Part shown: positions 1-64,000 of the stretch, in pieces | How positions within the stretch are numbered: position 1 is the first letter of the stretch | Layout of the letters: every line of letters starts with the position of its first letter | Virus record (IMG/VR): IMGVR_UViG_3300035661_000005 | DNA length: 64,000 bases | Reading direction: 5' to 3' (one strand) | Source of the DNA: a virus | Lineage: Duplodnaviria > Caudoviricetes | Notes under the pieces: model-generated | Database searches by the model: none | What the model saw: the letters and a program-made list of their open reading frames with translations, nothing else | Told to the model about the DNA's origin: nothing | Position numbers and translations under genes: made by a program

Positions 1-1
1 C

Positions 2-2629
2 AACAAGAGGACGGCGGCTTTCTCGGATGACTTCGGGTCTGTGACGCAGCTGGCGGTCACCTACTCCCGGCTCATGGGCGTGTCGCTCCAGGACGTCACG
101 TCCCTCCAAGCGGAGATGATGACGGAGATGGGTGCGAGCTTCGCGGACACGCAGATGGCCCTCCATCAGATGACGATGGGGGCGGTGGAGTCCGGTATCG
201 CGACCAACAAGTTCTTCGGCATCATCCGGAGCGTCTCGGCGGACCTATCCCTCTACAACACCCGTATGGGGGACGCCGCGAAGATGCTGACCAACCTCGG
301 GAAGGTCATGAGCGCCAAGAGCGCTCAGAAGTTCATGAGCACGGCGATGAACGCCGTGAAGGGCATGGGCCGCATCCAGCGTCTTCAGACGACGCTCCTC
401 GCTGGCGGTGGGGAGACGGCTGAGATCGTCAAGCGCGACATCGAGGACACCCAGGAGGCTGTGGCCAAGAGCTTGGCAAATGCTGGTGGTCTCAACGTAG
501 ACGTCGTTCAGAAGGCCCTAGCGTCCGGGAACGAAGAGCAGATCGCGCCGCTCATGGATGCTGTGAAGAAGAGGGCTCCCCACATGGTTGGTGAGCTGAA
601 CGAGGCTCTTACGAAGTTGAGTATCAAGAAGGCCATGGCTGGCAAGGGTGACTATGGTGTCGGCCAGGCTGCGGGTGAGACGGGTCCGGCGGCGCAGCTT
701 CAGATCATGCAGAAGGCCCTCGCGAAGTGGGGCGGGGGAAAGACCCTCATGGAGGGCGTGGGCTCCATCGGCATGGAGCAGATGGCGGAGAACCTCGGCG
801 TTCAGCGTGATCAGCTCGACCATATGATCATGTTCGAGAAGTCGATCGACATGCAGCGGAAGATACTCAAAACCAAGCTCTCCGACCCGAAGGTGCAGGA
901 GAAGCTCACCAAGGCTGGCATCAAGATCGGCAAGACCGAGGCGGAGACGACGGACGCCATCAACAAGGCGGGGTACGACCAGATCTTCAAGGCCCTCGAC
1001 GAGGGGGATCAGGAAGCCCTGAAGAAGATGACCGAGGAAGCCGACTACGCCAAGAAGATGGCGGACAACACGCAGACGACGCTGGACAAGCTGTCCACCC
1101 TGGTCGACTGGCTCATGGGCCAGTTCTACAACGTGTTCTTGGGAATATACGATGCCATCCTATCCCTGCCTATGCTTGGGGGTGAGGCAAAGGAGAAGCG
1201 CAAGGACCTCAAATTCATACAGTCGCTGAAGGACCAGAAGGATCCTGTCATTCAAGCTGCACTCAAAGCTGCTGCGGGGGCTGATCCCGGACACGCAGAG
1301 TGGGCATTTAGGGATGCTATCGCTAACGACCCCAAGACGGCCGCTCTTCTAAAATATCTGCATACGGTGAAGACCGACGCGGGGGAAGAGGCCCAGCGTC
1401 AGGTCGCAGTAGGCACCGCGATCAACTCTCTAGGAGAAGCGCAGCTCAAGAACAGTTATGCCCAGATGAAGGGGGCCAGGAATTGGGAAGACCTTGCGCC
1501 GAATTTGAAGAAGGGCTTCGAGGAGTCTTTGGCCAAATCGGGGCTCATGGAAGCGTACGATGAGCAGGTCACGTCGACCGGCCAGAATAGTCTCGATGCT
1601 ACCAAGCACGCCACCCGCTTTGGTGCGAAGTCGGGTGGCGTGGCTGGTGCTGTGGACGCCGCTGCGACTGTCGCGCGAGACACGAAGACCGTGAAAAAGT
1701 ACCGCATGAAGTCTGGCGTCGACGCCTATAAGGCGATGAGAGATGCCGGCATGTCGGAAGATATGATTGCGGAAGTAGCGGGTAAGGCAATGTCCGGCTG
1801 GTCTGCGGACCTTGGTACGGGACAGGTTGGTGCGGGAGCGATCAAAGGGGCAGAGATCCGCAAGCTGGTGTCCTCCTCTATGGGAGGCTCTGCTCCATCT
1901 ACGGTCGATACCGGGGCGATGGCCCCATATTCCGTAGAGGGAGCCGGTTTCACCTCTACGACGCCTGGGTCGGCAACGGGGACTGCGGTCGGTGCAGGGG
2001 GAGCCCCTGCCACGGCCACGTCGGCCCCTGCCACGGCCTCTGCGGGCACGTCGGCACCGGCCACCAAGGCGGACGCCAAGGCCACGACGGGGGCCATCGA
2101 GGCCCACACGGACGCAACGAAGGAGACGACCTCTGCGGTTGAGGGTCTCCAGCAGTTCGAGAAGCAGAAGAACGCGATGATTAACCCGTCGGTCTTCAAG
2201 TCGAAGTACCAGACGGAGATCGAGAACGGCACCCTCGACGCCCTACGAACGGCCCTCTGGGAATTCGCCCTTCTGACGCAGTTCGACAAGGTCGCCAAAT
2301 GGAAGGACACCTTCGGCGGCAATGTGAGTGACGCGAAGAGCGCTTTCGCAGCCGTGAATAAGTATTACGCCGACCGGCCGGCTGAGCTTGGCCTGAAGGC
2401 CAACGCAGCGGGTGGTGTGGTCACGGACATCGGAGCGGATGGAGTCGCTACCATCCGACCGGCGCCGGGTGAGGGGCTCACGTCCATCGGGAAGGGTGAG
2501 CGAATCGTCCCAGCGGGCGGTGGTGCTCAGACGATCGTCCTGGAACTTCGAGGTGACCTCGGCCGCCTGATTGAGGCCAAGGCGCAGGACACGATCGTCA
2601 AGCACACGGCAGCGTCGAGGTTCCGGTGA
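2..2629 (+). CDS. Tape-measure-like protein, 5'-truncated by the window edge
   Basis: The frame is open from base 2 (NKRTAAFSDDFGSVTQL...). Long Ala/Lys/Met-rich helical sequence, an Ala/Thr low-complexity tract and a C-terminal NAAGGVV...GERIVP motif typical of tape-measure C-termini. It lies directly upstream of baseplate genes. Confidence 0.7.
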   Translation, partial: NKRTAAFSDDFGSVTQLAVTYSRLMGVSLQDVTSLQAEMMTEMGASFADTQMALHQMTMGAVESGIATNKFFGIIRSVSADLSLYNTRMGDAAKMLTNLGKVMSAKSAQKFMSTAMNAVKGMGRIQRLQTTLLAGGGETAEIVKRDIEDTQEAVAKSLANAGGLNVDVVQKALASGNEEQIAPLMDAVKKRAPHMVGELNEALTKLSIKKAMAGKGDYGVGQAAGETGPAAQLQIMQKALAKWGGGKTLMEGVGSIGMEQMAENLGVQRDQLDHMIMFEKSIDMQRKILKTKLSDPKVQEKLTKAGIKIGKTEAETTDAINKAGYDQIFKALDEGDQEALKKMTEEADYAKKMADNTQTTLDKLSTLVDWLMGQFYNVFLGIYDAILSLPMLGGEAKEKRKDLKFIQSLKDQKDPVIQAALKAAAGADPGHAEWAFRDAIANDPKTAALLKYLHTVKTDAGEEAQRQVAVGTAINSLGEAQLKNSYAQMKGARNWEDLAPNLKKGFEESLAKSGLMEAYDEQVTSTGQNSLDATKHATRFGAKSGGVAGAVDAAATVARDTKTVKKYRMKSGVDAYKAMRDAGMSEDMIAEVAGKAMSGWSADLGTGQVGAGAIKGAEIRKLVSSSMGGSAPSTVDTGAMAPYSVEGAGFTSTTPGSATGTAVGAGGAPATATSAPATASAGTSAPATKADAKATTGAIEAHTDATKETTSAVEGLQQFEKQKNAMINPSVFKSKYQTEIENGTLDALRTALWEFALLTQFDKVAKWKDTFGGNVSDAKSAFAAVNKYYADRPAELGLKANAAGGVVTDIGADGVATIRPAPGEGLTSIGKGERIVPAGGGAQTIVLELRGDLGRLIEAKAQDTIVKHTAASRFR

Positions 2630-2632
2630 GCC

Positions 2633-3310
2633 ATGCCCTACATCCGGTCCGCCAACGGCTCCAACTTCCGGAGGCGTGAGCTTCCGGGCGTCAGCGACGA
2701 GTACCAGCACCCCGCAGCAACCAAGCGGGGCGGGATCCCGTTGGCTTTCCAGGTGTCGAGCCCCTTCGACAGCCGGGTCGCCCTGCTACCCCACGCGCTC
2801 GTGATGCACGTGAACCCGGCGAGCTTCTCGGAGACGCACACGAAGAAGGTCGAACGGTTCCAGACCCGGGGCGGGTGGGTCGAGCAGCACTGGGGCGATG
2901 ACCTCTCGGAGATCTCCTGTGATGGGTCCACGGGGGCCTTCATCAACCTCTACACGGGACTATCGTCCGTCGTTCGGCAGCGGACCATCGCCTGGGACCG
3001 CTACAAGGATCTGTACGACCTCTACCGTCACAACGGGAGCGTCTACGACCCCTTCGGCAACATCGTCCTTCAGGGGCAGATCCAGCTCCTCTACGACCGG
3101 GGCATCTACCAGGGGACCTTCCGTAGCTTCGACGTGGAGGAGACCGAGGACTCGCCCTTCGCCTTCAAGATCAACTGGGAGTTCAAGGTCGAGAAGGTCA
3201 TCATCGCCTTCCCCACGCTCGGGGTTGAGGCGGCCTTCCCGAGGCCACCCGCGCCGCCCTTCCAAGCCATCAACCAGGGCACCCTGCAGACGGCAAAGGA
3301 GACGACCTGA
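2633..3310 (+). CDS. Putative tail tube initiator / baseplate-associated protein
   Basis: MHVNPASF...TRGGWVEQHWGDDLSEISCDG motif and position immediately after the tape measure. Paralogous to the C-terminal half of the next gene. Confidence 0.5.
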   Translation: MPYIRSANGSNFRRRELPGVSDEYQHPAATKRGGIPLAFQVSSPFDSRVALLPHALVMHVNPASFSETHTKKVERFQTRGGWVEQHWGDDLSEISCDGSTGAFINLYTGLSSVVRQRTIAWDRYKDLYDLYRHNGSVYDPFGNIVLQGQIQLLYDRGIYQGTFRSFDVEETEDSPFAFKINWEFKVEKVIIAFPTLGVEAAFPRPPAPPFQAINQGTLQTAKETT

Positions 3311-5094
3311 TGGCCAACTCTCGGATCTACCAGCAGATCGAGACGGCCGCTGGTCGGTGGGCACCCTGGGTCTACCGCGTCCTGTCCTACGGGAACCAGG
3401 GCTTCGAGCCCCAGGATGATCCGCTCACGCTCAATTACATCCCGCTGACGACGGCCAACATCCGGCAGCGGAACCAGCTGATTCCGTTCATCATCGGGCT
3501 GATTCCGCCAAGCGCCATTGTGACCGGACGGCTCCTCGACCGCTCGGCCTCCCTCCGGGTGACGGCCGGGACCAATGACGCCCTCGACGTTCAGCAGGAG
3601 ACAAGCGGACCCGGGATGGGGACGCGGACGCCCTTCTACGTCAAGACCCTGCCCCAGGAGTTCTACAACGCCTTCGTCGCCATGTGTAAGCGGCTCGGCC
3701 TGGACCCGTGGAGCGTCGTCCGGGTCATGATCAACGAGAGCCAGATGGATCCTACGAACATGAACCCCACCCCTCCGGGTGCGAAGGGGCTCATCCAGTT
3801 CACGTGGGACGGTGCCCAGACGGTCATGTCCCGGGCGGTTTTCGACAAATTCGAGACCCTCTCGGCGATCGAACAGCTACCCTATGTCGAGGCGGCCCTG
3901 AAGCGGACCACGAAGCCGGGGGCGACGCGAGGCGAGATCTACAGGGCCGTCTTCCTCCCTAGCGTCACTCCCGGTCCGGATGGTGAGCTGTGCCACATGG
4001 GCGGCCCCTACTACGGCTCGAATGCCGGGCCGAAGTTCGACGGCTGGGGTCTGGACGTCAACAAGGACGGCAAGGTCACGATCGACGATCTCGCTGAGAA
4101 ATCCAACTTCAAGCTGCCCGCCGACCTGGAGCGCAAGCTCCTGACGGCACTCGGGCAGGACCCCAGCGTCGTCGTGGACACGAAGGGCCAGCCTTCCAAC
4201 TGGTCTACCACGGGGTCCACGGACTCCAGCACGGCAAAAAAGGCGATCAAGACGAAGGCGGACCGCGACCTGAACGTCTCGGATCTAGGCAAACGACTCA
4301 CGGCTGCCCAGGCCGCTCAGTCGAAGGCACTGGCTGATGCGATCCAGCGGATGGCGGACACCCCGCCCCTGCAGCTTCTGGTCAACCCGACGAGCTTCAA
4401 GGTTGCGGGGTCCAAGATCATCAACGACGGCAACTTCGGGCGTAACGGGCCGATCGTCCAGCACTGGGGGGACGATCACGACAAGATCGACGTGTCCGGC
4501 AAGATCGCCGGCTTCTACGCGCTGGACGTCGGCAACGCAGGAGGTCCGGGGCTCACGCGTATGGCTCGGAGCTTCTCGGAGTCCTACCAGAACTTCCTGA
4601 GCCTCTACCTCATCTACCGCAACAACGGCGGCATCTGGCTCGACTCCTACGAGGATGCGAACCTTTCGAAGCCGAACAATCTCACGGTCGTGGGCTCCGT
4701 CTACATCTACTACGACGGGGTCCTCTACATCGGCTCGTTCGACAATTTCACGATCAGCGAGACGGACACGGCGCCATTCACGCTGGAGTACTCCTTCTCG
4801 TTCACCGTGAGGGCGTCGTTCGCCCTCGATCAGGTTGGCAACGGGAACCCGAATCCGGCGGCGGACTACGGCCTCAACAGCGGTCTATCGCTCGGCACGA
4901 CCACCTACCCGAATCTATCCCTGAGCCGCGGCGACCAGGCCGAATTGAAGGCGCAGGAGGTGGAGATCAGCGCGCAGGAGGCAAGTGACTACGCCGACTT
5001 CCTCAAGGCCACCGAGCAGACGCAGGGTAACACTGAGGCTCCCGTGACGCCGAAGCCTACCTTGAAGACCACCACGCTGCCGAAGGGGAAGTGA
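3310..5094 (+). CDS. Baseplate-associated protein with a lytic transglycosylase (SLT/lysozyme-like) domain and a tube-initiator-like domain
   Basis: MINESQMDP...GAKGLIQF matches the SLT catalytic ES and GLxQ motifs, followed by YxAVFxP...LDVNKDGKVT. The C-terminal LLVNPTSF...QHWGDD segment matches the upstream gene. Confidence 0.7.
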   Translation: MANSRIYQQIETAAGRWAPWVYRVLSYGNQGFEPQDDPLTLNYIPLTTANIRQRNQLIPFIIGLIPPSAIVTGRLLDRSASLRVTAGTNDALDVQQETSGPGMGTRTPFYVKTLPQEFYNAFVAMCKRLGLDPWSVVRVMINESQMDPTNMNPTPPGAKGLIQFTWDGAQTVMSRAVFDKFETLSAIEQLPYVEAALKRTTKPGATRGEIYRAVFLPSVTPGPDGELCHMGGPYYGSNAGPKFDGWGLDVNKDGKVTIDDLAEKSNFKLPADLERKLLTALGQDPSVVVDTKGQPSNWSTTGSTDSSTAKKAIKTKADRDLNVSDLGKRLTAAQAAQSKALADAIQRMADTPPLQLLVNPTSFKVAGSKIINDGNFGRNGPIVQHWGDDHDKIDVSGKIAGFYALDVGNAGGPGLTRMARSFSESYQNFLSLYLIYRNNGGIWLDSYEDANLSKPNNLTVVGSVYIYYDGVLYIGSFDNFTISETDTAPFTLEYSFSFTVRASFALDQVGNGNPNPAADYGLNSGLSLGTTTYPNLSLSRGDQAELKAQEVEISAQEASDYADFLKATEQTQGNTEAPVTPKPTLKTTTLPKGK

Positions 5095-5097
5095 CCG

Positions 5098-8000
5098 ATG
5101 CCTCGGGGACCGTTTCAGGGAACGTGGCAGCAGGGTGTGCGGCCGACCGTCACGATGGCGCCGGACGCCCTGGTCTACATCAACGGGCAGACGGAGATCA
5201 TCGGTTGCCCCAGCTGCAACCGGACCTTCGATATCCACAAGTACCTGACGAGCGTCCAGGTCGACCTCAACATCGACGGCCCTGGGAGCGGTTCGGCCAG
5301 CCTCAGCCTCTCAGTGCCCCGGCACGCAATCGAGGACTTCTACTTCGAGGGTGTCCCCGTCATTCAGCCGATGATGGAGGTGGAGATCTTCGCCAAGGGC
5401 TACTTCCTTGTCGAGGGGGTTCCACAGTACTACCCGATCTTCTGGGGCCTCGTGACGGAGGTCGACGATGGCTACTCCAGCGGCGAGCAGACGATTAATA
5501 TCAACTGCGCGGACATCCTGAAGTGGTGGGAGCTGTGCAAGATGAACGTGAACGCGGCCTTCACGGCCGCGACCGGGCAGATGGGGCGATCCATCTTCGG
5601 CAACGTCTTCTTCGGTACGAACCCCTACGACGTCATCTGGTCGCTGGCCCAGTCGGCGATGGGGGACGTGGTTCGCGGTGCGGGGTCGCTCACGAGCATG
5701 TCCAAGGAGAGCACGCAGACCGACACCTTCATGCGGGTCAATGGCGACATGGCCCTCTATTGGACCCAGCGCTTCAGCCGCATCACGAACAACCTGCTGC
5801 TCTATGGGGTCAACGGACAGGTCATCCGGGGCGACTCCCTCATGGCCACGTACAAGCAGGGCAAGGGGAGCCTCGACAAGATCGCCTCCCGTGCGGTGCA
5901 ACAGGCGAACGGTGGCCCAGAGAACGGGCAGGCGGTCTTCGACCCGACCAGCAGCCAGGTCGTGGCGTTCAAGACCCAGTTCGGTCAGGCGGGTCAGGTC
6001 AATTTCTGGCAATCCGAATACCAGTCGAAGCTGGAGCTAGCCAACTCCGCGAAGGAGGCGATCGGCTTCGAATTCTACATGGACGTCGATGGCTCCATCG
6101 TCTTCAAGCCGCCCTTCTACAACCTCGACACGCTGCCCAACAAGCCCGTCTCGTGGATTCAGGACATCGACATCATCGACTGGAATTTCTCAGAGTCCGA
6201 GGCCGAGGTCATCACGCAGGTGCAGATGTCCGGCAGCTTCGGTGGCAACATCGACTACTCGATGCCCGCCGACGTGGAGCCCCAGACGTCCGTCACGGAC
6301 TACCACCTGCTCTTGAAGTACGGCTGGCGCACCAAGCCGGTCAACTCCGAGTTCCTCGGCGACCCGATGCTGATGTTCTATCATGGGTTGGACATCCTCG
6401 ATGTCACCAACTCGAAGAGGCATCGCGGCACCGTCACGATCCCCTGCCGTCCTGAGCTGCGCCTAGGGTTCCCGATCTACGTCGCACCCAAGGACCAGAT
6501 GTGGTACGTGTCGGGCATCAGCCACAACATCTCGTTCGGTGGCCGAGCGACAACGACCCTCACTCTCACGGCACGCCGGGGCAAGTTCTTCGCGCCAAAG
6601 GGTATCGGGCAGCTCATTCTTGATAGCGTCACCGAGAAGAACAAACCTGGGACGGCGAACAACACAAGCACGGCCGGGACGTCTGGGGTGCAGTCGTCCT
6701 CGACGTACAAGTGGTCTTCTCGTCAGCTGGCGAAGGGTGGCAAGTTCACCCTGAAGGTCGGGGAGGCGGCGCAGATGCCGCCCAACCTCGAAGCGATGTC
6801 GAAGCCCGTCGACTCGAACCCTTACGCCCCCCTGGTGCTCCGTCACCCGCGGACGGGGCGGGCTGTGGGGTACCCGAACGTCGTCATGGCGTACACCCGG
6901 CCCTTCACGCCTGCGCCAGACGACCTCAAGCAGCAGGTCGGCCAAGGCGGCAAGACCAAAGCGTTCATCTCCAAGGACAAGCAGAAGGAAGTCGGGGACC
7001 GAGACAAGGCAAATGACCAGTATTTGAAGCAGTTGGAGGTCCAGCTGGCCGACGAGGTGCGGTCCAAGTACATGCAGAACCGCTACCAGTACGGCCTCAA
7101 CTCGGCAGGCGTGTTCACCTACCTTCACGATACGAAGAAGGTGATCGCCGAGGTGCTCCTGGCACCCACGACCAACTTCACGATGAAGGATGCTAACGGC
7201 GCACCCGCCAAGCTCCTTCAAGGGGAGCACTCGATGGTCCGGCCGGTCAGCGATGATCGTGGCTTCGAGGTCATTGGTCACTTCCGGTACGGCCGTGGGC
7301 TACAGCTACGGGACGGGCGTCTCGTTCGGACGGATGAGGCCAACGCACCCGCCCAGATCTCGGTCCAAACGGCGTTGTCAGGAGACCTCTACGCGACGCT
7401 CGCCGCTCAGTCTCAGGGTCTCACGACCCTGTCGACGTCGTATCCGAACCCCGCAGCGTCCCTCGCGAACCTCGCTCCGGATCCCGATCTTCAAACGGCG
7501 GGGATTATCAACGACAAGGGGCAGCCCGAGTTCGTGGACAGCGCGCCCAACTTCGTCGACACCGCGCCTCTGGGTTCCCCCGAGCGGGCGAAGTTCCCTA
7601 CGTCCGTGGAGGCTAGCCAGCTGAGCAAGGCCCTAACCCTGGCTGAGATGACCGTGAAGATGGATGGTGCGACGGGCTCCGACACCTGTGGGTGCATCCT
7701 CGGTCGACCCGATCTTGCCTTCCTCGCCTCGGGTTACCAGGTCCAGCTGACGGATACGACGGCCGGAACGACGCCCGACGCCTCGACACTCTTCGATCAG
7801 TACTCGACCTTCTCCACGACGGACCGCGCCGCGGGGGTCGCTGTCATCGGCGGCTCCGAGGATCTTGGCCGAGCGCAAGGCGGCGGGTCGACGACGGGCG
7901 GGGCTCGGCCTGTCGCTCCGTCCCTCGCATCGTCCGCGTCATCGCCGGAGGAGATGGCCAGCAAGATCAACCAGATCCTCTTCGACCTCTACCAGGTGCT

Positions 8001-8268
8001 CGACACGCCCCACCAGCAGTGGGAAGAGGCGCTCCGGGGCGCCAACGTCCCGCCGGATCCACGGAGCACGGAGGACATCATGTTCGGGCAGCCGACGGAC
8101 CAGCCGGTGAGCCCGCTGTCGCCTCCCTACTCGGCGCCAGATCGTTTCGCGGTCGGGGATCCCAACGCCATCGCTGAGATGGGCCAGTCGAACAAGGCCA
8201 ACCTGACCCAAAGCTGGACGGACTTCAGCAAGAACCTGAAGGCGGCTGCGAAGCCGAAGACGCCATGA
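5098..8268 (+). CDS. Baseplate hub protein (gp27/VgrG-N-like) with a long C-terminal extension
   Basis: IFWGLVTEV, GFEFYMDVDGSIVFKPP and RPELRLGFPIYV...WYVSGISHNISFGGRATTTLTL are hallmarks of hub proteins; it precedes the spike gene. Confidence 0.7.
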   Translation: MPRGPFQGTWQQGVRPTVTMAPDALVYINGQTEIIGCPSCNRTFDIHKYLTSVQVDLNIDGPGSGSASLSLSVPRHAIEDFYFEGVPVIQPMMEVEIFAKGYFLVEGVPQYYPIFWGLVTEVDDGYSSGEQTININCADILKWWELCKMNVNAAFTAATGQMGRSIFGNVFFGTNPYDVIWSLAQSAMGDVVRGAGSLTSMSKESTQTDTFMRVNGDMALYWTQRFSRITNNLLLYGVNGQVIRGDSLMATYKQGKGSLDKIASRAVQQANGGPENGQAVFDPTSSQVVAFKTQFGQAGQVNFWQSEYQSKLELANSAKEAIGFEFYMDVDGSIVFKPPFYNLDTLPNKPVSWIQDIDIIDWNFSESEAEVITQVQMSGSFGGNIDYSMPADVEPQTSVTDYHLLLKYGWRTKPVNSEFLGDPMLMFYHGLDILDVTNSKRHRGTVTIPCRPELRLGFPIYVAPKDQMWYVSGISHNISFGGRATTTLTLTARRGKFFAPKGIGQLILDSVTEKNKPGTANNTSTAGTSGVQSSSTYKWSSRQLAKGGKFTLKVGEAAQMPPNLEAMSKPVDSNPYAPLVLRHPRTGRAVGYPNVVMAYTRPFTPAPDDLKQQVGQGGKTKAFISKDKQKEVGDRDKANDQYLKQLEVQLADEVRSKYMQNRYQYGLNSAGVFTYLHDTKKVIAEVLLAPTTNFTMKDANGAPAKLLQGEHSMVRPVSDDRGFEVIGHFRYGRGLQLRDGRLVRTDEANAPAQISVQTALSGDLYATLAAQSQGLTTLSTSYPNPAASLANLAPDPDLQTAGIINDKGQPEFVDSAPNFVDTAPLGSPERAKFPTSVEASQLSKALTLAEMTVKMDGATGSDTCGCILGRPDLAFLASGYQVQLTDTTAGTTPDASTLFDQYSTFSTTDRAAGVAVIGGSEDLGRAQGGGSTTGGARPVAPSLASSASSPEEMASKINQILFDLYQVLDTPHQQWEEALRGANVPPDPRSTEDIMFGQPTDQPVSPLSPPYSAPDRFAVGDPNAIAEMGQSNKANLTQSWTDFSKNLKAAAKPKTP

Positions 8269-10442
8269 TTGGACCCGGCGACTTCATTCCCAAGCACCCG
8301 AAGGGCTACACGCCCGGCAAGGGCTTCACCGATCAGCCGGAGGGTCTTCGTGTAGGCATCATCGAGCGCGTCGATGAGATCAACATGAAGGCGGACGTGA
8401 AGATCCTGACCGGCGGCGGGCGCCGTTCGGAGCTGGATCTCACGCAAGCGCTGTCCGGTCCACGCTCCTTCTGGGGCGGCGTTCCCGAAGTCGGGGCGGT
8501 GGTCGTCATCGGCTACAGGATGAAGCAAAAGCAGATCGCTGAAGCCGTCATCCTGGGGTACATGAATGTCGGCAACCGGAGCGGCCTTCGGTTCGACCCT
8601 TTCGCTCCGAGCGACCCGAATGCCATCGATCCAGCGGATGCGGATGAGTACGAGGCGCAGTTCGGCAAGCCCTACCGTACCAAGAGGCTCAAGCTCCGGC
8701 CGGGCGACGTGGGTGGTATGTCGTCCAGCGGGTCCGAGCTGGTCCTTTCGAAGAGCCTCCGAATGTGCAACCGGGCGGGCGACCTCTTCGAGCTGCGGGA
8801 CGACGAGCGTACGGTCGTCTCTCAGTCGATCCACCGGATCGAGAGCGACTCCGGGGTCAAGCGCATCTCCGGTCCCGTTCGCCGGCAGGTCTTTTACATC
8901 CCGCCCGATGTGCTCTCCGGTCCCCATCAGCTGAAGGACCAGCCGGACTACTACGGCCGGGACGAGCTGCAGGCGGCGGGGCCGGGGATCCCGGGATCCA
9001 ACACCAAGTGGGCGAGCAGCTCGGGCAAGCTGCTGGACATCTTCAACAACGGCACGGTGTACCCGCCTGTCACCTACGCAAGCGGGAAGCAGGTCTTCTA
9101 CCCGTCCACGATCGTAGGCTCGACCCTGGAGCCCGAGAATCCGGATGATGGTGTAGGCGGGGCCTTCACCGAGGATCGCCTGGAATTGAGCCACGACACG
9201 GATCTCACCCAGGAGGTCTGCGTCGAGATCGATGGCTTCCAGGTCGACCGCCGGAAGGCCTTCATCGAGCGCGTTCTCGGGACCGTGGTCGGGAACGACC
9301 CCAACTCCACGCAGGGGATCCGGCAGTACGGCAAGGTGCTCCGACCGCAGCTGTGGACATCGGCGCTTTCGGACACCCAAGGGAAGTTCACCTTGGAGGA
9401 GTGCGAGCGCAAGCCGGGGGAGGACGACAAGGAGTCCCGGACGTCAGCAGGGGCAGTCCTGCTCAGGGTCTACAACCCTGACGGGCCGGATGAGGACAAT
9501 CCCTTTGCCTTCGCTGTGCAGAAGCAGGGGAAGGTGCTTCTGAACGTCCCCAAGCCGAGCGTCGAGCGCTACCCGGATGCCAAGGGCATCTCCGTGGAGG
9601 CGAATCTCCTGGGCGCTCTCAAGATGTTCGTTGGGGCGATGCAGCCCTCGAACACGAGCATTCACGCAACCCTGGCTGGCGGGATCAAGGCGCGCGTCGG
9701 TCACAACACGGACACCGGGAACGCGGTCGACGTCTCCTTCGGTTCGCCGGTCTTCGCCTCCTATGACGGGGCAGGGAATGCAGATGGGGTCGGCAAGTCC
9801 GACTCCATCTCCGGGCACTACCAGCTCGCCACCTCCGGGGACATCCAGGAGACCGTCCAGGGGGCGATGAACACAACGGTCAACGGCGGCTACTTCATGC
9901 AAGCCGACCGGGCTGTGGTGAATGCGCATTCGGGGTACAGCCTGAACGCAGGTGAGCTGAACATGCTCATCTCGGGCAAGAGCCAGCGCAACTACGCCCA
10001 AGCGGTCATCGAGACGATCGTCTCCGGGGGCCTCCAGCGGACCATCCTGGCCGGCGGCGCCGTGGAAACCATCCTGGCCGGCGGGAAGACGGTCAGCGTC
10101 GCAGCGGGTGCCACGGCCTTCTCGAACCCCGCTGGCGCGTTTTCAGTGACGGTGGGGGCCGGTGCCCTATCCCTAACGACGGCAAGCGGAGCGCTGACCC
10201 TGGCGGCTTCCGCAGGGGCCGTTTCGATGACGTCGGGGACCGCCATGACCCTGACCGCCGGTGGCCTCCTTTCCATCACCGCCCCCTCCACGGTGATCTC
10301 GTCCGCCAACCTTCAGCTCGGCGACGCTACAGGCAACCTCGGCGTGGTCCGGGGTACTCCGGCACTACCGCCCGGAGCCCCCTCCTTGGACTACCTGACG
10401 GGCCTACCCCTGCTCGGGTCCGCACTTGTGCGGTCTGTCTGA
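8265..10442 (+). CDS. Baseplate central spike (gp5/gpV-like OB fold plus C-terminal beta-helix repeats)
   Basis: N-terminal VGIIERVD...ADVKI...GVPEVGAVVVIGY OB-fold pattern. The C-terminus has ~8-residue repeats (TILAGGAV, LSLTTASG, LTLAASAG). Confidence 0.7.
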   Translation: MIGPGDFIPKHPKGYTPGKGFTDQPEGLRVGIIERVDEINMKADVKILTGGGRRSELDLTQALSGPRSFWGGVPEVGAVVVIGYRMKQKQIAEAVILGYMNVGNRSGLRFDPFAPSDPNAIDPADADEYEAQFGKPYRTKRLKLRPGDVGGMSSSGSELVLSKSLRMCNRAGDLFELRDDERTVVSQSIHRIESDSGVKRISGPVRRQVFYIPPDVLSGPHQLKDQPDYYGRDELQAAGPGIPGSNTKWASSSGKLLDIFNNGTVYPPVTYASGKQVFYPSTIVGSTLEPENPDDGVGGAFTEDRLELSHDTDLTQEVCVEIDGFQVDRRKAFIERVLGTVVGNDPNSTQGIRQYGKVLRPQLWTSALSDTQGKFTLEECERKPGEDDKESRTSAGAVLLRVYNPDGPDEDNPFAFAVQKQGKVLLNVPKPSVERYPDAKGISVEANLLGALKMFVGAMQPSNTSIHATLAGGIKARVGHNTDTGNAVDVSFGSPVFASYDGAGNADGVGKSDSISGHYQLATSGDIQETVQGAMNTTVNGGYFMQADRAVVNAHSGYSLNAGELNMLISGKSQRNYAQAVIETIVSGGLQRTILAGGAVETILAGGKTVSVAAGATAFSNPAGAFSVTVGAGALSLTTASGALTLAASAGAVSMTSGTAMTLTAGGLLSITAPSTVISSANLQLGDATGNLGVVRGTPALPPGAPSLDYLTGLPLLGSALVRSV

Positions 10443-11011
10443 TGCCGATCCTCCCCATCTCCCTCACCCAGACTCTCGTCACGAGTCTGGCCGCTGTGGG
10501 AGACGTGGGTACGGGTGCGCCTCAGTTCGCTCGTGGGGTGGCCAACGGAGTCAGCACGTGGGCCGGCAAGGCGATGACTTTCGTGACGGGGGCTGGGACG
10601 ATTGGGACGGGGGTCGTCTCCACGCCGCTCGTGATTCCATCCCAGCTGCTCATCGCGAACATGCTGCCGAGTTTTGCTAGGGCAGGGATCTTGGGCGTCA
10701 TGGCTCAGCCGACGGTCGTTGGCCTGTGCAACGGCCTCGCCCTGGGCTTCTCTCAGGGCGTGATCTTCGCCACAATTCCGGGCGTTGGCTCAGGTGCGGG
10801 GGTCGCGAAGATCACCGGCCCGCTGGTCGTCCCGGAGATGGTCGCAGGTTTTGCCGAGGCTGGAGTCTCCGGCTCTTTCGGGTCTAAGCTCGCTACGGCC
10901 ATCGGGATCGGGCTGCAGCAGGCGTTCGCGGTTTTTTCAATGCCCGTCCCGATTGTAGGCCCCTCTGGTTCGGCCCCGGGTTCGGGGGCGGCTACGGGCA
11001 AGATCGTATGA
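10442..11011 (+). CDS. Hypothetical Gly/Ala-rich hydrophobic virion protein after the spike
   Basis: 189 aa ORF coupled to the spike gene (TGATG). No recognisable PAAR motif. Confidence 0.6.
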   Translation: MPILPISLTQTLVTSLAAVGDVGTGAPQFARGVANGVSTWAGKAMTFVTGAGTIGTGVVSTPLVIPSQLLIANMLPSFARAGILGVMAQPTVVGLCNGLALGFSQGVIFATIPGVGSGAGVAKITGPLVVPEMVAGFAEAGVSGSFGSKLATAIGIGLQQAFAVFSMPVPIVGPSGSAPGSGAATGKIV

Positions 11012-11024
11012 GAGGGAAGATGAC

Positions 11025-14000
11025 ATGGGATTCTCTGCCAAAGGGTACGTCCTGGAGCCCCCGCGTGTAGGTGCGGCCAACTCTCCCTACACGTGCTCTC
11101 CAGCCACGGTGATCCTGAACCAGGCGGCGTACGACGCAGCCTACCCCTCTGGGTCCGAGCCTACGCCCCGGGTCGAGTACTTCGTCCTCGCCATGACGGA
11201 TGGGGCGCTGGTGGACGCGACCTTCGGCTGGTCGAAGAACGAGGTCATCTCCCGCTTCACGTACGATGGCCGCAACCAGCGCTTCAAGCTCCTCGCAGGC
11301 GGCCCGCTGTCAGAGGTCGGGAGGCTCGATTCGTCGAACCCCTCCACGCAGCAGCTGAAGGTCATTCCGCCGACGAGCGCAGCCCTCGCCGCCGCGCCCT
11401 ATCGACTCTCCGTGGGTACCGGGAGCGGGCAGACGTTCAACGTCAACGTCGTCGGTGCCTTCGGGGCGCCCCCGGTCGGGACGGTCGAGGTCAACAGCAG
11501 CACGGGCGCCCTCAATTGGAACGCGGCCGACATCGCCACCTACAACGGCCAGGCGGTTCGCTGGCAGCGGCAGCAGTTCTTCACGGATGATGAGAGCAGC
11601 GGGCGTTTGGGCCTCGTCACGGAGCCTCTCCTCCTAAACCCCCTACCGGCGACGGGCCAGCATCCAATGCTGCGCCTCGGGTATGGCCTCTGGCTTCAGA
11701 CGATCGAGGTTCCCACGGACGCTTCCCTGGCGCCTCTTCCCGCGGCGGGTGCCGTCAAGTGGAGCCGACTCACGGGCCGTCTCGCCTTCAGCGCAGCGGA
11801 CACCGCAACGGGAGAGCCCGTCTACTACGACGGTGTCCTGTTCGCCCGGGACCAGCAGCTACCGCGGCAGTCGCTCAACACGGTGGCATCTCCGTCTACG
11901 ATCTCGGTTCTACCCCCGATCGGTGGCGACCTGATCTTCCGTGTCCCTGGGCATCAATTTGCTTCCTATGTTCGCCTCGACCCCTCAGCCCCGTTCAGCA
12001 GCCCGGGGACGATCGACGTCGTGGAGGTCAGGCCGTCTGGATCGACGGGCAGCGTTCACTTCTCGTCGTTCGATCAAGCGCTCTACGCGAGCTATCCGGT
12101 CGAGGTCATCTTCGGCGACCTCCCCCTCGAACGGGGGATCGGCTTCAGGTTGTTCCGCAGCCTGGTCAACCCGTCCGCTGACCCTGCCTTGAAGGACGTC
12201 TCGGTATTCTACCCCGTCCTGAATGCCACGCTGGCCAGCCCGATCCTTTCAGCACCCCAGGTCTTCCTGCCGGCCCTACCGATCGACGCCGGGGCCTACC
12301 CGGTCACGGTTCATGTGGAGCAGGGGACGGGTACATGGACAGGGCCGCTTCCCAGGCTTGATGGGGCCAGCCCACCGGCGGGAGTCGGTTACGTCATCGA
12401 CTTCGACAAGCAGGTGCTTCAGTTTGCAAATCGGAGGGTCAACGACACCCAGATCGTCCCATCGGCGACGGGTACGATGGCCCTCTCTGCCCCGCTCGTC
12501 CTCGGCACCAACTACGCGTTCGCCGCAGAGGTCGCTCCTGGGTCGGGGGTCTACCGCAGCCTGGTCGTAGGCCAGGACGTCATCCTGGACCCCACGCCGG
12601 GCCTTCTGACGTTCTCAGCGACGTCTGGGGGTATCGTGACGACGGGCCTCTCAGGTTCGTTCAGCGGGACGACCTTCAAGGACACCTCCAACGGGACGCC
12701 CCTCCAGGTCGGGGACTACTTGATCGTGACATCCGGTGCAGCCCGGGGGGTCTACAAGGTTGCCACGGGTGGCGCCCTCAGTGCGGGCGTCCATACGGAT
12801 GTGGCGGGGGTTACGAGCGGCAACCTGGTGTACGAGGTCCGGCGAAATCCCGAGGTCGTGATCGATCGGTACTGGCAGGAGCTGCTCCTGGTCGATCCGA
12901 ACACCGTGGTTTCCCGTATCCGCAAGCTCGGGACGGCAACCGCTCCTGCGACGATCACCAGTGGAACGGGGACCTTTGATGACGACACGACGATGTCGTC
13001 CGGGGTCAACTTCGTCGCTGCGGGTGTTCAGGCGGGGGACACCCTGCAGATGACGACCGGCCCGGATGCGGGGAGCTTCCGGACGATCACCGTCGTTGAT
13101 GCGCATCTGGTGCAGGTCGCAACGCCCTTCACCTCGTACGCAGGGGCGAGCTTCCAGATCATTCGGCGTCTACGGCTTCCCACCATGACCGGGATGCACG
13201 CCGTCCGCCTCGGGCAGAGCTTCTCTACGCCCCTGCTCCCCGTCAACACGGACGCGGACTTCGGTGTGCTGGCGCCAGGGATGGTCCAGGTCAGCCTGGC
13301 TACGGGCAACCTGAACTTCAGCACCAGCGATTTCGGGCAACAAGTCTACTCGGTTCAGAACCTCACGCAGGGGCGGGACTACAAGCTCCAGCCGGCCCTG
13401 GGCTTCATCGAATTCACCGAGCGCTTCATGGCGGGGGACGAGGGGCTCGTCACTTACATCCCGGTCGACTCGTCAGGGAACGTCGGCACGATCACGCAGG
13501 AGCGCCTGACCTTCTTGGTCCGCAAGGAGGTTACCCAGCCGTACCCGCGTCCGGCGATCACCTCGACCGTCTACTTCAATCCGCTCGGGCGTACGGTGGC
13601 CAGCAACCCGGCACCGGAGGTCTTCCGTGGCGGGCGTCCGCAGACGATCCCCACCCAGTGCGTGGTCAATGTGACCACCTCGGCGGTCATCTTCGAGCCC
13701 GACACCGTGCCGATGACTGATGCCCTGCCACACGGGGCGGGCCTTGGAACGGACGAACGCGTCTACGTGGACTATTACGTATACGAGGCCATCGGCGGGG
13801 AGAAGAGCGTCAACCTGCTCAACGCGATGCAGGTCTCGAACGTCAGCATCGTCGGTGGCTCCCCGACGCTCACCCTGGCTGGCAACCAGACGGGGATCAT
13901 CAAGGCGGGCCAGCTACTTCGGATCGAGCACCAGGAGGCGTACAGCATCGCCTCCTCGGTCTTCCTCTCCGGCACCAACGAGACCTTGGTGACGCTCGCT

Positions 14001-17000
14001 CCCGGGGCGACGTTCTCGGACGACTTCACCAATCCGAAGCTCTACGTGACGTCGGGGACCGTCAGCCCGGCCTACTTCCGCACGGAGACGCAACCCTACC
14101 AGGCGGTTGCTCGGGGGATGAGCATCATCCGGGTCTACGGAGACCGCACGGCTAGCTACCAGTCGGGCACGGTGCTCCGTTTCTCGATCGGCTCGCAGTC
14201 CGATGTCTACTTGGTTTCCGGGTCCAGGCTGAAGGACGGTTGGACCGAAATCACCCTGACGGCCAACACGCGCCAGCAGTACACGTCCCTCACGCACACC
14301 ATACAGGGGAGTGTACGCCCCATCCTAGAGGATGGGGCAACGTCCGCGACGACGAGCAAGACGCCGATCCTGACGGAAGCCTACGGGGTCATCCGCAAGG
14401 CGGAGGGTGCGGTCGGGCAGCTGGTCATGACGGGGCCGCCCACGCCGAAAATCCAGGGGTACAGCCTAGATGCCTCGGGCGTCCTGACCTTCAGCCCGAC
14501 CCTGAGCGGGGCGGAGGAGCTGGTCGTCTACTACACGGGGCACCAGGAGCTGCGTGCGGGAACGACCGTTCGATCGACCTACACCCACGCCATCGTTCCG
14601 GACGCAACCAACGGTATCGCGGGGCAGAACCTCACGATGGATTACACGGTCTTCGGGCCGGATACGTTCATCTTCCGGGTCGAGACGCTCACCAACTTCT
14701 CCGCCGAGGTCATGGCCTACTTCCGGGCCCAGGCGCAGAGCAGCTCGCCCGGCGGCGGGCCGATCACGTCGAACGCGGCCTCGCCCAAGCTCTACGAGCA
14801 GGGCCAGCCCTCGGCCTACTTTTCAGAGGGGCATCTTCACAACCAGGACTGGGTCGCCCAGCTGTATCTGAAGTACGCCAACGACTCTGTGAATCACCTG
14901 GAGGACGTCCTTCAGAGCCTCGATGGCCGCATCGTGGGGGCGGACCAGGGTCGCTTCCGCTACGACGGCAAGTGGGGCAACCCTGCTCGGACGAGCTACT
15001 CAGCGGTGACCAACGAGATCGACGACTCGTTCAAGGTCTCGAACTACCCGTACACGTTCACCTGGCCACCTCTGGCGATCACGTGGGTAGGCACCTACCA
15101 GCAGCTCTATCAGCCGGGGCCGCAGTCGCGGTTCTACCCGACCTTCCGTTCGGCGCTCTTCGGCATCACGACCGCCGGGAGGGACACGGATGCGAATAGC
15201 GGGGACGCGATCTCCGACCTGCGTTGGAAGAACCTGACGGACTTGCCGCCAACCACCCACCGGCGACTCCCCCGTGCCCAGGTGACGAAGCGTGCTGAGG
15301 TGGGCGATGGCACGATCTACGTGGATAATGCGAACGGTACCCAGGATTTGTACCGTCCGGCCTTTGCCGTGGGGATGGCGGTCGTCATCCAGCAGCAGGA
15401 TGGGACGCACGTCGTTCCGGACACTGCACCCCTGACGATCACCGGGGTCCTATCGTCGCCGGAGAGAATCCAGGTCGGAGCGCTCCCCGTAGCCGTTCCG
15501 ATCGGATCCACCGTCTATCTCTGCACGACGGGGGCGACGCCCGACACGGTGTACGCGAAGAACTACCGTACGGGGACCGACATCGCGGTCAACAAGGACG
15601 AGGGGAAGCTCGTCTACATCAAGCCCTACCCACCCCTCGATGGCTCCGTCCCGGCGATTCCCGCTGACTTGCGGATCAAGCCGCCCAACTCGGAGGAATT
15701 CCTCCAGCTCGATGGGGTAGGTGTGCAGAGCCTCGCCAGGGCCCCGTATCGCTTCCCCGCGCTCGATGGCAAGGCGCTGAACGACGTGGGGGACACGGGA
15801 CTCCCCATGCAGATCCGCTCCTACACGTGCGAGCAGGTCTACCTGGAGGCCGAGCAGGAGATCCTGACGACGCTCTTGGCGGCTACGCCCTCGAACGTGG
15901 TCACCGGGGCGTCCCTCGACTTGCTCCTGACGACGATCACGGTTCCGAGCGCGTGGGTGTCCCCCGTCCCGCGGGTCCACGACCTCGTGCGCTTCACGAC
16001 TGGTGTCAACAGCACGGCCGGGTTCCGGCGCATCGTTTCCGTGGGGGCTAGTTCGATCACGGTCGATCATCCATTCCCAGTAGCGACCATCTCCGACAGC
16101 ATCCTGGTGACTGCCAGCCCGGATGTGGCGACGGGCACGGCGACCTTCCCCTCGGCACTTATCCTGGATGACCCCGCGCTGAGCGCTGGGATCGAGGTCG
16201 GGCATACGATCATCCTCACGTCGGGCCTGAACGTCGGGACTCGTAGGCAGGTCGTTCGGCGCTTGTCTACGACGCAGCTCCAGCTTGACCATGCCGTCCC
16301 GTCTCCGATGTTTGGTGGGGCCTACCGGGTCTCGAACCATGTGGCTACGAACAGCACGGCGGAAGGGCTGAGCGTCCAGGGGCGCGGACAGATCAACAAC
16401 ACCTACTTCAACGATCACATCCTGGATCCCAGCGTGGTCGACTCGGAGATCTCGGCGGTCCTTCGCTATCTCGACGGCGACCCTGTGGACGTGTCGAACG
16501 AGGGCGTCCTGACGGACATCCTCTCGCCCGGCACGCAGACCGGGACGGTCTCCGGCAACACGCTGATGGGCAGCACGGACTTCATCGCAGCGGGTGTCTC
16601 GGCTGCGCACTACGTCTACATCCAGACGGGGGCCAGCCGTGGGGTGTACCCGGTCGCTACAGTGACCTCGGCAGTGCAGCTGACGGTGGTCGGTTCGTTC
16701 CCAATCAGTGGGCCGGTCCTGTACCGCATCGTGAGCACGTACAACCTATCGCGGGACGGATTCACCGACCTCTTCAGTATCTACGCAGCGGCCGACGACT
16801 GGACTACCGCCACGATGACCTGGCTCGTGGCGGTGATGGCCAGCATGCCGGTCTACGTGAGTTCGGGTCTGGACCCGAACATCTACGCGAACCCGCTCCT
16901 TACGCCCATGGTGACGAACCGCAAGCTGGCCCTAGATGCGCGGGTCGCTTCGGTGGCTGATCTAGCATCGGGGCCAATCGCCCTTGTGCAGAAGATCCTG

Positions 17001-17168
17001 CAGTCGCGGGAGCGTCTCTACGACAAGAGGTACACGTGGATCGATGGCCGGATCAACCTCGACAAGGGGCTCCGGTTCATGTACGCCCGTGCGCAGCAGA
17101 ACCGCATCGACGCGTTCCAGCAGCAGCTGAACGATCTCACGAAGATGCTGGCAATGGGGGCCTCATGA
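11025..17168 (+). CDS. Large virion structural protein (baseplate/tail, 2047 aa)
   Basis: GAGGGA RBS upstream. Beta-rich Thr/Gly/Val composition, several copies of a GV..GD.L.I..G...G.Y/F.I..V module and a helical C-terminus; lies within the baseplate operon. Confidence 0.65.
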   Translation: MGFSAKGYVLEPPRVGAANSPYTCSPATVILNQAAYDAAYPSGSEPTPRVEYFVLAMTDGALVDATFGWSKNEVISRFTYDGRNQRFKLLAGGPLSEVGRLDSSNPSTQQLKVIPPTSAALAAAPYRLSVGTGSGQTFNVNVVGAFGAPPVGTVEVNSSTGALNWNAADIATYNGQAVRWQRQQFFTDDESSGRLGLVTEPLLLNPLPATGQHPMLRLGYGLWLQTIEVPTDASLAPLPAAGAVKWSRLTGRLAFSAADTATGEPVYYDGVLFARDQQLPRQSLNTVASPSTISVLPPIGGDLIFRVPGHQFASYVRLDPSAPFSSPGTIDVVEVRPSGSTGSVHFSSFDQALYASYPVEVIFGDLPLERGIGFRLFRSLVNPSADPALKDVSVFYPVLNATLASPILSAPQVFLPALPIDAGAYPVTVHVEQGTGTWTGPLPRLDGASPPAGVGYVIDFDKQVLQFANRRVNDTQIVPSATGTMALSAPLVLGTNYAFAAEVAPGSGVYRSLVVGQDVILDPTPGLLTFSATSGGIVTTGLSGSFSGTTFKDTSNGTPLQVGDYLIVTSGAARGVYKVATGGALSAGVHTDVAGVTSGNLVYEVRRNPEVVIDRYWQELLLVDPNTVVSRIRKLGTATAPATITSGTGTFDDDTTMSSGVNFVAAGVQAGDTLQMTTGPDAGSFRTITVVDAHLVQVATPFTSYAGASFQIIRRLRLPTMTGMHAVRLGQSFSTPLLPVNTDADFGVLAPGMVQVSLATGNLNFSTSDFGQQVYSVQNLTQGRDYKLQPALGFIEFTERFMAGDEGLVTYIPVDSSGNVGTITQERLTFLVRKEVTQPYPRPAITSTVYFNPLGRTVASNPAPEVFRGGRPQTIPTQCVVNVTTSAVIFEPDTVPMTDALPHGAGLGTDERVYVDYYVYEAIGGEKSVNLLNAMQVSNVSIVGGSPTLTLAGNQTGIIKAGQLLRIEHQEAYSIASSVFLSGTNETLVTLAPGATFSDDFTNPKLYVTSGTVSPAYFRTETQPYQAVARGMSIIRVYGDRTASYQSGTVLRFSIGSQSDVYLVSGSRLKDGWTEITLTANTRQQYTSLTHTIQGSVRPILEDGATSATTSKTPILTEAYGVIRKAEGAVGQLVMTGPPTPKIQGYSLDASGVLTFSPTLSGAEELVVYYTGHQELRAGTTVRSTYTHAIVPDATNGIAGQNLTMDYTVFGPDTFIFRVETLTNFSAEVMAYFRAQAQSSSPGGGPITSNAASPKLYEQGQPSAYFSEGHLHNQDWVAQLYLKYANDSVNHLEDVLQSLDGRIVGADQGRFRYDGKWGNPARTSYSAVTNEIDDSFKVSNYPYTFTWPPLAITWVGTYQQLYQPGPQSRFYPTFRSALFGITTAGRDTDANSGDAISDLRWKNLTDLPPTTHRRLPRAQVTKRAEVGDGTIYVDNANGTQDLYRPAFAVGMAVVIQQQDGTHVVPDTAPLTITGVLSSPERIQVGALPVAVPIGSTVYLCTTGATPDTVYAKNYRTGTDIAVNKDEGKLVYIKPYPPLDGSVPAIPADLRIKPPNSEEFLQLDGVGVQSLARAPYRFPALDGKALNDVGDTGLPMQIRSYTCEQVYLEAEQEILTTLLAATPSNVVTGASLDLLLTTITVPSAWVSPVPRVHDLVRFTTGVNSTAGFRRIVSVGASSITVDHPFPVATISDSILVTASPDVATGTATFPSALILDDPALSAGIEVGHTIILTSGLNVGTRRQVVRRLSTTQLQLDHAVPSPMFGGAYRVSNHVATNSTAEGLSVQGRGQINNTYFNDHILDPSVVDSEISAVLRYLDGDPVDVSNEGVLTDILSPGTQTGTVSGNTLMGSTDFIAAGVSAAHYVYIQTGASRGVYPVATVTSAVQLTVVGSFPISGPVLYRIVSTYNLSRDGFTDLFSIYAAADDWTTATMTWLVAVMASMPVYVSSGLDPNIYANPLLTPMVTNRKLALDARVASVADLASGPIALVQKILQSRERLYDKRYTWIDGRINLDKGLRFMYARAQQNRIDAFQQQLNDLTKMLAMGAS

Positions 17169-17326
17169 GCGACGAGAAGAAGTCCGAGACGCCTGAATGG
17201 GAATTCCGGAAGGAGTTTCGGATCAGCGAGCAGATGCGTGAGGTGGCCAAGGCTTCCAAGGCGGCGGCTGAGGCGGAGATCGCTCGTCTCCGGCGTAAGC
17301 TAGAGAAGCTGACGTACGGGAGCTGA
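17165..17326 (+). CDS. Small hypothetical protein (53 aa, coiled-coil-like)
   Basis: The ATG overlaps the previous stop (ATGA at 17165). MSDEKKSETPEWEF...LEKLTYGS exactly fills the gap to the next gene. Confidence 0.6.
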   Translation: MSDEKKSETPEWEFRKEFRISEQMREVAKASKAAAEAEIARLRRKLEKLTYGS

Positions 17327-17328
17327 AC

Positions 17329-19620
17329 GTGGCGAACGACTGGAAAGCCCTGGCTGTCACCATCCCCGGGAAGGACTACCTGGAGGACGTCCGGTCTACT
17401 CTGGAGACCCTCCTCACGTACCTGGACGTGGCGAAAGCCATCCTGGAGACGGTCAAGACCTTCCTGGTCGACTTCGGCAACCCCATCCGGGTCCTCGTGG
17501 AGCAGCTCGTCAAGCTGATCACCACGCTCATCGACAGCCTACGGCGCTCGGGCTTCTACGCCTGGTACCACGTCCCGAACCCCCTGCAGGATCCGAACTT
17601 CAAGCGCTTCCAGGGGGGCTTCCCGTCGTTCGTTCAGACGTGGAAGGGATCCCTCCTGGACGCCCAGGATCCGAACCGTCCGCAGCCTCAGAAGGGTTCG
17701 CTGACGGGTGGCTTCGTCATGATTGTGGCGGACGCCCAGGGGCCGGAGGCGCTCTTGGAGCAGGCTCGGACGATCCTGAAGTTCTTCGGGAAGGACTTCA
17801 CGCAGCCGGTATACCCGGCACCGGCCAACGTCAAGGTCGTCCCGGTGGGGGCGGCCGGTGACCCCGTCCTGTCCATCACGCAGCTCTTCAAGACCCAGAT
17901 CGAGTCCCTGGCGGTCGAATGGTCCCTCCCCGCAAACGTAGGGTCGGCGGACCCGTCGTTCGGGGGTCTTCCCGCGCAGCTCAGCTCTGAATTCTATCCG
18001 CCCAAGTGGCTGATCGAGCGCTCGTCCAAACCCCCGGCGGACAACGTCGACGTAGGGTATATCGGCGACTACAACCCGCCCAAGGTCGGCTACCTGACCA
18101 AGGTGGTCAACACCGGGAGCATCGATCCCCGGACGAATAAGCCGATCACGAAGACGGTGCGCATCAACGACGACACGGGCGAGCCGGTCGTCCTCTTCGA
18201 GAACGCGTACGTTGTCAGCGCCTCGTCGAACGCGCTATCCTTCGTCCTCGGGCAACTCGGGACCTTCCGGTACATCGACAAAGTCGACATCGACAAACCC
18301 TACTTCTACAGGGTCCGAGCGTTCAGCGGTACGCTTCGGATGGATGAGATCCACAACCGGGTCGATCTCCGGGAAGCGGACGTTGTGCAGGATGCGCGAC
18401 AGGCGGGCCTTTGGCAGCTCAAGTGGCCAAGCGCGAAAGCCGACTCCGTGGTCACCATGGGGAAACCCTCGGCCATCATCCGTGGGCGCATCTCGAAGGT
18501 GATCCCGACGTTCGACGTCGTCGAGGTCATCCGTTCGACCCTCCTCGCGGCCTACTCGCTCAACTTCCACATCCCGCTACCGCCGGGGGATCCGGTCCGC
18601 ATCCCATCCGGTCCGGATGCGGGGAAGCCCGTCCTCGACCCCGACGGGAACCCCGTCACGCAGCCCCAATTCGACGATAACGGCAACCCGATCCCCCCGT
18701 TGGACGACACGGCGATCGGCCGTGGGACGCTCTCGGCCATCTCCGGTGTCCTCGGGAGCAAGCAGTTCGCTCCCACGGTGACCCTGAATGGCCCGGTGAC
18801 GGGACCGTACGTGCCGAGCGAGGTCACAGGGCGCTACCCAGATCAGCCGTGGGTTGTCTTCAGCACGCGGTTCCAGGCGGCCCGGATGACCACGATGTAC
18901 GCCTCCCTGCTGTTCCAGGCGGGGGGCGGTGTCATCGAGGCGTGGCGAGCGCTCATGCAGGGCACGCTTCCGGCGGGCAAGCCGGAGACTGGTGGGACGC
19001 TCGCGTCGGTGACGACCTTGGAGCAGCTGGTCACGGCGCTCACGGCCACCGAGCCCTACGTGAAGCCGGGGAAAAAGCGGGCGCAGCCGTGGTCGATCCA
19101 GGTGCCCTCAGACACGGCGAAGACCTATGGGACGGCCTTCTACGACCCGATCGTCCGCAAGAACATCCTCGCGGCGGTCAACTTCCTGAAGACGTTGGGC
19201 TACCAAGGTGTCCCGCCCGACTGGGAGCGTGTAACGCTGCTTCAGGACGTGATCCCGTGGTCGGCGCAGATGCTCTACGACATGCTCGCCAAGATCAACG
19301 CGCTCCTCGACGCCTACAAGGGGGTCATGAGCGAGATCAAGGCGTTCATCGATCTCATTACCAGGAAGATCGACGCCCTGGAGAACTTCATCCAGTTCCT
19401 GGTCTCGATCCTCAATTTCGTGGAGTCCCTTGGCGGGGGCTTCTATCTTTTGAGCGTCTCGGGCCTGACGGGCGACGTGAATGACTGGTTCACGGCGATC
19501 GACAACGCCGGAGGGAAGAAGCCCACAAGTGGGCAGGGCGGGTACACGGCGGGTATCTGCATCGCCTACCTGGCGACCGACGTGTCGTCGTTCGAGACGG
19601 CCCTCAAGGCGATCTTTTGA
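17329..19620 (+). CDS. Hypothetical virion protein (763 aa)
   Basis: GTG start, typical codon bias, amphipathic helical N- and C-termini; operon context. Confidence 0.6.
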   Translation: MANDWKALAVTIPGKDYLEDVRSTLETLLTYLDVAKAILETVKTFLVDFGNPIRVLVEQLVKLITTLIDSLRRSGFYAWYHVPNPLQDPNFKRFQGGFPSFVQTWKGSLLDAQDPNRPQPQKGSLTGGFVMIVADAQGPEALLEQARTILKFFGKDFTQPVYPAPANVKVVPVGAAGDPVLSITQLFKTQIESLAVEWSLPANVGSADPSFGGLPAQLSSEFYPPKWLIERSSKPPADNVDVGYIGDYNPPKVGYLTKVVNTGSIDPRTNKPITKTVRINDDTGEPVVLFENAYVVSASSNALSFVLGQLGTFRYIDKVDIDKPYFYRVRAFSGTLRMDEIHNRVDLREADVVQDARQAGLWQLKWPSAKADSVVTMGKPSAIIRGRISKVIPTFDVVEVIRSTLLAAYSLNFHIPLPPGDPVRIPSGPDAGKPVLDPDGNPVTQPQFDDNGNPIPPLDDTAIGRGTLSAISGVLGSKQFAPTVTLNGPVTGPYVPSEVTGRYPDQPWVVFSTRFQAARMTTMYASLLFQAGGGVIEAWRALMQGTLPAGKPETGGTLASVTTLEQLVTALTATEPYVKPGKKRAQPWSIQVPSDTAKTYGTAFYDPIVRKNILAAVNFLKTLGYQGVPPDWERVTLLQDVIPWSAQMLYDMLAKINALLDAYKGVMSEIKAFIDLITRKIDALENFIQFLVSILNFVESLGGGFYLLSVSGLTGDVNDWFTAIDNAGGKKPTSGQGGYTAGICIAYLATDVSSFETALKAIF

Positions 19621-19638
19621 TGCGGAGGCTCTAGAGCG

Positions 19639-20391
19639 ATGGCCTTCGATTGGCTGGGGACGTTCAACAAGAGCCAGTTCGACCGCTTTGCGGCGTTCGC
19701 GGAGGCTCAGCTTGGCGTTCTGGCTGGGCGCATCCTGCACTTGCAGTACGAGATCCTGCGGGTCGGGAGGCTCTCCTTCAGCTACGATGCGAACGGGACG
19801 CCCAAGGCGTACGACACGGGCGGACCGAACACGTACATCGGCAAGCTCATCGCGGCGTATGAAGTCCTCGGTGGGAATGCCCTCTACGACCTGAACGTCC
19901 GGGACATGGCGCAGGCAGTCTACCTCCTCCCTGCGGGGGAGATGAGTCCGCCGCAGCTGATGTCGAATGGGGAGGTCATGGGGCAGCCGGGCTTGGCGGA
20001 CGGCCCCTCGGCCATGCTCATCCAGCAAGCGAGATCGTGGCTACCCGAGGCTATGGACTACAGGCGAGAGCGTATCGAGCGTCAGATTCGGCGCATGGTC
20101 GACTACGTGGACCAGCTCGAAGCGGAGATGGATCTCCTGGACAAGATGGCGGCCTCGACAACCACGAAGGGGTCGCTCCAGAACATCTTCGCAGCGATCA
20201 ACGACCTCTTCCACGATCCGATCTACCGGACCATCTACGATGACAGGGGGAAGGACCCGCACGGGAAGCTCACCTACGCCCCGTTCAAGCCCTACTCGGA
20301 CGACGGGAAGTCCGAAGATCGGGAGCCGTCCCTCATCTATGGCCGTGACGATGGTGGGGCTACTGTGCCCGGGGAAGGAAGCTCGGTATGA
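19639..20391 (+). CDS. Hypothetical virion protein (250 aa)
   Basis: GGAGG RBS, biased codons, coiled-coil-like C-terminal half; operon context. Confidence 0.6.
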   Translation: MAFDWLGTFNKSQFDRFAAFAEAQLGVLAGRILHLQYEILRVGRLSFSYDANGTPKAYDTGGPNTYIGKLIAAYEVLGGNALYDLNVRDMAQAVYLLPAGEMSPPQLMSNGEVMGQPGLADGPSAMLIQQARSWLPEAMDYRRERIERQIRRMVDYVDQLEAEMDLLDKMAASTTTKGSLQNIFAAINDLFHDPIYRTIYDDRGKDPHGKLTYAPFKPYSDDGKSEDREPSLIYGRDDGGATVPGEGSSV

Positions 20392-21524
20392 GCTACGACC
20401 GCAAGCTCGATCAGGTCTGCTCGCACTACGTCGTGGACGAGCCCCTCTACATGGACTTCGACCAGATGACGATCCGGCCCATGCGCCCGGTCATCTCTGG
20501 GGCCTCTGTTCGTGTCCGGGTTGACGGGGAGACCGACGTCCCGTCCTACGGGATGCAGATCGCTCCCAATGTCGTGGGGTCCAGGAATGGCCCATTCACC
20601 GTGAAGGAGGGGGTCAACGACATCCTCGACGTGAAGGTGAATCAGGGTCCGACCATCCACATCGTCCTACCGGCGCTCACGGCGATCCCGATGGATCAGC
20701 TGGTAAGGCTCCTGTCCTCGAAGGTCCCTGGTGTGCAGTTCTTCGTGTCGGGTCGGCGACTTGGTTTCCGCAGCATCTATGGCGGGCGGGCATCGTCCGT
20801 CAGGATTCTCGGTACGAGCACCTTCGCGGCTACTGCGGGGATCGTCGCCAAGGAGTACCGGGGGATCGACAGGTACCCCGGCTGGACGATGATCGTGGCG
20901 CCTGAGCAGACGACCACGCGGCCGATGCAGTACATCGTGTTCGATCGTCCACTCAAGAGCTACGCGGATTTCGTGGAGATCTCCTACACGACGGCCCAGC
21001 AGGATTGCCGTCGGTGCGGGGGCCTCGGGATCGAGAACGACTGGCTCTACGGACGCACGGGAGAGGTCATCCAGGTCCGGGACGAGGCCCTGTTGATCCA
21101 GGAGTGCATGAAGCTGTTTTACACGGACCAGGGCAGCAACCCTTTCCACCCGTGGTACGGCACGATCCTCTCCGAGCAGATCGGTCGGAAGATCCAGGTC
21201 GGTGGGGTCATCCAGAACCTGATCACGGCGGACATCTCGCGGGCGTTCGGCGCTTGGCAGTCCATCAAGCGGCAGCAGGAGGAGAAGATCAACCAGCCTG
21301 TTTCGGACGAGGAATTCCCGTTCAGGCTCATCAACGTCAACGTGCAGCAGAGCAGCGCGGACCCGACGGTCTTCTTTTTGACGGTCAACGTGCAGAACCG
21401 TTCGCGCAAGCCGTTGCAGATCAGGCGGGGTGTCCGGGTTCCGGAGCCCTTGAATCTATTTGGGGACACCCAACAGCAGGGCATCCTCCGCCAGTCCCTT
21501 CGGGGCTACGTGCTCACCGGGTGA
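20388..21524 (+). CDS. Baseplate wedge / sheath-initiator protein with a C-terminal gp25-like domain
   Basis: LIQECMKLFYTDQGSNPFHPWYGT matches the GPW/gp25 pattern. It also carries VCSH and CRRC motifs and precedes the baseplate J-like gene. Confidence 0.65.
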   Translation: MSYDRKLDQVCSHYVVDEPLYMDFDQMTIRPMRPVISGASVRVRVDGETDVPSYGMQIAPNVVGSRNGPFTVKEGVNDILDVKVNQGPTIHIVLPALTAIPMDQLVRLLSSKVPGVQFFVSGRRLGFRSIYGGRASSVRILGTSTFAATAGIVAKEYRGIDRYPGWTMIVAPEQTTTRPMQYIVFDRPLKSYADFVEISYTTAQQDCRRCGGLGIENDWLYGRTGEVIQVRDEALLIQECMKLFYTDQGSNPFHPWYGTILSEQIGRKIQVGGVIQNLITADISRAFGAWQSIKRQQEEKINQPVSDEEFPFRLINVNVQQSSADPTVFFLTVNVQNRSRKPLQIRRGVRVPEPLNLFGDTQQQGILRQSLRGYVLTG

Positions 21525-21527
21525 TCG

Positions 21528-24500
21528 ATGGCAACCGCACCGCAGTTCTACAATCGGGATGGGTCCGGCTACACGTCGAACCTGGTCTTCACCACGAACC
21601 AGGACAGCGTGGTGCTGACCGGAAAGCTCGGCACGGATACCGCTGCGGTGCAGATCTCCATCAACGGAGGCACGTTCGTCTCCGATCCCGATCTCATCAA
21701 GCTCGACCTGAACAACTTCACGATCCCGAACCTGGCGGTCTACTCTGCCGGTCTCGCCTTGGATCCTGGAACGAACACGATCACCCTCCGGGCGATCGAC
21801 GTGGTCGGGGGCGTGTCGGCTACCGCGACGGCGACCATCACGCGGGTCGATCAGGTCTCTGTCAACGGCGCCGACATCCCGTCCGGGGTCAAGGTCAACC
21901 GCCTACGGGACAACGTCGACATCCTGGTGGCGTACCCGAACGCCTCGACCAACTCGACGGTCACGGCGGTCTTCCTCGGATTCAACCTGTACGCCTCTAC
22001 CGCACCTACGGGCTCGACGGGCTACTACAGGATCAACGAATCCCTGATCACGGACGCGAATGCGACCTACGAGGAGACGGTCTACGAGAGCCTGACGGAG
22101 AAGGCCCTCTGGAGCAACCCGCACCTCAAGCAGATCAGGGTGCGGGTCACGGAGGAGGACTACTTCGGCAACGAGCTGGCCGAACGGCTGAACGTCCTGG
22201 AAGACGCGCACACGTTCTTCTTCAAGAGCCGCTTCACCTCGACGACCGAGCACTACAACCTCATCAAGTACGCGGTTTTCCGGCACAACAGGAATTCGAC
22301 TGCGGGCACCATCAACTCCGACCAGTGGGCAAACACTCCGGCGACGGACCCCCTCTACTACGTGGTGACGGCGATCTACTACGACCCCGCCACGGCCACG
22401 GAGATCGAGACGCCCTACAGCCAGGAGGTGCTTGGGACGCCCCTGACGATCGACACGGCCATCCAAGACCTTCCCGGCCGCACGCAGACGCAGATCGTCA
22501 CGGACTACCTGGGTCTCGTCGTCCGGGTCAACGCCGAGATCAGCCTCATCCCGGGGTCCACGACGCGTGACGTGAGCGTCGATCCGTTCGCCTCTGAGGC
22601 CGAGCGTGTATGGTTCCTCCTCGACTTCGTCCACCGGAGCCAGAGTTTCCTGACGCTCCTGGCCATCGATGACGCGAACGGGGATGGGGTGAGCGATCCC
22701 GTGGTGTCGAGCGCCTACAAATCGGCCCTCCAGTCGGCCCTGGGCTTCACGACGAGCCAGGCGACGCAGTCGCTGATCGACACCCAGTTCAACAAGCTCG
22801 CGGGCAACGTCCAGAAGACCCGGCTCCCTGGGAGGTTCGCGGTCGGGCAGGCGGTCGTCTACACGCCGACCAAGCCGGCGACCGACCTCATCGTTTCGGC
22901 GGACTCGATCGTCTCGACGGACGCCGACACTGTCAACAACCTTCCCGTTGCCCGCTACCGGGTCGGTGGGACGTACACCCTCCCGGCCGCCACGGCGGAC
23001 GCCTACTACAACTTCGACACGAAGCGCTACGAGCTGATCGTCGACATCGTGGCCTTGGAGATCGGTTCCGCGGGGAACCGCCCGGCCAACTCGATCAAGA
23101 ACATCACCGGCGTCTCCGGGGTCAGCGTCACCAATACGGAGGCGACGGTCTTCGGCGAGGATGTGGAATCGAACGCTGAGCTGGCAGCCAGAAGCATCCT
23201 GGCCTTCCCGTCGGTCGATACGGGCACGGAGATGGGCTACGCGATGACGGCCGCCGAGCAGACGGGCGTCATCAAGTCCAAGATCGTCAAGTCCGGCGAC
23301 CCGCTGATGATGCGCGACTGGGACGACGTGCGAAAGAAGCACATCGGCGGCAAGGTCGACATTTGGGTCCAGGGGTTGCGGGAGCGGCAGGTCACCGAGC
23401 AGTTCGCCTTTGCGTTCGAGGTTGCCCGGGACATCCAGTGCAGGATCGTCGACGTGGCGACCCTCACCTTCCGAGTCCTCGACTCCCGGGTGACGGCAGC
23501 AACCCCGATCATCGAGATCCTCAACAACCCTTCTCAGGGGCTAGGGGTGCGCAACGCCACCCTCGGGGAGGATTACGACCTGACCGGCGTGGTGGTCCAG
23601 GACTACCAGACGTTCCGGCTCAACACGGCGATCCCTCAGCCGGTCACGGCGATCGACGACATCGTGCTCGCCGACTATCGCTTCCGGTCGCTCAACCAGT
23701 TCGTGATGACCTACCAGCCGGTGCGGCGGATCGTGTCCATCATCGGCGAGATCTCCGGCGCGCTTTCGGCCTCGACCAACTACGGCCTCTACAAGACGGG
23801 CGACCCTCTCCTGGAGGGTGAGAGCACGATCGCGAAGGACTACGTGGCGATCAGCCAGGCGGCGGGCGTTCCAAGCGGGACGCAGATCACGGTCAATGAT
23901 GAGCTGCATGTGCTCATCGGGTTCGTGCAGGAGCCCCTGGACGCGATCGGGATTAACACCAAGACCATCCGGGTCTTCAACGCGACCAGGACTGTGGAGT
24001 ACACGGGGCCGGAGGGTGCCATCCCGGACTTCGACATCATCCAGGGGACGGACCGGACGCCCCCGAAGATCGTGCGTACGGCGGCCTCGACCATCATCAG
24101 CGGGCAGTCCGTCTCCGTGGACTACGTGAAGGACGAGAACTTCACGGTCACCTACGTGATCAACGACGTGCTCCAGCAGCTCCAGGACGTGGTCAACCGG
24201 CGGCGACACGCGACGGCCGATGTGCTCGTGAAGCAGACGGTCGAGAACGATGTGGATTTCGAGACCACGGTGCAGCTGAAGTCAGGTGCGACGAAGGACA
24301 ACGTCGATCCCGCCCTCCGCACCAACGTCTCCTTGGAGCTGAATCAGCGGGGGATCGGCTACGGGATCGCCCAGTCGGACATCATCCACGCGGTCGATGC
24401 GACCACGGGGGTCGACTACGAAGTCGTGCCCCTTGCTCGAATGGCCTACGCTGACGGGTCCAGGCGTATCCGGGAGGGTGTCCTCTCCAACAACCACCCC

Positions 24501-24965
24501 ATTCCTTCCTTGGACTTCGGTGCCCAACGGGTCTTCATCTTGACGGACGCCCTGACGGCCCCGACCACGGACAACGGGGGCTACGCCACGGAGCACAAGG
24601 GGGTCTTCCAGGACGAGATCGCCATGACCCTGGCGGAGTCCGTCGCCCTCGTCGGCTACCAGGCGAACCAGGCGTACATCATCGGGTCCGAGGGGGCGGT
24701 CATCCTCGGCTACTCGGACGATGCCACGCTGATCGCGCAAGGGTACACGGACCCGGCCGACATCGTGACGCAGCGTCTCAAGCTGACGGCCAACCACATC
24801 CTGGTGGCGCTACTCAGCACGGGGACGCCCCCGGATGTTCCCACCAACCATACCTATGCCTGTTCGTATGTTGTGCGGGGCGATTCCGGCGCCCACGACA
24901 TCTCGGCGGCTGACGTGGAATTCTTGAATCTCGGGAAGCTCACCGTCACGTACAGGAACGGCTGA
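21528..24965 (+). CDS. Baseplate J-like (T4 gp6-like) wedge protein
   Basis: LIPGSTTRD, GNRPANSI, GEDVESNAELAARS and GKVDIWVQG are baseplate-J family motifs. Confidence 0.75.
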   Translation: MATAPQFYNRDGSGYTSNLVFTTNQDSVVLTGKLGTDTAAVQISINGGTFVSDPDLIKLDLNNFTIPNLAVYSAGLALDPGTNTITLRAIDVVGGVSATATATITRVDQVSVNGADIPSGVKVNRLRDNVDILVAYPNASTNSTVTAVFLGFNLYASTAPTGSTGYYRINESLITDANATYEETVYESLTEKALWSNPHLKQIRVRVTEEDYFGNELAERLNVLEDAHTFFFKSRFTSTTEHYNLIKYAVFRHNRNSTAGTINSDQWANTPATDPLYYVVTAIYYDPATATEIETPYSQEVLGTPLTIDTAIQDLPGRTQTQIVTDYLGLVVRVNAEISLIPGSTTRDVSVDPFASEAERVWFLLDFVHRSQSFLTLLAIDDANGDGVSDPVVSSAYKSALQSALGFTTSQATQSLIDTQFNKLAGNVQKTRLPGRFAVGQAVVYTPTKPATDLIVSADSIVSTDADTVNNLPVARYRVGGTYTLPAATADAYYNFDTKRYELIVDIVALEIGSAGNRPANSIKNITGVSGVSVTNTEATVFGEDVESNAELAARSILAFPSVDTGTEMGYAMTAAEQTGVIKSKIVKSGDPLMMRDWDDVRKKHIGGKVDIWVQGLRERQVTEQFAFAFEVARDIQCRIVDVATLTFRVLDSRVTAATPIIEILNNPSQGLGVRNATLGEDYDLTGVVVQDYQTFRLNTAIPQPVTAIDDIVLADYRFRSLNQFVMTYQPVRRIVSIIGEISGALSASTNYGLYKTGDPLLEGESTIAKDYVAISQAAGVPSGTQITVNDELHVLIGFVQEPLDAIGINTKTIRVFNATRTVEYTGPEGAIPDFDIIQGTDRTPPKIVRTAASTIISGQSVSVDYVKDENFTVTYVINDVLQQLQDVVNRRRHATADVLVKQTVENDVDFETTVQLKSGATKDNVDPALRTNVSLELNQRGIGYGIAQSDIIHAVDATTGVDYEVVPLARMAYADGSRRIREGVLSNNHPIPSLDFGAQRVFILTDALTAPTTDNGGYATEHKGVFQDEIAMTLAESVALVGYQANQAYIIGSEGAVILGYSDDATLIAQGYTDPADIVTQRLKLTANHILVALLSTGTPPDVPTNHTYACSYVVRGDSGAHDISAADVEFLNLGKLTVTYRNG

Positions 24966-25780
24966 TGGCCCGGTTCACTGACGATCCGAACAGGTTGAAT
25001 TACACCACGTCCCAGACGGGGCGGGAGTACAACCTGCGGCTTCTTCAGCGGTCGCAGGCCATCTTTTCGCAGCTCCTCAACCTCCTACCGAGCAATTACA
25101 GCTCGTCCATCCAGGGGCCAAACTACACGACGGAGGCCAAAGCAGTCGCCGTGGAGCTGGCGCGTCTTGAGCTGGCCCTGGAGGAGGTTGACCGGGATCG
25201 GGACTTCTCGAAGACTCGGGGCGACTTCCTCTACAGCATCATCGGCTACTTCGTGTTCCTCAACGGCAAGCTCCCCGAGCTGCAGTTCAACGACACGGAC
25301 TTCCGGAACGTGCTCCTTAGCCTCATCCGGATCTACTTCCAGGGTAGCATCCCGGAGTCGCTGGCTGATGTGGTCAAGCTCTTCATGTCGGCGGACGTCA
25401 CGGTCACCGAGAACTTCCTGCTCGTGCGACAGGGGAAGTCTGGGCTCGACATCTCCGACGATTTTGGCTTCAACATCGACGTGACGATCCCGCTTGTCGG
25501 GGGTTTCCCACCCTCGGTCTTCGAGGCGGACGCGACCATCCGGCAGATGATCGACATGGTTCGGCCGGCGCACACGCTCTACCGGATCCGGTACATCTTC
25601 CGGGACACGTACATCCCGACGGACCCCTCGGGCAAGATCGTGGACGCCATGCGCTGGGCCATGCTCACGTACAACTACGACGACTTCCGGTCCTATTGGG
25701 CGGGCTTGCGGGACCGTGACAGGCTCGGGCGGAAAACGAACACGGCCGTTTCGGCGGAAGATCACTCGGGAGACTTCTGA
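24965..25780 (+). CDS. Baseplate wedge protein (P2 gpI / gp7-like)
   Basis: FRNVLLSLIRIYFQGS...VKLF...VTENF and MVRPAHTLY patterns; it follows the J-like gene as gpI homologues do. Confidence 0.6.
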   Translation: MARFTDDPNRLNYTTSQTGREYNLRLLQRSQAIFSQLLNLLPSNYSSSIQGPNYTTEAKAVAVELARLELALEEVDRDRDFSKTRGDFLYSIIGYFVFLNGKLPELQFNDTDFRNVLLSLIRIYFQGSIPESLADVVKLFMSADVTVTENFLLVRQGKSGLDISDDFGFNIDVTIPLVGGFPPSVFEADATIRQMIDMVRPAHTLYRIRYIFRDTYIPTDPSGKIVDAMRWAMLTYNYDDFRSYWAGLRDRDRLGRKTNTAVSAEDHSGDF

Positions 25781-28700
25781 TGTCGGTCTTCGACCAGGCG
25801 ATCTACACGAGTGACCCCGCGATCCTTCAGCGGAGCATCTTCACGGACAAGGGGCCGATCGCCCGTCCTCCGCTGACGCTTCGTTCCGGCTCGGGCGCCT
25901 CCATCGTAGACGCGACCACGATCAACATGCCGGGGGGCCTCTTGTCCACGGATGTCGTGGGCCGTTACGTCCGTCTCGTGGGTTCGACCTTGAACGACGG
26001 AGAGTACCTCATCACGTCGATCGTGTCCGCCACGCGCCTCAAGGTGAGGGCGAGCTTCACGGTTCCAGACCCCTCGGTCATCGCTTGGACCATCTACAAC
26101 CCCCGTGATGGGGAGATCGCCGACGATCCCAGTCACGTGGTGGTGCGCGTCAACGGTGTCCCTACCCCCGCGGAAGCAGTCATCGGCCTCCTAGGCCAGA
26201 TCGTCCTACCCTCCGCACCGGGGCCAGCGGACGACGTGAAGGTCGACTACTACTGGGTACGCAACCCGACGATCGAAGTCGTCCGCTTGAACAGCAAGGA
26301 GTTTCGGTTCAACAATTGGAACCGGGACCAGGGGCGGCCGACCGATGCCTCAGGGCACAAGTACCGCTACAACAACGTCCTCATCACGTCGAGCGCCTAC
26401 ACGCCATCGACCTCCATTCAGGCTGGTACGGGGGCCACGGTCGTCAACGCGAGCACCATCGACCTCGCGGGGGCCAATGTACTCGCAGGCTTCACGGGCC
26501 TGACGCTCCAGCTACTGAGCGGGACCACCTGGACCAGCTGGCGGATCGAGTCCGTGGTCAGCTCGACGAGGGTGACGGTCAGCCCGGGAGTCCTCGTCGG
26601 CCCGTACACCACGTGGAAGATCGTCGATCGCCAGAGTGCCGATGCTGCACCCTACGGGCAACCGACTGAGCGAAGTCTGCACTACCGGGCCTTCGAGCGG
26701 GCGTACACGCCGGTCTTCAACGACCCTAACCTGCTCGTCTTCAACAGCCCGAACCACAGGATCGCCTACCCGCCCCTCCAGCGGCAGATCGACCCGACCT
26801 TCGTCTCCTATCAGCCAACGGCCCTGCCGGAGAACGACCCCACGGCGCCTTGGGCGCGGGTCGGATCCGGCACGGCCTCCACCGTCTCGAACGAGCTGGT
26901 CGTCGGAGACACCATCGGGTCAGGTCCGACCGGGCAGATCTTCTGGACGCGGGGCATCGATCTGACGTTCCCGCACGTCTTCGCCATCGCCTGGATGATG
27001 ACCCTCTACGCCACTACGGCCACGGAGGGGGTATTCACCGGCATCGCCGCAGGCTACGCGACGGACCTCCGCGTTTGCGTCGTAGGCTTCTTGATCGACG
27101 GTGGGGTCAAGAAGTTCGGCGTCCTCAAGAAGGGGCATGGCAACGACCCCAGCACGATGGATGCGTGGGTCGCCACGGCGGAGATCGATTGGGACACCCT
27201 CCACAGCTACCGAATCTTCCGGGCGAAGGACGGTACGGTCACGGTCTTCGTCGATGGGGATGTCCTACCGACCCTGACGGTCCACGAGGACGATCTACCC
27301 TACCTGGCGGAGCTGGACGCTCCCTTCGTGGCGGCACAGCAGGCCTTCTGGGGCAGCATCTCGACCCCGGCCGTGAACCTGTCCATATGGGACTTCGTTC
27401 GATACCAGATCCTGCCGCTCAACCCGTACCAGACGGCGCCCAGTTCGTTCGCGAGCTACGAGGGGACCACCATCCCAGAGGATGCGCCCCAGCCCTGGAC
27501 CCCGGTCGGCTTCCATGGGACCGAGACGATCCAGGCGGACAACTTCCTGCTCCTGGACTCCACGAGTGCTACCGACGAGGCCACGGAATCCCAAGTGGGC
27601 CTCATGGGAGGCGACTTCCGGGGCTACATGCGGATCGAGCCGCTTCTCTCGGCGGCCTCGGAATTCTCCTACGACATTGACTTCCAGGGGCGTACGGAGA
27701 CGCACGGGATCGCGCCGAATGCGATCATGGCGGCGGTCGACGACGGCAGCTTCCTAATCCAGCTCTCGTTCCTCACGGACAAGCCGGCTCCGAAGTTCAG
27801 CTATGGCGGTCGGGTCCTTCCGGAGGATGCAGCGCCCGTCCCGTGGCATTCCATGGGTGGCTCACCTGCTGCCATGATCGGGAGACTCCTGCGGATCTCG
27901 GACGCCAACACGATGGACGGCCGGGTCTACTACGTGGACGACATGGAGCTTTCCACGTCGGCGAACCGCGTGGCCTCCTCGTCGAACCAGTACATTTTGG
28001 AGTCCCGTTGTCAGGTGCTGTCCTACACGGTTGACCCCTCGGGCTTCGCGGGGGCCTTCGGTTCGGTTTACGATAGCGCTCGGTCTCTGGGCTTCATGCT
28101 CCTCGACGTGGGCGGGGTGCGCTCGGTTGCCCTGCATTCGGAGGGGTCGATCGTGGCGACCTTCCCCTTCGAATGGTTCGACGGGGAACCGCACACCTAC
28201 CGCCTCAACGTGACGCCCGGAGCGCCGGGGAACGTGGCGCTTCTCGTGGATGGCGTGCTGATCGGGACGGCCTTCTACACGGACTTCGGGGTGCCACCGG
28301 CCAGCGTGACGGGGCTCTACTCGTTCGGGTCGGCCACGCCCGCCAGCATGCTCGCCGAGAGCGTGGTCGACTGGTACTACACGAACGTCTGGCGGGTTTG
28401 GCCCTCCAAGAGGCGCTACGTTGGCCTTTGGCGAGGGACCGACCCGACCAGCCTCACGGGCTACCACCTGCCCCTGAAAGCCGCTGGGAGGGACGCTGGC
28501 GTCGCCGGCAACGTCCTCACGGACCCGATCGCCAACTTCCTCTCTGCTGGTATCGTCCCTGGTGACCTCCTGGTCGTGGACTCTGGTGACAACAAGGGCA
28601 CCTACGAGATCTCGGCCGTCATGGCGACCCAGCTCGTTGTGAACGTGGCGACGCCCTTTCCCGTCTACCCGGAGACGGTCAGCTACCGGGTGCCCAAGGA

Positions 28701-29892
28701 GACCGACTGGTCCACCTACCATCGCTACCGGATCGCCCGGTTCCCGAGCGGAGGGGTCAGCATCTTCCTCGACACGGAGCCCACGCCGCTCATCGAGGTC
28801 GGTTACAACCAGATGGACCTCCCCTCCCGGTACGTTGGCCTTCCAGTCGTCATCGCTGGGGGTCTTCCGGCCATGGTCTGGGGTGCGCTGGACCCCACGA
28901 ACCTGTCCCAGACGAGCTGGGACTACGTGCGCTATGGGATCATCCGGCCGCCATCGGAGATGCAGATCGCACCGCACCACCAGATCCTGAATCAGCGGAA
29001 CGTGATGGGGAGCCCGGAGCACCTACGCACGACAATCCCGCACGCCCACACGGACTTCTGGTCGAGCAACACGGGGATCCCGCCACAGACGGCGCCGGAC
29101 TTCTACACGAACCCTGGGCTCACGGCGTATACGAAGCTGAACGAGGGGACGCCGCTGGTACCCTCGACGCAGACGTCCGAGGTCCGTGGGCCAACCCCCG
29201 TGCGGGAATTCATCGCCTCCTTCAACAGTCCTGGGAAGCTGCTCAACTCTCAGGGCTTCACGATGAACGATGGGGCGACTCAGTGGAGGCTCCTCGTGCC
29301 CGACGACGTGCTCTACAACTCGCTCCAGGTCATTACGGAGTCGACAGGTGAGGACGGGCACATCGCGCCCTTCAACGATGACTGCCAGCCGGATTTCGGT
29401 ACGATCTACTACCAGAAGCGCGTCTGCCTGGAGTACGACGGCTCGGTCCTACCCGAGAACGCGCCGGACCAGCCGACCCCGTGGGTCATGGCGGCGGACA
29501 ACCCGATCCACGTGAACCGTTCGGCCTTCTCGGGGGTCCTGACTTTCGGGACGGACCCGACGGGCACCAGGGCGGTCTACCGGAATGCGACGCCGCTTCC
29601 GGACGCCCCTGGACTGATGACTCAGATCACCTTCCGCATGAAGGTCGTCTCCGACGCCTCGTTCGGCCTGGGGGACTCGCAGGTGCGCCTGGGCTTCTCG
29701 GCCATCGGTATGACCCTGTCCTTGGCGTTCGTCACCTCTCCCATCGGTGACCGCTACGTCCTCGTAGTCGACCAGAATGCGCTCGTGGTGCTAGGAGGGA
29801 TCCGATTCGATTGGCTCGACGGTGCCTTCCATACGTATCGGATCACCAGGGATCCAGGCGCCGCCCATGTCTCTGTTTCGGTGGATAGCTGA
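25780..29892 (+). CDS. Tail-associated protein with four lectin/LamG-like repeats (1370 aa)
   Basis: Four (S/E)Y.G..(L/I)PE....PW starts and four W....H.YR(I/L) motifs. Confidence 0.6.
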   Translation: MSVFDQAIYTSDPAILQRSIFTDKGPIARPPLTLRSGSGASIVDATTINMPGGLLSTDVVGRYVRLVGSTLNDGEYLITSIVSATRLKVRASFTVPDPSVIAWTIYNPRDGEIADDPSHVVVRVNGVPTPAEAVIGLLGQIVLPSAPGPADDVKVDYYWVRNPTIEVVRLNSKEFRFNNWNRDQGRPTDASGHKYRYNNVLITSSAYTPSTSIQAGTGATVVNASTIDLAGANVLAGFTGLTLQLLSGTTWTSWRIESVVSSTRVTVSPGVLVGPYTTWKIVDRQSADAAPYGQPTERSLHYRAFERAYTPVFNDPNLLVFNSPNHRIAYPPLQRQIDPTFVSYQPTALPENDPTAPWARVGSGTASTVSNELVVGDTIGSGPTGQIFWTRGIDLTFPHVFAIAWMMTLYATTATEGVFTGIAAGYATDLRVCVVGFLIDGGVKKFGVLKKGHGNDPSTMDAWVATAEIDWDTLHSYRIFRAKDGTVTVFVDGDVLPTLTVHEDDLPYLAELDAPFVAAQQAFWGSISTPAVNLSIWDFVRYQILPLNPYQTAPSSFASYEGTTIPEDAPQPWTPVGFHGTETIQADNFLLLDSTSATDEATESQVGLMGGDFRGYMRIEPLLSAASEFSYDIDFQGRTETHGIAPNAIMAAVDDGSFLIQLSFLTDKPAPKFSYGGRVLPEDAAPVPWHSMGGSPAAMIGRLLRISDANTMDGRVYYVDDMELSTSANRVASSSNQYILESRCQVLSYTVDPSGFAGAFGSVYDSARSLGFMLLDVGGVRSVALHSEGSIVATFPFEWFDGEPHTYRLNVTPGAPGNVALLVDGVLIGTAFYTDFGVPPASVTGLYSFGSATPASMLAESVVDWYYTNVWRVWPSKRRYVGLWRGTDPTSLTGYHLPLKAAGRDAGVAGNVLTDPIANFLSAGIVPGDLLVVDSGDNKGTYEISAVMATQLVVNVATPFPVYPETVSYRVPKETDWSTYHRYRIARFPSGGVSIFLDTEPTPLIEVGYNQMDLPSRYVGLPVVIAGGLPAMVWGALDPTNLSQTSWDYVRYGIIRPPSEMQIAPHHQILNQRNVMGSPEHLRTTIPHAHTDFWSSNTGIPPQTAPDFYTNPGLTAYTKLNEGTPLVPSTQTSEVRGPTPVREFIASFNSPGKLLNSQGFTMNDGATQWRLLVPDDVLYNSLQVITESTGEDGHIAPFNDDCQPDFGTIYYQKRVCLEYDGSVLPENAPDQPTPWVMAADNPIHVNRSAFSGVLTFGTDPTGTRAVYRNATPLPDAPGLMTQITFRMKVVSDASFGLGDSQVRLGFSAIGMTLSLAFVTSPIGDRYVLVVDQNALVVLGGIRFDWLDGAFHTYRITRDPGAAHVSVSVDS

Positions 29893-29894
29893 CC

Positions 29895-31124
29895 ATGTAC
29901 GGAAGATTCGGCCTAGACCCCCTCGGCTACTCTCCCTACGGCGGCGGCGTCCTGTCGTTCCGGGTTGTCGGAGCCACCGCTCTACACCCGTACGCGGTCG
30001 TCGTTCAGTTCAACTACCCGATCGATGTCACGTACGCGCCGTACCTGGACACGGCCAACTACACGATTCCCGGCCTGACCGTTTCTGGGGTGGTCTTCGA
30101 GAGCCAGGTCGCGGTAAGGCTCTTCACCTCGGAGCAGCTCTACGACGTCTACACGGTTACGGTCGGTCAGGCGCAGGCCCTGAACGGGGTCCATCTCGAT
30201 GTCCTCTTCAAAGAGGCACAGTTCACGGGCGTCAGCGGCGGGCCGAAGTTCTACGCGGTGGCCTTGACGCCGAACCGCGTCCGTCTCGTCTTCAGCGAGG
30301 CCATGCGTCAGGACGCAAACCTGACGGACCCGACCAACTACACGCTGAAGGGCATCCAGGGCGGGGTGATCGGGATCGACACCGTCACGGAGGAGCAGTC
30401 GACCAACGTCCTCTCGCTGGTCCTGACGACGACCGCACCGCTGCACACGACCGACTGGTACGCGGTCAGGGTCAGCAGTGATGTCAAGACCATCTCTGGC
30501 CTGTCGATCGAACCGAACACGCAGGTATTCCAGTGGATTCAGGCGCCGCTTCGAGCTGAGATCGGCCTCGACAAGTTCACGGGAGAGGTGCGGGGTGGCC
30601 TCTTTGGAACCCCCGAGGGCCTGGTCTTCTTCAGCCCGGCGCTCGATGTCCCAGCAGCCAACTCGGTCATTCAAATCGACGAGGTGGACGTCTGCACCCG
30701 GGCGTTCGACGTCTACACACCCCCAGAGATCCCGGATCCTCCGGTCCTCTTCACGTACAGGGCGGGTGTCTCGCCCCCGGTCATTGGTGGCGGCTGCGTC
30801 CTATGGGCGCCCCTGCCGCGGCTTTCGGAGGCACGGCTCGACCTTGCGCTGAAGCCCTCGGATGTAGTACGGCACGCCGAGGATGGCCCGGCGGCGTTCA
30901 CCTTCCGGGAGCCCTGGGATCATGCGTACGTCTCGCTCCTGAACAACCCCGCCTGGAGCCTATACGACGGCACCCTTCGGACCGGGCCGGCGTACACCTT
31001 CAAGACGGCGTCGAACTTGGCGCCCATCCCCCCGGGGCCGAATACGACGATCGTCGTGGAGTCCGCCACGACTGCCGCCATGTCCGCCGACTCCCAGGTC
31101 ACGGGATCTCTGCAAGTCGCCTGA
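29895..31124 (+). CDS. Structural protein with two Ig-like (SbsA/CopC-type) repeats
   Basis: AVVVQFNYPID...DTANYTI and RVRLVFSEAM...DPTNYTL. Confidence 0.55.
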   Translation: MYGRFGLDPLGYSPYGGGVLSFRVVGATALHPYAVVVQFNYPIDVTYAPYLDTANYTIPGLTVSGVVFESQVAVRLFTSEQLYDVYTVTVGQAQALNGVHLDVLFKEAQFTGVSGGPKFYAVALTPNRVRLVFSEAMRQDANLTDPTNYTLKGIQGGVIGIDTVTEEQSTNVLSLVLTTTAPLHTTDWYAVRVSSDVKTISGLSIEPNTQVFQWIQAPLRAEIGLDKFTGEVRGGLFGTPEGLVFFSPALDVPAANSVIQIDEVDVCTRAFDVYTPPEIPDPPVLFTYRAGVSPPVIGGGCVLWAPLPRLSEARLDLALKPSDVVRHAEDGPAAFTFREPWDHAYVSLLNNPAWSLYDGTLRTGPAYTFKTASNLAPIPPGPNTTIVVESATTAAMSADSQVTGSLQVA

Positions 31125-31202
31125 TTTTTCAGCCGTCCCACGTGGTCCCACAAGCCGGCGAGGTTCCACTTATCGGAGCCCCACTGTTGCAGAGGAGATC
31201 GC

Positions 31203-31847
31203 ATGAAAAACGGTGAGCGTTTTCCCACCCCCCAAGCCGCCAAGCCCTCGTTCGCGCTAGGTACCCGCTTCGAGGAGTCTGAAGGGTACAAGATCAGGGG
31301 CGATGTCTTCATCAAGATGCACGACGCCCGGACGGGTGAGCTTCAGCACGAGTGGGAGAAGCGGAACCTCGTCGTCATGGACGCGAGCATCCTCATCGCC
31401 CGTCTCATGAAGGACAACTCGGAGCCGCCGTTCGGGGCTTTCGCCCTAGCGGTCGGGACCGGGGATGTCGGCTGGAATCCTCTGGCTCCGCCGGCACCGA
31501 CGAAGACCCAGCGGGCGCTCTACTCGGAGCTGAGCCGCAAGAGGTTCGCACGGACGGAGTTCATCGACGGTGGCGGCGCACCGATCGCCTCGCCGACGAA
31601 CGTCGTGGACTTCACGACGATCTTCACGGAGTCCGAGGCAGTCGGCCCCCTCGTGGAGATGGGGCTCATCGGCGGCAACGTTTCTACGAACCTGGCGGTG
31701 CGTAACCCGGTCTCCCCGCCCAATGGTCCGTACGACCCGCTCGTCGACCTGACGACCCGGGAGACGCTCATCAACTATTTGTGCTTCCCTATTATCAGCA
31801 AACCTGCTACCTCGACCCTCACGGTCATCTGGCGACTGACCTTCTGA
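31203..31847 (+). CDS. Tail collar / fibre-attachment-like protein
   Basis: GAGGAG RBS. RNLVV...LAVGTG...RALYSELSRK...VVDFTTIF...EA...EMGLIG...KP...LTVIWRLTF resembles phage tail-collar proteins. Confidence 0.55.
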   Translation: MKNGERFPTPQAAKPSFALGTRFEESEGYKIRGDVFIKMHDARTGELQHEWEKRNLVVMDASILIARLMKDNSEPPFGAFALAVGTGDVGWNPLAPPAPTKTQRALYSELSRKRFARTEFIDGGGAPIASPTNVVDFTTIFTESEAVGPLVEMGLIGGNVSTNLAVRNPVSPPNGPYDPLVDLTTRETLINYLCFPIISKPATSTLTVIWRLTF

Positions 31848-31854
31848 GGGAGCC

Positions 31855-32679
31855 ATGCCGCACAAAGATCCGATCGAAAAGAACGCCTATCACCGGGCGT
31901 ACTACCGTGAGCACAAGGACGTGCTCAACGGTCGCATGGTCATTGCGAACAAACGTCGTCGGCACGACCGCTACGCTGAGATCCAGAAGCTCAAGTCGGA
32001 GCCCTGCACGGACTGCAAGCGGGCCTTCCCGTACTACGTGATGGATTTCGACCACCGTGACCCATCGGACAAGACGTTGGGTGTGTCCGTGATGGTCAAG
32101 CGCATGTTCGCGTGGGATCTGGTGCTGGCCGAGATTGCCAAGTGTGACCTCGTGTGCGCATGCTGCCACCGGCTCCGCACGTACCACGGAAGCAACTGCT
32201 ACAAGACCCGACGATTCGAGCAACACAAGCTCATCCTGGATGAGTTGAAGTCCACGACCCCATGCTTGGACTGCGGGGGGCTATTCAAGCCGAGTCAGAT
32301 GGACTTCGACCACACGGGCACCGAAACGAAGAACGACAACATCGCTCGACTTTCGGGAGGTTCGACGGCCACCCTTGTCGCCGAGATCGCCAAGTGCCAT
32401 CTCGTGTGTGCGAACTGCCACCGGGTTCGAAGCTTCACTGGGGTCCGACCTGAAGCTCCGGGTCACAACGAGAGCCTCGTCCGACGCTTCCATGAGATCC
32501 TGGCGCGGGTGCCGGCTCCTGAAGACCAGCGTTTCGTACCCTTCCCGTTCCCCGAGCTTCTTGGGGTGATGTCTGACAAGGAACTGGCGATGATGACGGG
32601 CATTTCACGCGAGATGGTGGCTTGGCACCGTCGTAAGGCGGGCATCATGCTGAACCGTCAAGGTCAAAGGGCAGCATGA
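31855..32679 (+). CDS. Free-standing HNH endonuclease with two tandem zinc-binding HNH units and a C-terminal HTH-like segment
   Basis: CTDC...MDFDH...CACCH and CLDC...MDFDH...CANCH, then DKELAMMTGISREMVAWHRRKAG. Weaker codon bias than its neighbours. Confidence 0.8.
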   Translation: MPHKDPIEKNAYHRAYYREHKDVLNGRMVIANKRRRHDRYAEIQKLKSEPCTDCKRAFPYYVMDFDHRDPSDKTLGVSVMVKRMFAWDLVLAEIAKCDLVCACCHRLRTYHGSNCYKTRRFEQHKLILDELKSTTPCLDCGGLFKPSQMDFDHTGTETKNDNIARLSGGSTATLVAEIAKCHLVCANCHRVRSFTGVRPEAPGHNESLVRRFHEILARVPAPEDQRFVPFPFPELLGVMSDKELAMMTGISREMVAWHRRKAGIMLNRQGQRAA

Positions 32680-35240
32680 GCGGGAAGAACTACGGACCGT
32701 CCGTTTCCGGGTACCTCGATCCCTCTGGTCGAAACTGGGAGAACCCGGTCTTCCAGTCGGGGAAGCCTGTCCTCGACAAGGAGCTGAACCTCGTCGAGGA
32801 CCTTTCCAGCGGCTTCGGTCAGTCGGCGCTGCGCCGGGCGATGCCCTCCGGGTGGCTGTCCGACGACTTCCTCTCGTCGTCCGACATGGCAAGCGCGATC
32901 TTCACGCCTGTCCTGGCGGCGAACAAGATCACCTTCCCGAACCTCCGCGCACACGTCAACGGCTGGCTCCTTCAGGTTGCCTACAGTGGAGACAACACCC
33001 AGAACGCGCTCAACCTCGCCAATCCGCCCCCGACCGGCCTACGCACGGACCTCGTGATTCTTGAAGTCTGGCGCAAGCTCATCTCGGCCGCTCCATCGAT
33101 CGACGGCAAGAGCCCCGCCGCCAGGATCTGGCGCAACGGGAATGTGAAGATCGCTGCCGCGGATGATCTGACGATCAACATCGCCGACGACATCCTGGAT
33201 GGCGCGCTCGGGGCGGAGAGCACCAAGAGGGTCCAGATCCAGTACAGGCTCCGGGTCATCTCGGGGATCGACATCATCGCGAACCCTTACGGGATCAACG
33301 ACCCCACGGTCGTCGCGAATTCGGTTCCAGCCAGCGCAGTCGCTCCGGATGGGGTGGCCACGGTCTTCAATTACGTGAACCAGTCGCCCGCCGGTGACCC
33401 CGGCCTCTGGGTCGCGGGAGATGGCAATCCCGCGAACACGCTGGGCACGGTCGATGGGTACATGTACGCCATACCCCTCCTGGCGATCCCACGCCGGAAC
33501 CAGATGGCGTTCGACAAGAACCTGAACCAGAACGGCGGCGTCTCGTACCTGACCCCACCATCCGATCGTCCGGACGGGCTCTTCAACGACCTCATCGATG
33601 CCAAGGACATCATCGATCTCCGCAGCGGCGTCTCGCCGACCGGCTGGGACTACAAGGAGATCCTGGCGAAGAATGTCGGCTTCCTCCTGGACAACACGCT
33701 CCGGACCGAATGGACGTTGACGGGCATCGGCGGGGGCATGGAGGGTCACACGATCCTCTGGGCGGACGAGATCGGCTTCTCGACGGCGCACGGTGGAGAT
33801 GGGGTCGTCACGGGTGACACGCCGGGGGCCGAATTCGTCGCTGAATTCGACAACGTGCGTCGCTTCTTCTCGGATCGAGCCAACATCGAGGTCGTCACGG
33901 TCACGGTCGACATGCCTCTCGGAGGCTGGGTGGCTGGTGCAACTGTGACGATCTCGCCGACCAACCTCGCCGTCTACCCCAACGCGGGGTTCAACTGGTC
34001 GAGCTACAACCCGGCCGACATCATGTTCGTGGACATCCTGGCTGCGAGGTGGGTAGGCGAATCCGCGGGCAAAGTCACCCGCGACGCCCTATCCCACATC
34101 AACACGATCATCGGCCTCGGTGCCATGCCGGTCGGGAACGTGACCCTTCAGATGGGACCGCCCCCTGGTGGCGTGACCACCGAACGGCTATTCGTCGACC
34201 TGGTCATCGAGTGGCCCGCGGGCCATGGCCTCACGAAGACGCCGGTCGACAGCTTCGCCGTCCGGGTCAACAACCCCGCAGCGCTTCCGATCATCTACGG
34301 ATCGGGATCGGATAGCTTCGACTATCCCCACCGTGAGGTACGCCTTCAGTGGGTGACGAAGCCCGTCTCGATCACGCAGATGGCGGACGTCACGATCGCC
34401 ACGAATCCGTCCTTCACCCTACCGGAAAGGGCGCAGAGCGTCGGGACCGTGTTGAAGAATGCGGCCCCTCTCGTGGGTGCCGTGACGCTCGACCCGGATG
34501 GTCGAACGGTGACCTTCTTGAATCCGGCGGACTACACGAACCCCGGGGACCGGCTCGACATCACGTATGATGCGATCCGGCCGTACGAACACAACACGGT
34601 ACAGCTGACGCTGTTCTACAACGCCAGGGCGCCCCAGACGGCCAAGGGTGCGCTGCTGGGCACGAGCCTCAGCCTCATCCCCCGCTACATCGACGACCAC
34701 ATCTACACGATCACGGCGGGCTCTGGGTCCGCGGATGAGACCTACCCCTACCCGACGGGTTACAACCAGATCGGGGGCATCTTCCCGAGCTTGGCCGGTA
34801 CCTTCAATGGGGACCATGAGCTGAGCGCGGGGGCGAAGACCTACATCGCGGAATTCAACGCGACGACGGGCTTCCTTCAGCTGCCGGCCTTCATCGGCTA
34901 CGTTCCGAACCCCGAGGCGGTCACGTTCATCCGCGGGGTCGGTGACGTGGACATCGAGGGCCGTACCTTCTTCCCGACTGTGCCCGGCGGCTACATCCCG
35001 AACGCTTATGCCCAGCCGATCTCGGACAGCAAGCGGCACCGCAACTTCCTGCCCATGATCGCGGAGCTTCCGGCGGACAGCCCTCTCGGCTACAAGGGGC
35101 AGCTGGTCCTCGTGCTCCTGATCAGGGAGGCGCGCTTCGACAAGGTCAACGGCGTCTGGTTCGATCCGGATCCCAACTCGAGCACGACGGTCGCCAGCAT
35201 CTTCCGGATCAAGGGCAACCTGCTGAACAAGGTGGCGTGA
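32676..35240 (+). CDS. Virion structural / tail fibre-associated protein (paralog of 46025..50404)
   Basis: FQSGKPVLDKELN, RVQIQYRLRV, GDPGLWVAGDG, GTVDGYMYAIP and RPDGLF motifs shared with the 1459 aa gene. Confidence 0.65.
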   Translation: MSGKNYGPSVSGYLDPSGRNWENPVFQSGKPVLDKELNLVEDLSSGFGQSALRRAMPSGWLSDDFLSSSDMASAIFTPVLAANKITFPNLRAHVNGWLLQVAYSGDNTQNALNLANPPPTGLRTDLVILEVWRKLISAAPSIDGKSPAARIWRNGNVKIAAADDLTINIADDILDGALGAESTKRVQIQYRLRVISGIDIIANPYGINDPTVVANSVPASAVAPDGVATVFNYVNQSPAGDPGLWVAGDGNPANTLGTVDGYMYAIPLLAIPRRNQMAFDKNLNQNGGVSYLTPPSDRPDGLFNDLIDAKDIIDLRSGVSPTGWDYKEILAKNVGFLLDNTLRTEWTLTGIGGGMEGHTILWADEIGFSTAHGGDGVVTGDTPGAEFVAEFDNVRRFFSDRANIEVVTVTVDMPLGGWVAGATVTISPTNLAVYPNAGFNWSSYNPADIMFVDILAARWVGESAGKVTRDALSHINTIIGLGAMPVGNVTLQMGPPPGGVTTERLFVDLVIEWPAGHGLTKTPVDSFAVRVNNPAALPIIYGSGSDSFDYPHREVRLQWVTKPVSITQMADVTIATNPSFTLPERAQSVGTVLKNAAPLVGAVTLDPDGRTVTFLNPADYTNPGDRLDITYDAIRPYEHNTVQLTLFYNARAPQTAKGALLGTSLSLIPRYIDDHIYTITAGSGSADETYPYPTGYNQIGGIFPSLAGTFNGDHELSAGAKTYIAEFNATTGFLQLPAFIGYVPNPEAVTFIRGVGDVDIEGRTFFPTVPGGYIPNAYAQPISDSKRHRNFLPMIAELPADSPLGYKGQLVLVLLIREARFDKVNGVWFDPDPNSSTTVASIFRIKGNLLNKVA

Positions 35241-35241
35241 G

Positions 35242-37461
35242 ATGCCGAGCAACAAGAACCCCGCCGCAGTGGTCAACCCCGGCTCCGGCAAGCTGCCCGC
35301 GGGGACTGTCACCGCCAGCTCGCTGACCTTCCCTCCCGGTGGCGGGGGAGGTGCTGCCCTACACGCCCACATCGTGAACCCGACCGATGCGCACATGGCC
35401 TCGGCGATCGGGATCCACCCGACGTACCCCTCGACGGGGCTGCCGATCCTATCGAGTGCGGGTGGGGTGGTCGATGGGGAGTCCGTGGAGGACTTCATCT
35501 ACCAGTTCAAGGATCTGATCCCGGTTCGGCCGAACGGCATCGGGTTCAACCTCTCGGCCGGCATCAACTCGGGCATCCCCTCCTGGGGAACCCTAGACGC
35601 CCAAGGAACGGGGTCCGGGACGGCGATGACGGGCGGGTGGCCCAATGGGACCAACAACGTCCCGAGCCACTTCGTGGTGCCTGCGGCGTCCGCGAGCTTC
35701 GACCTCTCGGGTATGGTCTTCCCGGCCGATCGCGGAGTCCTCGCCGTCTATCACAACATGGACGGCAACTTCTTCAACCCGGGTGCCACGTTGCTCATCG
35801 CGGCGCTCTACCTCGGAGCGGGGGTGCCTCCCGCAGGCATTCCGGGGGCCGCTTTCGATGAGACGATCCGACCAGGGCAGCAGCCGGACTACACGGCGGC
35901 GGGGGTGGGGCTGGACCTCCTGAACCTCACCTGGAGGCTCCCGTACCTCTCGTCCTACTCGGCGTACCCTGGTGCGCCCTACCTGCCCTACCTACAGAGC
36001 TTCCCTAACTACCAGCTCGCGCAGTACGCGCTCAACACGCAGACGCTCGCCGGTGGGGATGACGGCAGCTACCTCATCGTCCATTGGAAGGAGACGTACG
36101 CGACCTCGTTGGCCTTGATCCAGTCGACCAACCTGACACTCGCGAAGCTCGTCCCGGCCAACTGCTACTCGGCGACCCCCTCGGGCGGCAACTTCGACGA
36201 CAACACGCAGCCCGCCTACAACGTGAACCGACACCGGATCTACCGGGACATGCATTCCCCGGTGGCGCCCTCCCCGAACACCTTCTCATCGGCGGGCGCG
36301 GCGGGCGCTTGGTCAACCCACCAACTCTCGGGCGTCACCTTCGTCGACGACACCGGCTTCCAGTTCGACCTGAGTACCACGATTAACAACCTGTGGAACG
36401 ACTCCTACGACACGGGGGTCACTTCTAGCGCGCCTCACATCCCAGCTCAGTTCACCTCGGCCTTCGCCCCGCTGCGGTTCGTTTTCTCGGACTTCGGCGG
36501 CAGCGTCACCGACATCCCCTACTACATGATGCGCAAGCAGGGGACGCTCGTGTACTACTCCTCGACGAACGCACCCCAGCCTTCGGATGTGGCGGAGTAT
36601 GTTGGTAACAACGTCGCGATCTTCGGCGCAACGGCCAACTTCACGCCCAACAACGCCACAGGCTACAGCTCGCTTCGAGCGGACTATCACAAGCTCTTCA
36701 CGAGCAACCTCGGGGTCGTCGACCTGAGCAGGAAGTACCTCTACAACACCTTCCCCGCAGCGGGTGGTGTTCCTGGAAGCTCGACGCCGACCTTCGAGGG
36801 TTACGTCGACGAGCACTACAGGTACCGGACGTTGCACATCCCGTCGGGGAGTGAGCCCATCCTCCCGGCTGGTGGGGATGTCTACAATTCCACCCAGTCG
36901 CTCCTGGTGGACACGGACAGCTTGCAGATCATCGGCAACAACCTGGTCTACCCCCAGGAGGACTTCAGCGCGCCGGACTTCTACCCGAGCGGTGGGCCGA
37001 ACTACAGCGGGCTGCCGGGGTCGGACGGTGTGGGTCATCTCCGCCGGCACCTCCGGGTCTTCAACACGGGTCTCCCGCGCAACACGGGGAAGCTTCGGCT
37101 ACGGTTCCTCCCGCTGTTCGGTGGGGTGTCCTCGTTCACGACGGACGCCGCCTACAACGGTGCCGAGCTGACGGGACACGTGACGGGTGGGATGATCATC
37201 CAGGTCATGGTCCCAGGGGTGACGGGATGGCTCGACCTGGGCCGTGCCCTGGGTGATCCCGGCCTGTCCACCACGGACTTCTTCGGCTGTTCGACAGGCG
37301 TGCTCGTCTCCGGCCCCGACATCTTCGTCAGCTTCCAGACGACGGCGTTCACGGTCAACAACGGTGCGGGTGGGTACCCGCTGCTTGTCCGCGTCTCGAT
37401 GGTCAACAACGCGGCTGGTCGTGGAATCAGGCTCTCCGAGATGGAGTGGCTGGCCCCGTAA
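35242..37461 (+). CDS. Putative tail fibre / virion protein (739 aa)
   Basis: HAHIVNPTDAHMASAI motif of the kind seen in fibre proteins; beta-rich composition and context. Confidence 0.5.
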   Translation: MPSNKNPAAVVNPGSGKLPAGTVTASSLTFPPGGGGGAALHAHIVNPTDAHMASAIGIHPTYPSTGLPILSSAGGVVDGESVEDFIYQFKDLIPVRPNGIGFNLSAGINSGIPSWGTLDAQGTGSGTAMTGGWPNGTNNVPSHFVVPAASASFDLSGMVFPADRGVLAVYHNMDGNFFNPGATLLIAALYLGAGVPPAGIPGAAFDETIRPGQQPDYTAAGVGLDLLNLTWRLPYLSSYSAYPGAPYLPYLQSFPNYQLAQYALNTQTLAGGDDGSYLIVHWKETYATSLALIQSTNLTLAKLVPANCYSATPSGGNFDDNTQPAYNVNRHRIYRDMHSPVAPSPNTFSSAGAAGAWSTHQLSGVTFVDDTGFQFDLSTTINNLWNDSYDTGVTSSAPHIPAQFTSAFAPLRFVFSDFGGSVTDIPYYMMRKQGTLVYYSSTNAPQPSDVAEYVGNNVAIFGATANFTPNNATGYSSLRADYHKLFTSNLGVVDLSRKYLYNTFPAAGGVPGSSTPTFEGYVDEHYRYRTLHIPSGSEPILPAGGDVYNSTQSLLVDTDSLQIIGNNLVYPQEDFSAPDFYPSGGPNYSGLPGSDGVGHLRRHLRVFNTGLPRNTGKLRLRFLPLFGGVSSFTTDAAYNGAELTGHVTGGMIIQVMVPGVTGWLDLGRALGDPGLSTTDFFGCSTGVLVSGPDIFVSFQTTAFTVNNGAGGYPLLVRVSMVNNAAGRGIRLSEMEWLAP

Positions 37462-37510
37462 TCGGCGTGCAGAGCCTTTTATGGTCGGTCGTAGCTAGGA
37501 ACAAGATCAC

Positions 37511-40500
37511 ATGGCGGCCTCCTTCATCTCGACTGGCAGCTATTCGAACCTGACCCGCCTCGAATTGGAGCAGCTCCGCAAAGCGGACTTCTTCTCCGGT
37601 GGGAAGGCTCTGACGGTAGGCGACTCCGCCCTGCCTCCCGAGGGGGTGGTCGGCAAGGGGAACATCCAGGCCGAGCCCTACACGACGCAATCGTCGACGC
37701 AGCTCGACGATGTCTACTCCCTGACTGCCCCCTCGATGCCCGGAACGCTCATCGGCTCCCAGGTGTCGGTGGGTGCGCCCTCGGAGGTCGTGCAGTGGTA
37801 CGGCCCCGAGGCGATCACCGACGGGGTTCACGGCACCTTCACGGACGCGGTTCACTTCACGGACGCAACGACGAACTTCTCGCTCGTCGGCGTCGCCGCG
37901 GGGGACGTCCTCATCCTGCGCGGTCCAGTGGACGCGACGGTCTCGCCGCCGAACAACGAGTACACGACGGCAGTCGTCACGGGAGTCGCGGGCGCGGTCC
38001 TGACGCTCACCACGGTCAACAGCCCGGACGGTGGGCCGTACGTCGACAGCAAACTCTACGGGTACACGATCATCCGGCCCGGGGCGGTTCAGCTATTCGC
38101 GGTTCCCGGGTCCGGTCCGACCGGCGAAGAGCAGACGTTTCTGATGGTCCTTCCGGGGTCCACCCTGCATGGGAACCCTGGCCCGACCCTGGATCAGATC
38201 AACGCCGACCGGGTCGTCGGGATCGTTCCGCCGACCCTGACGGGTACGACGCTGAGGGATCGTGCGGATGCGGTCTACGCTGCGCCGGCTCCGCGTGGAT
38301 CCGGCATGGATCTCGGCTACCGCGTGATCCTCTACCCGGATAACGGGTCTGGGACGGCGCCGGATCTCACGCGTCCGATCACCTCGCTCAACCCGACGAT
38401 CGATCCCGCCATCCCGGCGGCCGATCAGCGGATGACGATCGACTACAAGGCGGGCACGGTCCGCTTCTCGTGTGCTCCGAAGATCGGCGGCGACATCAAG
38501 GTCGGCGGTGGAGTCGGACCGACCGGGCGTCTGAACCTCTACGCGGTCTTCTTTGCGTTCGACCAGACGCTCACCAAGGGGGCTGCCCGCCACCTCTGGG
38601 AGAGCCGTTCGGACGCCCAGCGGATCAGCACCCCGGCACGCGTTTACTACAACCGGACCACCTACGCCGGGTGGCGGATCACTGAGAACGCCGACGGGCG
38701 TGATTTCTTCGTCCAGGCACCTGACACCGATACGGACTACAGGCGCCTCGTCCGGTTCGGCGTGATCGATCCATTGGCCATGGACGGGCGCCGGTACTTC
38801 ACCTACGACCCGGAGCTTCTGCTGTGGCGCTTCGTCAGCCAGGACGTCGCGAATACGAATGATCGGGTCGCCACGGTCGAGCGAGCCGTCGCCGACAAGA
38901 CGATGACGACGGTGGGGGATGGCACCTCGCCTCCCATGTCCCCGGCGGACCTGATGCCGTGGGGCAGCTTCCGCGGGCGTCGGTACTCGGACTCCACCAT
39001 CGGCGCCTACCTCGGACTGAACATCAGCCGTGGGGACTACGGGGTCGTCCACCTGCGGCGCGGCAAGCACACGATCTCCGACACCCTGGTAGTCCCGCCC
39101 GGGGTCATCCTCGAAGGTGAGGGGGACTCGACGGTCATCGAATTCCTCGGGCTGAACAGCCCAGGGAGTACGGCTGCCAAGCCGGCCATCAAGTTCGGTC
39201 CGAACACTCCATGGGGCGTTTACGACCCGACCTACGACGGTAGCCGCGTCTACCCGAGTCAGATCGACGTCGCGGCGGTCCACATCGAGGGTTACCAGGT
39301 CGTCTGGAATTCGGTTCGCCGGGTCTGGGGTGTCTTCTGGGCGGACGCCACCTCGCGGGCCATCTGGTTCAACGAGGTCGGCCTGGACGGCAACTTCCTC
39401 CTACCCGCCCACGTCGATCTCAAGAGCAGCCCGGCGCTCCTCTGCACGACGCAGGATCCCCTGGGTCGCTACCACACGACGGGGCACTACCCCCGGGTCG
39501 CCTTCGACGAGGAGAACGACGTCTACTGTGTGACCTGGGTCCAGCAGGTGACCCTCGGTGGAGTCGTCGGGCCGCAGGTTTGGTTCGGCGCCTTCCAGGT
39601 AGAAGTCGATCAGCAGAACGAGCGTGTCACGCCGTTCATCCCGACGGTGACGGTGGTGCTGGCACCGGCTGCGTTCGAGGCGGCGGCCTTCTCGGATCAC
39701 CCATCGGTCGCCACTACGAGCAACCCGAGCGCCACGCTCAAGTATGCCGTCTGCTACTGGCGCTACGCCGTGGCGGGGTCGGCAGCAACGGACGTCCCGA
39801 CGAGCACCAGCATCGTCATGCAGACGGCGCCTGGTAATTTCACCTGGGGCACATCTACCCACATCCTCACGGCTCCCGCAGTCGTCACCTCGACCGACGT
39901 GGCGGCAGACGGGTGGGGCGGCTTCGAATTCGTTTGGTCGCGGCACACGCACCCGCTCATCATGGGCACGAACGGGGTCATCGCCCGGCCATCCGGCGTC
40001 GCAGCGAGCATTACGGCACGGACCGTAGGGGTCAGCATGACCCTCACGGGCCTCTCGGGGATCCTCCCCTCGTACGTGGGCCGGAAGCTCATCGTCTCGA
40101 ACACCGCCAGCGGGTCGAACACCGGCGAATTCGAGATCCTGACGTACGTCTCCTCGTCGAGTGTCATCGTCGCGAACAAGAACGCAGCAGCGCCACCGGA
40201 CGGCAACAACGGCAGCATCCACTGGGAGGTGGACATCGGGGCTTTCACCGATGCGAGCTTTCCCGACTTCAACATCTACCTGGGACCGCAAGCGGGGCGC
40301 CGCAGCAAGTTCCTACGTCTCGGGAAAGCCTTCCCGACGACCTACCTGAGCCTCTCCGACTTCTTCAACCAGGACAAGGCGGACATCTACGGCAACGACT
40401 ATATGGTCCAGCCGACCAACACCTCCACGGTGTTGGAGCTGCGGTCCCTACGAGACGGGTACGCCCCCGCTGCGCGCACCAACATCCTGCTGGTAATCTC

Positions 40501-43500
40501 CGGAACGGGTGTCAGCACGGGGGTCAACACGATCACCGACGCCGCGGTCAACTTCACGACCGCGGGTATCCAGATCGGCGACCAGGTGTTCGTGAATGGT
40601 TCCGTCAACCAGATCACTGGAGTGGCGGCGCACCAGCTGACCCTAGCGGATACTGTCGCGGCCTCGGGTGCGCTCAACTACTTCGTCTTCGTCGGAGCGC
40701 ACCACGAGCACTGGGCGATCTCGCCGCAGACGTGCATCGAGGGTGTCAGGTGGTGGCCCTCGGGTGTCGTGGACGCCAACGTGGTTCCGATCGCCGGGTG
40801 GGGATCTCCCTCGGCCGACACCGACGTGGTGCTTTCGGAGTACGAGCCGGACTTCGTACGGATCACGCGAGGGTCGAACGGGTTCCTCGTCGTCTACCAG
40901 GCGATGCGGACGACGGCGCAGCTGGCGTACCCCCTCGCCTACAACTTCGCGGAGTCCGCGGCGAGCATGTTCGCGTCCCTCCGGGTCAACGACTACTTCG
41001 CCCCCTATCGGGAGCACATCGGGACCAACTACGCCATCCTGAACGATGGTGGTCAGCTGACGGGTCCGAGCCCGGTGCAGACGACGATCAGCTACTCGGG
41101 GACGCTCTACCAGCGGATGCTCCGGGCCACGGAGGTCTCGAATCGGTCGCTCGGCACGCGGGGACCGATGGTCGACCGTCCGAACCTCTATGGGCTCGAC
41201 CGCAACGACGTCTTCCCGGTCAGCTGGAACCGCTCGGGGAACACCTTCAATATCGAGGTCGGCTGCATCAACTGGATGCACCGCTGGGACAACTCCACCC
41301 AGGTCCCGTCCCTCATCCCAGACGCCACCTGGACCGGAGAAGACTGGACGGTCGTCAGCCCCACGAAGCGCCACATCCACGGCTACACGGGCGTCTACAC
41401 GGTCGACGGGGGTGGGATCGTCACCTTCTACGACGTGACGATGTACTTCGGCACGGACACCCCCAACACCTCCGATGGGGTCTTCCAGCGGCGGACGATC
41501 GGGGTTGGGGACGCCATTTGGTTCCCCGGTAGTGGCGCCGTGACCATCACGTCCATCGTCGACGAGCACACGGTCGTCCTGCAGGCGGACGTGAAGGGCC
41601 TCGGCCCGGGTTCGGTCGCTTTCAACTGCGAGTGGGCACTCGAATCGCAGACCGACCAGGCGCTCTACGGCATCAAGAACGCGGGCTACCGTGTCTCCGA
41701 GGATGGTCGGGTCATCTCCTCGACCTCGTACATGACCTTCGCGGCCGAGTACACCGACAACGCGGGTGCGGCCGGGAACGGTCCGACTGGGCAGCAGGAG
41801 ATTCTGACCCGCACGGGCAGCGCCACCCAGGGTATGGCGCCTTCGGGTGCCCTCGCGCAGGTCTACACGGGCTACGGCGGTCTGCTCTCCCCCGGAACGA
41901 TCTACGCGGACTCTTTCCAGATGGGTGGCCGCTACATCGCGGACATCGGCTGGAAGGGTGTGGCGGTCGGCGAGCCGCTCCTGCCGACGAGCCGTCACTT
42001 GACGGAAGCCCCCATGGTGTCGATCGCCTGGGGCGAGAACATGTTCGCCTTCCTCGGGCGGGACACCACGACCTCGACCTCGACGACGAATCAGATCAAG
42101 CTCTACCGTCAGAGCTTCGGCCCGTACAACAACGGCATCCGGAACCTGAAGATCGTCAACAAGCGGACGACTCCGAAGGCATATGGCGCCCTTTTCTACG
42201 AGCCGCTTTCGGTCCTCAGCACCGAGTGGGTCTACACGCGGCACGGCGCTCCGTCGTCCGCCTCTGCGCGGTTCGACACGGATGGCTTCCGCAACGTCTA
42301 CGCCTACATGGGCGCAGCGGACATCAGCTACACGCCCGCCTACGGGCATCCCTCGCGGATCCGGTACGTCTACACGGACACGCTCGGGAGGGATGGTATC
42401 CACGTCGACGGCCCGATGGCGCTGTCGGAAAGCGCTCTGAAGGGATCTTTCGCTCTCGGTACCAACCCGCAGGTTCCCTTCCAGAGCGACATCGCTGGCA
42501 AATGGTACGGGGTCTCCTCCCCAAAGGTCGTCTGGGACGGTCAACGGTTCGTGGTCGCTTGGGCCGAGGGTGGTGGGTACGGCAGCTCGGGCGGCAACAT
42601 GATCTGCCTCTCGGTGGCCCCCGGTGACGAGGACGCTGGCTTCCAGACGACGGAGCTGGGCGATCCGAACGACCTGACGAACGTCCACCAGATCCACGCG
42701 GCGGCTCTCACCGACCTCCACAACGGGTCGAGCGTCACGCAGACGACGATCCTCGACGTGGCCTTCTCCGGGAAGAAGTACGCGGTCCTATGGGTCGCGG
42801 GCCTCGATACCCAGGGTGATGGGACGGGCACGATCATCGGGGTCACCATCTTCGACCAGCTCGCGCCCGGGTCGCACCACGGGAGCCTGACCTTCGACGA
42901 GCGGCCCCTCATGGGCGGCCTGTCCGGTGTGACGAATGGCACGCAGACCTACGACGACAACTCCCTGGTCGACAGCAACGCCTACTTCAAATCGACCGCC
43001 TTCGAGGTGCTGCCCGGCGACATCCTGATCGCGGGGAACCCCGGCGATGCGGCCTACGGCGTCTACCAAATCCGCACGGTCGACACGAACAGCATCACGG
43101 TCGACCGCAGCCTTCCGGCGCAGACGGGCCTGCAGTACGTGGTCAAGCGTCCGCTGATGCCGGCGGGTGGCAAGAGCTATGTGCTCGGGTCGATGCCGAT
43201 CTTCAACCAGTATGGGACGGCAGCATCGGTCAACCGCCTGGAGCCCTACCGTACGCCCAAGATCCTCTGGGATGGCAAGCAGTTCGTGGCCTCCTGGGTG
43301 GGGAGCGCTGGTAACCTCAACAACTACGCTGACGTGCAGTACAACGGAACGGCGTACGACTCGATGTACGTGCTCCCCATCCCCGAGGAGGGGCTCTCGT
43401 CCGGGGAGCAGATCGTCCAGGCTCGTTCGCCGGGCTCGAACGGGTTCCTGTGGCGGCCCCCGACCTCCGGGGCTCCGTACCTCCGTGAGGGTGCCCTCGG

Positions 43501-45367
43501 CCTCCTCAATGTGGGATCGGCGACCCCCGACACGCTCTACCTCGGAGTCGGCCAGATCCTGGTCAGCGGCACCACGGGGCGCATGAGCACGCCGGGTGAA
43601 TTCCTCGACAACACCATCCCCGGCGGCGGTGTTTTCGCCTCCCACGGTGTCCAGATCGGCGACATCCTCGTGCTCACCAGCACGACGGGAGCGAACGTCT
43701 ACGGGATCGCGGTCATCGCGAAGGTCAACGGGGCGACCCTGTACCTCACGGACACCTCGCTCGGAGCTGCAGCTCCGGCCTCCGACAACCAGATCCGCTA
43801 CCAGATCTTCCGTCGCGGCCCGATTCCGGCCGTACGCCCTGGGGATCGAATCAAGATCGAGCGCATCGTCTTCACCGCTGCGGGTGTGCCTGGAAGCAAC
43901 ACGGCGATCCTACCGACGTCCGGTAACGAGAAGTACTCGGGCATCGGGACGTACGAGGTCCGCAGCGTGGACTACCGGAAGGGGACGGTCGACGTCTCTG
44001 GGGTGAACCTCCCCTCGACGGCGGTCGGTGCCCTGGCGGTCCACGAGGCGCCCTTCTTCTTCGGTGAGATCACGTCGGGGGCAACCTCGGACAGCTCGCT
44101 GACGGCGGCGATGTTGCCGGGCGGTCCGATGATGAACGGCCGAGGCATCGGCCTCAGCGTGTTCGCCAACGGCATCGGCTCGTTGAAGCCGGAGCGCATC
44201 ATCGACTTCGTCTACAACGAGGTCGATGATGAGTACGCCGCCCTGTGGCTCGGCACGAATGCCGGCGGGGATCCGTACCTCAACATCAGCACGTTCAAGC
44301 TCTCCACAATGGAGATCTTGAAGACCGTGTTGGTCTACTACGGCTCCGCGGGGGACTCGATCGAGATCGCGGCCCTCGGCTGGAACGGCAGCGAGTACCT
44401 CGTGGTCTACGTGGATCCTACGGACTTCGAGAACCGGGTGTACGCCATCGCGTACACCCCCAGCCTGTCCGCGACGAGAGACGGCACCAAGGTGACGCAG
44501 ATCACCAACCTGCCATCCATCGTGACGCACCTGCCCACGTACTACACGACGGACCCTTACAACGCGGGTCTGCTGTCGAACGACTCGGTGCAGCCGCGGT
44601 TCAAGCAGTTCACGATCAAGTGGAACCCCATCCTGTCTCGGTGGGTCATCGGGGTCAGCGTCGCCTGGTACTGGACGGCGGACGCAAGCAACAAGGAGAC
44701 GGTGGGCAGCGGCTCGGACGCCATGAAGTCCGCCTACCAGCTCGCGGCTTCGACGATCACGTCCGCCACCGAGAAGAGCATTCAGCTCAGCTCCGGAACC
44801 GAAGTGAACCGCTACATTCAGCCGGGCCTGCGGCTCTACTTCAGTGGGGCGACGAACGCGACGGCGATCATCCAGAAGGTCGACTACGACACGCGAACCA
44901 TCACGCTCCACACGCTCGTCAGCATCATCGAGCAGTCGACCGGCGACCTCACGGGGCTACCGGCTGGCAGCGTCTGGGTCGAGCCCCGCGAGGATGTCTT
45001 CTGCATCACCCTCGGGAGCCCGAACCCGACGGTCCTGTTCGACGACGCGGATGGCACCTTCCTGGAGAACGTGACGATCTCCGGGGAGGGTACGATCGAG
45101 TCGAAGTTCCTCCGCATGTCTCGCCCCATCTGGCAGTCCGGTGGCATGATGGTCGGCAACTGGGCACGCTTCCGCGGGGTCGAGAGCACGGACAACGACA
45201 TCATGGGTGTCCACCCGGCGCCGGGCCACAACCACCGCTTCCTGGAGCCCTCGGCCAAGGTCAACCTCCCGCGCATCTCCAACGTGAAGATCAACGGGCG
45301 CTACAGGTACCAAGGCCCACCGATCATGGAGGCCCCCATCCGCAGCCGCAACACGAGGAAGGGTTGA
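37511..45367 (+). CDS. Giant tailspike / receptor-binding-like protein (2618 aa) with a pectate-lyase-like beta-helix motif and propeller-like repeats
   Basis: VHLRRGKHTISDTLVVPPGVILEGEGDSTVI is the typical start of a parallel beta-helix. About ten W/F.G..Y/F.V.W-type repeats follow. Confidence 0.6.
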   Translation: MAASFISTGSYSNLTRLELEQLRKADFFSGGKALTVGDSALPPEGVVGKGNIQAEPYTTQSSTQLDDVYSLTAPSMPGTLIGSQVSVGAPSEVVQWYGPEAITDGVHGTFTDAVHFTDATTNFSLVGVAAGDVLILRGPVDATVSPPNNEYTTAVVTGVAGAVLTLTTVNSPDGGPYVDSKLYGYTIIRPGAVQLFAVPGSGPTGEEQTFLMVLPGSTLHGNPGPTLDQINADRVVGIVPPTLTGTTLRDRADAVYAAPAPRGSGMDLGYRVILYPDNGSGTAPDLTRPITSLNPTIDPAIPAADQRMTIDYKAGTVRFSCAPKIGGDIKVGGGVGPTGRLNLYAVFFAFDQTLTKGAARHLWESRSDAQRISTPARVYYNRTTYAGWRITENADGRDFFVQAPDTDTDYRRLVRFGVIDPLAMDGRRYFTYDPELLLWRFVSQDVANTNDRVATVERAVADKTMTTVGDGTSPPMSPADLMPWGSFRGRRYSDSTIGAYLGLNISRGDYGVVHLRRGKHTISDTLVVPPGVILEGEGDSTVIEFLGLNSPGSTAAKPAIKFGPNTPWGVYDPTYDGSRVYPSQIDVAAVHIEGYQVVWNSVRRVWGVFWADATSRAIWFNEVGLDGNFLLPAHVDLKSSPALLCTTQDPLGRYHTTGHYPRVAFDEENDVYCVTWVQQVTLGGVVGPQVWFGAFQVEVDQQNERVTPFIPTVTVVLAPAAFEAAAFSDHPSVATTSNPSATLKYAVCYWRYAVAGSAATDVPTSTSIVMQTAPGNFTWGTSTHILTAPAVVTSTDVAADGWGGFEFVWSRHTHPLIMGTNGVIARPSGVAASITARTVGVSMTLTGLSGILPSYVGRKLIVSNTASGSNTGEFEILTYVSSSSVIVANKNAAAPPDGNNGSIHWEVDIGAFTDASFPDFNIYLGPQAGRRSKFLRLGKAFPTTYLSLSDFFNQDKADIYGNDYMVQPTNTSTVLELRSLRDGYAPAARTNILLVISGTGVSTGVNTITDAAVNFTTAGIQIGDQVFVNGSVNQITGVAAHQLTLADTVAASGALNYFVFVGAHHEHWAISPQTCIEGVRWWPSGVVDANVVPIAGWGSPSADTDVVLSEYEPDFVRITRGSNGFLVVYQAMRTTAQLAYPLAYNFAESAASMFASLRVNDYFAPYREHIGTNYAILNDGGQLTGPSPVQTTISYSGTLYQRMLRATEVSNRSLGTRGPMVDRPNLYGLDRNDVFPVSWNRSGNTFNIEVGCINWMHRWDNSTQVPSLIPDATWTGEDWTVVSPTKRHIHGYTGVYTVDGGGIVTFYDVTMYFGTDTPNTSDGVFQRRTIGVGDAIWFPGSGAVTITSIVDEHTVVLQADVKGLGPGSVAFNCEWALESQTDQALYGIKNAGYRVSEDGRVISSTSYMTFAAEYTDNAGAAGNGPTGQQEILTRTGSATQGMAPSGALAQVYTGYGGLLSPGTIYADSFQMGGRYIADIGWKGVAVGEPLLPTSRHLTEAPMVSIAWGENMFAFLGRDTTTSTSTTNQIKLYRQSFGPYNNGIRNLKIVNKRTTPKAYGALFYEPLSVLSTEWVYTRHGAPSSASARFDTDGFRNVYAYMGAADISYTPAYGHPSRIRYVYTDTLGRDGIHVDGPMALSESALKGSFALGTNPQVPFQSDIAGKWYGVSSPKVVWDGQRFVVAWAEGGGYGSSGGNMICLSVAPGDEDAGFQTTELGDPNDLTNVHQIHAAALTDLHNGSSVTQTTILDVAFSGKKYAVLWVAGLDTQGDGTGTIIGVTIFDQLAPGSHHGSLTFDERPLMGGLSGVTNGTQTYDDNSLVDSNAYFKSTAFEVLPGDILIAGNPGDAAYGVYQIRTVDTNSITVDRSLPAQTGLQYVVKRPLMPAGGKSYVLGSMPIFNQYGTAASVNRLEPYRTPKILWDGKQFVASWVGSAGNLNNYADVQYNGTAYDSMYVLPIPEEGLSSGEQIVQARSPGSNGFLWRPPTSGAPYLREGALGLLNVGSATPDTLYLGVGQILVSGTTGRMSTPGEFLDNTIPGGGVFASHGVQIGDILVLTSTTGANVYGIAVIAKVNGATLYLTDTSLGAAAPASDNQIRYQIFRRGPIPAVRPGDRIKIERIVFTAAGVPGSNTAILPTSGNEKYSGIGTYEVRSVDYRKGTVDVSGVNLPSTAVGALAVHEAPFFFGEITSGATSDSSLTAAMLPGGPMMNGRGIGLSVFANGIGSLKPERIIDFVYNEVDDEYAALWLGTNAGGDPYLNISTFKLSTMEILKTVLVYYGSAGDSIEIAALGWNGSEYLVVYVDPTDFENRVYAIAYTPSLSATRDGTKVTQITNLPSIVTHLPTYYTTDPYNAGLLSNDSVQPRFKQFTIKWNPILSRWVIGVSVAWYWTADASNKETVGSGSDAMKSAYQLAASTITSATEKSIQLSSGTEVNRYIQPGLRLYFSGATNATAIIQKVDYDTRTITLHTLVSIIEQSTGDLTGLPAGSVWVEPREDVFCITLGSPNPTVLFDDADGTFLENVTISGEGTIESKFLRMSRPIWQSGGMMVGNWARFRGVESTDNDIMGVHPAPGHNHRFLEPSAKVNLPRISNVKINGRYRYQGPPIMEAPIRSRNTRKG

Positions 45368-45370
45368 GCC

Positions 45371-46000
45371 ATGAGCCACTACCTGGTGGATGTCCACTCC
45401 AACCCCCTCAGTGGTGCGCGAGTCCTCGACGTGACGGATCCCCCGGACGGGCGGAGCCTCATGAACGGGGGCTCGATCATCTTTGTCCCCAACTACGTCT
45501 CGGTGCAGGACCCGACGGGCGTCGCCGACTTGATCACGAAGAAGTACCAGGGGCTCCTCGCCTACTACGCCGGCTTCGGGAACATCGTCTACGACGACCT
45601 CCTCGACACGCTCGGGGTCGACTTCGGCAACCCGGGCCTCAAGGGTAGCTTCGGTGACCGGGGAGCCATCACCCTCCCGCGGACTGGCTTCTTCTCCTCG
45701 CTGCCGGTGGCCCTGGGCAGCCCACCGGCCCAGGCGATCATCACCTGGGATTCCTACACGACGACGTGTGACACGGCTACGACTACGGACCGGACGCTAC
45801 GTCACTACAAGGAGGCCTCCTCCGGTCCCAGTAACTGGACGTGCCAGGTCAGCTTCGACGGGGGCCTGCACTACTACCCGACGACGGACGGGGCGGTGCT
45901 GAACATCCCGGTCGTAGGGCGAGGGACGAGCTTCGTTCTGCATCTCACCAACATCTCGGGCGACAAGCTGGGCCTGGGATCCTGGGCCTTGATTTACTAA
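45371..46000 (+). CDS. Hypothetical virion protein (209 aa)
   Basis: Clean ORF with typical codon bias between the fibre genes. Confidence 0.6.
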   Translation: MSHYLVDVHSNPLSGARVLDVTDPPDGRSLMNGGSIIFVPNYVSVQDPTGVADLITKKYQGLLAYYAGFGNIVYDDLLDTLGVDFGNPGLKGSFGDRGAITLPRTGFFSSLPVALGSPPAQAIITWDSYTTTCDTATTTDRTLRHYKEASSGPSNWTCQVSFDGGLHYYPTTDGAVLNIPVVGRGTSFVLHLTNISGDKLGLGSWALIY

Positions 46001-46024
46001 TCAGATCAGATTGGACAGGGAATC

Positions 46025-49000
46025 ATGAACAACCTCGGCCCCGACACCTCGCGCGTACTCGATCCGACGGCTACCGGCTTCCTGGAGGTCATCCTCCAGC
46101 AGGGGAAGCCGCCGATGGATGCGGAATTCAACCTTCTGCAGGAGATCGCCACGGGCCAGGTTCAGGCGGCGGTCCTTCGAGGGGTGCTCTCCGGGTGGCT
46201 CGGCAACGAGACCGGCCTTCCGAGCGACTTCGTGACGAACCCCAGCTGGTCCAACTGGTTCCAGTTCGGCCAGCAGCGGTCGGGAGAGAGGGCGTCCGTC
46301 AAATGGGCGATCGTCAACGGGTGGCTCATCCCGGTGGCGGGGACTCGCACGGGGAGCCCGCCTGGTGCTCCGGATGACACGGACACCTACAACAAGATCG
46401 CCCTCGATCCGCCGCCGGCCAACAGCGGTGACTTCCGCATCGACTTCATCTTCCTCGAAACCTGGCTCGCCCGGGTCGCTCCGAACCCCTCGACGGCCAA
46501 CAAGCCGAACGCCTCGGCGATCTACCGCTACGGCAACGTCGAGGGGGGCGCGACCTTCCTCCCGGACAACCTGATCGACCCGGCGCTCGGCTTCGAGACG
46601 AGCCAGCGGGTCCAGCTGCAGTACCGCATCCGCGTCGTGAAGGGACTCGTGGGCTTCACGGGCTACCCGGACGGTTTCGATCCGGCGATCGTCAGGGCGA
46701 AGGGCGCCTACGACCCGACGAACCCGGACACGACGACGGCGTACACCTTCCAGAACATGCGCCAGACGCTCGGTGATCCGGGCCTCTGGCGTGCGGGCGA
46801 CGGGACTGTCAACAACCTCGGGACGGTCGACGGCTACGTCTACGCGGTGCCGATCGCCGCTGTCTTCCGCCGTAACGGGGTCGCCTGGAACGGGGATCCT
46901 AGCCAGAACCTCAACGGCAGCTTCAACCGCGACCCTTCGGCCGTGGCTCGGGCGCTCAACCCCAAGATCTTCGCCTCGTCGGTCACGATCGCATCGGTCA
47001 TGACGGCGACCTCGACCTCGGTGACGCTGAGCACGGCGACCAACCTGCCCTTCCCGGCGACTCCGGCGACCCCCGTCACGGTTCGGATCGGCGACGAGAT
47101 CGTTCAGTACTCCTCGATCGTCGGTACGACGATGAACATCTCGGCGCGCGGCCAGAACGGTACCTCCGCTGAGGCGCATCAGGTCGGGGCGCCGGTCAAG
47201 ATCCTCTCGGGGCGTCCCGACGGACTCTTCGCCGATCAGGTGGCCGGCACGGACATCCTGGATCTACGGCACGCAGTCAACCCGAATGGCTTCGACTACC
47301 AGGCGATGCTGGAGTCGAACCTCGACAAGCTCCTCAAGGGGGAGCTGCGGACCAACTGGAAGCGCTCTGGCGCCGGGCCGCAGGGGCCGTTCGTCGCCTA
47401 CCAGGACAAGATCACGGCTGGTGCCGTCTCCCTGGGTGTCACGAAGCTCGACGCGCCAGACAAAATCAGAACGATCTTCTCGGACGCGAGCTGCCTCCAG
47501 CCGATCGAGATCGTGGCCTTCCCGAACGGGACGACCTCCCCGGCCGACGTGGGTGTCGCTTGGGGCCTCCGGATGAGCATCATCCACACGCCGGTCATCG
47601 GCGGACGGTTCAGCCCCGGAGACACGCTGGTCATCCCGGTCAACCAGCTCAAGGCGGGTCTCCCCGGAGGGGATGCCGACCAGGTCCGCTGGATGATCGA
47701 GGGGTTCGAGATGCGGGTCGACGGCAACAGCCAGCCGATCGATCCGAGCACCTACGCCCTGACGCCCACTACGCCGACGTCGAGCGACCCGCTGACGATC
47801 ACCCTTCAGGCGGGCTTCCCTACTACGACCCGTCAGCTCTACATCAAGGCGTACGCGATCTACGGCGCGGGCCGTGGCCTTTCGCGCCGCCCGGACGCGG
47901 TTCACTCGATCGCCCTCCTGTCCCCGAGCGCGGACATCCTGAGCAATCCGGTTGGGACGCCCTCGACGAACCGCGGGATGAAGATCTCCTGGGTGCCCCT
48001 CTGGAGCAAGTTCGCGGGCTCCGGTGTGGGTCGTGGACTCCCGACCGTGTCCGAGGCGTATGTCGACGCCGCCAGCAAGACGGTCGTGCTCCAGCCGCTC
48101 CAGCGGATCGAGATGCCGGCCGAATTCATCACGATGGATGGCACGGCGGCCAACATCGACCCGGGTGCGTCGCCGGTCTTCACGAACAACGCCGGATCGA
48201 GCGCCGGATCGAATGTCCTGACGGACATGACGGTCAATTTCATCACGGCCGGGGTCACGCCAGGGATGGCGGTCATCATCTCGAACGGGCCGCAACCGGG
48301 GCGCTACGTGGTCAGCACGCTGCCCTCGTCGGTCACGGCCAACACCCTGACCCTCGATAGGCCCCTCTACGCCACGACGAGCGGCCTATCGTACGCGATC
48401 TACACGGGCCAGGGGCTCATGCCCCTCCGGAAGCGCGATGGCGTCACGGCCAAGTGGGCGCAGACGGACCCGCTGAACCTCTTCTCGGGCAACCTGGAGG
48501 CGGCGACGCCCTATCCGGCGGCGACCAAGAACATCTACGTCACCCTACCTCGCCACCTGGTCCCCGGCTGGGGTGAATACAAGCTCCCGATCCTCCGGGC
48601 GGGTACCTCGATCTTCGCGGAGGGGGTCAACTACATGCTCCTCTCCCAGACGGGGGGCACGTACACGGACAACGACCGCAACTTCGTCCCGTACGCGGCA
48701 AGCGGCGTGTCGTTCGCCTGCTTCTCGACCCTGGACTTCAACCCGCCTGGGACGAACCCGGCCGCGTACAACGCGGCCTTCGGCCCCGTGGGTGGCAAGA
48801 CCTACGCAGGCATCCGGAAGTACACGGACACGCGGGGTCTGATGCGCCAGGGCCTGGAGCTGCCGCCCTTCTACGGGGTCGCCCGCCTGTTCGCCGTCTA
48901 CGAGGCGAACGACTACAAGGTCAACGGCTCGGCCTACAACGACGTCACCCGTGTGGCGACGGGGTCGCCCACGTCGGCCAAGAACCTGCTCCGGCAGAAC

Positions 49001-50404
49001 TTCGATGGTCCGCTCTTCTGGGTCGAGATCGACGAGGACGGGGATTCGACCTTCATCCTCAACGCAGACGCCCTCGACCTCTCGAAGTCCACGGTCAACC
49101 CGATCGTGAGCTTCATGGACTCCACGGCGCACTTCGTCATCGAGGCGAGCATCTTCGGCTTCGATCGTGGATCCTTCGCCCCGGACGGTGAATTCCGCCT
49201 CGTCCTGACGCAGCCGACGGGTTCCGCTGGGATGCGTCAGCAGGCGAACACGGCCTACCGTTACAACGACGGGGTCCATCCGGGGAACATCGGGGTTCCG
49301 GTCTCGGGTCCGATCGCGGTCCTCCCGGGTCCGCTCGGTGGATCGGACTCGGCGCTCATCAACTACAGCCGGACGCCCTACGGTGGCGACGCCTGGGGTA
49401 GCCAGACCAACTACATCGACATCGGCTACGCGCCGGGGTCGCTGACGAGCGGTATCGCCTACCTGTTCGAGGCCAACAAGCCGCAGGAGGCCAACCTCAC
49501 GCGGCCGAACCAGAAGGCGCTGGAAGTCCTGGCCTCGGTCAGCTTCAGCACGACGGCTGGGACGGGGCGCATCAGTGGAGTCGCCGACTCCACTGGCATG
49601 GCCCTCAACCCGATCTCGAACCCTGGGGCCGAGGATCTGACCTTCTACCCCCCTACGAGTCCAGTGGCGCCTCGGCCCCGGTTCGCCATGGGAGCGCTGG
49701 TCAACGAATTCTACCAGGTGCCGATCACCTCGAAGTACCTCGGCTGCACGGAGCGCCTCCCCCTCGGCGGCCTCTGGCGGGACAAGGACTTCAAGGGCGG
49801 CTCGTTCACCACGATGCCCGGCCCGCTGGTGAAGGGGATGGAGCGCTCGTTCGGTGCGGGTACCGGCCTGGCTCGCACCTCGACCTTGGAGGCGTTCGAT
49901 GCGGTTCCGATCCCGGACCACGGGACGGGTGAGCCGGGCGTCCTCGTCCATGTGGACGGCGAGTCGGGCAACTACTCGCCCCCCGTGGTCAACTTCCGGA
50001 CGTTCCGTGGCGGGTCGGCCTTCTCGGCAGCGGGTCCGAACCCGGGTGGGGAGGTGCTCGAAACCTCCGGCTGGAGCTTCCCGATCAACGACGTCAATCA
50101 GACCCTGTCGGCGACGGCCTACCTGGTGCGCAACACGGTCACCAACGTCGGCCTGACGGAGGTCTCGGCGGGCGATGAGCTGATGCTCCTGATCATCACG
50201 ACCGTTCAGCCGCCCAGTGACATGCACCTCATGGGACGGCAGCCGCTCACGGTCCGGTGCTCGACCAACGGGTTCGGGGAGGGTTACTCGGCGGCCGATC
50301 TCTACCGCATCGAGGGTCACCCGCTCGTCCGGAACAACGTCCACATGCAGGTCAACCCGAGCGCGATCGTTCTGACGCGAAACCCCGAGGTGGTGCAGCC
50401 ATGA
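46025..50404 (+). CDS. Virion structural / tail fibre-associated protein (1459 aa, paralog of 32676..35240)
   Basis: LQQGKPPMDAEFN, RVQLQYRIRV, GDPGLWRAGDG, GTVDGYVYAVP and RPDGLF motifs. Confidence 0.65.
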   Translation: MNNLGPDTSRVLDPTATGFLEVILQQGKPPMDAEFNLLQEIATGQVQAAVLRGVLSGWLGNETGLPSDFVTNPSWSNWFQFGQQRSGERASVKWAIVNGWLIPVAGTRTGSPPGAPDDTDTYNKIALDPPPANSGDFRIDFIFLETWLARVAPNPSTANKPNASAIYRYGNVEGGATFLPDNLIDPALGFETSQRVQLQYRIRVVKGLVGFTGYPDGFDPAIVRAKGAYDPTNPDTTTAYTFQNMRQTLGDPGLWRAGDGTVNNLGTVDGYVYAVPIAAVFRRNGVAWNGDPSQNLNGSFNRDPSAVARALNPKIFASSVTIASVMTATSTSVTLSTATNLPFPATPATPVTVRIGDEIVQYSSIVGTTMNISARGQNGTSAEAHQVGAPVKILSGRPDGLFADQVAGTDILDLRHAVNPNGFDYQAMLESNLDKLLKGELRTNWKRSGAGPQGPFVAYQDKITAGAVSLGVTKLDAPDKIRTIFSDASCLQPIEIVAFPNGTTSPADVGVAWGLRMSIIHTPVIGGRFSPGDTLVIPVNQLKAGLPGGDADQVRWMIEGFEMRVDGNSQPIDPSTYALTPTTPTSSDPLTITLQAGFPTTTRQLYIKAYAIYGAGRGLSRRPDAVHSIALLSPSADILSNPVGTPSTNRGMKISWVPLWSKFAGSGVGRGLPTVSEAYVDAASKTVVLQPLQRIEMPAEFITMDGTAANIDPGASPVFTNNAGSSAGSNVLTDMTVNFITAGVTPGMAVIISNGPQPGRYVVSTLPSSVTANTLTLDRPLYATTSGLSYAIYTGQGLMPLRKRDGVTAKWAQTDPLNLFSGNLEAATPYPAATKNIYVTLPRHLVPGWGEYKLPILRAGTSIFAEGVNYMLLSQTGGTYTDNDRNFVPYAASGVSFACFSTLDFNPPGTNPAAYNAAFGPVGGKTYAGIRKYTDTRGLMRQGLELPPFYGVARLFAVYEANDYKVNGSAYNDVTRVATGSPTSAKNLLRQNFDGPLFWVEIDEDGDSTFILNADALDLSKSTVNPIVSFMDSTAHFVIEASIFGFDRGSFAPDGEFRLVLTQPTGSAGMRQQANTAYRYNDGVHPGNIGVPVSGPIAVLPGPLGGSDSALINYSRTPYGGDAWGSQTNYIDIGYAPGSLTSGIAYLFEANKPQEANLTRPNQKALEVLASVSFSTTAGTGRISGVADSTGMALNPISNPGAEDLTFYPPTSPVAPRPRFAMGALVNEFYQVPITSKYLGCTERLPLGGLWRDKDFKGGSFTTMPGPLVKGMERSFGAGTGLARTSTLEAFDAVPIPDHGTGEPGVLVHVDGESGNYSPPVVNFRTFRGGSAFSAAGPNPGGEVLETSGWSFPINDVNQTLSATAYLVRNTVTNVGLTEVSAGDELMLLIITTVQPPSDMHLMGRQPLTVRCSTNGFGEGYSAADLYRIEGHPLVRNNVHMQVNPSAIVLTRNPEVVQP

Positions 50405-50601
50405 TCCGCTCGATGACCTACCTGGACCTGACGCCCGAGCAGCGCAAGAAGGGGGCCAGCGTCGCACGGGAGCGTCTCCGCGGGGTGCTCGCCAATCCGT
50501 TCCTCACGGAGGAGCAGCGGCTGCATGTCCACGACGAGATGCACCGGCTCGACAAGTGGGAGAAGGGGCAGCCCCTCCCACCGAAGCCCTCGGTTGGGTG
50601 A
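50401..50601 (+). CDS. Small hypothetical protein (66 aa)
   Basis: ATGA overlap with the previous stop; MIRSMTYLDLTPEQRKK...KPSVG fills the gap before the holin leader. Confidence 0.55.
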   Translation: MIRSMTYLDLTPEQRKKGASVARERLRGVLANPFLTEEQRLHVHDEMHRLDKWEKGQPLPPKPSVG

Positions 50602-50640
50602 GTCCTCCTATGGAGGACTCTGGTAAAGGAGTCCTCCATG
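50600..50640 (+). promoter_or_regulatory. Mutually exclusive hairpins over the holin RBS and start codon
   Basis: GAGTCCTCC (50600-50608) and GAGTCCTCCAT (50629-50639) are both reverse complements of the central ATGGAGGACTC (50610-50620). Confidence 0.7.
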
Positions 50641-51048
50641 CCGACGCTCGACAAGGGATTAGAGATCTTCATCAACTGGCAGACGTTCGTCTTCTGCCTC
50701 GGTATCTACTTCGCCACGCAGATCGTCCGGACCCTGGTCGAGGCGTTCGTTCCGAACGTCAAGGTGAAGGGTACGAAGACGTACCACGCGTGGAACGAGG
50801 CCTTCCTGCCGCTCGGCCCGTTCGGGACGGGGATGCTCATCGCGCTCCTGGCGAAGAAGTTCCCGTGGCCGATGCCGATCGCGGATGCCATGTCAGCGAA
50901 GCTGATGTACGGCCTCATCTGCGGCGGTGCCTCGGGCTTCATGTACGGCCGGTTCCGCGCTTTCATCCGCATCCGGACCGAGAGCAAGGATGATGGGACT
51001 GCCATCGCGGATCCCGTCTCCGTGGACAACCAACCCCCGGGGAAGTGA
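50638..51048 (+). CDS. Holin-like membrane protein
   Basis: 136 aa with about three hydrophobic segments, a GLICGGASGFMY motif and a charged C-terminus. AAGGAG RBS; located at the end of the tail module. Confidence 0.6.
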   Translation: MPTLDKGLEIFINWQTFVFCLGIYFATQIVRTLVEAFVPNVKVKGTKTYHAWNEAFLPLGPFGTGMLIALLAKKFPWPMPIADAMSAKLMYGLICGGASGFMYGRFRAFIRIRTESKDDGTAIADPVSVDNQPPGK

Positions 51049-51587
51049 TGGCGGACCAAGATCGGACGCAGACCTTCTGGCAGGCCGTGTGGGCCAAGCT
51101 CAAGCAGTGGGGGCACTGGGCGGCGCTGAAGCTAGTGGCGCCTGGTGTCGCTCTCGTGGTCATTCTGGTGGCGGTCCTGCTCGTGTCGGTCGGCTTCAAG
51201 GAGCTGCAGATCGGCGGTATCCTCGGCAAGCTCTTCGGCAAGAAACCCTCGGACAAGGCCATCGACACGGCGAACACGATCCCGCCGCACCGGGTCGACG
51301 AGAAGGGGAAGCTGATCCCGGCTGGGACGCCCGATTCGAAGGGTACCACGCAGGCGGTGGTCGTTCCCATCCAGGAGCCGGGCATCTTCTCGAACCCCGA
51401 CACGGTGAAGTTCACCCCGCCGGGGAAGGATGAGCCGGTCGAGGTCCAGCTCCCCGATGGCGTCAAGAACAAGGACGTCTCGCAGGTCGTTATCGTTCAC
51501 CCGGACATGGTCGTGGTGACTGTGAAGGACAACTCGGGGATCCCGGCGTCCCACGTGGATGACCTGCTCAAGAAGTACGGAGGCTGA
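51048..51587 (+). CDS. N-terminally anchored membrane protein (possible inner-membrane spanin-like component)
   Basis: Basic amphipathic N-terminus, a single TM segment (LVAPGVALVVILVAVLLVSVGF) and a hydrophilic C-domain. ATG at 51048 overlaps the holin stop. Confidence 0.5.
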   Translation: MADQDRTQTFWQAVWAKLKQWGHWAALKLVAPGVALVVILVAVLLVSVGFKELQIGGILGKLFGKKPSDKAIDTANTIPPHRVDEKGKLIPAGTPDSKGTTQAVVVPIQEPGIFSNPDTVKFTPPGKDEPVEVQLPDGVKNKDVSQVVIVHPDMVVVTVKDNSGIPASHVDDLLKKYGG

Positions 51588-51589
51588 AC

Positions 51590-52186
51590 GTGAAGCGTAC
51601 GATCCTACTTCTCGGGCTACTTCTCCCCTCCGTGGCAGCGGCGCAGACGACTTGTCCGGCGGGGTCAACGTGCGTCCCGGCCGACGACATGAGGGTGTTC
51701 GTGCAGCTGCTGAAGGACCAGAAGTGCCGTGCGGAGACGGCGCCGATCTTCAAGCTCGACCCCATCTCGATCGTCACGGACAAGGATGGGCGCGTCTACG
51801 GGTCCGGGAGCGGACCGCAGCCGTACAAGCTCAAGATGTCGTGGTGCAACTACGAGGTTGAGGGCAAGGGACAGGTCGACATCGCCGTGGCGAAGCGTGA
51901 GCCGGAGACCTCCGGGTTCCGCTTCCGTCCCAAGGCGGCCATCGGCTACCTGCCGGTCACAGCGTACAAGCAGTCGGACGGGTACGCGGGGCTCGATGCC
52001 GGCGTCCTGATCGAGCCGGCGTACGTCTCGTGGTTCAACTTCAACGCCTACGTGGGCTTCCGCTCGGTCGGCGGGGGCTTCGGGTTCGACCTGACGAGGA
52101 ACATGGGCGCCTACGTGGGCTACGCGATCACGTGGGGCACCTGGCAATCCAACCTACACGGGGCGATCTCGTTCGCTCTCTGGTGA
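51590..52186 (+). CDS. Exported protein with a Cys-containing N-domain and C-terminal amphipathic beta-strands (possible outer-membrane protein)
   Basis: Signal peptide MKRTILLLGLLLPSVAAA, four Cys residues and alternating aromatic/Gly strands ending in GAISFALW. Confidence 0.55.
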   Translation: MKRTILLLGLLLPSVAAAQTTCPAGSTCVPADDMRVFVQLLKDQKCRAETAPIFKLDPISIVTDKDGRVYGSGSGPQPYKLKMSWCNYEVEGKGQVDIAVAKREPETSGFRFRPKAAIGYLPVTAYKQSDGYAGLDAGVLIEPAYVSWFNFNAYVGFRSVGGGFGFDLTRNMGAYVGYAITWGTWQSNLHGAISFALW

Positions 52187-52230
52187 GAGCCTGGCGTACG
52201 ATCGTCGTTCCGTCACGGGGTCCTCGGATC

Positions 52231-52298
52231 CTGCGACGCCACGTGAGTGCCCTCGCAGATGGGCCAGTCCTTTCGGCCCATAGCGGTGTAAGGGAGGG
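52231..52298 (+). promoter_or_regulatory. Structured leader of the helicase gene: hairpin plus candidate H-type pseudoknot covering the SD
   Basis: CTGCGA/TCGCAG stem with an inner CAC-GTGA-GTG hairpin, and an ATGGGCC/GGCCCAT stem whose loop TCCTTT is complementary to AAGGGA at 52290-52295. Confidence 0.45.
52284..52292 (+). promoter_or_regulatory. CGGTGTA motif, candidate phage promoter element (copy upstream of the SNF2 helicase)
   Basis: The same 7-mer starts 18-30 nt upstream of four replication-module start codons. Confidence 0.5.
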
Positions 52299-52301
52299 CC
52301 A

Positions 52302-55300
52302 ATGCCTCCCAAAGTGTTGACGCCCGAGCTGCTCGTCACGTACGACCAGCTCAAGAAGGTTCGGGAATCCAAGACGGTTGCGCTCAAGCCGACCCCGATG
52401 CTTCGCGAAGAGATCGCGGGGTTCAACGGCAAACCGCAGCCGCTCAAGCTCCGCTACTACCAGTCGCAGGGCATCTTCCACCTGCTGCTGATGAAGCGCA
52501 TGGTTCTCGGAGACGGGACGGGCCTCGGGAAGTGTGTGACGGGCGACACCTTGCTCGCCACCGATAAGGGCCTCATCCCCATCTTGTCCCTCGCTCCCGC
52601 GGAGGACTTGCAGCCGAACACCTTCTACGAGCCGGCTTTCCCCGTGAGGGTCAGGATCGGGAACGAGTACGTTCCCGTCCATCGGTTCTACTGGAACGGT
52701 GAGGTGCGTACATACAAGGTGCGAACCAGGGATGGGTTTGAGGTCACGGGCAGCGCCAATCATCCGATCCTGGTCCGAGGGCCGGATGGGGAGAGCTTTT
52801 GCAAGCTCCCTGAGGTGGAGCCTGTAGAGAACTACGCCTGTATCGAGCGGCGGTCTTCCTTCCCGCTCTCGGTTCCTCCTATCCCGTTCGAGCCGAAGGT
52901 GGCGCCCAACGCAACGCGTTACACGGTCCCGAGCCACATCACGCCCGAACTGGCGCGGCTGCTCGGATACATCGTGGCCGCGGGGACGGTGACCTCGAAG
53001 TATCGAACGACCATCACGCAGCACCTGAACATGAACTCCGAAGCACACACGGACATCAGGGGGCTTCTTCAGACCATCTTCGGTTGGTCAAATGACACGA
53101 CCAACGCGGACCGTGACAAGAGCATCGAGGTCACGAGCCTCTGGCTCCGGCAGTACTTCGAAGCGTGTGGGGTGGGTTACACCACCGCACACACGAAGTC
53201 TGTCCCGTGGTGCGTTCAGCAGGGGACACGGGAAGTTGTGGCGGGGTTCCTTCGAGGGCTTTTCGAGGGCGATGGATCGGTGGTGTCGGGCGGGGTCGAG
53301 TTCTCTACCGCTTCGGAGCGGCTGGGAAAGGAGGTGCAGATCATGCTCCTCCAGTTCGGAATCGTGGCGACCCGGAAGTTCGTCGATGAGTACGACCACA
53401 CCTACTGGTGGCTCACCCTGTTCGGGGAGGATGCCAAGCTCTTCCACGACCAGATCGGGTTCGCCTCTCGTCGGAAACAGGACGCCCTCACGCAGTCCTT
53501 GCCCGCTGAGCGGAACCCGAACAAGGACGTGGTGCCTCACGCTCGGGAACTCGTGGAGCAGGTGCGGGCGGCCCTGATGGCGAAGTTGGATGTCTCTGGC
53601 TCGAACAACCAGCGACAGGGGTCTGGGCTCAAGCAGTTGGGGGACAATTTTCAGTCCAAGCTGAAGCATGTCCGGTCGGGTAACCGGAACCCCACCTACG
53701 CTTTCTTGCAGGAGGTGTATGCGGCCTGTGAGACGGCGGGGATTCTGGGGGATCCTGCCGTACAGGAGCTGTATGACCTTCTCCGCAGCCATTACTACTA
53801 CGACCCTATCGTCGAAGTCATCGAAGCCGGAACCCAGCCGGTGATGGACATCGAGGTCGATGACCCCCGGCACGCTTTCACGGCAAACGGGTTGGTCAAC
53901 CACAACACGTGCCAGGCGATCGGCGCCCTGTGCTACCTCTGGGCGAAGGAGACGGGCAACCGGGTCATCATCGTCACCCCGAAGTCCGCCCTACGTCAGT
54001 GGGACACAGAGATCCACCGCTTCGCCACGGGGATCAAGACGTACATCGTCTCGGGCACGCTGGAGGAGCGGAAAGCGGTCTACGAGGCGTGGGCGAAGCA
54101 TCCGGAGGACCACCCGAAGAAGCCGGTCCTCTTGGTCAACTACCACCTGCTCGTGCGCGACTGGGACCACGGGGGCGGGCTCAAGAAGGACCCGAAGAAC
54201 CCGAGGGACAAGGGCACGGTCGTCCCGGGGCTCGTGAACAGCCTGACGATGGGCATGCCGAACATCGTGACCATCTACGATGAGGCCACGGCGTTCAAGA
54301 ATTCGTCGACGAAGACGTGGCAGGTGGCGGCGCAGCTGTCGTTGCGGTCGCATCGTTGCTACGGGCTGACGGCGACCCTCCTCAAGAACAACCTCATGGA
54401 GGGCTTCTCGATCTACAAGGCCATCGTGCCCGACCTGTTCGGCACGAAGACCGGCTTCATCCGGGACTACTGCGTGACGCGCGACCTGCAGGTCAGCGGC
54501 CGACGCATCCCCCTCGTGGTCGGCTACCGCAACCTGCAGACGTTCCGCAACACGATCGACCCGTTCTTCCTGGGGAGGTCCAAGCACACGGTCAGCGACG
54601 AGCTACCGACCCTCATCACGAAGGACATGCTCTGCGAGCTGTCCCCCGCCGAGGATGCCAAGTACACCGAGGCCCTGACGGGGATCATCGAGCTGGGCGA
54701 TGGTGAGGTCAAGGACTACGAGGAGCACAAGGCGTTCGTCAGCCTGATCTACTGCCAACAGGCGGTGAATTCGCTGACGATGCTCAAGTTCGACTCCGGG
54801 CAGGAATTCGAGACGGGGCTCTTCAGCGACGAGGTGCTCAAGGTCGACAAGCTCGGTGCCAAAGAGCAGGCCCTCTTCGACCTCATCAACGATGAGCTGT
54901 CGGACGAGAAGGTCATCGTCTACACGCGCTTCGCGTCCCTCGTCCCGCGTCTCCAGCACATCCTCGCCGAGGCCAAGATCAAGTCCGTCCGGATCACCGG
55001 CAAGGACAACGACATCGCGCGCAAGAAGGCCCAGGAGGCGTTCCAGAACCTGGAGTCCGATACGAAGGTCATCTTCATCACGGACGCCGGGTCGGAGGCC
55101 ATCAACCTCCAGGCGGCGAGCGCGATGATCTTCTACGACGCGCCGTGGAGCTGGGGCAACTACGTCCAGCTGCTGGGTCGCCCGATCCGTATCGGCAGCC
55201 CGCACCAGCACATCGTTGTCTACCACCTCATCGCCGAGCGTCCGGGGGATACGAAGAAGGCCCGCAAGACGATCGACCACCATGTTTTGGAGATGCTCGA

Positions 55301-55424
55301 CAAGAAGAAGGGCCTGATCGATCGCGTTCTCGGCGAGGCGGCGGTTGGGGCCTTGGACTTCGAGAAGGGTTCGGTTACCAAGGATCTCGTGCGTAGGCTC
55401 CAGGGCAAGGGCGGTGACGAATGA
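52302..55424 (+). CDS. SNF2-family (SF2) DNA helicase, intein-containing
   Basis: LGDGTGLGK|T Walker A (split by the intein), IYDEA, TAT, SEAINLQAAS..IFYD and QLLGRPIRIG motifs. Confidence 0.9.
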   Translation: MPPKVLTPELLVTYDQLKKVRESKTVALKPTPMLREEIAGFNGKPQPLKLRYYQSQGIFHLLLMKRMVLGDGTGLGKCVTGDTLLATDKGLIPILSLAPAEDLQPNTFYEPAFPVRVRIGNEYVPVHRFYWNGEVRTYKVRTRDGFEVTGSANHPILVRGPDGESFCKLPEVEPVENYACIERRSSFPLSVPPIPFEPKVAPNATRYTVPSHITPELARLLGYIVAAGTVTSKYRTTITQHLNMNSEAHTDIRGLLQTIFGWSNDTTNADRDKSIEVTSLWLRQYFEACGVGYTTAHTKSVPWCVQQGTREVVAGFLRGLFEGDGSVVSGGVEFSTASERLGKEVQIMLLQFGIVATRKFVDEYDHTYWWLTLFGEDAKLFHDQIGFASRRKQDALTQSLPAERNPNKDVVPHARELVEQVRAALMAKLDVSGSNNQRQGSGLKQLGDNFQSKLKHVRSGNRNPTYAFLQEVYAACETAGILGDPAVQELYDLLRSHYYYDPIVEVIEAGTQPVMDIEVDDPRHAFTANGLVNHNTCQAIGALCYLWAKETGNRVIIVTPKSALRQWDTEIHRFATGIKTYIVSGTLEERKAVYEAWAKHPEDHPKKPVLLVNYHLLVRDWDHGGGLKKDPKNPRDKGTVVPGLVNSLTMGMPNIVTIYDEATAFKNSSTKTWQVAAQLSLRSHRCYGLTATLLKNNLMEGFSIYKAIVPDLFGTKTGFIRDYCVTRDLQVSGRRIPLVVGYRNLQTFRNTIDPFFLGRSKHTVSDELPTLITKDMLCELSPAEDAKYTEALTGIIELGDGEVKDYEEHKAFVSLIYCQQAVNSLTMLKFDSGQEFETGLFSDEVLKVDKLGAKEQALFDLINDELSDEKVIVYTRFASLVPRLQHILAEAKIKSVRITGKDNDIARKKAQEAFQNLESDTKVIFITDAGSEAINLQAASAMIFYDAPWSWGNYVQLLGRPIRIGSPHQHIVVYHLIAERPGDTKKARKTIDHHVLEMLDKKKGLIDRVLGEAAVGALDFEKGSVTKDLVRRLQGKGGDE
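52533..53906 (+). mobile_element. Intein (458 aa) with a LAGLIDADG endonuclease region, inserted in helicase Walker A
   Basis: Begins CVTGDT after GLGK and ends ANGLVNHN before Thr. It has the SANH block B and the LLGYIVAAG and FLRGLFEGDG motifs. Confidence 0.92.
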
Positions 55425-55684
55425 TGCGCGAAGCCATCTTCCGGGAATTCGAGATCGAGCGCGACAAGCAGGACCGCATGTGGGGCGGAGAGGCCCACGA
55501 CGCACACCACACGGCACACGACTGGATCGCCTACCTCGTGAAGCACGTCGGCAAGGCGGTCCACTGGCCGTGGACGGTCGAGCGCTTCCGGCACCAGATG
55601 GTCATCATCGGCGCGCTCTCCGTGGCGATCATCGAGTGGTGTGACGCGCAGAGGACGGTTGGGGATCGTCCCCCCTCGGTGTAA
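55421..55684 (+). CDS. Small MazG-like / all-alpha NTP-pyrophosphatase-like protein
   Basis: ERDKQDRMWG...DWIAYL...GKA...RHQMVIIGALSVAIIE follows the ER.RQ..KWG...W...L...GE...EL.QVAAVAVA.IE pattern. Confidence 0.5.
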   Translation: MMREAIFREFEIERDKQDRMWGGEAHDAHHTAHDWIAYLVKHVGKAVHWPWTVERFRHQMVIIGALSVAIIEWCDAQRTVGDRPPSV

Positions 55685-55693
55685 GAGGGGGAC
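55668..55693 (+). promoter_or_regulatory. SD-sequestering hairpin whose loop carries the GGTGTAA motif
   Basis: GTCCCCCCTC (55668-55677) pairs with GAGGGGGAC (55685-55693) with one bulged C; the ATG is at 55697. Confidence 0.55.
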
Positions 55694-55696
55694 TGC

Positions 55697-56539
55697 ATGA
55701 CCGAGATCGGCTGCGACCAGTGCAATCACACGGGGTTCCTACCCGTACCGGGGGATGACTCCCGGGTGCAGCAGTGCATCTGTTCCTACGCCCGTGCGCT
55801 CAAGGCGCACCTGGGACCGGAGATCGCTGCTGCACCGATCATTCTCAAGAGCCCCCTCTACGTGGCGGGTGGGAAGGGTGAGCCGGCCAAGATCGATCGC
55901 ACCCAGGACAACCTGTTCATCAAGGTCTACTGGTCCGATCTCCTGCCGCATTTGAAGTGGGCACTGACCTGCAAAGGTCCGATGTTCCGCTACCGTATCG
56001 TGACGGACGAGCGGCTGAAGACGGTCTACCTCGGCTCCGAGGACTACCGTGCGCGAGCCAAAAGCAAGCGGGACGACATCACGACCTTCAACAGCGTGGG
56101 CGACCTGATCGGGCCGGAATACGACATGGTCATCGTTCGGCTCGGATTCCTCGGGTACAAGAACGTCGCCATGCCGGGCATCCTCAAGGAGGCCCTCATG
56201 CTGCGGGAGTCCGCGTTGAAGCCCACGTGGCTCATCGAGGAGCCTGCAAGCATCTACGGTTTCGGCCACTTTTCGTACAGCGAGGACACGGCGGCATACA
56301 TTGACCGCCTCTTCGAGGTCATCAACCTCGTGGACGAGAAGCGGACGCCCGAAGCTCCGCGTGGCGTGGAGCCCGTGGAAGACGTGACCATGGAGGATGA
56401 CGAGCCGAGGCCGCAGATCGTACAACCCCCTCAGCCCAGGTTCACGAGTCCCAAGATCGATCCCGTGGAGTTTGCCGTGCCTGAAGGAAGCGGTAGGAAG
56501 TCCGGCTGGAAGAAGAAGGGCGGAGGGGGTCCGGTATGA
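55697..56539 (+). CDS. DnaC/IstB-like helicase-loader-like protein with degenerate Walker motifs
   Basis: N-terminal CDQCNHTG...CIC zinc finger and loader-like spacing. It lies directly upstream of the DnaB-like helicase and has no GKT or DDLG. Confidence 0.55.
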   Translation: MTEIGCDQCNHTGFLPVPGDDSRVQQCICSYARALKAHLGPEIAAAPIILKSPLYVAGGKGEPAKIDRTQDNLFIKVYWSDLLPHLKWALTCKGPMFRYRIVTDERLKTVYLGSEDYRARAKSKRDDITTFNSVGDLIGPEYDMVIVRLGFLGYKNVAMPGILKEALMLRESALKPTWLIEEPASIYGFGHFSYSEDTAAYIDRLFEVINLVDEKRTPEAPRGVEPVEDVTMEDDEPRPQIVQPPQPRFTSPKIDPVEFAVPEGSGRKSGWKKKGGGGPV

Positions 56540-58008
56540 AGCGCCTTCTTCGTTCCGTCATCGAATTCGACAAGGCGATCACGCCAGATCAGCTCGTCCA
56601 GAACTTCCAGAAGCTCGTTCAGGCGCACCTCGAATGGTCCCGGCCGGACGATGCCCGGATCTTCGACTTCCTGCTGACTTACTTCCAGAGCCGGCTGGAG
56701 CTACCGAGCGGCTCGACGGTCAATGACTACTTCGACAAGACCGGCGACATCGAGGTCATCGAGCGTCTCAAGGACATTCAGGCAACAACCTGGTACGTCC
56801 GCACGGGCTTCGCTCACCTGCTGCAGACGATCCTGGAGGATCTGAACCGCATCAAGGCGACGGCGCTCCTCAAGGAGACGAACGAGATCATCAACAAGGG
56901 TCTCATCGTCCAGGATGGGCGGGAGAAGATCCGCAAGCAGGGGGTGCGCGAGGGCCTCGTCCACTTCACGCAGCGGGCGCACGACCTGATCCTCACGGAG
57001 TACAACGCCCGTACGTCCGGGGACATCCTGCAGGATGGCCAATCCGTCTGGGACGAGTACACGGACGCGAAGGTCAACAAGGACAAGGTCTGGGGTCGCT
57101 TCACGGGACTCGATGCCATCGACAACGTCTGCCACGGCATCAAGAGGGGCGAGCTATGGGTCCACGCTGGGTTCCCCGGCGAGCTGAAGACCACGTTCGC
57201 CATCAACTGGTGCTACAACCTGGTGACCCGGTATAGGTCGAACGTCCTCTATTTCTCTCTGGAGATGCCCTACGAGCAGCTCCGCCGGCAGGTCTACGTC
57301 ATGCACTCGTCCCACGCGAAGTGGAGGGTGCAGGGCTACACGCCCCTGGACTACCGCAAGGTCCGCGACGGGGAGTTGACGCAGGCGGAGGAGGAATTCT
57401 ACCAGAAGGTCATCGACGATTTCTGCAACAACCCTGACTACTGCCAGTTCGAGATCCGGTCCCCCGATCGGGACATGACGATCGACGACATCCGTCTTGA
57501 GACGGAGATGACGCACAAGCAGATGGAAGTCGGTATGGTCGTCATCGACCATGGGCAGCTCATGGAGGCCCGCAAGGCCAAACGGTCCAAGGACTACGTC
57601 GTCGAGCTGAACAGCATCATCCGGGACACGAAGAAGTTCTGCCTGCACTTCAACCACGGCGAGAAGATCCCGACCCTCCTGCTCTTCCAGATCAACCGTC
57701 AGGGCAAGGAGGAGGCGGTCAAAGCGCAGGGGAGATACAAGATGTCCGCCCTCGCTTATGCGAACGAAGTCGAGAAGTCCGCGGACGTGATCACGACCAC
57801 GTACCTCGACGACAAACACCGTCAGGGGCGAACGACCATGATCTGCAACCTCAAGAACCGGGACAACCCGCTCTTCGAGCCCTTCGTGGCCCAGGTCGAC
57901 TTCCCTTGCCGCCGCATCTCGAATTGCGACGGGTACCAGGGGAGCGACGGGCGTGGGATGGGGGTTGAGGACTACGCTGCTGTGCTGCAGGCCATGGCGG
58001 CGATCTGA
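56536..58008 (+). CDS. dnaB: DnaB-like replicative helicase
   Basis: TGLDAID...GIKRGEL, AGFPGELKTT (variant Walker A), FSLEM, VIDHGQL, FQINR, EVEKSADV and KNRD motifs. Confidence 0.88.
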   Translation: MKRLLRSVIEFDKAITPDQLVQNFQKLVQAHLEWSRPDDARIFDFLLTYFQSRLELPSGSTVNDYFDKTGDIEVIERLKDIQATTWYVRTGFAHLLQTILEDLNRIKATALLKETNEIINKGLIVQDGREKIRKQGVREGLVHFTQRAHDLILTEYNARTSGDILQDGQSVWDEYTDAKVNKDKVWGRFTGLDAIDNVCHGIKRGELWVHAGFPGELKTTFAINWCYNLVTRYRSNVLYFSLEMPYEQLRRQVYVMHSSHAKWRVQGYTPLDYRKVRDGELTQAEEEFYQKVIDDFCNNPDYCQFEIRSPDRDMTIDDIRLETEMTHKQMEVGMVVIDHGQLMEARKAKRSKDYVVELNSIIRDTKKFCLHFNHGEKIPTLLLFQINRQGKEEAVKAQGRYKMSALAYANEVEKSADVITTTYLDDKHRQGRTTMICNLKNRDNPLFEPFVAQVDFPCRRISNCDGYQGSDGRGMGVEDYAAVLQAMAAI

Positions 58009-58643
58009 TGGCCCGGGACTTCCTCGGGGAAGCCGAACGCGAAGCCACCCAGAGCGCATCGTTCCGTCGCTGGGTGGCCCAGCGGATCGCCGCTATCCAC
58101 GACAGGGTATCAGCGGGCGACGTGCTGGCCCGTAACGGCGTCCACCTGAAGTACGGCGGCCACCGGCCCGAACAGCTCTCCTGCCCCTTCCACGGGACCG
58201 ACAACCGCCCCAGCGCCCGATACTTCCCAGACGGTGAGAGTCCCGCCCATATCTGGTGCTACGTCTGTAAGGAGCGGTGGGACAGCATCACCCTTTGGCG
58301 GAAGTTCAACCAGTTCGAGGGGCCTTTCACTCGGCTGCTGTTCGACATCGAGCGGGCCTTCGGCATCGACACGCCCGAGGCGCCTACTCAGGACGAAGGC
58401 TTCGAGGATGATGGACCGGACGCGGAGGTCTTGCAGCTGATGGAAATCTGCGAGCGCCGCCTCCGTGGAGCGCGAGCCTCGTTCGACCTGCGAGCGTTCC
58501 TCACGGTCGGAAGCATCCTCGACCGGCTATCCTACCGACTCGAAACGCAGAAGATCACGGTCAAGGCGGCCATGCTCACTCTCCACCGGGTCCTTGACAA
58601 GATCGGGGAGAAGGAGCGCGCTTGTCCCGGCGGATCAAACTGA
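58008..58643 (+). CDS. Stand-alone primase CHC2-type zinc-binding domain protein
   Basis: CPFHGTDNRPSA...WCYVC, followed by a helical C-terminus with no TOPRIM motifs. Confidence 0.7.
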   Translation: MARDFLGEAEREATQSASFRRWVAQRIAAIHDRVSAGDVLARNGVHLKYGGHRPEQLSCPFHGTDNRPSARYFPDGESPAHIWCYVCKERWDSITLWRKFNQFEGPFTRLLFDIERAFGIDTPEAPTQDEGFEDDGPDAEVLQLMEICERRLRGARASFDLRAFLTVGSILDRLSYRLETQKITVKAAMLTLHRVLDKIGEKERACPGGSN

Positions 58644-59038
58644 AGACCAAGGAGCTGGGGGACCTACACCTGATGCTGATCTTCAGCACGGGCGGGGTCT
58701 GGGAACCTGCCTGGGCAGCGTTGAAGGACCACCCGTACGCCGAGTACCTCACCCGGACGAGCACGGAGGTCGTCCACCATGCGCTACACGGCTGGACGCT
58801 GCCGCTCGTGAGGGCTTTGGGGCCGAGTCCCGCCATTGCTCTGCACAAGTTGTCCCCAGACGCCAAACAGTGCGACCTCTGGGACCACTGCATTTTCTAC
58901 GACAAGCGACACTGCCTGCCGAACGCGCGAAAAATGCCGCACTGCTTTCAGCCGCGCGGCTTGTCCCCCGACTTGGGCTACCTGGTGATCAGCCTTTGGC
59001 GGGAGTCGGTGTATATCGTGGTCGAGGAGACCCCATGA
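58622..59038 (+). CDS. Hypothetical Cys-cluster protein (138 aa, TTG start uncertain)
   Basis: AGGAG upstream of the TTG; QCDLWDHC...HC...HCF; the stop overlaps the polymerase ATG. Confidence 0.55.
   Translation: MSRRIKLKTKELGDLHLMLIFSTGGVWEPAWAALKDHPYAEYLTRTSTEVVHHALHGWTLPLVRALGPSPAIALHKLSPDAKQCDLWDHCIFYDKRHCLPNARKMPHCFQPRGLSPDLGYLVISLWRESVYIVVEETP
59007..59014 (+). promoter_or_regulatory. CGGTGTA motif upstream of the DNA polymerase
   Basis: CGGTGTAT starts 28 nt before the ATG at 59035. Confidence 0.45.
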
Positions 59039-62000
59039 GTGAGACCGAAGACTTTGACGAGATGCTTGCAGCCCTAGAGGCCGTGCAGCCTCCGGCGGAA
59101 ACCCGGTCCACTGCCGTGCCCGACACGGATCCCGTCAACTCCTACCCGGACCCGACTGGGGAACCGATCGAGCCGGATGGCCCCGTGGCGGCTCCCCCTC
59201 CCATGGCTGCGCCAGTGACGGCTCCCGTGGCTACGGACGATGCTGAGGACTTCATGTCCGGCATGGGTCTCCAGGCGGAGGGTCAGCAGGACCTACGCAA
59301 GCCCTGGATGAAGCACCACAGGTTCGTGCTCGTCCAGAAGATCGAGGAGGTCCGCAAGCTCATCGACGAGGCCATCGCCAGCGGCAAGTGCAGCCTCGAC
59401 CTGGAGTGTGAGGGGCTGGACAACCGCATCATCTACAACGCCCAGGGCAAGATGGAGACGGTCCACAAGATCGTCGGTTACTGCATCGCCTATGGGGACG
59501 CGAAGGCCGGGTACTACATTCCGGTCCGGCATAAGCCGTTCGATGGCAGTCCGGGGATGAACGTCGAGCCGGTGGCCGAGGTCGAGGCAGAGATTCGTCG
59601 CCTCTGCCTAGCGGCGCAGCCGACGCCGAAGCCCGGCCAGGAGGATCTCCTCGCCTTCAAGGAATTCGAGACACCCCCGCGGGTCGTCATCGATTTCTGG
59701 AATGCCAAGTTCGACCAGGAGTTTCTGTTCCCGGTCACGGGGATCGACTTCTGGCACCCGGACTCGTTCGAGGATGGGCTCCTAGCGTTCTTCACGATTT
59801 TCTCGGGAGATCACGCGCTCGGCCTCAAGCCGAAGGCGGCACAGAAGCTCCGCGATCCGGACGGTAACCCGTACGTGATGATCGAGATCAAGGATCTGTT
59901 TCCGAACAGGCGGAAGATCAACTTCGCCTCCCTGTCGCCGGACGAGCCGAACGTCGTCCCCTACGCGTGCTCGGACGCCATCTGCACCAGGCTCCTCTGC
60001 GCGCTCCCCGACCTCTTGCCGGTCATCCGGGCGGACAAGCGTGGGCGGGCGTTCACCTACCGGCTGGAGAAGCAGGTCAGCCAGGTCGTGCGCGTCATGG
60101 AGCGCAACCGGGTCAGGGTGAATCGTCAGAGGGTCATCGAGCTACGGGACATCCACCGTAAGGGTCGGGAGCGCTACCGGGAGATGATCGTGGCCCTGGC
60201 GCGTAGCAAGGGCTTCATGGAATTCGAGCCGGGCTCTCCAGCCCAGCTCAGCGAATTCCTCTTCTCCGAGCGGGGGCTGAACATCAACCCGAAGCCGGAG
60301 AAGAACGCCTCGGGGGCCTACAAGACCGACTTCGACACACTCGACGGCATCACCAAGGAGCTAGGGGACAACGCGCCCGAGGTGCTCAAGTGGGTCGTGA
60401 GCTACCGGGAAGAGGACAAGGTGCTCGGGACCTACCTCGAAAGCCTCTCGACGAACCCGGACGCGAACGACGAGCTACGTTTCAACTTCAAGCAGACGGG
60501 CGCTGCGACGGGGCGCTTCTCGGCACCGGCGGGTGAACCCGAGCACGGCTTCTCGGGCGTTCCGATCCACGGGATGCCGTCGACGTCCGATCTCCGGCAG
60601 GTCTTCGAGGCCCGCATCGGCTACACGATGGTCAAATGCGACTACGCCGGCCAGGAGCTGCGTATCGTCACGAACCTCTCGAACGAGCCCGTCTGGGTCA
60701 AGGAATTCCTCGAAGGAACCGGCGACCTGCACACGATCACGGCCCGAGCCTTCTACAACAAGCAGGAGGTCAGCAAGGACGAGCGCAAGGCGGGGAAGGT
60801 CGCCAACTTCGCCCTCGTCTACGGTGGCGGACCCCAGGCCATCATGCGAGCGACCGGCTGCGACAAGGTCGAGGGGCAGCGGCGCAAGCAAGCCTTCGAC
60901 AAGGCGGTCCCGACCTTCGCCAAGTGGGTCAAGGGGCAGCACGATAAGGTCAAGAAAGATCTGGGCGTCTACACGGCTTTCGGCCGCTGGGTGTCGATCC
61001 CGGATGCGTCGATCAGGGTCGGGCAGCTCGACCAGAACGGCAAGCCCGTCGGATCCGACGAGGACATCCGACGCATCCGTGCGGCGTGTGAGCGCCACGC
61101 GACCAATTACCCGATCCAGGGGTGCCTTCAGCCGTCTGCTAGGGTACTCACGACCCAAGGGTACAAGACGGTCGCACAGCTACGCGAAGAGGGGGGCACT
61201 GGGTGGACGTGGACGGGCTCGAACTGGGCCGAGTTTGAGATCCTGGACAAGGGGGAGTGGCAGTACGCCGAGATCGAACTGGTCGATGGCACGATTATCC
61301 CCTGTGATACCCGGCACAAACTCCTCGTCGTCACGGAGAGTGGCTACGAGTGGCGGGAGTACGAGGCGCTTCGTCCCGAGGATCAGGTGGCAACCTCCCT
61401 GGCAACGCCCGTTCAATTCCCGGGTGAGCCCTTGCCTCCTCTGGAGGTGGGAGAGAAGTCCAACTTGAGCCCCTTGTTGCCGGAAGGGTGTGAGGCCGAT
61501 CTCTGGTTCTGGCTGGGGTACTATTACGGGGATGGTTGGAAGGGAGACGAGAAGGGCTGCCTCACGTACTGTTTCGGGGATCACGAAACGTCGATGATGG
61601 ATCGTTGTGTCGGTTTTTGGTCTCATTGGGGCTTGAACCCGAAGATCAAGGAAAACACGCATCAGCCCGCCGAGAAGGTTTCGACCCGGTTTGATGTGGA
61701 GGTGCGGAGCGTAGACTTGGCCCGCTGGCTCTCGAAGCTGGGCATCAACCAGTCGGACGCCCACACGAAACGACTCCCGGATCGGGTCTTCTGCGAGCCC
61801 TTGCTCTATCGGCAAGCCTTCATCAAGGGGCTCATGGCGTCAGACGGGCACCGGACGTCGGACGGCAACCCCTACCACCTCCATCTGTATCAGGCAGATT
61901 TGCTTCGAGACGTGAAGCTGCTGCTGCGTACCGTGGGAGTGGAATCGTCGCTCCACGGCCCTTACCACCAGACGGACAAGAACGGGTTGGAGACCACCAG

Positions 62001-63276
62001 CTACAGGCTGGACATCAACCAGCGGATGTTTCGTGTTGCCGTGGATGGTACGGCCGCTCGTATGCCCAAGTTCCACGACCAGCGTACGCCGCCGTTCCTG
62101 GTTCGAGCCCTCATTGAAAAGTACCCGCATGAGAAGCCGTCGAGCTTCCCGACCAAAACCCTCTACAATCTCTACCTTCGCATGAAGGCGGGGGGCGCGA
62201 CGACGCTCAACATGTTCCAGCACATGCTGGACACGATGGGCTATCGGATCGACCAGCCGGTCTACGGGTACAAGCGGCTCAAGGCGAAACGCGAGCTTTC
62301 AACCAAAGGGCCGACCTACACGCTGTCGGTCAACGATCCTCGACATCGGTTCGAGGCTGAGGGTGTCATCACCAAGAACTCTGGCGCGGACATCATGAAG
62401 ATCGCGATGGTCCTCCTCCACAAGGACTTCTACCGGCGCGGCTGGCTGAAGAACTGGACGGGCGGTAACCCGGAACAGCAGGACATCGTTCGGATGCTCC
62501 TGTCCGTTCACGACGAGTTGGTGTTCGAGATCCGCCACGATCAGGTCATCCACGCGACGCCGGTCATCGTCGACAAGATGGAGCTGCCGACGAGGATGGC
62601 GCTCCCACCGTTCAGCCCGCAGTGGCGGGTGCCGCTCGTCACCGAGCCTCTCGTCGGACCCACGTGGGGGACGGGCTACCCATGCGAGCGGGCCAAGGCG
62701 GACCACAAGCTCAAGGAGGGGGAGGTCATCCACAACGGGTTCCTCTACGGGACGATCCGCACGGTCGACCTGGGCAAGGAGGATCCTGGAGCTGGGGAGG
62801 TCGAGCACTGGCGGGATGAGAAGTCCAAGAAGCTGAAGATCCGCTTCTTGGAGCCCCAGTGGCTCCTCCAGGCGGGCGGGAGCTTGCCCGAACCCATCCG
62901 GGAGGCGCCGCCCCCGGCTACTCCGCCAGCTACTCCGCCGCCGGGTGCCCCTGCGGCGGCTCCAGCGGCCCCTGTCGCGGCGTCCCCGGCACCGTCTACG
63001 CCCTCGATCCCTCCGCCTACGTCAGCGGCCCCAGCGGCCCCGGAGCAGGTCGTGGTCATCCGGCTGACGCTCCTCAACGGGCGCACGGTTCGGCAGGTCA
63101 TGGGCATCGTGACGTCGAACGCGGACCCGAAGGGCAAGCTCCTGCACCTGACGGATGCCACGGGGACCACGCTGATCGACCCTCAGCAACACCGGCTGCG
63201 GATCGATGCCGAGAAGGTTGCGAAAGCTCTTCAGGAGCTGCACATCTCGGACGGACGGATCGGGGTGGTTGTATGA
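59035..63276 (+). CDS. polA: Family A DNA polymerase with 3'-5' exonuclease, intein and C-terminal extension (1413 aa precursor)
   Basis: Exo motifs SLDLE, NAKFD and YACSD; polymerase motifs TGRFS, DYAGQELR, RKAGKVANFALVYG, NYPIQG|SGAD and VHDEL. The start is assigned to ATG 59035 (GAGGAG RBS, ATGA overlap). Confidence 0.93.
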   Translation: MSETEDFDEMLAALEAVQPPAETRSTAVPDTDPVNSYPDPTGEPIEPDGPVAAPPPMAAPVTAPVATDDAEDFMSGMGLQAEGQQDLRKPWMKHHRFVLVQKIEEVRKLIDEAIASGKCSLDLECEGLDNRIIYNAQGKMETVHKIVGYCIAYGDAKAGYYIPVRHKPFDGSPGMNVEPVAEVEAEIRRLCLAAQPTPKPGQEDLLAFKEFETPPRVVIDFWNAKFDQEFLFPVTGIDFWHPDSFEDGLLAFFTIFSGDHALGLKPKAAQKLRDPDGNPYVMIEIKDLFPNRRKINFASLSPDEPNVVPYACSDAICTRLLCALPDLLPVIRADKRGRAFTYRLEKQVSQVVRVMERNRVRVNRQRVIELRDIHRKGRERYREMIVALARSKGFMEFEPGSPAQLSEFLFSERGLNINPKPEKNASGAYKTDFDTLDGITKELGDNAPEVLKWVVSYREEDKVLGTYLESLSTNPDANDELRFNFKQTGAATGRFSAPAGEPEHGFSGVPIHGMPSTSDLRQVFEARIGYTMVKCDYAGQELRIVTNLSNEPVWVKEFLEGTGDLHTITARAFYNKQEVSKDERKAGKVANFALVYGGGPQAIMRATGCDKVEGQRRKQAFDKAVPTFAKWVKGQHDKVKKDLGVYTAFGRWVSIPDASIRVGQLDQNGKPVGSDEDIRRIRAACERHATNYPIQGCLQPSARVLTTQGYKTVAQLREEGGTGWTWTGSNWAEFEILDKGEWQYAEIELVDGTIIPCDTRHKLLVVTESGYEWREYEALRPEDQVATSLATPVQFPGEPLPPLEVGEKSNLSPLLPEGCEADLWFWLGYYYGDGWKGDEKGCLTYCFGDHETSMMDRCVGFWSHWGLNPKIKENTHQPAEKVSTRFDVEVRSVDLARWLSKLGINQSDAHTKRLPDRVFCEPLLYRQAFIKGLMASDGHRTSDGNPYHLHLYQADLLRDVKLLLRTVGVESSLHGPYHQTDKNGLETTSYRLDINQRMFRVAVDGTAARMPKFHDQRTPPFLVRALIEKYPHEKPSSFPTKTLYNLYLRMKAGGATTLNMFQHMLDTMGYRIDQPVYGYKRLKAKRELSTKGPTYTLSVNDPRHRFEAEGVITKNSGADIMKIAMVLLHKDFYRRGWLKNWTGGNPEQQDIVRMLLSVHDELVFEIRHDQVIHATPVIVDKMELPTRMALPPFSPQWRVPLVTEPLVGPTWGTGYPCERAKADHKLKEGEVIHNGFLYGTIRTVDLGKEDPGAGEVEHWRDEKSKKLKIRFLEPQWLLQAGGSLPEPIREAPPPATPPATPPPGAPAAAPAAPVAASPAPSTPSIPPPTSAAPAAPEQVVVIRLTLLNGRTVRQVMGIVTSNADPKGKLLHLTDATGTTLIDPQQHRLRIDAEKVAKALQELHISDGRIGVVV
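61123..62379 (+). mobile_element. Intein (419 aa) with a LAGLIDADG endonuclease in the DNA polymerase
   Basis: Starts CLQPSARV after PIQG and ends EGVITKN before Ser; contains LGYYYGDG and FIKGLMASDG motifs. Confidence 0.9.
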
Positions 63277-63827
63277 CCCAGCGCGACCAGCTTGCGGAGT
63301 GCAACGTACACGGGGAGGCCCTGGATACGTTTCAGTCCGTCTGGTGCAAGCGATGCATTAGCCCCGAGTGCTCTCGTAGTGCCTCGGGGCAGAATCGGTT
63401 CGAGCAACGGGTGCGCACCTGGGAGGAGAGGCTCTTCACAAACCCCCCGAAGATGTCTCCGGACGATCCGCGTTTCACCAAGTTTTCCGCGCAGAGGTTC
63501 ATCACGATCGATCCCGGCCGAACCCCGGAGATCCGCACGTCTAGCTGGGTCGACCCCAGGGATTTGACGGAACCGGCCACGCAGGGGACGATCCCGGCAG
63601 TAACCACCCCAGCCCCTGAACAAGCTCCCGAACCGGCCCCCGTGGGGCAAGTCTCTCCGACCGCCATGCTCATGAACGCACAAAGTCAGAATGGCCGAGT
63701 GCTTTCCGGTGTAAGAGCCGATCGACCCTCAAAGGGCGACCCCTGGGCGGTGCCGGCGCCCGCCGAAAACGTGGTCCCCGTCGGAACGACGATCAAGTTT
63801 GGCGGTTCCGGTGTAGATAAGGGGTGA
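63273..63827 (+). CDS. Hypothetical protein with a Cys-rich N-terminus (184 aa)
   Basis: ATGA overlap with the polymerase stop; ECNVH...CKRC...EC followed by a Pro-rich C-terminus. Confidence 0.65.
   Translation: MTQRDQLAECNVHGEALDTFQSVWCKRCISPECSRSASGQNRFEQRVRTWEERLFTNPPKMSPDDPRFTKFSAQRFITIDPGRTPEIRTSSWVDPRDLTEPATQGTIPAVTTPAPEQAPEPAPVGQVSPTAMLMNAQSQNGRVLSGVRADRPSKGDPWAVPAPAENVVPVGTTIKFGGSGVDKG
63809..63816 (+). promoter_or_regulatory. CGGTGTA motif upstream of the last ORF
   Basis: CGGTGTAG starts 30 nt before the ATG at 63839, followed by a GAGGAG RBS. Confidence 0.45.
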
Positions 63828-63838
63828 GGAGACTTCCG

Positions 63839-64000
63839 ATGACTGCAGCGATGAAGTTCAAGGCGGTGATCAAGCAGGACGGGACGATCGTGACGGAGGT
63901 GCTCGAACGCAATTCGCACCTCTGCAGCGAGATCTACCGCGTCACGAACGCGCTCGGCAAGCAGCTCTCGGACGAGGAGATCGGTCCGGAGTGCGACTCC
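63839..64000 (+). CDS. Small protein, DUF2997-like, 3'-truncated
   Basis: MTAAMKFKAVIKQDGTIVTEVLER...C...TNALG resembles the I..DG.V..EV....C...T..LG pattern of DUF2997. It is absent from the ORF track because it runs off the window. Confidence 0.45.
   Translation, partial: MTAAMKFKAVIKQDGTIVTEVLERNSHLCSEIYRVTNALGKQLSDEEIGPECDS

Follow-up and report, generated by a model that had tools for sequence, protein, structure and literature searches.

A conserved box and an evolutionarily maintained ribosome-binding-site hairpin upstream of a holin-like gene in very large uncultivated phages

The stretch of phage DNA analysed here, referred to as the window, is 64,000 nt long and carries an array of about 50 kb on one strand, in which giant genes for baseplate and tail-fibre-like proteins are followed by genes for three small envelope proteins and then for an SNF2 helicase, DnaB and PolA. 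No DNA or protein match to the window was found in INPHARED, and no relative of the holin-like gene described below was found in prokaryote genome contigs. The relatives that were recovered are metagenomic contigs from sediment and microbial mats. For five IMG/VR records (G001 to G005, corresponding to loci L013, L016, L017, L014 and L001, respectively), the CheckV completeness figures, for example 85% for 406,734 bases and 23% for 111,677 bases, point to genomes of approximately 470-480 kb. The window is therefore placed in a clade of uncultivated phages with very large genomes. Gene order was kept in all of the relatives, namely a gene of approximately 1450 aa, a small ORF, a short spacer, the holin-like gene and a gene for a single-TM protein of approximately 180 aa. 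The genes for the SNF2 helicase (52302-55424) and a family A DNA polymerase (58465-63276) contain LAGLIDADG-type insertions (inteins). Several relatives also have an AdoMet decarboxylase-family gene (PF02675) just 5' of the SNF2 helicase gene, and none was noted at this place in the window.

The gene downstream of the spacer had been taken for a holin gene in the initial annotation, and this is accepted here in part. Its 136-aa product has two strong hydrophobic segments in a hydropathy scan, a third, glycine-rich segment (approximately residues 87-106) that was judged by eye, and a core that is conserved across homologues. No direct match was found in Pfam, PHROG or NCBIfam, and a language-model lead for this protein was weak. 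A profile made from 21 homologues matched 544 clusters, and 10 of 86 distant profile relatives matched the PHROG holin families phrog_1299 or phrog_1129. No endolysin was recognisable beside the gene, in the window or in the relatives. The small size, the TM segments and the charged tail fit a class I-like holin, and 'holin-like' is a plausible working label and is used as such. The next protein has a single TM segment and is syntenic in all relatives (Table 1), and the 198-aa protein that follows looks like a small outer-membrane beta-barrel. These two are unusual partners for a lysis cassette in which no endolysin is recognisable.

Table 1. Features of the spacer, the adjoining genes and the three copies of the conserved box in the window
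Feature	Position	Strand	Description
Upstream 66-aa ORF	50401..50601	+	ATG 50401-50403, stop TGA 50599-50601
Hairpin A	50600..50620	+	9 bp, loop TAT; -16.0 kcal/mol (predicted); 5' arm and loop overlap the conserved box
Conserved box TCCTCCTATGG	50603..50613	+	TAT 50609-50611, 29 nt upstream of ATG
Hairpin B	50609..50640	+	13 bp including 2 U-G, 11 perfect; covers SD GGAG and AUG
Shine-Dalgarno (SD) AAGGAG	50626..50631	+	6 nt 5' of start codon
Holin-like gene	50638..51048	+	136 aa, hydrophobic segments, charged C-terminal tail
179-aa protein	51048..51587	+	One N-terminal TM segment; syntenic in all relatives
198-aa secreted protein	51590..52186	+	Signal peptide (no lipobox), four Cys, C-terminal ...ISFALW
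Second box copy TCCACTTATCG	31165..31175	+	78-nt gap before gene 31203; TAT 32 nt before ATG
Third box copy GCCTTTTATGG	37474..37484	+	49-nt gap before 2618-aa gene 37511; TAT 31 nt before ATG

The 66-aa ORF upstream of the spacer starts within an ATGA, which it shares with the end of the 1459-aa tail-fibre-like gene. A Pfam search with this ORF gave no significant match. Small ORFs of 62-168 aa occupy the equivalent place in the relatives, and the 66-aa ORF itself is conserved in L001. The gap to the holin-like gene is 36 nt, and no terminator-like site was found between the upstream operon and this gene (49800-52400 searched). Hairpins A and B were considered as terminators and this was ruled out, as there is no intrinsic terminator in 49800-52400.

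The initial annotation had described the spacer as a central arm flanked by two copies of its reverse complement, and all coordinates and sequences of this three-arm layout were verified. In hairpin A, 50612-50620 is perfectly complementary to 50600-50608 (GAGTCCTCC), and the 5' arm of this hairpin does overlap the TGA of the upstream ORF (50599-50601), as had been claimed. The core of hairpin B consists of 50610-50620 (ATGGAGGACTC), the exact reverse complement of 50629-50639, with a loop of 8 nt (11 bp, B11), and RNAfold lengthens this to 13 bp (B13) by adding terminal U-G wobbles (50609-50621 paired with 50628-50640). Hairpin B had been said to bury most of the SD and the AT of the start codon. 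Three of the last four bases of the SD (GGAG) are within the 11-bp core and all four are in the 3' arm of B13, which pairs GGAG and the entire AUG (50638-50640). The spacer sequence was identical in three samples (four DNA runs examined).

All folding energies reported here are predictions. They were -16.0 kcal/mol for hairpin A alone, -19.2 for B11 and -22.2 for B13. When a 50-nt context was folded, the best total was -22.3 kcal/mol with A enforced versus -23.1 for the B state, and in longer contexts the corresponding values were -44.2 versus -46.1 and -75.3 versus -78.7 kcal/mol. The two states differ by 0.8-3.4 kcal/mol depending on the context, and to call them nearly iso-energetic is fair as far as the folding model goes; at equilibrium, the B state makes up 95-99.5% of the predicted ensemble. 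The claim that hairpin A leaves the ribosome-binding site (RBS) free did not quite hold, as with A enforced the SD and AUG are placed in a weak hairpin (50621-50625 with 50639-50643). On the nascent chain, A is predicted to fold before B. A transcript beginning at 50612 is predicted still to adopt B (-21.0 kcal/mol), and one beginning near 50619-50621 to have an open leader.

The 5' part of the spacer contains an 11-nt box with the consensus TCYWYYTATSG, which was found in all 21 distinct loci of the holin-like gene family. TC was conserved in 20 loci, TAT in 20 and the AT of TAT in all 21, and the base after TAT was G in nine, C in nine, T in two and A in one. The box adjoins the stop codon of the preceding gene in the family loci and is 26-35 nt from the start codon, except in L015/L016, where it is 17 nt from a GTG start. 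In the window, it spans most of the 5' arm of hairpin A, the loop of A and the start of the central arm. A small ORF starting at ATG 50610 was also considered and was rejected, because boxes of the TATC type have no ATG there.

The box recurs in the window. A position weight matrix (PWM) was built from the relatives only, with the window left out, and among 128,000 positions (both strands of the window) it ranked 31164 first, 50602 second and 37473 sixth. These three sites (Table 1) are all intergenic, with TAT 29-32 nt upstream of an ATG, and intergenic DNA makes up 3% of the window. The recurrence was detected solely with the family-derived pattern or PWM; as plain strings, neither GAGTCCTCC nor the exact box is over-represented in the window. 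The second box is conserved upstream of orthologues of its gene in L049, L051 and L052 and partly in L050, and the third is kept as GCTTTTATCG in L054 and L055 and is not kept in L053. A box-like sequence at 19612-19624 (ATCTTTTGATGCG, a GAT variant with PWM rank 3), which overlaps the stop codon of gene 17329-19620 and is 20 nt upstream of ATG 19639, is possibly a fourth copy. At the second box (31162-31180), GGUUCC and GGAGCC around TAT can pair to form 6 bp with TAT in the loop, which echoes hairpin A, and the orthologous site in L049 can form a matching 6-bp hairpin.

A second short motif, CGGTGTA, was noted 18-28 nt upstream of starts in the replication module, at 52284, 55677, 59007, 63707 and 63809, where the starts are those of the SNF2 helicase gene at 52302, the gene at 55697 and the polymerase region. 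Only two other copies occur on the plus strand, both within structural genes. CGGTGTA is a candidate for a second promoter class, distinct from TCYWYYTATSG. The SD of gene 55697 is itself in a hairpin (55668-55694) in which GUCCCCCCUC pairs with this SD (GAGGGGGAC), and the loop carries GGTGTAA; the RBS is hidden (minimum free energy -22.2 kcal/mol for 51 nt, z = -1.4). This second motif-in-hairpin arrangement hints that the design is used more than once by this phage. At 52291-52310, codons 2-3 of the SNF2 helicase gene contain CCUCCC, which pairs with the SD of this gene (GGGAGG), and the AUG is in the loop.

Short class-specific motifs 20-35 nt upstream of start codons are the usual signature of phage promoters, and two module-specific short motifs at a fixed distance from start codons have the look of phage promoter classes. 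From its sequence and distribution, the TCYWYYTATSG box is most likely a late-class promoter-like signal tied to the starts of structural-module genes. Alternatively, it could serve in the RNA, marking some late genes for processing or for binding by a translational regulator, with the hairpin as a separate translational attenuator. The box is found on the coding strand only, at a fixed distance from start codons (about 29-36 nt) and next to the stop codon of the preceding gene, which would suit such a role, as would the absence of a sigma-70-type promoter from 49800-52400 and of a recognisable phage RNA polymerase (RNAP). Neither a T7-like RNAP signature nor a multisubunit RNAP (Rpb2_6 match or DFDGD-coding pattern) was found in five related records, which are incomplete (one is 85% complete) and in which divergent enzymes could have escaped. 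However, a different class-specific motif for the replication module is what phage promoters usually show, the gaps that contain the box are nearly the only sizeable ones in the 50-kb same-strand array, and one relative's record includes sigma-factor genes. An RNA-level role for the box is therefore considered improbable.

To examine hairpin B in the relatives, 29 loci were gathered, of which 21 were distinct over the 60 nt upstream of the start, and pairing tests were performed with 20. The 5' segment that follows TAT and the 3' segment that ends at AUG were paired within a locus (own arms) or across loci (foreign arms). Mean duplex energies were -11.5 kcal/mol for own arms and -8.1 for foreign arms (permutation p<5e-5, 20 loci), and the run of pairs extending outward from TAT:AUG averaged 5.1 versus at most 1.3 in slid registers (p=1e-4); both p-values overstate independence, as the loci share phylogeny. 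In seven loci, the own 3' arm was the best of the 20 partners. In the TATG clade (10 loci with TATG, TATA or TATT boxes), a subset whose choice and alignment were made after the hairpins had been inspected, an 8-pair helix starting from TAT:AUG was 90% paired, compared with 38-60% for slid controls. Five of these eight pairs had double-sided changes, which was matched by none of 500 shuffles, and the TAT:AUG register was exact in all 10 sequences. The own-arm preference, the register test and the double-sided changes together show the covariation that the initial annotation had proposed to look for in relatives, and, on these comparisons of sequences, hairpin B is evolutionarily maintained with compensatory changes and so under selection. 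An Rfam search of 50300-50900 gave no match at E up to 1. The possibility that B functions as a DNA palindrome or operator was disfavoured, because many G-U cells point to RNA.

The loci with boxes of the TATC type do not have the helix anchored at TAT. Most of them have offset hairpins over the AUG or SD (L010, L012, L014, L022 and L006/L007), with the 5' arm lying 8-10 nt past TAT in L014 and L022, and the local hairpins in L002, L003 and L005 are only weak. The median predicted cost of opening the RBS was 10.2 kcal/mol in the holin-like family compared with 5.3 in other genes that have the box (p=6e-4). The two other genes with the box in the window have the lowest opening costs among 28 gene starts.

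A further explanation for hairpin B is that it has no function, its complementarity having arisen from chance, GC-rich composition or local duplication (GAGTCCTCC is present twice as a direct repeat). Hairpin B is the sole perfect inverted repeat of at least 11 nt with a loop of at least 3 nt within the 64-kb window, and approximately 0.6 such repeats are expected by chance (estimated as 64,000 positions x 38 loop sizes x 4^-11). With a threshold of 10 nt, there are 21 short inverted repeats in the window. Comparable opening costs are found at many gene starts in the window, where the start at 50638 is no outlier (rank 6 of 28), which we attribute to compensation by hairpin A. Relative to dinucleotide shuffles, the 50-nt element had a folding z of -2.9, and the 121-nt context reached only -1.3. 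The significance of B thus comes from its placement over the RBS in one of few intergenic gaps and from its conservation. With an own-arm preference and compensatory changes across relatives whose stems are quite different, pairing that is lost in slid registers and a hairpin placed exactly over the RBS, an absence of function is the least probable of the explanations considered here.

Hairpin A was not conserved when the same check for covariation in relatives was applied to it. It is strong only in the window (1 of 21 loci, z = -4.2), weak in L008 (1 of 21) and absent from the other 19, including the closest relative (77% protein identity). As hairpin A is not conserved, an N4-type DNA-hairpin promoter was rejected for it. 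The conserved box makes up most of the 5' arm and loop of A, which is therefore perhaps in part a by-product of the box. We read it either as a lineage-specific tuning of leakiness or as a by-product of a pyrimidine-rich box placed opposite a purine-rich arm.

These data bear on the original proposal of a bistable switch, in which ribosomes stopping at the UGA (50599-50601) would mask the 5' arm of A, so that B forms and the holin is off, and RNA on which the upstream ORF is untranslated would fold A and open the RBS. The two helices are mutually exclusive, as the central arm is common to both, and in the window they are close in predicted energy. A is predicted to fold first on the nascent chain, and the stop codon is 6-15 nt upstream of TAT in most relatives. 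However, A is found in so few loci, B dominates the predicted equilibrium, the SD and AUG are still partly paired in the A state, and the 5' arm of A is mostly the box, which is present for another reason. The predicted cost of opening the RBS is 7-11 kcal/mol in the window, where A is present, and 14-21 in close relatives without A, and because A reduces the cost in this way, a ribosome-toggled switch is possible for this single phage in terms of modelled energies. It is not a conserved device, and we consider it very unlikely to explain the element.

The reading we prefer, tentatively and at a little less than an even chance, is that a promoter sits within the DNA that specifies the 5' strand of a hairpin sequestering the RBS, an arrangement of the T4 gene e type for which we infer the promoter function, the start position and the on/off logic. 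Two signals would be superimposed in the 36-nt spacer, the 11-nt box and an RNA stem-loop, with the 5' strand of the stem-loop starting at the TAT of the box and its 3' strand made of the SD tail and the AUG. The box would be a short promoter that has no -35 element and is used by a phage-directed transcription apparatus. Read-through mRNA from the upstream structural operon would carry the 5' strand, the RBS would be locked and no membrane protein made. In transcripts starting at the box, past the greater part of the 5' strand, the leader would be open and approximately 18-20 nt long, with a well-spaced SD. The output of the holin-like gene would then be set by its own promoter and be uncoupled from heavy transcription of the structural genes. 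In the window, A would offer the central arm another partner, so that the RBS of read-through RNA could be opened at a lower net cost.

The 5' strand extends 13 nt from the TAT, about as far as a start site lies from its -10-like element. The exact TAT:AUG register suggests that the selected RNA contains TAT, i.e. that it is the read-through RNA. The initial annotation had also suggested a late transcript that starts within the element. A conserved and recurring promoter-like box at its 5' part supports this portion of the proposal, and the position of the start is one that we infer.

Some observations go against the T4-like reading. L015/L016, where TAT is 17 nt from the GTG, fit a start at TAT better than one 10 nt downstream, judging from their sequences. 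In L014 and L022, part of the 5' arm would still be present in a transcript that starts approximately 10 nt downstream. Three relatives (L002, L003 and L005) have only weak hairpins, and the upstream genes are of the late, structural type, so that the early/late contrast of T4 is not evident. The box could also work at the RNA level, as discussed above.

The main rival, which we regard as unlikely overall yet ahead of the other alternatives, places the start at the G or C that follows TAT, so that each mRNA would open with a 10-bp 5'-terminal hairpin (-21 kcal/mol). This hairpin would stabilize the RNA and constitutively throttle a toxic membrane protein, with expression either leaky or dependent on a late phage factor that opens the stem (compare Com of phage Mu). 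The predicted folding of B in a transcript from 50612 is compatible with this, the sequence after TAT is G-rich in the TATG clade, the geometry of L015/L016, where GGTGG separates the box from the start codon, agrees with initiation at the box, and only under this model would L014 and L022 keep their offset hairpins whole. The TAT(G/C)G core also resembles the late consensus of phiKZ, in which the last G is the start site (PMC4666361). Against it are the T7-like and multisubunit RNAP signatures that were not found in the five related records, although divergent enzymes could have escaped, and the exact TAT:AUG register in the 10 TATG-clade sequences, which suggests that the selected RNA contains TAT. 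In addition, a lock of 19-21 kcal/mol on every mRNA would leave the gene nearly silent unless an activator exists. A more far-reaching version, in which this clade of phages of approximately 470-480 kb would have a new class of promoters with the start at TAT and no recognisable RNAP genes, and in which 5'-hairpin mRNA and a phage opening factor would form an RNA-level lysis timer, is a speculative one to which we attach little probability.

To our knowledge, almost nothing is known of lysis timing or the organization of late transcription in giant uncultivated phages. This locus supplies a conserved, testable cis-element that combines a candidate late promoter motif with an RBS lock on a candidate holin gene. 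If confirmed, the box could be used to annotate the starts of late operons throughout this phage clade. The locus also illustrates that a 'bistable switch' seen in a single genome can be largely the by-product of an overlapping conserved signal.

Hairpins at the start regions of phage genes are known in several systems. In phage lambda, the sdi structure splits ribosomes between two in-frame starts (Met1-Lys2-Met3) and thereby sets the holin:antiholin ratio. The sdi stem-loop is at the 5' end of the S holin gene, where it affects initiation and, through it, the timing of lysis (PMC3359269). The candidate holin gene described here likewise has an RNA stem-loop at its 5' end, but this one occludes the RBS and offers no choice between starts. 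The analogy to sdi made in the initial annotation fails in this respect, as there is a single start (MPTLDKG...) and the dual-start motif was found in none of the 21 homologues.

In phage Mu, the mom transcript has a translation-inhibiting stem that is opened by Com, a small RNA-binding activator. Here too, the start of a late gene is concealed in a hairpin, and a protein could bind the specific sequence at the 5' foot of this hairpin; however, no Com-like factor was identified, and the leaders of two other genes with the box are open.

With respect to the box, the T7 promoter has the sequence TATA|GGG, with the start directly after TATA. The late promoters of phiKZ consist of 5'-TATG-3' with the last G as +1 and are read by the non-virion RNAP (PMC4666361). 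The box shares with them a very short TAT(G) core near the presumed start and the lack of a -35 element, and both phages are giant. It differs in that C is accepted in place of G and the upstream pyrimidine-rich TCYWYY is also conserved, and RNAP beta/beta'-like genes were not detected in the (incomplete) records of the relatives.

The closest counterpart is gene e of T4, for which an RBS-sequestering hairpin was reportedly described by McPheeters et al. in 1986. There, the hairpin silences read-through RNA, and the late promoters are in the DNA that encodes the 5' strand, so that late transcripts do not include it; the same design is found in I-TevI and in mobE of Aeh1 (reviewed in PMC3014915). 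As in gene e, a candidate lysis-related gene is located behind other genes with no terminator between them, a stable stem-loop (13 bp, predicted -22.2 kcal/mol) pairs the SD and the start codon, the 5' strand is the site of a conserved short motif that has no -35 element, and the structure is kept among related phages as the sequence of the stem varies. In contrast, the motif is TCYWYYTATSG and not TATAAATA, with its promoter role putative here, the upstream genes are late structural genes where those of T4 are early, and the target is holin-like and not an endolysin or, as for I-TevI, a homing endonuclease. The phage, unlike T4, is uncultivated, GC-rich and giant. If the reading is correct, the strategy of gene e extends to an unrelated lineage, which would suggest convergent control of premature lysis. 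T4 gene e, I-TevI and mobE already show this design, and the novelty here lies in the motif, in the clade of phages and in a target that is holin-like.

Follow-up and report, generated by a model that had tools for sequence, protein, structure and literature searches.

The window, by which we mean the whole 64,000-nucleotide stretch of phage DNA analysed here, carries at positions 50638-52186 three small envelope-protein genes that close the tail-gene block of a ~450-kb “huge” phage. The three genes, hol136, tm180 and omp198, are a translationally coupled trio and, as all other features of the window described below, are located on the + strand. We tentatively regard tm180 and omp198 as an envelope module of two proteins that is conserved in a huge-phage clade and produced late with the tail genes, and we find it plausible, although unproven (a probability of about 40%), that by analogy the pair does the work of a spanin. 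The tm180/omp198 family is new, and we can only infer its function.

Under this hypothesis, the C-terminal 90 residues of omp198 would insert into the outer membrane via BAM, with a homo-oligomer as the functional unit, while tm180 would be anchored in the inner membrane with its conserved soluble domain most likely in the periplasm, bound to the N-domain of omp198. The two proteins would link both membranes and the complex would destroy the outer membrane after wall degradation, as i- and o-spanins do, with hol136 just upstream acting as a holin-like trigger or accessory. The outer-membrane anchor would be a barrel and not a lipoprotein, and relatives in which the two proteins are fused would relate to the pair as T1 gp11 does to Rz/Rz1, being its single-chain equivalent. 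We are more doubtful about the stronger form of this proposal, a new trans-envelope device in which a BAM-inserted oligomeric barrel with six-strand protomers replaces the o-spanin and, with its inner-membrane partner, ruptures or fuses the outer membrane in both two-gene and single-chain forms.

Tailed phages of Gram-negative hosts all need passage through the outer membrane at lysis, and a sizeable share of phages has no recognisable spanin. To our knowledge, the outer-membrane solutions described are lipoprotein-based spanins and one cationic peptide. If the spanin-analogue reading is true, a barrel-anchored partner would be a third route through the outer membrane at lysis, and an annotation gap affecting an entire clade of 450-500-kb phages would be closed. 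Furthermore, six strands per chain in a natural outer-membrane protein would widen the known barrel architectures and BAM substrates. If the role is not in lysis, the pair would still be a core huge-phage envelope module without known counterpart.

The trio and its setting in a huge-phage clade

Judging from their homologues (at least 118 for omp198, at least 398 for tm180 and 21 for hol136), the three are real genes and not chance ORFs. All of them are found in a metagenomic huge-phage clade whose complete genomes measure 448-513 kb, and none has a match in Pfam, PHROGs, PDB sequences or cultured phages, with zero matches by blastn and tblastn against 50,697 cultured-phage records. Relatives are absent from the GTDB species genomes, which therefore give no clue to the host. 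An earlier reading made from the letters alone (the sequence-only reading) had described a holin-like ORF, a single-TM Cys-free Pro/Val-rich protein and a protein with a signal peptidase I signal, no lipobox and four Cys, and this is how we found them.

The 136-aa membrane protein hol136 (50638-51048) starts with an ATG that has an AAGGAG Shine-Dalgarno site (50626-50631) 6 nt 5′ of it. The spacer in front of the gene (50599-50640) contains one arm and two reverse-complement copies of this arm that overlap both the Shine-Dalgarno site and the ATG, and such repeats may control hol136 translation. Three hydrophobic segments (at about residues 14-36, 53-72 and 86-104) are followed by a charged Pro-rich C-terminal tail, a holin layout that is kept in 29 aligned homologues, and the predicted architecture is like that of a class I holin. 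The sequence diverges fast, with 20-70% identity among homologues, and in the search for a holin family the best PHROG match, phrog_1129, was not significant (E = 0.25) while Pfam returned none. Further upstream, sm67 (50401-50601) encodes a strongly charged, Cys-free and soluble protein of 66 aa; its ATG overlaps the stop of a 1459-aa fibre-like gene (ATGA) and its position is retained in most relatives.

The sites flanking the trio are constant in the clade, with a tail-fibre gene on one side and an SNF2/replication module on the other, and the tm180/omp198 pair is core, syntenic and strongly conserved from AT-rich genomes to genomes of 66% GC. Inserts that vary around the pair encode DnaJ-domain proteins, GIY-YIG/NUMOD3 endonucleases, a methylase, an AdoMet decarboxylase and a zeta-toxin-like protein, and no muralytic enzyme was found among them. 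In 41 of the 42 informative IMG/VR loci, omp198 has tm180 upstream at a distance of 0-2.1 kb, which bears out the co-occurrence expected for the two genes, and every tm180 locus that reaches far enough downstream has omp198, including the AT-rich outlier L079. One locus, L003, has omp198 without a nearby tm180, an observation that speaks against a spanin. The two genes are separated by 2 nt in the window and overlap by ATGA in L079, so that they show the adjacent, overlapped or embedded arrangement and the co-inheritance of spanin genes. Synteny with the holin-like gene, which had also been anticipated, holds for the clade in that hol136 is found there, but fails in L079 and L034, where hol136 is missing from this position.

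Furthermore, the tm180 and omp198 parts are joined in a single ORF in 11 of 119 cluster representatives, and this fusion was confirmed in the DNA of L118, where synteny is unchanged. Artefacts of gene calling or recoding were considered as the source of the fused ORFs and rejected: the L118 junction has no stop or frameshift, and the fusions come from several pipelines with less than 50% mutual identity. In a mirror-tree analysis, the partial distance correlation between tm180 and omp198 (0.42, given DnaB and SNF2) is no higher than that of the DnaB-SNF2 control (0.40) and is therefore uninformative on their co-evolution.

The lack of an endolysin next to the trio, remarked on earlier for this DNA, extends from the window to about 50 related loci, and it counts against a spanin. 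In the complete genome G006, an M15 endolysin (260 aa, Peptidase_M15_4) is located 50 kb from the pair between other TM proteins; these neighbours could be the actual holin or spanin. Phage_lysozyme and Amidase_2 have no match in the complete genomes; neither have GH19 and GH108, a result that is uninformative because the control genomes were likewise blank. SLT matches in the complete genomes are restricted to proteins of 620-690 aa encoded ~50-64 kb upstream of the pair, a position that suggests virion proteins. No conserved canonical lipoprotein spanin was found in G006, which is compatible with a spanin role of the pair, and a candidate made of a 66-aa TM protein and a 98-aa lipoprotein was discarded as the spanin of the clade, being absent from five other genomes. 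Neither tm180 nor omp198 has a Pfam or PHROG spanin match at E ≤ 1, and no homology of the three proteins to any spanin, holin or lysis family was found. The lysis side of the earlier description is not supported: hol136 has no significant holin match and no related locus has an adjacent endolysin. Of the proposed outer-membrane-disruption pair, the obligate pairing (up to fusion) and the place at the end of the late structural block stand, whereas no evidence was found that ties the genes to lysis.

This setting bears on an explanation that we consider unlikely, in which the pair is a non-lytic envelope module that remodels or guards the envelope of the infected cell. Such a module could block the entry of superinfecting DNA or the wall-degrading enzymes of tails, tether the outer membrane or mask a surface structure, in the manner of T4 Imm/Sp, T5 Llp or lambda-type Lom/Cor, which likewise adjoin tail-fibre genes. 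The pair lies directly 3′ of the tail-fibre gene, a typical site for exclusion and receptor masking; the link to an endolysin is missing, with G006 having a separate one with its own TM-protein neighbours; the large virion SLT-domain proteins are possible targets of an exclusion factor; and tm180 is highly conserved with many invariant polar residues, suggesting a specific conserved target. However, receptor-masking proteins track the receptor or the fibre, vary and are often accessory, whereas the pair is core and better conserved than the fibre. It also appears co-transcribed with the late genes, without a promoter-like site of its own, while exclusion genes are usually early, and no PHROG or Pfam match to Lom/Ail, Cor, Imm or Sp was found. 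The Lom/Ail-type exclusion protein that the sequence-only reading had offered as its alternative is likewise a poor fit for a pair that is core and syntenic across the clade and not accessory.

Export and C-terminal strands of omp198

In the spanin-analogue reading, which we prefer, the outer-membrane partner is omp198 (198 aa), encoded from the GTG at 51590 to 52186 with GGAGG 6 nt 5′ of the GTG. According to the source record, the protein would begin at an internal Met and have 165 aa, but two features speak for the GTG as start, namely the Shine-Dalgarno site and the conservation of the signal peptide and, with it, of Cys22/Cys28. The predicted signal peptide (51590-51643, residues 1-18) is of the signal peptidase I type with cleavage at A-A-A/Q, and the family has conserved n-, h- and c-regions with an A-x-A site, as in cleavable Sec signals. 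No lipobox was found in omp198 or its homologues and the first Cys is at position +4 of the mature protein, which sets it apart from the o-spanin lipoproteins. The alpha/beta N-domain (51644-51904, residues 19-105) contains the four Cys as two pairs, C22/C28 and C46/C86; family members that gain or lose Cys do so by the pair. The evidence strongly supports Sec export of omp198 with removal of the signal peptide by signal peptidase I, and equally strongly the stabilisation of the N-domain by two periplasmic disulfides. Signal peptide, paired Cys and C-terminal beta-signal are conserved in at least 108 homologues.

The C-domain (51905-52186, residues 106-198 and the stop codon) consists of six amphipathic strands. 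The AlphaFold model of omp198 (pLDDT 89.5, rising to 96-98 in the C-domain) places them at residues 108-120, 135-146, 149-156, 159-167, 172-181 and 187-196, matching the six that had been picked out by eye in the translation, and closes them as a 6-stranded meander barrel. In five of the strands, alternate positions are 0% charged and vary among hydrophobic residues only, as lipid-facing positions would, while the opposite face is near-invariant Gly, Asn, Asp, Ser or Thr. The C-terminal consensus of the family is G-L-x-F-A-F(-W), a beta-signal in which W or F is terminal in 142 of 212 sequences, with one subclade ending in S-F-N. The terminal Trp, once judged to be out of register with the strand alternation, is an add-on to this consensus, with many members stopping at the Phe. 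These features support the view that the C-domain carries the sequence signature of a membrane beta-barrel.

With six strands in both the AlphaFold model and the sequence, omp198 falls short of the eight or more of a single-chain barrel. We know of no natural monomeric outer-membrane barrel with fewer than eight strands, and the only route to such a barrel known to us for smaller protomers is the partial-barrel oligomer, as in TolC and the trimeric autotransporters, with 4 strands per protomer. As six strands are too few for a normal outer-membrane barrel, the functional unit of omp198 would therefore probably be a homo-oligomer. The oligomer suggested earlier is the natural reading of a barrel signature with no more than six strands.

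Next to this stands the improbable alternative that omp198 is a soluble six-stranded barrel in the periplasm, docking on tm180 or acting alone on the wall or on outer-membrane lipoproteins; that the closed six-strand barrel could be a soluble domain also speaks against a spanin. The closure modelled by AlphaFold is monomeric, and among the structural matches of the C-domain the best is BBn6, a designed barrel that is soluble (Z 9.2, rmsd 2.4 Å, 79/90 residues), followed by a designed TM barrel (Z 5.9) and by OmpA, NspA, OprH and PagL (Z 4-4.7). The conserved glycines could serve as the “glycine kinks” on which small barrels depend, and Pfam OMP_b-brl appears below threshold only, in 2 of 52 family members. 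However, soluble barrels conserve a hydrophobic core and vary a charged surface, and the pattern in omp198 is reversed, with a near-invariant polar Gly-rich face that has few charges. Furthermore, the strands are 9-12 residues long, and their aromatic-rich ends and the C-terminal G-x-x-F-x-F(-W) are typical of BAM substrates. Searches with omp198 gave nothing at E ≤ 0.001 in Foldseek against the PDB and noise only in a PDB-sequence profile search; in BFVD the match was one uncharacterised 324-aa phage protein (E 5e-5) besides weak rows labelled OMP. Atlas, BFVD and Pfam each contribute weak outer-membrane-protein leads.

tm180 and its orientation in the inner membrane

As the inner-membrane partner of the spanin-analogue reading, tm180 (51045-51587) is a bitopic membrane protein of 179 or 180 aa. 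Its start overlaps the hol136 stop as TGATG, and ATG 51048 is more likely to be the start than GTG 51045, from which the residues are numbered here. A Trp/Lys-rich amphipathic helix precedes a single strong TM helix (51132-51197, residues 30-51, Kyte-Doolittle 2.9), which is followed by a juxtamembrane motif (51198-51245, residues 52-67), a near-invariant amphipathic GxxxGxxxG helix. The soluble domain (51246-51584, residues 68-180) is made up of a linker, an extended stretch that is conserved, a small beta domain with five strands, and a helix at the C-terminus; the protein is Pro/Val-rich, and its soluble domain is without Cys family-wide. The fold searches were dominated by the long helix, and a second look yielded no more than weak OB-like similarity to N-domains of proteasomal ATPases (Z 2.5-4.2). 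The conservation of tm180 is at the level of the SNF2 helicase (mean distance 0.41), which is unusual for a spanin. We also note, as a point against a spanin, that the periplasmic parts of the two proteins (~125 and 85 aa) are not elongated and look short to span the periplasm.

With an amphipathic N-tail that is short, a single TM and ~130 aa of soluble domain, tm180 resembles T4 T in layout, which fits a decidedly improbable third explanation, a lysis-timing pair in which tm180 is a class III (T4 T-like) holin and omp198 and/or sm67 its regulator, comparable to T4 RI/RIII or phiKZ gp143. T4 gene t directly follows the tail-fibre genes, and tm180 is directly 3′ of tail-fibre genes as well; the GxxxGxxxG motif of the helix beside the TM occurs in pore formers; and L079 retains tm180 and omp198 without hol136 at this position. 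A precedent is the phiKZ cassette, which pairs a holin of class III with a small regulator in the cytoplasm (PMC12894885). On the other hand, neither Phage_holin_T nor any other holin family matches tm180, holins usually diverge fast whereas few genes of the region are better conserved than tm180, there is no precedent for an antiholin that sits in the outer membrane, and a fusion of holin and inhibitor is hard to square with timing control.

The spanin-analogue reading requires tm180 to be N-in/C-out. The charges flanking the TM (+2.8 on the N side, +2.1 on the C side) lean slightly to N-in, and N-tails that reach 44-64 aa in the family count toward C-out. Cys gains in the soluble domain number 0, compared with 6-14 per 1000 substituted positions in replication proteins, a deficit that favours C-out. 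The coexistence of fused and unfused forms is a natural experiment on the topology of the pair. Two fusions, P0277 and P0279, are without an internal signal peptide, which puts the two parts into a single compartment and favours C-out. Nine fused forms have, between the tm180 and omp198 halves, a hydrophobic segment with a small-x-small cleavage site, an observation that counts against a spanin in that this site favours C-in for tm180. If this internal signal peptide works, the tm180 domain would be cytoplasmic and a periplasmic bridge would be ruled out.

Comparison with known systems

Like lambda Rz/Rz1 and T4 PseT.3/PseT.2, tm180 and omp198 are adjacent, translationally coupled and apparently late genes, and like two-component spanins in general they encode first a protein whose TM is N-terminal and then an exported one with predicted outer-membrane targeting. 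As in T4, the Cys are confined to the outer partner and the genes are unlinked from the endolysin; no Cys in the i-spanin with two in the o-spanin is the commonest combination, and the lysis genes of T4 are dispersed over its genome (PMC6139136). Unlike the two-component spanins, omp198 has no lipobox, with a signal peptidase I signal and a barrel-like C-domain in its place, and tm180 is unusually conserved and lacks a coiled coil; sequence or profile similarity is absent. To require a coiled coil of i-spanins, as was done in the sequence-only reading, is too strict, for spanins without coiled coils exist and more than 120 catalogued i-spanins have no predicted one (PMC6139136).

With small outer-membrane barrels (the OmpA N-domain, OmpX/Ail/Lom, NspA, PagL and OprH), omp198 shares a Sec signal, strands of alternating hydrophobic and small or polar residues, aromatic strand ends, a C-terminal aromatic beta-signal and the weak structural matches given above, and like Lom it is encoded next to tail genes. 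It differs from the eight-strand Lom/Ail/OmpX profile in having six strands, an extra N-terminal domain (predicted to be disulfide-bonded) and no match to a Pfam or other family HMM, and it is a core gene with an obligate partner and not a moron. As in TolC and trimeric autotransporters, a short beta region at the C-terminus carries a periplasmic or passenger domain, although no match to omp198 in sequence or fold was found; we know of no outer-membrane barrel described with six strands per protomer. The C-domain model shares strand number and meander topology with BBn6 (PDB 9XZT), a fold that according to its authors rarely if ever occurs in nature (PMC12478100), but BBn6 is artificial, soluble and only 4% identical in sequence, and in omp198 conservation runs opposite to that in a soluble barrel.

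Finally, like the u-spanin T1 gp11, the fused relatives are predicted to carry inner- and outer-membrane anchors on one beta-rich chain. Their order is reversed compared with T1 gp11, with an N-terminal TM and a C-terminal outer-membrane part, this part is barrel-like and not a lipid anchor, and nine of the fused forms, unlike gp11, have retained a signal-peptide-like segment inside the chain. The existence of the pair both as one chain and as two nevertheless parallels the relation between u-spanins and two-component spanins.

Gene layout and conservation of the cassette

Every large open reading frame (ORF) of the window lies on the plus strand, at about 64% GC, and the first 50 kb are taken up by genes for very large proteins, whose PHROG matches (tail, baseplate, fibre) are few and weak. 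The stop codon of a fibre-like gene (1459 aa, + strand, end 50404) is overlapped by the ATG of sm67, a small charged protein (66 aa; 50401-50601, +). Next come the holin-like hol136 (136 aa; 50638-51048, +), with AAGGAG 6 nt before its ATG, the single-TM protein tm180 (51045/51048-51587, +), whose ATG overlaps the hol136 stop as TGATG, and the exported omp198 (51590-52186, +), with GGAGG 6 nt before its GTG. A 116-nt gap separates omp198 from an SNF2 helicase gene with a LAGLIDADG intein (52302-55424, +), and replication genes follow. The gene junctions show tight coupling, and 50200-52500 showed neither a sigma-70-like promoter nor an intrinsic terminator; hence hol136, tm180 and omp198 look like the end of a late structural transcription unit. 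In the source record omp198 starts at an internal Met, giving 165 aa, while three features speak for the GTG at 51590 and a protein of 198 aa: the Shine-Dalgarno site, the conservation of the signal peptide, and the first Cys pair.

The spacer before hol136 (50599-50640) carries GAGTCCTCC, its complement GGAGGACTC and a second GGAGTCCTCC, so that two alternative hairpins are possible, one of which would cover the Shine-Dalgarno site and the start codon. In relatives, the SNF2 helicase match spans either ~1.5 kb or ~3 kb, indicating that only some genomes carry the intein.

The sequence observation of the three-gene cassette is solid, and the protein features described by the sequence-only reading were recovered. 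The holin-like gene is there, hol136 having three segments of moderate hydrophobicity and a tail rich in Pro and charged residues; the middle protein, tm180, has as described a single strong TM (residues 30-51) and a Cys-free, Pro/Val-rich soluble part; and omp198 has the expected SPase I-type signal peptide (ending A-A-A|Q, without a lipobox), four Cys and, over its last 90 residues, strands alternating between hydrophobic and small or polar residues.

We found nothing significant for the three proteins in Pfam and PHROGs, the best hol136 match being a holin PHROG at a non-significant E = 0.25, and no match in PDB sequence profiles or cultured phages. Scanning each alignment member gave a sub-threshold OMP_b-brl match for 2 of 52 omp198 homologues and nothing further. 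All three fall outside any described family. When 1.84 billion representative proteins were scanned in full by HMMER with the omp198 profile, only 119 representatives came up: a compact family, confined to this phage lineage. The parent contig of the window is 200,835 bp, homologue-bearing metagenomic viral contigs reach 659 kb, and two related IMG/VR records with direct terminal repeats, rated 100% complete, measure 447,761 and 512,571 bp. Repeated stretches matching the omp198 profile also occur in two giant proteins, 10 in P0353 (855 aa) and 24 in P0369 (2209 aa), the latter with 25 Cu-binding_MopE motifs; this likeness probably goes no further than the short Cys-x-Gly-x-x-Cys motif with which the N-domain starts.

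Pairing of tm180 and omp198

Among the 43 loci found with omp198 as query, the order fibre, sm67, hol136, tm180, variable insert, omp198, variable insert, SNF2 and two replication genes is kept in 41, the exceptions being L043, cut at a contig end, and L003, where omp198 lies in another context without tm180. With tm180 as query we found five further contigs, and omp198 directly follows tm180 in all three that extend downstream. At the AT-rich outlier L079, tm180 directly follows the fibre gene and overlaps omp198 by ATGA, and both hol136 and sm67 are absent from the locus. What is conserved as a core is therefore tm180 together with omp198, and hol136 is a frequent but dispensable neighbour. 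That the two proteins form a holin-regulator pair is in our view quite improbable.

Furthermore, tm180-like and omp198-like halves are joined in one ORF in 11 of the 119 representatives. These fusions share less than 50% identity among themselves and come from several assembly pipelines. In the DNA of L118, the fused ORF (P0343) is uninterrupted, its junction free of stop codons and frameshifts, and sits in the same fibre-to-SNF2 neighbourhood; its near relatives keep two separate genes. Gene fusion of this kind strongly indicates that tm180 and omp198 act together, and we regard their pairing as very well supported.

The variable inserts encode mobile or accessory functions (DnaJ-domain proteins, homing endonucleases, a methylase, AdoMet decarboxylase) and no endolysin. 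A J-domain protein of 360-580 aa recurs in L001, L005, L006, L013, L021, L022 and L029, at varying positions: upstream of tm180, between the two pair genes, or downstream of omp198. GIY-YIG/NUMOD3 homing endonucleases adjoin omp198 at L015:7318-7983, L024:2707-3678 and L003:1274-2089, and in P0087 a NUMOD3 region of ~65 aa is joined to the N-terminus of the omp198 part (a fusion or a start-codon call). In a subclade with fused or closely spaced pair genes, an unrelated-looking two-TM protein (L118:5012-5593, 193 aa; L104:5609-5929, 106 aa) takes the place of hol136, a non-orthologous replacement of the small membrane protein. At L079, omp198 is followed by a Cys-rich putative lipoprotein (7035-7346, 103 aa) with a lipoprotein-like signal peptide, o-spanin-like in size; nothing similar occupies this position in the other loci examined.

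Structure and topology of the two proteins

AlphaFold modelled omp198 from 52 sequences at an overall pLDDT of 89.5, rising to 96-98 in the C-domain, and predicts an alpha/beta fold for the N-domain (residues 19-105). Across 212 sequences, the N-domain cysteines C22/C28 and C46/C86 are conserved or missing as pairs, the pattern expected of two disulfides and hence of an oxidising compartment. The C-domain is predicted to be a six-stranded meander, which among solved structures is matched best by BBn6, a designed soluble six-strand barrel (Z 9.2, rmsd 2.4 A, 79 residues), followed by a designed transmembrane barrel (Z 5.9) and OmpA, NspA, OprH and PagL (Z 4-4.7).

The most telling result comes from column statistics over 108 homologues. 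In the last five strands, one alternate set of residues is hydrophobic, varying among V/L/I/F/A and never charged, and the other is near-invariant (D136, G138, N150, N152, G156, G161, G163, G165, D167, G173, G177). A soluble barrel would show the reverse pattern, its core being conserved and its surface variable and charged. The observed faces are those of a membrane barrel or of an oligomer with tight packing, and we consider a soluble periplasmic barrel, despite the BBn6 match, distinctly unlikely. Family members end in G-L-x-F-A-F, usually with a W after it, and this is a good beta-signal. Since six strands, to our knowledge, cannot make any known monomeric outer-membrane barrel, the simplest reading is that omp198 forms an oligomer. 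That omp198 is barrel-like and not a lipoprotein is well supported.

For tm180 (pLDDT 77.8), the model predicts a 40-residue helix comprising an amphipathic part and the TM, then a short near-invariant GxxxGxxxG helix that a disordered linker joins to a conserved extended stretch; beyond this lie a small beta domain of five strands and a helix at the C-terminus. Fold searches with tm180 were uninformative. Its topology is the weak point, as the evidence conflicts. An N-in/C-out orientation is favoured by a slightly more positive N flank (+2.8 versus +2.1), by N-tails reaching 44-64 residues, and by fusions P0277 and P0279, whose halves are joined without any hydrophobic segment. In addition, the soluble domain gained no Cys in ~5,200 aligned residues; Cys gains per 1000 substitutions are 6-14 in replication proteins and 1.3 in the exported omp198. 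Because sm67 is equally Cys-free, this absence is only suggestive of the periplasmic side. Against this orientation, nine fused forms retain, between their two halves, the hydrophobic segment and a small-x-small site, the Lys-rich tm180 end serving as n-region of the signal peptide; if this internal signal works, the tm180 domain must be cytoplasmic.

Function of the pair

The order of a small multi-TM protein, a bitopic protein and an outer-membrane protein matches a lysis cassette, and the genes are late and translationally coupled. It also speaks for such a cassette that in large phages such as T4 the lysis genes are scattered (PMC6139136). Against it, none of the three proteins shows homology to lysis proteins. 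Moreover, tm180 is as conserved as the helicase, which counts against a lysis cassette; such conservation would be unusual for spanins. We consider it unlikely that the pair has a non-lytic envelope role. Our tentative reading, with a probability of about 0.4, is a spanin-like function, in which tm180 in the inner membrane and omp198 in the outer membrane would disrupt the outer membrane at lysis. At the least, tm180 and omp198 make up a new and uncharacterised core envelope module of this huge-phage clade, one that lends itself to direct testing in E. coli.

Elsewhere in the clade, we rebuilt the complete genome G006 (IMGVR_UViG_3300022744_000001) from 24 stretches, and a scan of its lipobox ORFs yielded no conserved canonical spanin, a point in favour of a lysis role for the pair. 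The sole small TM-plus-lipoprotein pair there, at 137.3-137.8 kb, is missing from five other clade genomes. Counting against that role, G006 has a candidate lysis cluster of its own 50 kb downstream of tm180-omp198 (221,382-224,091, minus strand), in which a standard 260-aa PG_binding + Peptidase_M15_4 endolysin is flanked by a 266-aa N-terminal-TM protein and a 255-aa TM protein; these two neighbours could be the true holin and its partner. In G005, a T4-lysozyme-type enzyme of 182 aa lies at a similar distance from the pair. The different enzymes suggest endolysin replacement at one locus.
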